This document shows positions 1 through 33,546 of a DNA stretch of 33,546 nt, one piece after another; the first letter of the stretch is position 1; the number at the start of each line of letters is the position of its first letter. The position numbers were made by a program, and so were the translations under genes. The DNA is from Chloroflexota bacterium (GTDB lineage: Bacteria; Bacteroidota; Bacteroidia; Bacteroidales; VadinHA17), in assembly GCA_050259395.1 (NCBI GenBank), contig JBLNAO010000161.1, forward strand, positions 1 to 33,546. Reading direction: 5' to 3'. Below the pieces are notes generated by a model. That model ran no database searches, was not told the DNA's origin, and saw only the letters and a program-made list of their open reading frames with translations.

Positions 1-2
1 TC

Positions 3-3000
3 GTTAATGGTGGCAGGATTTCAGGAGCAAATTCAGCCTCTCTCACGATAGCAGCATCCGTTGCCGCTGATGCAGGCGCTTACACCTGTCTTGTCGATGG
101 TTCAGAGATAAGCGCGGCTGCAATAGTAACAATAAATCCTTCCACAGAAATAACGACCCATCCTCTAAGCGGAACAAAATGCTCCGGAGACATTCATATC
201 TTCTCTGTAACTGCAACCGGTGCCGGACTTTCATATCAATGGTACAAGGACGACCTCAGCTCACCGATACCAGGCGCATTCACATTTGAATATACCATCA
301 ATCCGGTCACAGTTTCAGATAACGGGACGTACTTCTGCGTAGTAACGGGTACCTGCGGACCAAAAACTAGTAACCCTGCAACACTGATCGTAAATGATCC
401 TGTAGCAATTGTTGCACAGCCTGTTGCACCTCCTCCGCTTTGTGAAGGAACATCAACTTCATTCAGATTCAATGTTACAGGAACGGGATTGACTTACCTA
501 TGGAAGAAAAATGGTCAGCCGATAACAGATGCAAATATTACAGGAATCAATGATCATACCCTTGTACTTTCCAATTCAGTTCTTACAAATTCCGGTGTTT
601 ACTCGTGCACTGTTACAGGTGCATGCAGCACACCCGTAACGAGTGACGATGTTGCGGTTACGGTAAATCCGGTCACTGCCATTGCAACTCAGCCCATAGG
701 CCGTGTAACCTGCGAGGGCGATGCAGTGACATTCACTGTAGCCGTAACAGGAACCAACCTGCTGTATGAATGGAGAAGGAATGGATCATCTCTCGGAGCT
801 CCTGCCCCGGGGAACCAGGTCTTAACAATAACCGGTTTGACAAAAGCATCGCACGAAGGCTCATATACATGTATAGTTTCAGGTGACTGCGGTGCTTCTG
901 TAACAAGCAACCCCGCAATATTAACAGTCAACAGGGTCACTTCAATCGGAGCGCCAGCAATCTCAGCCGCTACTATCTGTGAAGATGCTTCAACCAGGAT
1001 AACCATTACTGCAACCGGGGATGGATTGAACTATCTCTGGAAGAAGGGAGGCCAGCCAATAACAGCTGCAAACATAACAGGTATAACGACAAACGAGCTT
1101 GTAATATCAAATGCACAGGTCAGTGATGCCGGAATCTATACCTGCACCGTATCAGGCTTATGCGGAAGCCCGCTGACAAGCACAAATGCTGTGATAACAG
1201 TCAATCCGACTACTGTAATCACTGCTCAGCCTTCAGGATATACCAAATGTGCAGGTGATGAGGTGATATTTAATGTTGCTGCAGCAGGAAATATCTCTAC
1301 ATTCCAATGGTTTAAAGGCTCTGCACCGTTAATTGAAGGTGCACAGCCATCAGGCGCTGTCGTTACAGGATCAGGCACGAGCCAGCTGAAAATTACCGGC
1401 ATTACACCCTTCGAAGCAGCATCTTACACATGCTCAATTACGGGTTCATGTGGAAATATAAGTTCAGAACCTGCAGTACTTGTTGTTAATGTACCTGTCA
1501 TGATAAGTGCTGAACCTCCGGCTCTTACTACAATCTGCCAGGGCAGCTCGACTTCGGTAACTGTAACGACAACAGGGACAGTTACTTCATACCAATGGAA
1601 AAAGGATGGCAATAATCTAAGTAACACAGGAAGCTATGCAGGCGTCAATACAAATAGCCTCATAATTTCGAATGCTCTCCTTGCCGATGCAGGATTCTAT
1701 TCCTGCGAAATTGTCAGTAATTGCAATACAATCAGAACAATAAGTGCGGAATTGAGGGTCAATCCTCTGACTGCCATTACGCTGCAGCCTTCAAATGCAA
1801 CCCTTTGTGAGGGCGAAAATGTTCAGTTCATGGTGAATGCCACCGGCGGGCTTCCTCTCACATATCAGTGGAGGTTTAATAATGTGGCAATGCCTGGCGC
1901 CACTAATAATACACTTATAATAAATGGCATAAACAGCACCAATTCCGGGGCATATACCTGTTATATCACAAGCGCATCAGGATGCGGGACAGCCACAAGC
2001 AATCCGGCAAACCTTGTTGTGAATTCCGGTGCGAAGATCCTCACACAGCCTGTTAATACTGTTGTCTGCCAGGGCAGCACAGCAATAATATCTGTTGCGG
2101 CTTCAGGAACAGCGCCGCTAACATACAGGTGGAAGTACAACAATGTCAACATGACCGATGCAGGAAGGATTTCCGGAAGTTCAACAAATGAACTAAGGAT
2201 CTCAGGTTCTATTGATGGGGATGAAGGAATCTATAAATGTGAGGTAATAAGTCCCTGTGGTATTGTTGAAAGCAGTTCTGTTACCCTTACAGTGGACCCG
2301 GCAACCACCATTTCAATTCATCCGGCTAACCAGAATATTGTTCTGGGCACAACTGCAGTCTTCAGTGTTGCCGCAAGCGGCATAATAATAAGTTACCAGT
2401 GGCAAAAAGATGGTTCACCGCTTGTTGAGGATGGTATTAAGATCATCGGTTCAACATCAGCAATTCTTCGTGTTACGAATGTTGCTGTTGCTGATGCCGG
2501 ATCTTACAGGTGCGTTGTAACAGGTAAATGCGGAACACTTACTTCTAACCCGGGTATCCTCACTGTAAATGTTCCTGTCACTATAACAGCTTCGCCTGCT
2601 GATATTGATCAGTGCACAGGTGGCTCTGCCTCATTCATTGTTGTTGCCACAGGTTCGATTGTTTCTTACCGCTGGATGTTCAACGGGACCAGTCTTACAG
2701 ACGGAGGAGTGGTTTCAGGTTCAGATACACCTAATCTTGTCATTTCTTCCGTTGCTGCAGCAAATGAGGGTGACTATTCATGTATTGTTACAGGCACATT
2801 CAACACTGCAAACAGTAACGTTGCAGAACTTACTGTAAATGAGCCTGCTAATATTTCTGTTCAGCCGGTGTCACAGGCGCTTTGCCTTCACGACTGGCTG
2901 GTTCTTGAGGTTAATGCTACAGGTGAGAACTTAAGTTATGCATGGGAAAAGGATGGCGCCCCTGTTGCTGCCGATGCGAATACATCAGGAATAAATACTT

Positions 3001-3650
3001 CATTACTTGTAATTACTGATGTTACAGCTGCCCGCTCCGGCTCATACAGGTGCAGGGTATGGAATACCTGTAATGACGAAATGAGCAATGCAGCAGTCAT
3101 TACGATCAATCCTGCTTTGACCCTTGTTACATCGCCTTCGAACGACACTAAATGCGAGGGACAGAACACAACATTCTCAGCTTTGGCAACAGGAGTCAAC
3201 CTGCATTACCAATGGTATAAAGGAGGTGTGCTCCTTAACAACTCTGCAAGAGTGACGGGCGCCACTACAGCAAATCTTAAAATCAGTGTTTTACAGATGA
3301 GCGACCAGGATAGCTATTCATGTACTATCACTGACGACTGCAACACTGTTAACAGTGCTGCTGCCAGCCTCATTGTTAAAGAAAAAGTTGTGATCATACA
3401 GCAACCCCAGAATATGACTGTGTGTGAAGGTCAGAATGCCTTCTTCGAAGTAAGGGCTACTGGCTTCAACCTTCATTACCAGTGGCAGAAAGATGGAGTT
3501 AACCTGTCAGATGCAGGAAATATTTCAGGGTCAATACAATCTGTTCTTGTGATCAGTAATGCAGTTTTTGCCGACAGAGGCGTTTATAGATGTGTTGTAA
3601 CAGGCGACTGCAACAACTTCCTGACAAATACTGCATCTCTCACTGTTAAT
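3..3650 (+). repeat. Array of Ig-like (I-set-like) domains, ~90 aa each: 13 complete plus 1 partial in the window
   Basis: Recurrent pattern QP..x.C.G....F.V.A.G....Y.W.K....L.I......D.G.Y.C.V...C....S..A.L.VN, counted by the Y-x-C motif. Confidence 0.9.
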
Positions 3651-6600
3651 CTTCTTCCTGCTGCAGCCGGTGCCATTTCAGGTTCAACACTTATATGCCA
3701 GGGATCAACAAGGGTATTGTATGTTGTTCCCGCAATTGCAAATGCAACCAACTATGTCTGGAATCTGCCTCATGGTGCCGTAATAGTAAGCGGTACTGGC
3801 ACAAGATCGATCGAAGTGGATTACCCTGTCGGATCAGTATCAGGTGCAGTTTCAGTGTACGGAATTAATGGCTGTACCAATGGTGCTGCATCTTCCCTGG
3901 GTGTGACTGTTAATCCTCTTCCTCTTGCCGCTGCAGGACCCGACCAGATCCTTTGCACCGATGCGACTACACTCGCCGCAGATGCCACAGGATATCTTCC
4001 GGGTTCAGGATTATGGACAAAGCTTTCAGGGCAGGGGAATATCGCTGCACCTGCAGTTCCCAACAGCACTCTGACAGGCGTGGGACAGGGCGATAATGTT
4101 TTCAGATGGACCGTCACTGTAGGCGGCTGCACATCATTTGACGATGTTACAATCACAAACAGGAAAGTGAATGTCGATGCCGGCCCTGATCAGACGATAT
4201 GTTCGATGACAACAAGCGTGTTTGCGAACACTCCATCAGCAGGAGCAGGGTCATGGTCGATAGTCTCCGGGGGAGGATCGTTCAGCAACATGGCCGATCC
4301 CAGGGCAACTGTCATCAATCTTACAAGAGGTGCCAATATATTGAAGTGGTCCATAAACAATGGAGGCTGTATCAGTTCTGATGAGACAATAATCAGGAAC
4401 GACCTGCCGACCAATTCGGATGCCGGGGTAGACGCAATCCTTATTGTAGACAACTATACACTGGCAGCAAATGTTCCGGTGATCGGAACAGGTCAATGGA
4501 CACTGATAAGCGGCGCTGCGACTATAACTAATATCAATCTCTCTAATTCTACGGTAACCGGGCTTGGTATCGGCGACAACATCTTCAGATGGACAATCAC
4601 CAACAACCTTTGTTACAGTCAGGATGAAGTGAAGGTAACAAATTACACACCCACCGTCACCGATGCAGGGCCGAATCAAACCCTTTGCTCGGACCGCACC
4701 ACCCTGGCAGGCACAAAGCCGAATTACGGCACAGGACAGTGGTCGGTGGTGGCAGGTTCCGGTACTTTTACCGATCCTTACAAATGGGATAGCGAGGTGT
4801 TCAACATGGGAAAAGGGGCCAATGTCTACAAATGGACAGTGTATGAATATATGGTTACTTCCGATGAAGTGACAATAATCAATAACTCACCGTCTACAGC
4901 CAATGCTGGCATCGATCAGCGACTATGCGTTACTACATCGACCCTTGCAGCCAATAACCCGGTTATTGGAACGGGGGAATGGTCTGTCGTCGGCGGGTCA
5001 GGAACTATTGATAATCCATCATTATTCAACTCTGTGGTAAGTAACCTCGGATCTGGTTCCAATACTTTCCGGTGGACTGTAGCGAACGGAGGATGCAGCT
5101 CATACGATGAGGTGAATATTATAAACGAACAGCCAACCTTTGCAGAAGCAGGCGGTGATCAGATCATCTGTGCCGATTCGGTCAACCTTTATCCGAATAC
5201 TCCCACAATCGGAGTTGGTGAATGGAGCGTGGTTTCAGGGTCAGCATTTTTCAGAGGGAACAAGGCATACAATCTGGCCAGAGGCGATAATCGTTTTGCC
5301 TGGACTATCACCAATAATACATGCTCTCACACAGACATCGTGTCGATAACCAGTAACAAACCGACTACAGCTTATACCGGCGCGGACAAATCTATCTGTG
5401 TTGATAATATAACCCTCCCTGGGAATTCCCCGACTTATGGTACAGGGGTATGGACTGTTCTCAGCGGTTCTGGCAACATCCAGAATGCAGGCGATGCAAC
5501 TTCCACTGTTACGAACCTGGCACCGGGAAGCAACAGGTTCAGATGGACAATTACTTATAACGGTTGTGTATCTTTCGACGAGGTTGCGATCAGTTACGAT
5601 TTTATCTCTGCGAACGCGGGTGCGGACCAGGTGAACTGCCTTCCAAATGCAATGCTTAATGCGACCGATGCTGGTATTGGCAAAGGCCAGTGGACAGTCG
5701 TCGGAGGTTCGGGATCAGCCAATTTCACTAATCCGAACCAGTCAAATACCGAGGTCAGCAGCCTCGACAGGGGAATGAACATGCTGCGGTGGACAGTAAC
5801 CAATGCCGGCTGTGTATCCAGTGATGATGTTGTGATTACAAATAATTCACCAAGTACCGCATACGCTGGTTCAGACCGTTCTGTTTGTGGTGAAGAAATC
5901 TTACTGAATGCAAATACACCGCAGGTTGGTACTGCTGAGTGGAGCATATTGGGCGGATCAGCGGTCATAGCCAACACGACTTTGAGCAACTCGAAGGTTT
6001 CTAATTTGTCAATTGGCAGGAACGTGCTCAGGTGGACAGTCACAAACCTCGGATGCGTATCATCCGATGAAGTTGTCATCAACAACGATCAGCCCACAAA
6101 TATTGAGGCAGGCCCCAGCCAGTATTTATGCTCGGATAATACACAGCTATATGCAACCGCTCCTGTTGCAGGTTACGGCAGATGGTCAATACTCAAAGGA
6201 TCAGCTACAATTGTCGACAATACTCTGTACAATACCCGTATCACCAATCTTGGAAAAGGTGAGAACAAGCTGATCTGGACAGTGACAAGCGCAGGTTGCA
6301 GCAACTTTGATTCAGTGAACGTTGTGAACAATCTTCCGTCAGGTCCCAATGCAGGTCCTGACCTGGATATTTGCGCCGATAATGTTTTCATGTCCGCCAA
6401 TCAACCGGCGATCGGTACCGGGAAGTGGAGCGTGGTAAGCGGTTCTGCCACTTTCGGGAACTCCGGTTCACCGAATACCCCAACCACTCTGCTTGGGAAC
6501 GGACCCAATGTTCTGCGCTGGACAGTCTCAAATGGAAGTTGCATAATGTTCGATGAGGTTACGGTTCTGAACAGCATGCCAACAGTTGCTTATGCCGGTG

Positions 6601-7859
6601 AAGACCGCTCGGTATGTAACACAACTGCAAATCTTCTGGCAACAAATCCTGTTATCGGGACAGGATCATGGTCTGTCGTCAGCGGCTCGGGAATCTTAAG
6701 CGACACAACAACGTACAACAGCCAGATTTCAAATCTTGGATTCGGCCAGAATACACTGAGATGGACAACAGTAAGCGGACGTTGCAGAACTGTGGACGAT
6801 GTGATAATTACAAACAATCTCGCAGAGGTTTATGCAGGTCCTGACCAGGTTGTTTATCAGCCATCCGCCCGACTGATCGGTAACAAACCGTTAAAGGGAA
6901 CCGGACAGTGGGTGGTGCTGGCAGGCCTTGGATCTATCACAACCCCATCTGCATTTGAGACCGGCGTCACGGGTCTTGGAGGCGGTGCGAATTCTTTTGC
7001 ATGGACTATCAATAACGAGGGATGTATTGCCACGGACCAGGTAGTCATTACACACAGGGTAATGCCTGTTGCAGATTTTGAGCCTCTGCCCGGAAGCGGT
7101 TGCACTCCTCTGCATGTCAGCTTCGTCAATACCTCTGCCGGCGGCGCTCCCTACAGATGGGATTTCGGCGATGGCACTTCATCCACTGCTGCCAATACCA
7201 ACCACACTTATAATGTACCGGGAACTTATAAAGTAAGGCTCACAGCTACGGGGCCCGATGGCTTCCTTGTACATAAGGACACTGTTGTGATTGTGAGGCC
7301 AATACCTGTGGCCAGCTTTGAGATCACACCTGATACTGCATTCATCCCGGGCAATGCTATCCATTTCTTCAACCTCACACAGGGTATAGATTCATTACGC
7401 TGGGAATTTGGCGATGGCAATGTATCTACGGAAATGAATCCTTCATACAAGTATCAGGAAAAGGGAAGCTATGATGTAACTCTTCATGTGTGGTCGGGAT
7501 ACAAATGCTACGATTCAGTTGTGGTTCATAATGCAGTGTTCGTCGATCTTGCAGGTGTGATCAATTGTCCCAACGCATTCACTCCCAATCCGAACGGACC
7601 ATCAGGAGGACAATTCAACGAAAACGATTTCTCGAACGACGTATTCCATTGTTTCATCGAGGGTGCTGCACAGTATCACATGGAGGTATACAACAGGCTG
7701 GGAATCAGGTTGTTTGAAACAGATGATCTCAATATAGGCTGGGATGGTTACTTCAAAGGAAAGCTTGTCGAAGAGGGCGCTTATGTGTTTAAGGTCGTTG
7801 GAAGGTTCAACAACGGGCAGCCTTTTAATTATTTCGGTAACATCCTTGTGATTTATTAA
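3..7859 (+). CDS. Giant T9SS type-B cargo surface protein/adhesin (Ig-like repeats, PKD-like repeats, PKD domains, gliding motility-associated C-terminal domain); 5'-truncated
   Basis: The frame of the 489..7859 ORF is open back to position 3 (VNGGRISGANSASLTIAASVAADAGAYTCLV...YQWYK...TYFCVV), so the TTG at 489 is not the real start. It has Ig motifs (YxWxK...DxGxYxC), PKD motifs (WDFGDG, WEFGDG) and a C-terminal PNAFTPN...NDVF...VYNRLG...GWDG...EGAYVF type-B CTD. A PorP/SprF gene follows immediately. Confidence 0.95.
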   Translation, partial: VNGGRISGANSASLTIAASVAADAGAYTCLVDGSEISAAAIVTINPSTEITTHPLSGTKCSGDIHIFSVTATGAGLSYQWYKDDLSSPIPGAFTFEYTINPVTVSDNGTYFCVVTGTCGPKTSNPATLIVNDPVAIVAQPVAPPPLCEGTSTSFRFNVTGTGLTYLWKKNGQPITDANITGINDHTLVLSNSVLTNSGVYSCTVTGACSTPVTSDDVAVTVNPVTAIATQPIGRVTCEGDAVTFTVAVTGTNLLYEWRRNGSSLGAPAPGNQVLTITGLTKASHEGSYTCIVSGDCGASVTSNPAILTVNRVTSIGAPAISAATICEDASTRITITATGDGLNYLWKKGGQPITAANITGITTNELVISNAQVSDAGIYTCTVSGLCGSPLTSTNAVITVNPTTVITAQPSGYTKCAGDEVIFNVAAAGNISTFQWFKGSAPLIEGAQPSGAVVTGSGTSQLKITGITPFEAASYTCSITGSCGNISSEPAVLVVNVPVMISAEPPALTTICQGSSTSVTVTTTGTVTSYQWKKDGNNLSNTGSYAGVNTNSLIISNALLADAGFYSCEIVSNCNTIRTISAELRVNPLTAITLQPSNATLCEGENVQFMVNATGGLPLTYQWRFNNVAMPGATNNTLIINGINSTNSGAYTCYITSASGCGTATSNPANLVVNSGAKILTQPVNTVVCQGSTAIISVAASGTAPLTYRWKYNNVNMTDAGRISGSSTNELRISGSIDGDEGIYKCEVISPCGIVESSSVTLTVDPATTISIHPANQNIVLGTTAVFSVAASGIIISYQWQKDGSPLVEDGIKIIGSTSAILRVTNVAVADAGSYRCVVTGKCGTLTSNPGILTVNVPVTITASPADIDQCTGGSASFIVVATGSIVSYRWMFNGTSLTDGGVVSGSDTPNLVISSVAAANEGDYSCIVTGTFNTANSNVAELTVNEPANISVQPVSQALCLHDWLVLEVNATGENLSYAWEKDGAPVAADANTSGINTSLLVITDVTAARSGSYRCRVWNTCNDEMSNAAVITINPALTLVTSPSNDTKCEGQNTTFSALATGVNLHYQWYKGGVLLNNSARVTGATTANLKISVLQMSDQDSYSCTITDDCNTVNSAAASLIVKEKVVIIQQPQNMTVCEGQNAFFEVRATGFNLHYQWQKDGVNLSDAGNISGSIQSVLVISNAVFADRGVYRCVVTGDCNNFLTNTASLTVNLLPAAAGAISGSTLICQGSTRVLYVVPAIANATNYVWNLPHGAVIVSGTGTRSIEVDYPVGSVSGAVSVYGINGCTNGAASSLGVTVNPLPLAAAGPDQILCTDATTLAADATGYLPGSGLWTKLSGQGNIAAPAVPNSTLTGVGQGDNVFRWTVTVGGCTSFDDVTITNRKVNVDAGPDQTICSMTTSVFANTPSAGAGSWSIVSGGGSFSNMADPRATVINLTRGANILKWSINNGGCISSDETIIRNDLPTNSDAGVDAILIVDNYTLAANVPVIGTGQWTLISGAATITNINLSNSTVTGLGIGDNIFRWTITNNLCYSQDEVKVTNYTPTVTDAGPNQTLCSDRTTLAGTKPNYGTGQWSVVAGSGTFTDPYKWDSEVFNMGKGANVYKWTVYEYMVTSDEVTIINNSPSTANAGIDQRLCVTTSTLAANNPVIGTGEWSVVGGSGTIDNPSLFNSVVSNLGSGSNTFRWTVANGGCSSYDEVNIINEQPTFAEAGGDQIICADSVNLYPNTPTIGVGEWSVVSGSAFFRGNKAYNLARGDNRFAWTITNNTCSHTDIVSITSNKPTTAYTGADKSICVDNITLPGNSPTYGTGVWTVLSGSGNIQNAGDATSTVTNLAPGSNRFRWTITYNGCVSFDEVAISYDFISANAGADQVNCLPNAMLNATDAGIGKGQWTVVGGSGSANFTNPNQSNTEVSSLDRGMNMLRWTVTNAGCVSSDDVVITNNSPSTAYAGSDRSVCGEEILLNANTPQVGTAEWSILGGSAVIANTTLSNSKVSNLSIGRNVLRWTVTNLGCVSSDEVVINNDQPTNIEAGPSQYLCSDNTQLYATAPVAGYGRWSILKGSATIVDNTLYNTRITNLGKGENKLIWTVTSAGCSNFDSVNVVNNLPSGPNAGPDLDICADNVFMSANQPAIGTGKWSVVSGSATFGNSGSPNTPTTLLGNGPNVLRWTVSNGSCIMFDEVTVLNSMPTVAYAGEDRSVCNTTANLLATNPVIGTGSWSVVSGSGILSDTTTYNSQISNLGFGQNTLRWTTVSGRCRTVDDVIITNNLAEVYAGPDQVVYQPSARLIGNKPLKGTGQWVVLAGLGSITTPSAFETGVTGLGGGANSFAWTINNEGCIATDQVVITHRVMPVADFEPLPGSGCTPLHVSFVNTSAGGAPYRWDFGDGTSSTAANTNHTYNVPGTYKVRLTATGPDGFLVHKDTVVIVRPIPVASFEITPDTAFIPGNAIHFFNLTQGIDSLRWEFGDGNVSTEMNPSYKYQEKGSYDVTLHVWSGYKCYDSVVVHNAVFVDLAGVINCPNAFTPNPNGPSGGQFNENDFSNDVFHCFIEGAAQYHMEVYNRLGIRLFETDDLNIGWDGYFKGKLVEEGAYVFKVVGRFNNGQPFNYFGNILVIY
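3918..7055 (+). repeat. 13 tandem ~81-aa beta-sandwich (PKD-like) repeats
   Basis: Consensus P..A.AG.DQ..C.....L.AN.P..G.G.WSVVSGS..I.N....N..V.NL..G.N.FRWTV.N.GC.S.DEV.I.N seen 13 times. Confidence 0.9.
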
Positions 7860-7877
7860 AGAAATTCTGGATAACAA

Positions 7878-8873
7878 ATGAGAAAGTTAATATTTTTCAT
7901 GCTGGTGTTGACAGTTTCCGGAAGCAGGTTTTGTCCCGGTCAGGATCCGGTATTCACACAGTTTTATGCGGCGCCGGTTTATCTGAGCCCCTCATTTGCA
8001 GGGGGAAGCGGAGAGTCGCGGATCATACTTAACTTCCGTGACCAGTGGCCAAAGCTGCCGGGTGATTATATAACTTTTGCACTTTCCGCAGATCATTATC
8101 TTGAAAAATTCAACAGTGGGGTAGGACTACTGCTTCTCCGTGATGAACTTGCGGGCGGACTGATCACCATGAATAATATCGGGCTGAACTACAATTACAA
8201 TTTTAAGATTAACAGGAAATGGACTCTAAGCCCGGGGCTGCAGGTTTATTATCACATGAAGCAGATCAATTATAACCAGCTCATTTTCAGCGACCAGATC
8301 TCGAGGGATTTTGTGCTGCCCGCATCGATAGAGATAGAGCGCCTGAGCTCTGTAAAACCCATAAGGCATCTTGATGTTACCAGTTCCCTCCTGGCTTACA
8401 ACGATAGGGTTTGGGCCGGGTTTACCGTAGATCACCTGCTTTCGCTCAACAGTTATCTTCGCAGCGAAGGCGGCTATCTTCCACTTAGGCTTTCAATCTA
8501 TGGCGGAGGAAAGTATGTCATCCCTGGAAGGAGAAGGAGCCAGACACAGGAGAGTATTTCAGGGGCATTCAATTTCATGATGCAGGATTACTACAAATAC
8601 CTCGATATAGGAGCCTATTACAGCCGGTCTCCGATGCTGTTCGGGTTATGGTACAGGGGATTGCCTGTCTTTTCCGACAACCCCAACAACGGGGCTATCA
8701 CGCTTCAGTTCGGATACACTTTCACCAACGTCAGCATGAGCTACAGTTATGACTACACGATCTCGAGGCTCATGACCAAGACCGGAGGAGCACATGAAGT
8801 TTCACTTGCATGGACCCTGCAGGAGGTGAAGAGAAAAGCAAAAAGAAGAATGATTCCCTGTCCTTCACTGTGA
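7878..8873 (+). CDS. PorP/SprF family type IX secretion system outer-membrane protein
   Basis: N-terminal QDPVFTQFYAAPVYLSPSFAG and FRDQWP, C-terminal YSYDYTIS..GGAHEVSL and a terminal CP motif; 18 bp downstream of a type-B CTD gene. Confidence 0.95.
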   Translation: MRKLIFFMLVLTVSGSRFCPGQDPVFTQFYAAPVYLSPSFAGGSGESRIILNFRDQWPKLPGDYITFALSADHYLEKFNSGVGLLLLRDELAGGLITMNNIGLNYNYNFKINRKWTLSPGLQVYYHMKQINYNQLIFSDQISRDFVLPASIEIERLSSVKPIRHLDVTSSLLAYNDRVWAGFTVDHLLSLNSYLRSEGGYLPLRLSIYGGGKYVIPGRRRSQTQESISGAFNFMMQDYYKYLDIGAYYSRSPMLFGLWYRGLPVFSDNPNNGAITLQFGYTFTNVSMSYSYDYTISRLMTKTGGAHEVSLAWTLQEVKRKAKRRMIPCPSL

Positions 8874-9785
8874 TCAGGGATTTAGTGGAGCAGTTTTACC
8901 GGCAACGGAGAGCTTGTATGCAACAACACAGTTTTTGAAGAAAGCAGGTACAATCAAAAGGCTTTCTTCCGGAATGAACTCGATATCAGCGGTATTCATT
9001 TGTATCTTCTTGGTGTTCAGCAGTGTAGTTTTGCTGAAGTCAGGGTTGATCAAAAATATTTGACCATCCCAGTCTGTTACAAGATAATACCCGGGAATAC
9101 CGGTGTATGCAATGCCGTCAGCGTGTGTTACACTGTCGGTCAGCACCGTGAATTGCTTGTTGACAACATTGATCGATGCAAAATTGTTTGCCCCCTGTGA
9201 GGCAATGTATAAAGTGTCACCAAGCAAAAGCAGGCCATCAGGGCCAAGAAGGCCTTCAGCCAGCCATTCGTCGACCTTGCCTCCGTGAAGCCTGAATATC
9301 CTGTTCGCATCTGTATCTGAGAAATATATGTTACCGTTGTCGTCTGAGGTCATGTCATTGAGCATCCGGCTGCCTTCAATCGCTATCTTTGTTATCACTT
9401 TACCCTGATTGATATCCATCACCGCAATCTCATCCACATCTGCAGCGTACAGGGTGTCACCAACTATTGTCATTCCCTTTGGCGAACTCAGGCCTTCGAT
9501 CCATCTCAGCTCGATGATTTTCCCGTTTTTGTCAATTTTTGAAATGAAGCCGTTTGCATCCTTCATTCTCGGTTCCATATTCACGTTCGAAACATAAAGG
9601 ATATCTCTTTTTTTGTCATAGATGACTGACTCGGGTGTAAGCAGAACTGTATCGGTTCGCCAAACTTCTTTGACTGTGAATTTTTTAACAGAGTCCTGTT
9701 CGGTATTTTCTGTTGTCCTGCTGCCTACGTTACACGATGTGAACGCAACAGCAACAGCGAGGATTGCCAGCAGCTTCATTTTCAT
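8874..9785 (-). CDS. SMP-30/gluconolactonase-like beta-propeller lipoprotein (often annotated ATP/GTP-binding protein)
   Basis: Lipoprotein signal MKMKLLAILAVAVAFTSC; blades PESVIYD..LYVSN, SPKGM, LNDMT..GNIYFSD, PDGL, ADGI. Start set at 9785 because the promoter -7 element overlaps the longer ORF start. Confidence 0.8.
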   Translation of the reverse strand: MKMKLLAILAVAVAFTSCNVGSRTTENTEQDSVKKFTVKEVWRTDTVLLTPESVIYDKKRDILYVSNVNMEPRMKDANGFISKIDKNGKIIELRWIEGLSSPKGMTIVGDTLYAADVDEIAVMDINQGKVITKIAIEGSRMLNDMTSDDNGNIYFSDTDANRIFRLHGGKVDEWLAEGLLGPDGLLLLGDTLYIASQGANNFASINVVNKQFTVLTDSVTHADGIAYTGIPGYYLVTDWDGQIFLINPDFSKTTLLNTKKIQMNTADIEFIPEESLLIVPAFFKNCVVAYKLSVAGKTAPLNP

Positions 9786-9803
9786 ATCCCTGATTATTAT
9801 ATG

Positions 9804-9811
9804 CAAAGATA
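9804..9811 (-). promoter_or_regulatory. Bacteroidota sigma-A -7 element for the beta-propeller lipoprotein gene
   Basis: Minus strand TATCTTTG(CA) matches TAnnTTTG, about 19 nt upstream of ATG 9785. Confidence 0.7.
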
Positions 9812-9826
9812 CGAAATCAGAGGCAT

Positions 9827-11068
9827 TTATTTGGTGAAATCGACTGTTAATGAGGGGTTTTTGCTTTCAAGGGTAACCTCCCTGGAGACTCCGTTAACAG
9901 TTACCTTATACCTGCCATAGAATGCATCAGTTGAATAAATCCCCTTCTTGCCGGCTGTTCCTGATCCGTTGGTCCACCATTCCTTAAAAATAAGATCCCT
10001 GTATGCCTCTGCTGCAGGTGTCGGAGTCCAGTCTCTCTTGTATAGCGAAGAAACAGGTATCCAGTTTGCCCCTTCCCAGAATCCCCACATAAGGATTCCT
10101 TTAACGGCAGGATGAGCAAAGCATATCCGGTAATAATCCGTGAGTTCTTTTGCCTTCACGGCCTCTTCTTCGGCGGTCATTACAGTTATTTTTTCCCTGT
10201 AATATTTTGATCTTTGCCCGGGGATGTTGAATTCGGTGATCCTTACCGGCAGCCCGAAGGTGTAAAGCGAATCGAGGGCTCTTCTGAGCTCAGTCCTGTC
10301 GAAGGTCTCGGCATGAAGGTGCCCCTGCGCGCCGATGCCTGCAACAGGAACACCCTGCGCGAGGAGTTTCCTTATGTGAGCCATGTATCTGTCGAGCATG
10401 TTGCCTGTAAGAACATCATAATCGTTAAGAAACAGTTTGGCGCCAGGGTCCCCGTTATGTGCCCATTCAGCCATCAGCCTGGTTATCTCAGGGCCAAGCC
10501 TGTCTTCATAATAGTTGCCATGAATCATCTCGTTGTTCAGGTCGTACTCGGCGAACCGTCCTTTATAATTCGAAGTTATGGATTCCCCTCTTCTTTGCAG
10601 GGTTTGGCTCAATTCTGCATCATCCAGGGCTTTTACCCAGGGTTGCACGAACTGTGGTATTCCCCAAAACAGGTTATGGCCACGAAGAGGGATATGGTTT
10701 TCCTCTGTCCATTTCAGGATGGCATCGACAACTGAATAATTCACCTTGCCCTTCTCTCTTTCCATATCGGGCCATTTTACGGCATTTTCAGTAACGGCTG
10801 AGTTGAAATTCAAAAGGAATTTTTCCTTATACTGTTTGATGTCATTTTCGGACCACCTGTCACCCACCATGCCGTTGCTGATTGCACAACCAAACCAGAA
10901 CTCGTGACTGAGCTGCCCGACAGTAACCTTATCGCCTTTTTTTGCGATGACCGTTATAATGCCTTTGCGGTATTTTGCTATTGAATCGTTTATCCCGGGA
11001 AACTGGGCATGCGCCTGGTTTATGGCAAAAAGAAAAATACAAACGAACAGCAAATTGCTCTTTTTCAT
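9827..11068 (-). CDS. Glycoside hydrolase family 10 (endo-1,4-beta-xylanase-like), secreted
   Basis: Signal peptide; motifs TENAVKW, LRGHNLFW, YDLNNE (acid/base Glu), LFLNDY, GIGAQGH, ITEF (nucleophile Glu), MWGFW. Confidence 0.92.
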   Translation of the reverse strand: MKKSNLLFVCIFLFAINQAHAQFPGINDSIAKYRKGIITVIAKKGDKVTVGQLSHEFWFGCAISNGMVGDRWSENDIKQYKEKFLLNFNSAVTENAVKWPDMEREKGKVNYSVVDAILKWTEENHIPLRGHNLFWGIPQFVQPWVKALDDAELSQTLQRRGESITSNYKGRFAEYDLNNEMIHGNYYEDRLGPEITRLMAEWAHNGDPGAKLFLNDYDVLTGNMLDRYMAHIRKLLAQGVPVAGIGAQGHLHAETFDRTELRRALDSLYTFGLPVRITEFNIPGQRSKYYREKITVMTAEEEAVKAKELTDYYRICFAHPAVKGILMWGFWEGANWIPVSSLYKRDWTPTPAAEAYRDLIFKEWWTNGSGTAGKKGIYSTDAFYGRYKVTVNGVSREVTLESKNPSLTVDFTK

Positions 11069-11111
11069 AAGTTAAGGTTAAGTTCTATGGATTAAAGGTA
11101 GTTTTTAGCAA

Positions 11112-11990
11112 TTACTTCTCACAGATTTCTTTGAGCTTTTCAAGCGCTTTTGGCCAGGTTTCAGTGAAATACCCCATGAACTGTGTGTTTGCATCGATAT
11201 CAACCCCGACAATCGTTCTGCCGGCCCTGGAATGAAACGTATAATTTTCGAGCGCTCCCTGCCAGTCGTCGACATCAGGACCGCAGGTGATCTCGACTCC
11301 ATTCTTCAGAATACCAAGATGTTCTATGCTTACAAATTTGCCGGGGATGTTCTCTTTCATCCTGCTTACCATGCCTTCTTCTTTTCCTTCTTTGCCTGTA
11401 CCGGTAAAGAGTATTTTCGAGCCCTTTTTCCATGACCCTTTGAAATGCGAATCAGGGTTAAAAACTGATGTCCATTCCCTGTAAGTGCTCTCATCGAGCA
11501 TTGTGTGGTAAACTGTTTCGGCATCCCTGTTTATTTCTGTTTCGAAGTGAAGCATCTGACCTGGGTATGGTGATTCCACATACCTTTTGAAATTATCGAG
11601 AATTGCCTGCCACCCTTCCTGTTGCCTTTCAGGAGAGTTAACGGCTTCTGTTTCGAATATTTCAGTGACCCTTGTGCCGGTTCCCTTGAAATCGAAGGTA
11701 ACGCGCACCCTTCTCCCGTCTGCCAGTGAGTATTCGATGATTTTATATAATTCCAGGCTGTTATATGTGCCGGTGAAATCAAACCCCTCCCTTCCGTCCT
11801 TTGATTCCATGCGGGCAAGGAATTTACCGCCGACACGCAGATCATTTTCCGCATATGTTGTGTGCCAGTCTATCGAAGCGAAATTCCAGTGTACGATATG
11901 CCGTGGTTCTGTCCAGATGTCCCACACTTTTTCTACCGGGGCAATTACAATTGTTTCAACGGTTATTTTTGTTTTTGCGATTGTTTCCAT
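11112..11990 (-). CDS. Tandem SRPBCC (START/AHSA1-like) domain protein
   Basis: Two SRPBCC-like halves: APVEKVWDIWTEP..NDLRVGG..QQEGWQAILDNFKRY and INRDAETVYHTM..YREW..WPKALEKLKEICE. Confidence 0.88.
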   Translation of the reverse strand: METIAKTKITVETIVIAPVEKVWDIWTEPRHIVHWNFASIDWHTTYAENDLRVGGKFLARMESKDGREGFDFTGTYNSLELYKIIEYSLADGRRVRVTFDFKGTGTRVTEIFETEAVNSPERQQEGWQAILDNFKRYVESPYPGQMLHFETEINRDAETVYHTMLDESTYREWTSVFNPDSHFKGSWKKGSKILFTGTGKEGKEEGMVSRMKENIPGKFVSIEHLGILKNGVEITCGPDVDDWQGALENYTFHSRAGRTIVGVDIDANTQFMGYFTETWPKALEKLKEICEK

Positions 11991-12044
11991 GGAGCTGTTT
12001 TTTTAGATGAGAAATATGTCATTAGTAATGCATTTAACAATGCA

Positions 12045-14027
12045 TCATAATGATTGTTCGTCGAACATGATTCTTGCCTTTTCCACCTGGTGGGGATCAC
12101 CCATGACGTATGCAATATCCTTCTTGTGGAAAATTGTATCAGGCACAGGATGCTCAATAATCAGATCGCCTCTTTTGATTGCAAGAAGGGTAACACCTGA
12201 TTTCTTCCTCAGCTCAATGCCTGCAGGAGACTTTCCTTCCGCAACTGAGCCCTCCCTGACTTCTATTTTTGAAATGCCGATATCTGAAAACTCCTCAAGG
12301 ATTGTCGATTTGATTCCTGTGTCATTCCTGTTGAAGACCCCGAGATTGCTGACCCGGATATGTCTTATCATCCTGTTTATTTCCTTACCGGGAACATCAC
12401 GCCTTATCAGGATCCTGTTCAACATGTCGATTGCAATCTCGAGCTTTTCCGGCAACACCTGGTCAGCGCCGGCTTTGTAAAGCTGACCGATATTCTGCAT
12501 AAGGGGCGACCGCACCAGTATGTATGCATCGTTGTTGAGTCCCCGTACCTTTTCGATAATTGACATGGATGGAATGATGCTTCCGACAGAAATGACTACT
12601 ATGTCGGCTGTGTCCGCATGAGCTTTTTTCAGGACCGGCTCATTCACTGCATCACCGTAAACGACCATGTCGCCTGCTTTCATCTTTTCGCGGGCAAGCG
12701 CTGGATCAAACACTATCGAGATATGCCTCAAATTGTTCTCTTTTGCCATGGAAGAGAGCTTCAGGGCACTTGCATCTTTTCCAATTACAACAAGATGATT
12801 CCTGAAGTCGGGAATTTCAATCTCCTTCAGCGGGAACAATCCATTCACAAGGTAATCCGGTAAAGGCAGAGTGATAAGCATCCTGTATAACGGCAAAGAA
12901 AATTTTATCAGAAAGGGTGTTATTGCAATCGTGATAACCGCGACCGCAAGAAATAACTGGTAATAGAAATCAGAGAGGATTTTGTAATCGAATCCCATCT
13001 TGGCGAGAATGAAGGAAAACTCACCCACCTGGCTGAGCGATAGACCAATGAGCAACGTTCCATGAAGAGTGTGCCCCAGGATGAAGCCGGTGCCACCGGC
13101 AATGATTAGCTTAAAAAAAATGACCAGGAATACAGAAATGATCACAACGGGAAGGTTGCTGTAAACGAAAGAAATATCCAGGAGCATTCCTATTGAAACA
13201 AAAAAGAAACTTGCAAAAATGTCCTTTATAGGAAGGAAGTTTCCGAACACATTATGGCTGTATTCAGATTCAGAAATCATCAGCCCGGCCAGAAAAGCCC
13301 CGAAAGCAAGCGACATTCCCAGCTTTGATGTGAGAAGGGCAATTGCAAAGCAGATGAGGAAGATGCTCATCAGAAAGAGCTCCTGGTTCCTGGTGGAGGC
13401 TATTATATGAAGAATCCTCGGAAGCACCCACCTGTTTCCCACGTAGACAAGTCCTATTATTACGATTACTTTAAGAGTTAAAATTGCTATCTCCCTCGGT
13501 ATGTTTATGGAGTTATCGGCAAGAAGGTTTGTGAACAGAAGAAGAGGGACCAGCAGCAGATCCTGGAAGATCAGTATGCCCAGGACAGTTCTTCCATAGT
13601 TCGACGTAATCTCAGATCGCTCCTGAAGGAGCTTCATCACAAGCGCAGAGCTGCTCAGGGCGACCAGAAAGCCCACGAAGAGCCGCGATTGCCAGGTCAT
13701 TTCATAAAAATAGGATACCAGGAAAAAAATTCCGGCAGTTAGAAAAACCTGTATGAAGCCACCGACAAACACGATCTTTCTAATTTTCAGCAGATGCTGC
13801 AACGAGAACTCCATTCCAATTGTGAAGAGCAGCATCACGACGCCTATCCCGGCAAGCATCTCAATCTCGTTCTTGTTGCCGGCAAGCGAGAGCAGATGTG
13901 GCCCGGCAATAATACCGGTCAGAAGATATCCGACAACTGTAGGAACCTTGATCCTTGTAAAGATGAGATTTACAAAGATTGAGAGGGCAAATACTATTAC
14001 TATGCCTTTTAGTATTTCAATATCCAT
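12045..14027 (-). CDS. CPA2 family cation:proton antiporter (Kef-type) with RCK_N/TrkA_N and RCK_C/TrkA_C domains
   Basis: Many hydrophobic segments; GVVMLLFTIGMEFS, ALSSS, GILIFQD, GAFLAG, FFVSIGM, SQVGEFSFI; C-terminal YGDA..GAD..V.P and GVTLLAIKRG. Confidence 0.93.
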   Translation of the reverse strand: MDIEILKGIVIVFALSIFVNLIFTRIKVPTVVGYLLTGIIAGPHLLSLAGNKNEIEMLAGIGVVMLLFTIGMEFSLQHLLKIRKIVFVGGFIQVFLTAGIFFLVSYFYEMTWQSRLFVGFLVALSSSALVMKLLQERSEITSNYGRTVLGILIFQDLLLVPLLLFTNLLADNSINIPREIAILTLKVIVIIGLVYVGNRWVLPRILHIIASTRNQELFLMSIFLICFAIALLTSKLGMSLAFGAFLAGLMISESEYSHNVFGNFLPIKDIFASFFFVSIGMLLDISFVYSNLPVVIISVFLVIFFKLIIAGGTGFILGHTLHGTLLIGLSLSQVGEFSFILAKMGFDYKILSDFYYQLFLAVAVITIAITPFLIKFSLPLYRMLITLPLPDYLVNGLFPLKEIEIPDFRNHLVVIGKDASALKLSSMAKENNLRHISIVFDPALAREKMKAGDMVVYGDAVNEPVLKKAHADTADIVVISVGSIIPSMSIIEKVRGLNNDAYILVRSPLMQNIGQLYKAGADQVLPEKLEIAIDMLNRILIRRDVPGKEINRMIRHIRVSNLGVFNRNDTGIKSTILEEFSDIGISKIEVREGSVAEGKSPAGIELRKKSGVTLLAIKRGDLIIEHPVPDTIFHKKDIAYVMGDPHQVEKARIMFDEQSL

Positions 14028-14167
14028 TTTTAGGGATGGCCTTTTCAGTTAAATGTAAAAGTAAGAAAAACCGGTAAGAATACATGTGAACTCACTCTCA
14101 GATCACCATCGGGATCACGAACTCACCCCTCGGTCCTCCTCTCTGCTAAAAGCATAGAAGGGGATGC

Positions 14168-14881
14168 CTATGGTAGAAATTTTATCAGATTACCGGTGCC
14201 TTTTGCCTCCCTGATATCGGTCACAGGATCGCCTTGATAATAAATATTACCCGGGCCCCAGATGTATGCGACCAGGCGTTCCGAGGCATTAACGTAAACA
14301 TCGCCTGCTGATTCGTTTGTGATATCGGCATATCTGCATGAAAGGCCGTCCGCAAGGACACTGCTCCCATAACGGTTGAATACAATAAGTGTTTCCACTC
14401 TGCCGCTCAGTTTAACGAATCCAAGGGTATTGGCTGAATTGCAAAAGATGAACAGATTACAATCGAGAACCAGCGATGCTTCTGCTATTTCACCTATACC
14501 GTCCCATGAGAGACGGTCGGCTTTCAGGACTCCTTTATTAGTCAGGTTTACAGGATCATACGTGACAAGATAGTCGAGTCTCGTGAAGTGAAGTTCGATT
14601 GTGTTCTTCCCCGGATTCATGGAAAAACCGCCACCGTCGTCTATCACAAGCGTATCATTTAACACACCTGCCTTTATTGATGAAATATTGTTGCTCCCGG
14701 ATATTATAATCCTGTCAGTCGAATCCTGTACAAGAACCAGGTCGCAAATTCCCTTTATCCTTGCTGAGCTGAATTCTCCTGGCAGGATGGTGCGGGTTTC
14801 TTCACTGTCATTAAAAAGGATCTTCTGACATGAGGACATCATAACCAGCACAGCAATACAATATGTGAATAATCCTCTCAT
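14168..14881 (-). CDS. DUF2807 / head GIN domain-containing lipoprotein
   Basis: Lipobox VMMSSC after Met 14881; beta-helix-like repeats ending GDVYVNASERLVAYIWGPGNIYYQGDP...GTGNLIK. Confidence 0.82.
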   Translation of the reverse strand: MRGLFTYCIAVLVMMSSCQKILFNDSEETRTILPGEFSSARIKGICDLVLVQDSTDRIIISGSNNISSIKAGVLNDTLVIDDGGGFSMNPGKNTIELHFTRLDYLVTYDPVNLTNKGVLKADRLSWDGIGEIAEASLVLDCNLFIFCNSANTLGFVKLSGRVETLIVFNRYGSSVLADGLSCRYADITNESAGDVYVNASERLVAYIWGPGNIYYQGDPVTDIREAKGTGNLIKFLP

Positions 14882-14885
14882 CGGC

Positions 14886-15980
14886 TTACCAGGCGTATCC
14901 AAGGCCATATTCGATTGCATCAGCCTTGCCCCAGTGCGATCTTACGGATACTGAAGCGCAGATGTTGTCAGTGAATAAATACTGCAGTGATATCTTATTG
15001 TAAATGTTTGTGAGCACGGTGAATTTTGAATAGAGATAATAACCTGCCTGAACACCTCCCTGGAATCTTTTATACCTGAGAGCATATGATCCATGAATGC
15101 CAAAGCGCATCAGCTTAACAGGATCATTCCCGATTGGCAGTCCTTCTTTTTCCGCAAGACCTTCAGCAATGGACCCGTCATAGAATATGTCGGCGCCAAG
15201 ACCAGCTTTGCCGGTGTGGTTAACATAGCGCTCGAGATTGTACGAGAGTGTGGAAGAAACATACCGGTTATTCAGCAAATTATCGTACACCTTCGGCCCG
15301 GCAGAGAAGATCACGGAATGCATGAGCTTTTTGCTGATTGGCGGAATCTCAGGGTCAGACTTCTGGAAGTTATTATGATTAAACAAGTAGTTCATTCCCA
15401 ATGATATTGAGGCAGTATTTATCCCGTAATTTGGAGAACGGGTTTTCCCGTTCGAGAAGTGGGTGGTTCCTGCCTCCATTATGAATTCAGTACGCGATGT
15501 CAGCTTTACCCTGGCATCGAAGCCCAGCCTGATATAGAGATTTGAAGAGGATCCTATTGCCCTGTTCAGATGATTCTCATAAACATCGAACTTCAGGGGA
15601 ATTATTGCTGCCCCGGCTGAAGGCTGTACATTAAAACTTATTTTTTGAGATTTCCTGATAACGGGAATGCTGATGAATCCATAGATAGCATGTGCATTTC
15701 CAAGAATATCACGGTTTCCCAGGGTCCAGAAGCTGTATCCGAAACCCGGACGCGGATAGTGGTAAAGCTTTTCCCACTGATCTTTTCCGGAAGCCGGAAA
15801 GCTGAAGGAGATGTCAAAGGCATACAGATCTTCCTCAATCAGGTAATCGAGAGCCTTGTAGAAAGGGAGATTCAGCCCGGCATGGATTTTAGATTCGATT
15901 ATGAAGGGTTTTCTGACATGCTGTGCTTCAGCTGACAGACCTGCAAGTATCAATAGTATTAAAAAAAAATTGCCTCTCAT
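14886..15980 (-). CDS. Acyloxyacyl hydrolase / lipid A 3-O-deacylase (PagL-like) outer-membrane beta-barrel
   Basis: Signal peptide from Met 15980; NRAIGS..N and THFSNG..PNYGIN (PagL-type H-x-S-N motif); amphipathic strands; terminal GLGYAW. Confidence 0.82.
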   Translation of the reverse strand: MRGNFFLILLILAGLSAEAQHVRKPFIIESKIHAGLNLPFYKALDYLIEEDLYAFDISFSFPASGKDQWEKLYHYPRPGFGYSFWTLGNRDILGNAHAIYGFISIPVIRKSQKISFNVQPSAGAAIIPLKFDVYENHLNRAIGSSSNLYIRLGFDARVKLTSRTEFIMEAGTTHFSNGKTRSPNYGINTASISLGMNYLFNHNNFQKSDPEIPPISKKLMHSVIFSAGPKVYDNLLNNRYVSSTLSYNLERYVNHTGKAGLGADIFYDGSIAEGLAEKEGLPIGNDPVKLMRFGIHGSYALRYKRFQGGVQAGYYLYSKFTVLTNIYNKISLQYLFTDNICASVSVRSHWGKADAIEYGLGYAW

Positions 15981-15998
15981 CCGGAACCGTGATGGAGG

Positions 15999-16006
15999 CA
16001 AAGTTA
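15999..16006 (-). promoter_or_regulatory. Sigma-A -7 element for the PagL-like/DUF2807 pair
   Basis: Minus strand TAACTTTG(C) matches TAnnTTTG, about 19 nt upstream of ATG 15980. Confidence 0.65.
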
Positions 16007-16016
16007 AGATTTTAAG

Positions 16017-16955
16017 TCAACGGCTTACAGGAGCGTACACAATTCCATTTTTTGCCAGATAATCTGCAAGCGGCTCCAGTCCGGCCTCCTTCCTCCATTG
16101 ATCTGTCTTTGACGGATCTTCAAGAGGATAGAGCTCGGTCTTACCTGTTTTCTCGTTGTATACAGTATGTGTACCGTACCTTTGAGGTATCCTCTCATTA
16201 GTGCACATCCTGTCGTACATCATCGCATATCTTTCCCATTGCAGCTCTTTCTCCTCGCACATCTTCTTTACGTCCGGCAGATATTTTTTTTGCATTGAGC
16301 CATTCGAATGCTGTACCACCAGGTATGCTGCCATTGCGGCTTCTCTTCCAACATTTCCGACCCTTGGCCATCCTCTTGCTTCAAGCAAAGCTGCAAGTTC
16401 CTGCTGATTTTTTTCTGAAACTATGAGTTTGGCGCGCCAGAGTGCAGAAGTTACAGAAGATCTCATTGCGAGCTTTCTGCCTGCGATCATGATCTCGTTA
16501 AAAAATGCCTGGTCATTTGCACTCAGCCTCCAAAGAGCTTTTGCGAATTCAATATCCTTTATCTGGTTTCTAAACTTGACATTCAGCATTGAAACCAAAC
16601 GCTCCTCGAAGACCTTCCATTTCTGATCTTCTCTTGCGGAAAGAAGGCTCGGGTCTGTCAGGGCATTGAATGATGTATCGAGTGTGACTGCAATGTTAAG
16701 ATATTTAAAACAGCTGTCGAATTGCCTGATAATTGAATTATCGATAGAATATGCGCAGGCCAGGTTGTATGAAAACCCTGCATTGTCAGGCTCATATGCG
16801 AGGAGTTTCCTGTATTCTGCAATGGCTTCGGGGATATTTCCTTCAGCATAAAGGCTGTCACCCTTATTGCTGAAATGCTGAACCGGAGGCTGGGCAGTAA
16901 TATTACCCCTTATAAAAAGCAGAAAACCGGCACAAACAATCAATAACTTATTCAT
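16017..16955 (-). CDS. Secreted TPR + DUF6624 domain protein
   Basis: Signal peptide; TPR-like GDSLYAEGNIPEAIAEYRK..YNLACAYS; DUF6624-like DQ..GWP..VG.EA..AAYLVVQHS..YAMMYDR..PQRYGT..D.WR.EAGLEPL.DY. Confidence 0.82.
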   Translation of the reverse strand: MNKLLIVCAGFLLFIRGNITAQPPVQHFSNKGDSLYAEGNIPEAIAEYRKLLAYEPDNAGFSYNLACAYSIDNSIIRQFDSCFKYLNIAVTLDTSFNALTDPSLLSAREDQKWKVFEERLVSMLNVKFRNQIKDIEFAKALWRLSANDQAFFNEIMIAGRKLAMRSSVTSALWRAKLIVSEKNQQELAALLEARGWPRVGNVGREAAMAAYLVVQHSNGSMQKKYLPDVKKMCEEKELQWERYAMMYDRMCTNERIPQRYGTHTVYNEKTGKTELYPLEDPSKTDQWRKEAGLEPLADYLAKNGIVYAPVSR

Positions 16956-16975
16956 TTCGTGATTTAACTTAAGTT

Positions 16976-17005
16976 AAAAAGTCCCGCAGGACAATACCTG
17001 CGGGA
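16976..17005 (-). terminator. Rho-independent terminator downstream of susD
   Basis: Minus strand TCCCGCAGG-tattgt-CCTGCGGGA (9-bp perfect stem) followed by CTTTTTAA. Confidence 0.75.
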
Positions 17006-17128
17006 TCGGACAGTCTTTTCAGATTGTACTGCTGAAAAGTTTGGTCACATAATCATCTCCGCCCTTTGAAGCTGCGGCGATTTTGAAGTATTTATTAATC
17101 CAAACCTCAGATTGATGTATTGTTTTCA

Positions 17129-18628
17129 TTAAAAGATTTCTTTATCAAAGAATAGCCTTGTCAGCGGCGAGTCACCACCAATTTTAGCTGAAGCAGCCTC
17201 GTAATTCGAAGCATTTAACGTCTGTTCCGAAACCGGATAAAAGAGCCTGACAGGCACCTTGTTGATGCCTTGTTTGTAGTTGGGAGGAGCAAACAATTTT
17301 GGATAATCCAGCCTGCGGTAAGAATTCCAGAGTGTGTTTCCGCGCAGCCAGTAGGCTAACCATGCCTGAGTCCCGATCTTCTGTTTCCAGTCGCTGAATG
17401 CAGTGGAATAAGCCACAGATGGCTGTGCAAGGTATGCATTGGCTTCAGCTGCGGTGCCTCCCCAGTAAAGGATTGATGATCTGACTGCGTTATTATAGTG
17501 TCGTTCAGCAGTTCCGCCTACTGAAAAACCTCTTTCAACAGCTTCGGCCAGCAGGAATTCAGCCTCTGTATAATCCATTATAACCCAGGGTTTGTCCGGT
17601 CTCAGGTGTATTGGGTTGACATGGGAAAATGTTGTGAACCCGTTTGACTGACCCTGTGCTCCGCCAAGATATACGGAAGGCGTACTGCCAATGACAGGGA
17701 TCGCATAAACTCTGAGACGGGGATCGGTGACCGTAATATTTAAGATACTATGTTCAGGTGCAGGCTCTGTTGGCTGCATGGCATCGATCAGATTTGATGT
17801 TATAACATAGTCGTCACGCCCGGATGCAACAAAATCCACATACTGCTGGTTCTGATTAGGAGGCGATACCATGTATTGAAATGACATAACATCACCCTCT
17901 GTAAAGACATAGGGGGCAGCGCTTTCTGTAACAGCTTTCGAATAATTGTTGTCAGTATCGTAAAGCATCAAACCCATCCTGAGCTTTAGAGTGTTTGCGA
18001 ACTTGTACCACATAACAGTACCTTCTGCTGAACCACCAAAGATATTGTCATATCCGTCGGGCATGCCGGTCTCGGTTAGGGTCAGCTTGTTCACGGCTGC
18101 ATCGAGCCGGCTGATAAGATCTTTATAAATGGTCAGGGCGTCATCGTAAGCCGGTGAGGGATTGGTATAATCAAGCGCCTTTGTATATGGCATATCGCCA
18201 AAATTCTCGACAACATAACTCCATGCAAACACTGTCATTATTTCGACAATAGCCAGTTGATTATCGCGCTCTGCCTGGCTGACGCCTAACATCGACTGGG
18301 TTTTCAGCACCTTCGCAGCCTCCTGGTAATTCATCAGGACAAACCTGTACATCGTATTGGACGTGGCTACAGGAATTCCACGTGATGTCATATCATACCT
18401 GCTCTCATCGTAATATGTGGTGTTGGCGAGGTGCTGCATCCACATCAATGTAACATTGAGGTTCACATTTTGATTTGACAACTGGTTGATGAATTGCAGG
18501 GTAGCTCCGTTGTACAGCGATTCACCTGACACAACAGCAAAATCCTTTACGTTCACATTCAGATCCTCCAGTTTGCTGCAGGAAGAAAATGCCAGGAAAA
18601 ATGAAATGAGTATTAATAATTTTTTCAT
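17129..18628 (-). CDS. susD: SusD/RagB family nutrient-binding outer-membrane lipoprotein (SusD-like_2 type)
   Basis: Lipobox FSSC; FGDMPY..AL, KFANTLKLR, DPRL, EAEFLLAEA..RG, IGTQAW, YRRLDYP, PVRLFYP; directly downstream of susC. Confidence 0.95.
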   Translation of the reverse strand: MKKLLILISFFLAFSSCSKLEDLNVNVKDFAVVSGESLYNGATLQFINQLSNQNVNLNVTLMWMQHLANTTYYDESRYDMTSRGIPVATSNTMYRFVLMNYQEAAKVLKTQSMLGVSQAERDNQLAIVEIMTVFAWSYVVENFGDMPYTKALDYTNPSPAYDDALTIYKDLISRLDAAVNKLTLTETGMPDGYDNIFGGSAEGTVMWYKFANTLKLRMGLMLYDTDNNYSKAVTESAAPYVFTEGDVMSFQYMVSPPNQNQQYVDFVASGRDDYVITSNLIDAMQPTEPAPEHSILNITVTDPRLRVYAIPVIGSTPSVYLGGAQGQSNGFTTFSHVNPIHLRPDKPWVIMDYTEAEFLLAEAVERGFSVGGTAERHYNNAVRSSILYWGGTAAEANAYLAQPSVAYSTAFSDWKQKIGTQAWLAYWLRGNTLWNSYRRLDYPKLFAPPNYKQGINKVPVRLFYPVSEQTLNASNYEAASAKIGGDSPLTRLFFDKEIF

Positions 18629-18638
18629 GGTATTCCGA

Positions 18639-21600
18639 TTAAAAGTTAAGTTTTATGTTGAAAGTAAAATCACGGGTAGTGGGAAGTGATCCTGTTGTAT
18701 ACCCCTGGATATTTCCTGCCGTCATTCCCGATTCGGGATCGGCATATGGCAGACTTTTATGTATGATCCAGGGATTGGAAGCTATTGCACTAACTGACAC
18801 TCCTTTGATGAAAGTCCTGGAAAGCAATCCGGAAGGTAGGTTGTACGTTAAAATGATTTCTCTCAACTTTACATATCCTGCATCATATATAGCTGCCGAA
18901 TGGGGCATTAGGCCCGTTCCAAAAGCATCGGCATTGGTGGCATCAACACGGGTTTTATTGGGTGTGCTTAATCCGTCACCGCTGACATTTACACCCTCTA
19001 TGATGTAACCGCCGCTATTAGATGCATAACCTTTGCTGTGGTCATCTTCATCAACCCAGGCGATCGGATCCCTGACAGGATTACCCAGGTCATTGATAAA
19101 AGCGGTCTCCGGATATAATCCGCTTGAGAGGCCGTAATACATGTCGAGCGACCAGATGTCACCACCTTTCTGAATATCAACCAATGCGTGCAGGGATATA
19201 TTCTTATAACTTAATGAGTTGTTTATACCGGCTGTCCAGTCAGGAGTGAAGTTCCCTATAGGGATAGCTGCTGATGTGGTTAATATTGGTGTACCTGTTT
19301 CTTCATCGATAATTATTTTCCCGTTGGCATCATAGGTATAATCCTTGCCCTTGATGGTGCCGTAAGGTTTTCCAACCTCAGCGTTCACTGTTACACCACC
19401 TTGCAGGTTGACTGAATTCAGACGGAGATTCGTAATTCCGGGCAGCAAAGAGACCACCTTATTATTATTCTTCGCCCAGTTTACAGAAACATCCCACCTG
19501 AAGTCTCCGAAATTGAGTGGGTTGGCATTTAATGTAACTTCAATACCTTTATTTTCAAGTTCACCGGCATTGATCATTACGCTTGAGTAGCCTGTTGTCT
19601 GGCTGACAGTCAGTGGTATGATCTGGTCGAGTGAATTGGTTTTATACACCGCCAGGTCGAAGCCAAGACGGGCATTATAGAATGCCATTTCAAGACCGGC
19701 TTCAAGGCTGTTGGTACGTTCATTCTTCAATTCCGAATTCTTCTTTGCCGGGGCGAGCTGAGTGTTTGCGCCATTCATCGGGCTGTTGCCGACGTACATG
19801 TCAATAAGCTGATCAAATCCTGCAAGATTTCCGACCTGTGCATAATTCAGGCGAAGCTTGCCAAGTGACAGCCAGTCGGCTTTAACAAGATTGGAGAAAA
19901 GAAATGCTCCTGTAACTGAAGGATACCGGTATTTATTATTATCCACCGGCAATGTTGAAGCATAATCTTGCCGGAGAGTTCCATCGAGGAACAGGAAATC
20001 CCTGTAACCCAGCGAAGCGCTTACGTAGTAGCTTCTTACACCGACAGTCTGATTGACCTCTATCGGCATCGGCAACGCATTTCTTGTATTTTGAAGGGAG
20101 TAAACCCCGGGTACAGTCAATCCTCCATTTGTTGCATTATAGAAGAACGTGTTATTTGTTCTGCGTTCATTAAAGCCAAGTACCCCGTTAAGGCTGATCG
20201 ATTGCCCCAGCTTTTTATTGAATTTCATCATAAGGTCGAAATTGTATTCGCTGAAGGTATTGTCCCTGCGGATATATCCTGATGTGACCCTTTCGGGAAC
20301 GTTAGCCAGCCCAAACCGCATGGCAACACTTCCTTCAGCTCTTCTTTCTTCCTGCATTTCAAAATATGTATCGGCTGAAATACGTCCAAAAAGATCAAGC
20401 CAGCCTGTAATTTTGTAATTGGCTGATGCATTTCCAATAAAGCGGTTCCTGCTGTCTGTTTCATAGTTCTCAAAGGCATCCCAGTAAGGGTTATTCGAAT
20501 AGATTGGATAATTCAACGATGAATTATAGTTCCAGCTCAAATTTCTTTTTGTGAGCTCATAAGCAGTTTTCAGGTCCCTGAAATCAAGGTTTGTTTGTTG
20601 CCACTGGCGGAAATTTGAAACTATATTCCCGTTGTATCCTGTCGTGTTACGGCCTTTGCCGTTTTGTTTAATATAATTGGCGCTTCCTGCAACAGTAAAC
20701 TTTTTATTGATATTCCACTGCCCGTTCAGAGTTATATTATGTCTCTTCAATGAACTGTTTGGCTGCAATCCTGTAGTGTTGTAGTTGGTATACGACAACC
20801 TGACGGAACTGAAATCAGTCGCTTTGTCAATTGCTACTGTATTTGTGTATGTGTAAGGTGTTTCAAAGAAAGTAATCGGGCCGTTTTTTGAAAATTCATA
20901 AGGTTTTGATTGCATGTACCAGGGCGATTCGGGGTCGACCGAATACCAGCCCCAAATCGGCTGACCGTCGAATGCCGGTCCGAAAGATGCGTCTTCCGTC
21001 GTCTGCAGCCACCTCACCAAAGGATCATTTACCGGATCATTCGTGGTAATACTTCCCGATTTGGTCCTCAATGCAAAATCAGGAGGATCTCCGTAACCAT
21101 AGCCTGCACCATACTGATCCTGGTAGACAGGGAATGTCGATTTATCGATTTTGCTGAAAGTGAAACCGGAACTATATGAAATCCCTAAAGGCGCCTTTTC
21201 ACCTTCATTCAGTATCCGTCCCTTTTTGGTCGTGATCATTATGACGCCTGCGGATGCCCGGGAGCCATAAAGGGCTGTTGCCGCGGAGCCTTTCAAAACA
21301 TTGATTGATTCAATGCTCTCAGGATCAATATCAGCTGCGGCATTGCCATAATCATAACCTGCAACAGTTGCAGCCTGGCCCGGAGTCACACCGACTTCGG
21401 TGTATTTCCCAATAGTATTATTGATAGGAACTCCATCAACAACGTACAATACCTGGTTGCTGTTAACAAGTGATTTGCTGCCGCGGACTATTACGTTGGT
21501 AGAACCACCCATGTTCTGGTTCCTTTGAACCTGCACTCCCGAGATCTTACCCGAGAGGGTATTCATAAAGTTTGAGGTTTTAACCTGGGAAAGAGATTCC

Positions 21601-21983
21601 CCTTTCACTTCCTGGGTTGAATAGCCCAGCGATTTTTTTTCACGCGAAATGCCAAGTGCCGTAACAACAACTTCATCCAACCCCGTTATAGCCGGTTCAA
21701 GGATAACGTTGACAGTGGTTTTTCCAGACACTTCAACTTCCTGTCTCTTCATACCTACATATGAAAACACCAGTGTTGCGCCTTCCTGCTGTACAGGAAG
21801 CGAGTATTTCCCGTTAATATCGGTCAGCGTACCGGCTGTTGTGCCTTTTATTGATACTGTTACACCAACCATCGGTTCTCCTCCATCCAGTGATGTCACA
21901 GTACCGGATACCGACCGGTTCTGTTGTGCTGACAGGAATCCTGAAAGGAGAAAAAGACTGATTATCAAAAAGAGATTCTTCAT
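18639..21983 (-). CDS. susC: SusC/RagA family TonB-dependent outer-membrane transporter
   Basis: CarboxypepD_reg-like N-terminus, LDEVVVTALGISREKKSLGYS, DIDPESIESINVLKGSAATALYGSRASAGVIMITTKKG signature, terminal Phe. Confidence 0.97.
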   Translation of the reverse strand: MKNLFLIISLFLLSGFLSAQQNRSVSGTVTSLDGGEPMVGVTVSIKGTTAGTLTDINGKYSLPVQQEGATLVFSYVGMKRQEVEVSGKTTVNVILEPAITGLDEVVVTALGISREKKSLGYSTQEVKGESLSQVKTSNFMNTLSGKISGVQVQRNQNMGGSTNVIVRGSKSLVNSNQVLYVVDGVPINNTIGKYTEVGVTPGQAATVAGYDYGNAAADIDPESIESINVLKGSAATALYGSRASAGVIMITTKKGRILNEGEKAPLGISYSSGFTFSKIDKSTFPVYQDQYGAGYGYGDPPDFALRTKSGSITTNDPVNDPLVRWLQTTEDASFGPAFDGQPIWGWYSVDPESPWYMQSKPYEFSKNGPITFFETPYTYTNTVAIDKATDFSSVRLSYTNYNTTGLQPNSSLKRHNITLNGQWNINKKFTVAGSANYIKQNGKGRNTTGYNGNIVSNFRQWQQTNLDFRDLKTAYELTKRNLSWNYNSSLNYPIYSNNPYWDAFENYETDSRNRFIGNASANYKITGWLDLFGRISADTYFEMQEERRAEGSVAMRFGLANVPERVTSGYIRRDNTFSEYNFDLMMKFNKKLGQSISLNGVLGFNERRTNNTFFYNATNGGLTVPGVYSLQNTRNALPMPIEVNQTVGVRSYYVSASLGYRDFLFLDGTLRQDYASTLPVDNNKYRYPSVTGAFLFSNLVKADWLSLGKLRLNYAQVGNLAGFDQLIDMYVGNSPMNGANTQLAPAKKNSELKNERTNSLEAGLEMAFYNARLGFDLAVYKTNSLDQIIPLTVSQTTGYSSVMINAGELENKGIEVTLNANPLNFGDFRWDVSVNWAKNNNKVVSLLPGITNLRLNSVNLQGGVTVNAEVGKPYGTIKGKDYTYDANGKIIIDEETGTPILTTSAAIPIGNFTPDWTAGINNSLSYKNISLHALVDIQKGGDIWSLDMYYGLSSGLYPETAFINDLGNPVRDPIAWVDEDDHSKGYASNSGGYIIEGVNVSGDGLSTPNKTRVDATNADAFGTGLMPHSAAIYDAGYVKLREIILTYNLPSGLLSRTFIKGVSVSAIASNPWIIHKSLPYADPESGMTAGNIQGYTTGSLPTTRDFTFNIKLNF

Positions 21984-22048
21984 AGATTATAATAAGTTGA
22001 TTAATAAAAGATGATAATGGACTTACACATAAAATTGAGTGACTTAAT

Positions 22049-22087
22049 AAACAGAGAAAGATCCCCGGCGCGGATCTCTCTCTGTTT
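22049..22087 (-). terminator. Long hairpin (probable terminator or processing/stabilising stem) between the small secreted protein gene and susC
   Basis: 16-bp inverted repeat AAACAGAGAAAGATCC / GGATCTCTCTCTGTTT with a 7-nt loop; the single mismatch is a G-U pair only on the minus strand. Confidence 0.7.
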
Positions 22088-22128
22088 TAACCTAAAACCA
22101 GTGTGAAGATTAACGCCGGTAACGAAAA

Positions 22129-22596
22129 TTAAGCGCCGGAACTCTCTTTCAGAAGCTCGGGGAAGTAGGCGCCTATAAGTCTCATGCAGGTAATTTTGTC
22201 ATTTGGACCGGGGGTGAGCACCCTCTGGTGAAAATAGGCATTCCTGTTCATTGCCTTGTCGGATGTTGTTATTCCATTTACCGAATTCTCTCTCTTGAGT
22301 TTTTCGACTCCGAAATAGTCGCCATTACATACATACTGCACTGATAAGTTATCAGTCATTGTTATGTATCTTTTACATTTCTTGTCTTTGTCGATGGCGA
22401 TGGTTACTGTCAGATCTGAGTTTTCGTAAGAAATAACATAAGTGTCTAGCTCAACACCGTTGACAACCACAGGCTGGTCGGAAGTCTCAATCCTGAAATT
22501 ACCCATTGGGGATTTTCCTTCTGCAACGAGGTCTTTTGCAAAGGATGCACAGCTTATCAATAAGACAAGGAGTGCGGATGTGATGATTCTTTTCAT
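22129..22596 (-). CDS. Uncharacterised secreted protein (155 aa)
   Basis: Sec signal MKRIITSALLVLLISCASFA; own -7 promoter element and downstream hairpin; no recognisable catalytic motif. Confidence 0.85.
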   Translation of the reverse strand: MKRIITSALLVLLISCASFAKDLVAEGKSPMGNFRIETSDQPVVVNGVELDTYVISYENSDLTVTIAIDKDKKCKRYITMTDNLSVQYVCNGDYFGVEKLKRENSVNGITTSDKAMNRNAYFHQRVLTPGPNDKITCMRLIGAYFPELLKESSGA

Positions 22597-22676
22597 TGCT
22601 TTGATTCTTTAATTTTGTAACTAAAATACTGTCCGAAATTTTTTATTTTGTTTTCCTTTTTAATGTTCTGATGAGA

Positions 22677-22777
22677 CAAAATTATATCGGCCTGAATCCT
22701 TAAAAAAACTTATTCAACGAAAAGCATCTATCTGTATATGAACAACATTCCGTTGTGATACCTGCAATGAACAACAT
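22677..22777 (-). promoter_or_regulatory. Promoter of the 155-aa secreted protein with candidate LytTR-binding direct repeats
   Basis: Minus-strand -7 element TAATTTTG at 22677-22684; plus-strand ACGAA (22717) and ATGAA (22738) exactly 21 bp apart; ATGAACAACAT repeated at 22738 and 22767; divergent LytS/LytTR genes adjacent. Confidence 0.6.
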
Positions 22778-22898
22778 GGAAAAACCGTCAAACGACCGTA
22801 AAGTGCAGTGTGCAGCATCAAATATGTAGTTTGAAGCCTCAGCGGGTGTGTTCACAGCAATCCGGGTGAATTGCCTCTATTCTTTCAAATTATGATCG

Positions 22899-22906
22899 TA
22901 TATTTG
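22899..22906 (+). promoter_or_regulatory. Sigma-A -7 element for the histidine kinase/LytTR operon
   Basis: TATATTTG matches TAnnTTTG, 17 nt upstream of ATG 22924. Confidence 0.6.
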
Positions 22907-22923
22907 ATAAAGAATCCATCCTC

Positions 22924-24012
22924 ATGTATAATAAGGAGAACACCGGTACATTCACCAGGAATGTGGTATTTTACATAGCATACTGGATAGTCTATCTGTT
23001 GTTCTTCACGGTACAAAGGCTTTTTGCCATGAAGGAGATTCTTGACAAAATGAAGCCTGATGAGCAGATCGGTGTTTTCATATCCTCTTTTTTTACGAAT
23101 CTTATTTTCCTCCCGATTGTAATAATTGCATCGCATTTTGTTGTGAGTTATCTTCTTCCGAAGCTCTATTTCAGGAACCGCTTCTACCTCTTTTCCTTAT
23201 TTGTCGGTTTAACAATACTTCTTTATCCTGTATTGGTATATGTTATGCGTGTGCTCATTGTTGATAAAATATATCCAAATCCCGAGAAATACAGCATCAA
23301 CAACTATTTTGCCGCCATGCTGATCTTTGTTTTCGGAATGGCGCCGCTTGCCTGGTACGAAATTGCACGGCACCTCAGGGTAGAGGAGCGAGTTCGTCAG
23401 AAGATCGATAAGGACAGGCTTGAAGCATTGCTGAAACTCAAGGAAACCGAGCTAAAGCTTCTGAAAAGCCAGATACAGCCGCACTTTCTTTTCAATACAC
23501 TCAACAACCTTTATTCGCTTGCGCTTGAAAAGTCGGAAAGAACCCCGGATCTTATAATCAGGTTGAGCGACATGCTCAGCTATATCATCTATGACTGCAA
23601 GTCCGAGAAAGTTCCTTTATCTAAAGAGATTGAGTTCATAAAAAATTATATTGAGCTTCAGAAAGTAAGGTTCGAAACCTGCGATGTCTCTTTCACATCG
23701 AAGTGCGAAATGCCTGACAAGATGATAGCGCCCATGATCCTTCACACCTTTATAGACAACAGTTTCAAGCACGGAGCCGAAAAGGATGCAGGCAACCCAT
23801 GGATAAGAATCAGAATTACTTCCAACAACGGAACCCTTTTCTTTGCGGTTATCAACAGCATCAGTGAAGGAACCGCAGCGAATGAAGCCAACCAGGGCAT
23901 TGGCATAGATAATACAAGAAAACGGCTTGAACTTATTTACAGGGAGCGTCATGAACTTGTCCTTCATAATTCAGGAAAGAAATTTTCAGTCTTTCTAAAA
24001 ATGCAGCTGTAA
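22924..24012 (+). CDS. LytS/YehU-type sensor histidine kinase (intramembrane sensing, about 4 TM)
   Basis: H-box LKSQIQPHFLFNTLNNLYSL, LSDMLSYIIY, EIEFIKNYIELQKVR, N-box DNSFKHG, G-box GIGIDN..KRLEL. Confidence 0.95.
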   Translation: MYNKENTGTFTRNVVFYIAYWIVYLLFFTVQRLFAMKEILDKMKPDEQIGVFISSFFTNLIFLPIVIIASHFVVSYLLPKLYFRNRFYLFSLFVGLTILLYPVLVYVMRVLIVDKIYPNPEKYSINNYFAAMLIFVFGMAPLAWYEIARHLRVEERVRQKIDKDRLEALLKLKETELKLLKSQIQPHFLFNTLNNLYSLALEKSERTPDLIIRLSDMLSYIIYDCKSEKVPLSKEIEFIKNYIELQKVRFETCDVSFTSKCEMPDKMIAPMILHTFIDNSFKHGAEKDAGNPWIRIRITSNNGTLFFAVINSISEGTAANEANQGIGIDNTRKRLELIYRERHELVLHNSGKKFSVFLKMQL

Positions 24013-24013
24013 T

Positions 24014-24748
24014 ATGGAGAATCAGAAAACCAGATGCCTCATTATCGATGATGAACCGCTTGCCATCAAGCTGATAAAATCGCATCTTTCCAAACTCGAT
24101 TGCTTCGAAGTTGCAGGCGAGTGCAGGAATGCTCTTAAAGCAATAGAGTTGCTGAGGCATGAAAAGATAGACCTCATGTTTCTCGATATCAACATGCCGG
24201 AAATTACAGGGTTAGATTTCCTGAAAACCATTCCTGATCCTCCGTATGTCATCATTACAACCGCTTACCGGGAATATGCAATCGAAGGGTATGATCTCGA
24301 TGTAGTCGATTTCCTGCTCAAGCCTATTTCATTTGAAAGGTTTCTAAAAGCGATCAACAGGTTCTGCAACCGTACCAGAACAGGCGTATCACAAAATGAA
24401 GAAAGTGTTCCTGAAGCAAAAGAAAAAAAATTCATCCACATACAGGATGGAAAGAATATCTTCAAGCTTCTTTACGAGGACGTTATGTATTTTGAAGGAT
24501 ACGGTGAATATGTGAAAGTAATAACTCCAGGTAAAACATACATTGTAAGGGAATCCCTGACAGAATTTGAAAACAGGCTCGGTCCCGATTCTTTCCTCAG
24601 GATACATAAATCATACATTGTCAATCTCGGGAAAATAAAAGGCTTCAGCACCGTCCATGTTCTTCTCAGCGATATGGACCTTCCGATAGGGAGAATTTAC
24701 CGCGAAAAAGCCATGAATGTTTTAAAGAAGGAATCAGAAGAGGCATAA
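24014..24748 (+). CDS. LytTR family DNA-binding response regulator
   Basis: Receiver IIDDEPLA..FLDINMP..TTAY..FLLKP; LytTR domain YFEGYGEYVKV..FLRIHKSYIVN..LPIGRIYR. Confidence 0.97.
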   Translation: MENQKTRCLIIDDEPLAIKLIKSHLSKLDCFEVAGECRNALKAIELLRHEKIDLMFLDINMPEITGLDFLKTIPDPPYVIITTAYREYAIEGYDLDVVDFLLKPISFERFLKAINRFCNRTRTGVSQNEESVPEAKEKKFIHIQDGKNIFKLLYEDVMYFEGYGEYVKVITPGKTYIVRESLTEFENRLGPDSFLRIHKSYIVNLGKIKGFSTVHVLLSDMDLPIGRIYREKAMNVLKKESEEA

Positions 24749-24780
24749 AAAAGCCCCCGCTTGCGGCAGAGGCTTATTTT
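24747..24780. terminator. Probable bidirectional terminator between the convergent lytTR and yegP genes
   Basis: Minus strand AAGCCTCTGC-cgcaa-GCGGGGGCTT (two G-U pairs) followed by a T run; ATTTT on the plus side. Confidence 0.7.
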
Positions 24781-24796
24781 AATAAAGACATTTATT

Positions 24797-25129
24797 TTAT
24801 TCGACTTCTTTGATTTCGGCTTTGGCTGCATTTGTCTGGACTGACTTGATTCCATTTACGCATCCGCTTTCGCTCTTGTAGTTCTGGCTTACGCCGATAG
24901 TCTGGCTGTTGGCGGCTGTTATGGAAAAACGAAACATGTTCGTCGGGGTTTTGGTTTTGACAACCCTTTTCGGATCTGCAGCATTCTTCTTTACGGACTC
25001 TATTCCGTTAATGCAGGAAGCCTTGCTTGAATATCCTTCACTGCTGAGGATTGTCTGGCCATTATCGGCCTTCAGACGAAAGCGGAATTCACCTTTTTTA
25101 CCGCTCTGGTAAACTTCGAATTTTGCCAT
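24797..25129 (-). CDS. yegP: YegP family protein (tandem DUF1508)
   Basis: Two repeats: FRFRLKADNGQTILSSEGYSSKASCINGIESVKKNA and FRFSITAANSQTIGVSQNYKSESGCVNGIKSVQTNA. Confidence 0.92.
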   Translation of the reverse strand: MAKFEVYQSGKKGEFRFRLKADNGQTILSSEGYSSKASCINGIESVKKNAADPKRVVKTKTPTNMFRFSITAANSQTIGVSQNYKSESGCVNGIKSVQTNAAKAEIKEVE

Positions 25130-25174
25130 TGTTTCAAAGAATTGGTTAATAATATGGTTTAAAAAATTTATTTG

Positions 25175-25624
25175 TTACTTCATGAATTTTCCAAGTATTC
25201 CCTTTGCAGCATTCCCGATAATCCCTTTGCCTGAACCACCAAAGATATCAAGCAGGGGGGAGGGATCATCATCAGGTGTTGAGCTGTTCTTCTTTGTAAT
25301 CATATTAATAAGAGCAGGAATTGCAATGCCGGCAACTTTTCCGGATATTTCACTGGAAAGTCCGAGCTTGCTTACAAGGCCGCTGATTACGCCTGAGGTT
25401 ATATTCGACTGCAATGCATTTGCTCCGGTATTGTTCTGCTGTTTTGAAAAAAGATTCATAACATTTGCGATTCCGCCTCCGGTCATCTGATTACCCACTT
25501 CCTTTTTTGTAACATCTCCAATGATTCCGAATACTTTATCCAATTGTCCCGAGGGAAGCTTGGCCTCGCTCATGATTTTGCCTCCCACTTCCGATTTCAA
25601 ATTACCTATTAAATTTTCCAGCAT
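25175..25624 (-). CDS. Hypothetical helical Gly-rich protein (DUF937/YidB-like)
   Basis: 149-aa ORF with amphipathic helices, LVSKLGLSSE..AGIAIPALIN and a GG..G..LGKF tail; -7 element TATTTTTG at 25651-25658 (minus). The family assignment is tentative. Confidence 0.7.
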   Translation of the reverse strand: MLENLIGNLKSEVGGKIMSEAKLPSGQLDKVFGIIGDVTKKEVGNQMTGGGIANVMNLFSKQQNNTGANALQSNITSGVISGLVSKLGLSSEISGKVAGIAIPALINMITKKNSSTPDDDPSPLLDIFGGSGKGIIGNAAKGILGKFMK

Positions 25625-25745
25625 AACATTAAAGATATTAAGTTAATAATCAAAAATAATAAATTTTTAACACTATCCACACAGAAGTAACAGCCGGGGA
25701 GATGATTTGTCAAATATTTGCTATAATTACACTTTAATTTTTCAA

Positions 25746-26618
25746 ATGAAGGTTACAGGCTTCACTTTTATCCGGAACGCCATAAAGCTCGATTACCCGG
25801 TTGTTGAATCCATAAGGTCGATTCTGCCTTTGTGTGATGATTTTGTAATTGCCGTTGGGAACTCCGACGATGATACCCTGGGCCTCATAAGGAGCATTGA
25901 TGAAAATAAGATAAAGATCGTCGAGACTGTATGGGATGAGTCCCCGGAGATGAAGAAAGGAGGCAGGATTCTGGCAGTTGAAACCGACAAGGCGTTCAGG
26001 GAGGTCCCTGAAGATTCAGACTGGGCATTCTATATTCAGGGTGACGAGGTTGTTCATGAAAAATACCACGAATCAATCCTCTCTTCGATGAAAAGATGGA
26101 AAGATGACGACAAGGTGGACGGGCTCCTTTTCAATTATCTTCATTTTTACGGCTCATACGACTATATCGGATCATCACCAAGATGGTACGATCATGAAAT
26201 CAGGATCATAAAGAACAATAAGAAGATCTATTCTTACAGGGATGCACAGGGTTTCAGGAAAGAGGATAATAAAAAGCTCACTGTAAAAAGAGTAGATGCT
26301 TTTGTTTATCATTACGGCTGGGTCAAAGAACCATCTGTAATGATGAAAAAGCTCATAAATGCCTCTTCATTCTACGACGGTGTGAAATGGCTTAATACCA
26401 AGGATGCTGATGAGAAATTCGATTACTTTGGTGTCGACTCGCTCAAGCATTTTACAGGCACACATCCGCTTGTCATGCAGGAAAGGATCAGGCGGGTTAA
26501 CTGGACATTCGACTATGATATCTCCTTCAATCGTCTTTCTTTCAGGTACAAGGCTAAAATCTTCCTTAAGAATTATCTTGGAATAAATTCCTTTTACGAA
26601 AATTATACCCTGATCTGA
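25746..26618 (+). CDS. Glycosyltransferase family 2 protein
   Basis: MKVTGFTFIRNA..DYP..ESIRSILPLCDDFVIAVGNSDDDT, WAFYIQGDE, VYHYGW; ATG 25746 preferred over TTG 25707. Confidence 0.88.
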   Translation: MKVTGFTFIRNAIKLDYPVVESIRSILPLCDDFVIAVGNSDDDTLGLIRSIDENKIKIVETVWDESPEMKKGGRILAVETDKAFREVPEDSDWAFYIQGDEVVHEKYHESILSSMKRWKDDDKVDGLLFNYLHFYGSYDYIGSSPRWYDHEIRIIKNNKKIYSYRDAQGFRKEDNKKLTVKRVDAFVYHYGWVKEPSVMMKKLINASSFYDGVKWLNTKDADEKFDYFGVDSLKHFTGTHPLVMQERIRRVNWTFDYDISFNRLSFRYKAKIFLKNYLGINSFYENYTLI

Positions 26619-26719
26619 ATCTGCCTTCATAACTCCCCGTCGTTAAATTTTTAACATTAACCGGGAATATTTGACCGACCTTCATTGTCTTTATCTTGAA
26701 TTAACATGATCTTATTAAA

Positions 26720-28105
26720 ATGAAACGTAGAATCATAATTTTTTCATCCATCTTTCTTGCTCTCATTGCATTGTTTGTTTTCAATAAAATGACTTCCGGA
26801 AAAGATGAGGGGGAAATTTTCACCGAAGTGAAACGCGGAACCTTCGAGATCACCGTTGCCAATTCAGGTGAGTTGCTCGCAGAAAAATCGCTCGACATCA
26901 GGGGACCGGACATTATTCAGCAGATGCAGAGATCGCAGCAGGCGATGAGAGGCGGCGGTGGAGGCGGTGGCAGAGGTCCGCAGATGATGATCATGGAGTT
27001 GAAGATTCAGGATATTATCCAGGAAGGAACGCTTGTCAAGGCAGGTGACTTCATCGCACAACTTGACAGGTCATCGTATTCGAATACCCTCAAGGATGCA
27101 CAGGATCAGTTAAAGACTTTTGAGAGCAATGTTGAGATGAAGATCCTCGATACCACAGTTGTTCTCACAAACCTTCGTGATGAGATCAAAAACCAGAGAT
27201 ACCAGGTTGAGGAGGCAAAGATCACCCTCGATCAGTCAAAATATGAACCGCCGGCCACAATAAGACAGGCCGAAATAGCCCTCGACAAAGCAAAGAGAAG
27301 CCTCGATCAGAAGGTGAAATCTTATGAACTCCAGCATGCCAGGGTGATTTCGGAAATCAAGCATGAAAAACTTCACCTCGATCAACAGAGAGATCTTGTG
27401 AGCACTCTCGATGAGTTCCTGAAGGGCTTCACGGTTACTGCACCTGCACCGGGAATGGTAATTTACAAAAAGGAAAGGAATGGTAACAAGAGAAAGGCTG
27501 GTTCGCAGCTTAATCCTTTCGATAATGTTATCGCAACACTTCCTGACCTTACCACCATGCTTTCAAAAATGTATGTCAATGAGATTGAGGTAAGCAAAGT
27601 TAAACCCGGGCAGAAAGTCAATCTTGCAGTAGATGCATTCCCAAATAAGGCTTTTTCAGGGCAGGTAATTTCAGTGGCAAACATCGGGGAGCAACTACCC
27701 AACTCTGATGCAAAAATGTTCGAAGTCCAGGTTAAAATCGACGGATCAGATCCCGCCCTCAGGCCAGGCATGACAACCAGCAATAAAATTGTCATAAAGA
27801 CTTTCGACGATGTGGTCTATATACCGATCGAGTGCGTTCAGGCAGGAGTTGACAGCATTCCTTTTGTTTATGAAAAGAAGCATACCAAGCAGTTTGTTGT
27901 TGTGGGTGAGGCAAATGAAAAGAATGTCATCGTTGAACAGGGTCTCGAACCCGGCAAGATGGTCTTTGTAACTCCGCCTGAGGATACCAAGAATTACAGG
28001 ACTTCAGGAGAAGAACTTATTGCTGTGACACGTGAACGCAATAATGCCAGGAGACTGGAGAATCAGAGGCTCACGGAAGCATCACTGCAGAACAGATCAA
28101 ATTAG
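26720..28105 (+). CDS. Efflux periplasmic adaptor / membrane fusion protein (HlyD/MacA-like)
   Basis: N-terminal anchor; lipoyl halves EGTLVKAGDFIAQLD and VTAPAPGMV; coiled coil; VNEIEVSKVKPGQKV..VDAFP, LRPGMT. Confidence 0.9.
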   Translation: MKRRIIIFSSIFLALIALFVFNKMTSGKDEGEIFTEVKRGTFEITVANSGELLAEKSLDIRGPDIIQQMQRSQQAMRGGGGGGGRGPQMMIMELKIQDIIQEGTLVKAGDFIAQLDRSSYSNTLKDAQDQLKTFESNVEMKILDTTVVLTNLRDEIKNQRYQVEEAKITLDQSKYEPPATIRQAEIALDKAKRSLDQKVKSYELQHARVISEIKHEKLHLDQQRDLVSTLDEFLKGFTVTAPAPGMVIYKKERNGNKRKAGSQLNPFDNVIATLPDLTTMLSKMYVNEIEVSKVKPGQKVNLAVDAFPNKAFSGQVISVANIGEQLPNSDAKMFEVQVKIDGSDPALRPGMTTSNKIVIKTFDDVVYIPIECVQAGVDSIPFVYEKKHTKQFVVVGEANEKNVIVEQGLEPGKMVFVTPPEDTKNYRTSGEELIAVTRERNNARRLENQRLTEASLQNRSN

Positions 28106-30213
28106 TTAAGCTTCTCCACCCCCATATTCCAAAGGGTAAAGGCATAGATATCTGCGTACTGTTCGATGGTTTTGCTTACGGGTGTGCCCGCTCCATGGCC
28201 AGCCATCGTCTCTATTCGTATCAGCACCGGATTGTCTCCGGCCTGTTTCGCCTGGAGTTCCGCTGCGAATTTGAATGAGTGGGCTGGAACAACCCTGTCA
28301 TCGTGATCGCTTGTGGTGATGAGCGTTGCAGGATACTCCACACCTTCCTTAACATTGTGAACAGGGGAATACTTAAATATATACTCAAACATTTCCCTGC
28401 TGTCCTCAGAGGTGCCATAATCGTAAGCCCATCCGGCACCGGCAGTGAATTTATGATATCTCAGCATATCCATTACACCGACGGCAGGAAGAGCAACCTT
28501 CATCAGGTCAGGGCGCTGCGTCATAACAGCGCCGACAAGAAGTCCGCCGTTCGAGCCTCCCCTGATTGCAAGATACCCGGGTGAAGTATATTTTTCAGAT
28601 ATGAGGTATTCAGCTGCTGCAATGAAATCGTCGAAAACATTCTGCTTGTTCATCTTCGTGCCTGCCAGATGCCATTTTTCTCCGTATTCACCTCCACCCC
28701 TGATGTTGGGAACGGCATACACTCCACCCATCTGTAGCCATATAGCCGCTGTTACGCTGAAACCGGGAGTCTCGCTGATGTTGAATCCACCATAACCATA
28801 AAGCATTGCAGGATTCTTGCCATTGAGCTCAATTCCTTTTTTAAATGTGATCATCATCGGTATCCTTGTACCATCCTTGGAATTGTAGAATACCTGCCTG
28901 GTTTCAAAATCATCTTTATTGAAGGCAACAGCCGGCTCTTTGAAAACATTTGTGCCGCCTGACACAGGCTCGAGCCTGTAAATGGCTGCCGGGGTGATGT
29001 AATTTGTGAAAGTGAAATACACTTCCCTGTCTGTTTTCTTGCCGCTGAAGCCACCGGCACTGCCTGCTCCGGGCAACTCTATTTCCCTGAGGAGCTTTCC
29101 ACTTAGATCATATTGCTGAACGAAAGAAATTGCATCCTTCATGTAATTCGCAAATATATATCCTGCACTGGTTGAAGGACTGAGAACATTTTCAGTCTGC
29201 GGTATGAAATCCACCCATTTCTCAATGCGGGGATCTGCCGCATCGACTGTAACGACCTTCATGTTTGGCGCATTCAAATTCGTTGCAATGAAAAGTTTCG
29301 AACCGTCATTGTCGATTATATTATGCTCATTGTCGAAATTCCCGACAACTGTGACAAGCTCGCCATTTGGCTTTGACAGGTCCTTAATATACAGTTCATT
29401 CCCTGTTGTTGAAACTGCAGCAGTGATAACAAGAAACCTGTCATCCTCGGTGACGGTTCCACTAACGTAACGTCTTACAATATCAGAGCCGAAAACTACC
29501 TGATCATCAGACTGCTTTGTCCCAAGCTTATGAAAATACAGTTTATGATGATCGGTCTTTGCTGACAGCTGGCTGCCTTCAGGCTTGTCGTAACTCGAAT
29601 AGTAAAAACCCTCTTTGCCCTGCCATGAAAGACCGCTGAATTTAATATTGATAAGTGTGTCTTCGATCACTTCCTTCCTGACTGCATCCATCACGATGAC
29701 CTTACGCCAGTCCGATCCCCCTTCAGATATTGAGTATGCAACAAGACTGCCATCTTTCGAGAAATCCATTTCGGCTAGCGAGGTGGTTCCGTCAGATGAG
29801 AATGTATTCGGATCAAGAAAAACCTCAGGTTCGCCTTCACCTTTCTGCCGGTAAATAACATATTGATTCTGCAGACCGTCATTTTTTGCAAAGTATGTGA
29901 ATCCGCCTTCATTGAAAGGCATTCCGAACTTCTCGTAATTCCACATTTTCTGTATTCTGTCTTTCAGCTCGTTCCTGTATGGGATTTTCTCAAGATAGGA
30001 GAAAGTGACATTGTTCTCCTCCTTAACCCAGGCAGCTGTTTCGGATGACATGTCATCCTCGAGCCACCTGTACGGATCGCTGACCTTTGTGCCGAAATAA
30101 TCGTCTGAAACCTCGATTTTTTTGGTCACCGGATATTCTATATTATTCTTTTCGGGGCCTTTGCAGGCAACAACAACTGTCATTACAGTAGCAATTAATA
30201 CTATTTTTTTCAT
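28102..30213 (-). CDS. Prolyl oligopeptidase (peptidase S9A), lipoprotein
   Basis: Lipobox VVVAC; DPYRWLED, YGYGGF, NIRGGGEYG, GGSNGG (Ser), HDDRV (Asp), AGHG (His). Confidence 0.96.
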   Translation of the reverse strand: MKKIVLIATVMTVVVACKGPEKNNIEYPVTKKIEVSDDYFGTKVSDPYRWLEDDMSSETAAWVKEENNVTFSYLEKIPYRNELKDRIQKMWNYEKFGMPFNEGGFTYFAKNDGLQNQYVIYRQKGEGEPEVFLDPNTFSSDGTTSLAEMDFSKDGSLVAYSISEGGSDWRKVIVMDAVRKEVIEDTLINIKFSGLSWQGKEGFYYSSYDKPEGSQLSAKTDHHKLYFHKLGTKQSDDQVVFGSDIVRRYVSGTVTEDDRFLVITAAVSTTGNELYIKDLSKPNGELVTVVGNFDNEHNIIDNDGSKLFIATNLNAPNMKVVTVDAADPRIEKWVDFIPQTENVLSPSTSAGYIFANYMKDAISFVQQYDLSGKLLREIELPGAGSAGGFSGKKTDREVYFTFTNYITPAAIYRLEPVSGGTNVFKEPAVAFNKDDFETRQVFYNSKDGTRIPMMITFKKGIELNGKNPAMLYGYGGFNISETPGFSVTAAIWLQMGGVYAVPNIRGGGEYGEKWHLAGTKMNKQNVFDDFIAAAEYLISEKYTSPGYLAIRGGSNGGLLVGAVMTQRPDLMKVALPAVGVMDMLRYHKFTAGAGWAYDYGTSEDSREMFEYIFKYSPVHNVKEGVEYPATLITTSDHDDRVVPAHSFKFAAELQAKQAGDNPVLIRIETMAGHGAGTPVSKTIEQYADIYAFTLWNMGVEKLN

Positions 30214-30250
30214 GGTGAACTTATGGGACAACCTGATTATTTGTAATGCT

Positions 30251-30258
30251 CAAAAATA
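30251..30258 (-). promoter_or_regulatory. Sigma-A -7 element for the prolyl oligopeptidase gene
   Basis: Minus strand TATTTTTG, with TTG about 20 nt upstream. Confidence 0.5.
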
Positions 30259-30351
30259 AGCAAAAGCCATATCTTCATCAACATAGGATCGTTATTGCTT
30301 GTTCATCATATGAAAAAATATGCCGGGGACTTTTGTTTTTTGATTATTGAT

Positions 30352-30359
30352 TAGATTTG
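30352..30359 (+). promoter_or_regulatory. Sigma-A -7 element for the small beta-barrel gene
   Basis: TAGATTTG matches TAnnTTTG, with TTTG at 30332-30335 upstream. Confidence 0.55.
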
Positions 30360-30388
30360 TGTCCTCGTAAAACTTTAAAAAACATTAT

Positions 30389-30865
30389 ATGAAAAGACTC
30401 ATTCTGACTATCGTTTTTGCAGTGACATTCATAGCATTTGCTTCGGCACAGGATTATAAAACAGGTATTGGCCTCAGAGCCGGATATCCTGCAGGTCTGA
30501 CAGTCAAACATTTTATTAACCGGACAGCTGCACTTGAAGGTTTGCTTTCAACCCGATGGGGAGGATTTGTTGTAACCGGTCTTTTCGAAGCCCACAAACC
30601 CCTGGCTGATGTCAGCCGGCTCAACTGGTTTTATGGTTTCGGAGCGCATGTAGGATTCTGGAATGGCAATTACAAGAGTAACTACTGGGGTGATCCCGGA
30701 ACAGCTTACACAATTGTTGGTATCGACGGTATCCTCGGACTTGAATATAATTTCAAGGAAATTCCGATAAACATCGGTCTTGACTGGAAACCGGCATTCA
30801 ACCTCACAGGTTACACAGGTTTCTGGGGAGATAACGGGGCGCTTTCGATAAGGTATATATTTTAA
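30389..30865 (+). CDS. Small outer-membrane beta-barrel protein (probably 8-stranded), function unknown
   Basis: Signal peptide ending ASA-Q; amphipathic strands GIGLRAG, GLTVKHF, LNWFYGFGAHVG, GILGLEYNF, IGLDWKP; terminal IRYIF. Confidence 0.85.
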   Translation: MKRLILTIVFAVTFIAFASAQDYKTGIGLRAGYPAGLTVKHFINRTAALEGLLSTRWGGFVVTGLFEAHKPLADVSRLNWFYGFGAHVGFWNGNYKSNYWGDPGTAYTIVGIDGILGLEYNFKEIPINIGLDWKPAFNLTGYTGFWGDNGALSIRYIF

Positions 30866-30888
30866 GTGACTAGAGTGACCAGTTAATT

Positions 30889-30926
30889 CACTCAGCACCC
30901 GGCACCCATATCCAGCACTCAGCACA
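30889..30926 (+). repeat. Degenerate heptamer tandem repeat (CAGCACY)n
   Basis: CACT-CAGCACC-CGGCACC-CATATC-CAGCACT-CAGCACA in the 3' UTR. Confidence 0.55.
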
Positions 30927-30933
30927 ACACCTC

Positions 30934-30975
30934 GGAAGAATTAAACCCATAATTGTGTTTAATTCTTCCTTTTTG
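30934..30975 (+). terminator. Rho-independent terminator after the small beta-barrel gene
   Basis: 13-bp perfect stem GGAAGAATTAAAC / GTTTAATTCTTCC, 10-nt loop, followed by TTTTTG. Confidence 0.8.
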
Positions 30976-31019
30976 TTTAATTTAAGTGCTTTGTTGAACT
31001 AACCTAAACGCAGGCACTC

Positions 31020-32201
31020 ATGAAAAAAACACTCCTCTTTTTGGCGCTTATGATCCCGTTTGCTCTTACGGGGCAGAATAAGTTCAACGGACTCGATATG
31101 AACATGGGTAATCTGTACAGGCTCTCAGATGCAAAGACCCGTTCTATAAGTCCCGAAAACTTTACCGGTGAAAAAGGAAAAGCCGGGATGGCTGATCCTG
31201 CAGATAAAGATAAAACCAATGCTGCGAATGCATTCAATGCAGCACGTGATCTCGGACAGGGATGGAAGGTGAATCCGTACATCAGGGTAAATCCGGGTCA
31301 GACAATAACACTCGCCGATATCGAGGGGCCCGGGGCAATTCAGCACATCTGGATGACACCCACAGGAACATGGAGATATTCAATCATACGCTTTTACTGG
31401 GATGGAGAAACGGAGCCTTCGATAGAATGTCCCGTCGGTGACTTTTTTGCATCCGGCTGGGGAAGCTATGCACAGCTTTCATCACTGGCAATCTGCGTTA
31501 ACCCCGGAAGCGCTTTCAACTGCTACTGGGCGATGCCTTTCAGAAAAAAGTGCAGGATAACCATGGAAAATATCAACGACACGGATCCCATGACTCTCTA
31601 TTACCAGATCGATTATACCCTGACAGATGTCCCTGCAGATGCGGCATATTTCCATGCTCAGTTCAGAAGATCGAATCCTAACACGGGCTCAGTCCATACA
31701 ATTGTTGACGGGGTGAAAGGAAAGGGCCATTATGTGGGCGTCTACATGGCATGGGGAGTGAATAACAACGGCTGGTGGGGCGAAGGCGAGATCAAATTCT
31801 TTCTTGACGGAGATACTCAGTACCCGACAATTTGTGGCACAGGAACCGAAGACTATTTCTGCGGCTCGTATGATTTTGACACCAGGAAGAAAAATGAAGC
31901 GGGGGTCGAAGAAGTTAATTATACAGAATTCTGCACTCCCTATGCAGGCCTCCACCAGGTGATAAAAGGCGACGGGCATTACCAGGTAATGCAGCGATTC
32001 GGTCTCTACAGGTGGCATATAATGGACCCTGTCCGGTTCGACAAGGATCTGAAAATTACAATCCAGGATCTCGGCTGGAGGAAAGGCGGCAGATATCTTG
32101 CACAGCAGTCGGACATTGCATCCACTTGCTTCTGGTACCAGGCTGAACCGCATGCCGCATTTCCGAAAATACCGGAATGGAGAAAGCTGGAGGTGTATTG
32201 A
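31020..32201 (+). CDS. DUF2961 / glycoside hydrolase family 172 protein, secreted
   Basis: Signal peptide; TRSISPENFTGEKG, GPGAIQHIWMT, PVGDFF, NCYWAMPF, YFHAQFRR, WWGEGEIKF, GTGTEDYF, YRWHIMDPVRF, DIAST.FWYQ. Confidence 0.93.
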   Translation: MKKTLLFLALMIPFALTGQNKFNGLDMNMGNLYRLSDAKTRSISPENFTGEKGKAGMADPADKDKTNAANAFNAARDLGQGWKVNPYIRVNPGQTITLADIEGPGAIQHIWMTPTGTWRYSIIRFYWDGETEPSIECPVGDFFASGWGSYAQLSSLAICVNPGSAFNCYWAMPFRKKCRITMENINDTDPMTLYYQIDYTLTDVPADAAYFHAQFRRSNPNTGSVHTIVDGVKGKGHYVGVYMAWGVNNNGWWGEGEIKFFLDGDTQYPTICGTGTEDYFCGSYDFDTRKKNEAGVEEVNYTEFCTPYAGLHQVIKGDGHYQVMQRFGLYRWHIMDPVRFDKDLKITIQDLGWRKGGRYLAQQSDIASTCFWYQAEPHAAFPKIPEWRKLEVY

Positions 32202-32368
32202 TATATAAGGGTCGCTCCAACTCCGATCAATGAGCTGTAACAAACGCTCACTGAGCGCCGTTGAAGGGAGTTCTTAAAAAAATATCTTCATTACTTTTCC
32301 GTTATTTTGAATCAGTTTTAAACTCTTTTTATAATTTTAAGACTTCAGTCAGAAATAAATCCAGTTAT

Positions 32369-33546
32369 ATGAAAACCAATAAAGATCTAAGCCGGCGAAA
32401 TTTTCTTTCAAATGCCACTATGGCAACGCTTGGCACCATGGGGGCTGCCAGCCTTCTTTCATCATGTTCGTCAAAGAAGCCCGAAAAAGCACAAATCGCA
32501 CCTTTCGTCATCCCTGACAGGGCTCCCGACGGCAAGGTGCTGAAAGCGGGACTTGTAGGCTGCGGAGGCAGGGGGACAGGCGCTGCTTTAAACTTCCTCG
32601 ATGCAGGACCAAACCTCGAGATAGTCGCTCTCGGCGATGTATTCAAGGACAGGCTTGACCAGTGCCGGGCTGAGCTCAAGAAGCAAAAGAATGTAGACAT
32701 ACCTGAAGAAAAATGTTTCCTTGGCTTCGATAATTACGAGAAAGTTCTCGATTCAGGCATAGATATCGTTTTGTTATGCACGCCACCTCATTTCAGACCA
32801 CAGCACATAGAGGCTGCGGTAAAGGCAGGCAAGCATATCTTCATGGAAAAACCGGTGGCTGTTGATCCCGTTGGTGCACGCAACGTCATGGTCAATGTTG
32901 AGAGGGCAAAACAGCAGGGACTCAGCATGGTAAGCGGAACAATCCGCCGGGTTCAGAAAGACTTTATGGAAACATGGAGGCAGGTTCAGAACGGAATGAT
33001 AGGCGACATTGTCGGAGCAAATATTATAAGGAATGGCGGCGGACTGTGGGTCATCAAACGTCAGCCCGGAATGTCTGACATGGAGTACATGCTTCGCGAC
33101 TGGGTCAACTTCTGCTGGCTTTCAGGCGATCATATCGTGGAACAATTCATCCACGAGGTCGACGTGATGAACTGGTATATGGGCAAGATTCCGGTAAAAG
33201 CAATGGGATGGGGAGGCAGGCAGCGCAGGGTTACGGGCGACCAGTATGACTTCTTCAGCGTGGAATATGTGTACGACAACGGAATGCACACGCATTGCGC
33301 AGCACGACAGATCACAGGATGCTCAAACCTTACTCTGCAACACATTGTGGGAACAGAGGGTTATGCTAATGCAAAAGGGAATATCTATAACAACAAAGGT
33401 GAAGAGATCTGGAAATATCCAATGCCGGAAAAAGAGTCACCCGATAAAACATGGGCTGTAACAGACCCCTATGTCCAGGAACATATTAACCTTGTAACAG
33501 GAATCCGCACAGGCAATATTGTCAATGATGGCGAAGCCCAGGTTAA
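32369..33546 (+). CDS. Gfo/Idh/MocA family oxidoreductase with Tat lipoprotein-type signal; 3'-truncated
   Basis: Not in the ORF track because it has no stop in the window. Translation from ATG 32369: MKTNKDLSRRNFL...ASLLSSC, Rossmann GLVGCGGRGTGAA, CTPPHFRPQH, HIFMEKPVAVD, GDHIVEQFIHEVD; open to the window end. Confidence 0.93.
   Translation, partial: MKTNKDLSRRNFLSNATMATLGTMGAASLLSSCSSKKPEKAQIAPFVIPDRAPDGKVLKAGLVGCGGRGTGAALNFLDAGPNLEIVALGDVFKDRLDQCRAELKKQKNVDIPEEKCFLGFDNYEKVLDSGIDIVLLCTPPHFRPQHIEAAVKAGKHIFMEKPVAVDPVGARNVMVNVERAKQQGLSMVSGTIRRVQKDFMETWRQVQNGMIGDIVGANIIRNGGGLWVIKRQPGMSDMEYMLRDWVNFCWLSGDHIVEQFIHEVDVMNWYMGKIPVKAMGWGGRQRRVTGDQYDFFSVEYVYDNGMHTHCAARQITGCSNLTLQHIVGTEGYANAKGNIYNNKGEEIWKYPMPEKESPDKTWAVTDPYVQEHINLVTGIRTGNIVNDGEAQV

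Follow-up and report, generated by a model that had tools for sequence, protein, structure and literature searches.

The window (the whole 33,546-nucleotide stretch of DNA analysed, contig positions 1-33546) begins inside a giant T9SS cargo gene (3..7859; all features described here lie on the forward strand). The gene is 5'-truncated, its open reading frame overrunning the contig start, and 2618 aa are visible. Profile parsing divides the visible protein into 14 Ig domains, one PKD_6-like domain, 13 K319L-like PKD repeats, two PKD domains and a probable type-B C-terminal domain (CTD). The partial Ig0 (3..137; aa 1-45), in which the F-strand cysteine C29 is present and the FG-hairpin cysteine is absent, is followed by the I-set-like domains Ig1-Ig13 (138..3650; aa 46-1216), each carrying an A'-end, an F-strand and an FG-turn cysteine, except that the A'-end cysteine is missing in Ig9 and the FG-turn cysteine in Ig10. 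The Ig domains lie above the curated cut-offs of PF13927 (338 bits, 13 stretches) and PF07679 (309.4 bits, 11 stretches). A PKD_6-like connector domain (3651..3932; aa 1217-1310), with C1232 as its N-proximal and C1291 as its late cysteine, leads to the K319L-like PKD repeats R1-R13 (3933..7076; aa 1311-2358; 76-83 aa apiece), which match PF22352 (K319L-like PKD) with 91.5 bits (cut-off 27). Their N-proximal cysteine occupies profile position 8 (absent in R3 and R13) and their late cysteine position 64 (absent in R4). The PKD1 and PKD2 domains (7077..7544; aa ~2359-2436 and ~2437-2514) carry C2367 only and C2502 only, respectively.

A linker and the probable type-B T9SS CTD (7545..7859), with C2522 and C2550, complete the protein. 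The CTD scores just below the cut-off of PF13585 (CHU_C; 26.4 bits, cut-off 27) and below that of TIGR04131 (25.6 bits, cut-off 35), and matches a local profile derived from 71 homologue tails with an E-value of 1.7e-14. Homologues of the cargo are named 'gliding motility-associated C-terminal domain-containing protein', and the next gene (7878..8873) encodes a PorP/SprF-family outer-membrane protein (PF11751, 175.3 bits, cut-off 22.3), the usual partner of type-B CTD cargo. The only other Ig-bearing open reading frame in the same genome, C416, was considered as the upstream part of the cargo gene and rejected as a different protein.

Cysteine losses are offset by one domain

The N-proximal cysteine is absent from Ig9 (V780 in NIVLG), R3 (I1481 in DAILIVD), R13 (Y2285 in DQVVYQP) and PKD2, and the late-hairpin cysteine from Ig0, Ig10 (F933 in GTFNT), R4 (YEY-MVT) and PKD1 (TGPDGFL); all remaining domains in the window have both. 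At the 28 junctions where both cysteine states are readable, Ig1-Ig2 through PKD1-PKD2, the three losses of the N-proximal cysteine all (3/3) coincide with loss of the late cysteine one domain downstream, for which the chance probability is 1/C(28,3), or 1/3276. The preliminary description had reported these offset losses correctly. We refer to the proposed disulfide between the N-proximal cysteine of one domain and the late cysteine of the next as a staple. The unstapled junctions are Ig9 then Ig10 (2298..2840), with V780 and F933 in place of the N-proximal and hairpin cysteines; R3 then R4 (4422..4904), with I1481 in place of the N-proximal cysteine and the late cysteine of R4 missing; and R13 then PKD1 (6834..7310), with Y2285 in place of the N-proximal cysteine and PKD1 devoid of the late one. 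At the following junction, the rule predicts a bond between C2367 of PKD1 and C2502 of PKD2. Pairing within the same domain would strand six orphan cysteines in the window protein.

A third cysteine, omitted from the preliminary description, lies in the F-strand YxC motif of 14/14 window Ig domains. It has no partner in strand B, because a B-strand cysteine occurs in 0/13 of these domains and the canonical B-F bond is consequently absent; among the Cys-rich relatives described below, a B-strand cysteine occurs in 14 of 1887 Ig domains.

Structural models place the two cysteines in A/A' and the F-G turn

AF2 models of two di-domains, an Ig pair and R5-R6, were confident end-to-end tandems (pLDDT 95.7 and pTM 0.80; 95.8 and 0.79). 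By DSSP analysis of these models, A/A' ends with the N-proximal cysteine and strand B follows directly, while the late cysteine falls in the F-G turn, in agreement with the strands to which both had previously been assigned. In the Ig fold, these positions lie at opposite poles of the domain, which argues against a bond between them within one domain. The predicted stapled pairs in the Ig part of the window are 148-149 residues apart. The Ig di-domain model superimposes on MuSK Ig1-2 (Z 16.3, rmsd 2.4 over 172), and the R5-R6 model finds its closest structural counterpart in residues 4761..4934 of 9fly_A (Z 12.4, 156/157 aligned, rmsd 6.2, 35% identity), a structure of GhpA. GhpA is the grappling-hook protein A of Aureispira sp. 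CCB-QB1, represented by PDB entries 9flp, 9fly, 9g8b and others (10.1101/2024.01.29.577165).

Neighbouring domains co-vary in related proteins

For a domain of the Ig-like type with two cysteines, the default expectation is a bond between the N-proximal cysteine and the hairpin cysteine of the same domain, and both cysteines are indeed present in most domains; a related possibility is a short-range bond from the hairpin of domain n to the N-proximal cysteine of domain n+1. We scored the cysteine pairs at repeat-type junctions in a set of 120 proteins that includes the query (the window protein) and 16 orthologues. Both partners of the proposed staple were lost at 26 junctions and kept at 2977, while the N-proximal cysteine alone was lost at one and the late cysteine alone at none. 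Tallied within the same domain, the repeats of these proteins showed no co-loss, 63 losing only the N-proximal and 35 only the late cysteine (0/98 Cys-losing repeats).

A second set comprised 150 representatives with <50% mutual identity, of which 95 were Cys-rich and 52 Cys-poor. In the Cys-rich representatives, the n to n+1 comparison gave 62 junctions with both cysteines lost, four with only the N-proximal and two with only the late cysteine lost, and 1660 with both kept (phi 0.95); the late cysteine of the next domain was therefore also missing at 62/66 junctions without the N-proximal cysteine. The controls drawn from the same alignment showed no association: the corresponding counts (co-loss, N-proximal only, late only, kept) were 1, 97, 81 and 1745 within the same domain, 7, 73, 62 and 1586 for the reverse neighbour (phi 0.05), and 0, 54, 54 and 1458 for n to n+2. 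Across all 150 representatives, the N-proximal cysteine alone was missing at 21 junctions and the late cysteine alone at six, with 1172 + 1682 concordant junctions. The coupling between neighbours anticipated by the preliminary description is thus found over thousands of junctions. The offset co-losses would arise because the loss of one cysteine of a pair leaves an orphan partner, which is then lost too.

Individual proteins follow the same pattern. In P0231, as in the first half of P0189, domains with only the N-proximal and only the late cysteine alternate, so that a pair occurs at every second junction and no domain has both the N-proximal and the late cysteine; orphan late cysteines do occur in P0168 and in the second half of P0189. 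The second Ig-bearing protein of the same genome, C416, which consists of a protease, two Ig domains and a C-terminal tail, also obeys the rule. With one co-loss among 179 Cys-losing domains of the Cys-rich Ig set, a reverse-neighbour phi of 0.05 that speaks against the short-range bond, and P0231 domains that throughout carry just one of the two cysteines, an intradomain or short-range bond is very unlikely.

Many of these events are not independent. The orthologues repeat the same events, so that in the 120-protein set the query and its orthologues account for 17/26 co-losses at repeat junctions and for all 22 at Ig junctions, and the profile columns were derived from the query protein itself. 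When the query and its 16 orthologues were removed, nine co-losses persisted in 9/103 proteins over 2800 repeat junctions, with one exception, and the Cys-rich representatives without orthologues retained 60 co-losses in 34/93 proteins. The end of the array provides an independent boundary test: among 57 proteins in which the last repeat abuts the CTD, 54/57 fit, either lacking the N-proximal cysteine and having no tail cysteine (15) or having the N-proximal cysteine and exactly one tail cysteine (39), with three exceptions. Together with the probability calculated from the window alone and the negative same-alignment controls, these results leave chance, or an artefact of ancestry or alignment, as a barely credible explanation.

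Unstapled junctions are conserved among orthologues

The 16 orthologues share 61-71% identity with the query. The gap between Ig9 and Ig10 is kept in 15/16, the remaining protein, P0049, having too few Ig domains; that between R3 and R4 is kept in 16/16; and the one between R13 and PKD1 recurs in each of the 16. The cysteines of the connector (C1232 and C1291), of PKD1 and PKD2 (C2367 and C2502) and of the linker and CTD (C2522 and C2550) are each kept in 17/17 proteins (query and orthologues). Full-length orthologues have four unstapled junctions, compared with the three visible in the window. From the missing late cysteine of Ig0, the preliminary description had predicted that the domain upstream of the window would lack its N-proximal cysteine, and in the orthologues the Ig domain preceding the Ig0 equivalent does lack it.

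It had also read the gaps as three built-in hinges, which is unsupported as written, given four gaps in full-length orthologues and linkers that are no longer at the gaps than elsewhere. In its broader form, this reading takes the unstapled junctions for flexible joints under selection, which split the rod into rigid segments. The gaps are shared by the query and its orthologues at 61-71% identity, and they are rare (60/1695 Ig junctions and 9/2800 repeat junctions), so that the staples appear to be under strong selection and the gaps stand out. Because the staples would interleave, a junction missing one staple could, moreover, bend while the array stayed protected against tension. However, regaining a pair after double loss requires two changes, and conservation may therefore reflect inheritance alone. 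Measured from one fixed profile position to another on either side of an Ig-type junction, the distance has a median of 13 in both 1600 stapled and 61 unstapled cases; for repeat-type junctions the medians are 13 in 25 unstapled and 14 in 2869 stapled cases, a comparison confounded by protein family. The residues that replace lost cysteine pairs show no clear pattern, and in P0040 the two Ig domains without the N-proximal cysteine are mutual best paralogues (50%), which hints at one event that was duplicated. The gaps may be either used hinges or neutral relics, and we regard programmed hinges as a possible but rather doubtful interpretation.

Proposed covalent wiring of the rod

Co-variation, the orthologues and the cryoEM structure of GhpA strongly support a disulfide from domain n to domain n+1 at each stapled junction. 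The window protein is very probably a giant T9SS surface protein of ~30 Ig-like beads in which the A/A'-end cysteine of almost every bead is bonded to the F-G hairpin cysteine of the next. The A/A'-end cysteine would sit at the C-terminal pole of its bead and the F-G hairpin cysteine at the N-terminal pole of the following one, where the disulfide would join them. A stapled junction would then be linked covalently twice, once through the peptide linker and once through the staple, and the staples would interleave in the order N(k) < N(k+1) < L(k+1) < L(k+2), where N and L denote the N-proximal and late cysteines. Along the shortest covalent path through such an array, S-S jumps would alternate with ~28-residue stretches made up of the G strand and A/A', and a fully stapled array should therefore hardly lengthen even with its domains pulled open. 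Bending or twisting at stapled junctions would be restrained, while the unstapled junctions, three in the window and four in full-length orthologues, would be held by the linker only. Because neighbouring staples would bypass a single gap, tensile protection should remain there, and a gap could release no more than local bending or torsion.

A more ambitious, tentative reading is that the T9SS rods of Bacteroidota obey a 'staple code' that is close to deterministic and holds for Ig-like families unrelated to one another. Two interleaved disulfide ladders would make the array practically inextensible, and conserved gaps, single or at every second junction as in P0231, would mark sites of programmed bending; in that case, sequence alone would reveal how a surface filament is segmented and how stiff it is. 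Should the staples prove real, a simple rule would suffice to predict from sequence how the domains are covalently connected in thousands of giant, uncharacterised surface proteins of Bacteroidota, among them gliding adhesins, predation hooks and enzyme stalks, and it would distinguish double-linked junctions from those held by a linker only. Force spectroscopy should then show hardly any steps of domain unfolding before reduction of the protein, and the rule likewise yields EM or SAXS predictions for defined fragments.

Disulfide formation

The two cysteines could also touch across the junction with no disulfide forming in vivo, as free thiols, as a metal site or as a pair oxidised only outside the cell. 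No matches to VKOR, DSBA, DsbB or Thioredoxin_4 were found in the same genome; as this is 81.5% complete, the organism may nevertheless have such genes. Of the named homologues, the nearest is P0041, which has 68% identity and comes from a MAG of the Bacteroidales, a mostly anaerobic order. Both observations would suit this alternative. Two thiols make a poor metal site, however, and strict co-loss of partners is a classic signature of disulfides. Bonds of this kind are real in GhpA: in the text available to us, its cryoEM structure is described as containing intramolecular disulfides between neighbouring Ig-like domains, for example Cys2988-Cys3140 (10.1101/2024.01.29.577165). Bacteroidota are also described, in the accessible part of PMC12635249, as forming periplasmic disulfides in SprF-GldK and PorG, although these concern SprF/PorG-GldK rather than cargo staples. 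Weighing these points, we consider the absence of a disulfide in vivo unlikely. A stapled array also prompts one to ask how an organism in which no Dsb system is recognisable at this genome completeness would make interleaved, non-consecutive disulfides. In E. coli, non-consecutive pairs need isomerisation.

Comparison with known systems

The modelled window Ig domains have the fold of eukaryotic I-set rods (titin I65-I70, MuSK Ig1-2 and Robo) and, like them, follow one another end to end in an extended chain (Z 15-16, rmsd 2.4-3.0 over 172-173/179 residues). They differ from these rods in lacking the canonical B-F intradomain disulfide, in place of which they have a junction-spanning pair. 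The closest solved sequences are phage tail Ig-like proteins (PDB 9ncf_S and 9c2d_S; E 5e-36). These and the 52 Cys-poor representatives share with the window protein an 80-90-aa repeat with an F-strand cysteine, but have other residues at both staple positions throughout; a type-B CTD was found in 0/52 Cys-poor versus 33/95 Cys-rich representatives.

Long stalks are stiffened by other means elsewhere, such as Ca2+-rigidified linkers in RTX and Big-domain adhesins and isopeptide bonds in Gram-positive pilins. The apparent purpose, a long, stiff and force-resistant stalk of Ig-like beads, is common to these systems and the window protein, whereas the chemistry proposed here is a disulfide across a domain interface rather than a linker metal or an intradomain isopeptide bond. 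SprB of Flavobacterium johnsoniae and other adhesins with a type-B CTD (CHU_C) resemble the window protein in being giant repeat proteins with a type-B CTD, which is probable in the window protein, and a PorP/SprF gene directly downstream. The resemblance is one of gene layout, and the gliding role is that of SprB. The literature covered on SprB and disulfides describes no interdomain disulfides in SprB.

The nearest parallel is GhpA, likewise a giant T9SS cargo of tandem Ig-like repeats, whose base repeats are homologous to R1-R13: a profile of R1-R13 searched against the PDB gave GhpA as the sole sequence match (E 1.1e-78, 11 stretches). The I-set-like domains of the window are only distantly like the GhpA stem (E 7e-4), and GhpA was not among the 60 Ig-profile matches listed, nor among the listed matches of the Ig di-domain (Foldseek, VIA). 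P0190 (5901 aa) was considered as GhpA and rejected; its Ig domains lack the staple cysteines. The bonded cysteines Cys2988 and Cys3140 are 152 residues apart, compared with the 148-149 predicted here, the topology match resting on this spacing. GhpA differs from the window protein as described here in forming a heptameric hollow stem with hooks that serves predation. The co-loss rule was not found in the openly accessible literature searched on interdomain disulfides, T9SS and Ig-like adhesins. The available text of the GhpA paper names a single bond as an example, in a supplementary legend, and states neither a co-variation rule nor staple gaps; its authors credit the interdomain disulfides for the straight, rigid stem (10.1101/2024.01.29.577165). 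The preliminary description had left open whether the rule had been described before; as the available GhpA text already reports disulfides between neighbouring domains, the principle is not new in kind. The staple is well supported, and it mainly generalises the GhpA principle and adds a new member to it.

Domain architecture and cysteine pattern

The window covers the first 33,546 bases of contig C161. The giant ORF (3..7859, plus strand) has an open 5′ end, so the gene is truncated by the contig start; the source draft genome (3.49 Mb, 422 contigs) is 81.5% complete. Pfam searches identified 13 Ig_3/I-set stretches, one PKD_6 domain, K319L-like PKD repeats and two PKD domains. The CHU_C type-B T9SS tail scored 26.4 bits, just below the Pfam cut-off of 27, and TIGR04131 was likewise below its cut-off; the tail matched a local CTD profile built from 71 homologue tails (E 1.7e-14). 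The next gene (7878–8873) encodes a PorP/SprF-family protein (175 bits); type-B cargo usually has a partner of this family. P0041, from a Bacteroidales MAG, is the nearest named homologue (68% identity over the repeat region). Further downstream lie a GH10 glycoside hydrolase (9827–11068) and a SusD-like/TonB-dependent receptor (SusC-like) pair (17129–18628 and 18639–21983), all on the minus strand, making this region a polysaccharide-utilisation-type neighbourhood.

The protein was parsed as a partial Ig domain (Ig0), Ig1–Ig13, a PKD_6-like domain, 13 K319L-like repeats (R1–R13), PKD1, PKD2 and the CTD, and its 67 cysteines were all listed by domain. The preliminary description had proposed that loss of the N-proximal Cys in one domain accompanies loss of the late-hairpin Cys in the following domain, and the list reproduces this pattern exactly: the N-proximal Cys is missing from Ig9, R3, R13 and PKD2, the late Cys is missing from Ig0, Ig10, R4 and PKD1, and every other domain retains both. 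Across 28 readable junctions, three late-Cys losses each fall exactly one domain downstream of three N-proximal losses, a match with a chance of 1/C(28,3) = 1/3276 by our own arithmetic.

A third Cys, in an F-strand YxC motif, is present in all 14 Ig domains (window 3–3650) and had not been mentioned previously. None of the 13 window Ig domains checked has the B-strand Cys with which it would form the canonical Ig disulfide; judged from sequence, these domains lack the core disulfide, leaving the F-strand Cys presumably buried as a free thiol. Among domains of Cys-rich relatives, the F-strand Cys is kept in 1044/1887 and the B-strand Cys in 14/1887. In the linker and CTD (7545–7859), C2522 and C2550 are kept in 17/17 proteins (the query and its orthologues) and may form a bond between themselves; tails of other families carry 0 or 1 Cys.

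Predicted position of the proposed cysteine pair

AF2 models of Ig2–Ig3 and R5–R6, for which the alignment consisted of the window's own 12 overlapping di-domains, were confident (pLDDT 95.7 and pTM 0.80; pLDDT 95.8 and pTM 0.79, respectively). DSSP assignment of both models places the N-proximal Cys at the end of A/A′, directly before strand B, and the late Cys in the F–G turn or on the residue that opens strand G. An Ig domain has the A/A′ end at its C-terminal pole and the F–G turn at its N-terminal pole. Lying at opposite poles, the two cysteines cannot meet within a domain, but they come face to face where one domain follows another head to tail. The Ig2–Ig3 model superposes on extended I-set tandems (MuSK Ig1–2; Z 16.3, rmsd 2.4, 172/179 residues).

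Cysteine losses co-vary between neighbouring domains

With profiles built from the window's own copies of each domain type, homologues were scored for a Cys at or near profile positions 15 and 77 in Ig domains and 8 and 64 in repeats. In a first set of 120 proteins with 3897 repeat domains, adjacent repeat pairs had lost both cysteines 26 times, the N-proximal Cys only once and the late Cys only 0 times, and had kept both 2977 times. Within single repeats there were 0 co-losses, 63 N-only losses and 35 late-only losses. The query and 16 orthologues contributed 17 of the 26 repeat co-losses and all 22 Ig events; without them, nine repeat co-losses remained in 9/103 proteins, with 1 exception in 2800 junctions.

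An exhaustive profile search then yielded 150 representatives with <50% identity to each other, of which 95 were Cys-rich, 52 were almost without staple cysteines (those of the predicted interdomain disulfide) and 3 were mixed. For the Cys-rich set, counts are given as both lost/N only lost/late only lost/both kept. The forward comparison (n to n+1) gave 62/4/2/1660 (phi 0.95), against 1/97/81/1745 within the same domain, 7/73/62/1586 for the reverse neighbour and 0/54/54/1458 for n to n+2. The co-variation expected between neighbours is borne out in this set, with a single co-loss within a domain. Without the two orthologues in this set, 60 co-losses in 34/93 proteins were accompanied by 6 exceptions. 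Three of the eight exceptions listed (P0006, P0127 and P0165) have an extra or displaced Cys nearby (WTVCKNGLC, a linker Cys in TNCTP, and NCCG, respectively), which suggests compensation of the orphan by a new local partner. Over all 150 representatives, junctions that had lost only the N-proximal Cys (21) or only the late Cys (6) stood against 1172 + 1682 concordant ones; the majority of the 21 lie outside the Cys-rich set, with P0168 and the second half of P0189 showing orphan late cysteines.

Array ends and alternating arrays

In P0231 and the first half of P0189, domains with only the N-proximal Cys alternate with domains with only the late Cys, so that a pair occurs at every second junction. 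Any intradomain pairing is incompatible with these arrays, since no domain holds both cysteines. Stapling at alternate junctions only would link the domains covalently into successive pairs.

The end of the array was assessed in 57 proteins whose last repeat abuts the CTD. The last repeat lacks the N-proximal Cys and the tail has 0 Cys in 15/57, the last repeat has this Cys and the tail exactly one in 39/57, and 3/57 are exceptions. Upstream of the window, the domain preceding Ig0 had been predicted to lack its N-proximal Cys. This holds in orthologues, with full scoring in P0040 and a partly covered partner in P0035, P0041 and P0078; there, the Ig0 equivalent is the late-Cys-less member of a second unstapled junction, separated from the Ig9/Ig10 gap further downstream by eight stapled Ig domains. 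A 717-aa ORF on the minus strand of another contig of the same genome (C416), comprising a trypsin-like serine protease fused to a PKD_6-like domain, a pair of Ig domains of the window's type and a C-terminal tail, also obeys the n to n+1 rule: its last Ig lacks the N-proximal Cys, and no Cys-bearing part follows. An n to n+1 disulfide staple is very probably present in the window protein.

Possible mechanical role of stapled and unstapled junctions

Every stapled junction would have two covalent links, with successive staples interleaving. The shortest covalent path would alternate stretches of ~28 residues (G strand plus A/A′) with S–S jumps, and a stapled array would be barely extensible under load, with bending and twisting restrained. 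A single missing staple could be bypassed by its two neighbours, keeping tensile protection and freeing only local bending. The first loss would leave a reactive orphan, which would account for the partner Cys being lost rapidly.

The suggestion that the unstapled junctions are built-in hinges found no positive support. Cross-junction spacing is not longer there. The distance between fixed profile positions had a median of 13 at both 1600 stapled and 61 unstapled Ig junctions, and medians of 13 (25 unstapled) and 14 (2869 stapled) in repeats, a comparison confounded by family. The residues replacing the lost cysteines are varied. Conservation of the gaps among orthologues can be inheritance, because regaining a pair needs two changes. 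In P0040, the two Ig domains lacking the N-proximal Cys are mutual closest paralogues (50%), so one gap may copy the other. A hinge function appears unlikely.

About 30 non-consecutive disulfides are seemingly needed by this cargo, yet searches of its own genome (81.5% complete assembly) gave no family match to VKOR, DSBA, DsbB or Thioredoxin_4. In E. coli, non-consecutive disulfides need isomerisation; here, the folded structure could serve as the template for oxidation.

Comparison with known systems

A type-B CTD was found in 0/52 Cys-poor and 33/95 Cys-rich representatives. The Cys-poor proteins carry the same Ig repeat in long arrays without staple cysteines, and many end in other anchors (a hydrophobic stretch plus basic residues, or an FYR-type terminus). 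The solved sequences closest to the window Ig domains, the phage tail proteins 9ncf_S and 9c2d_S, differ in lacking both staple cysteines. Stapling looks lineage-bound.

Searched against the PDB, the R1–R13 profile had a single match, the grappling-hook protein GhpA of Aureispira (E 1.1e-78, 11 stretches at 4761–5724), and the R5–R6 model best matched the GhpA base (9fly_A 4761..4934; Z 12.4, 156/157 aligned, rmsd 6.2, 35% identity). The GhpA preprint already documents interdomain disulfides in this T9SS Ig-like stem, gives Cys2988–Cys3140 as an example and ascribes the straight, rigid stem to these bonds (10.1101/2024.01.29.577165). GhpA stem domains have ~83 residues (from a 249-residue three-domain period); the 152 residues spanned by this bond exceed one domain and fall short of two, and the bond must thus connect the early part of one domain with the late part of the domain after it. 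In the window, the predicted Ig pairs lie 148–149 residues apart, a similar spacing. In searches of the openly available literature, we found no account of a near-deterministic n to n+1 rule across domain families, nor of the co-loss, the CTD boundary condition or the alternating arrays. The window protein would add to the GhpA-like disulfide-linked stems, with a useful general sequence rule attached.
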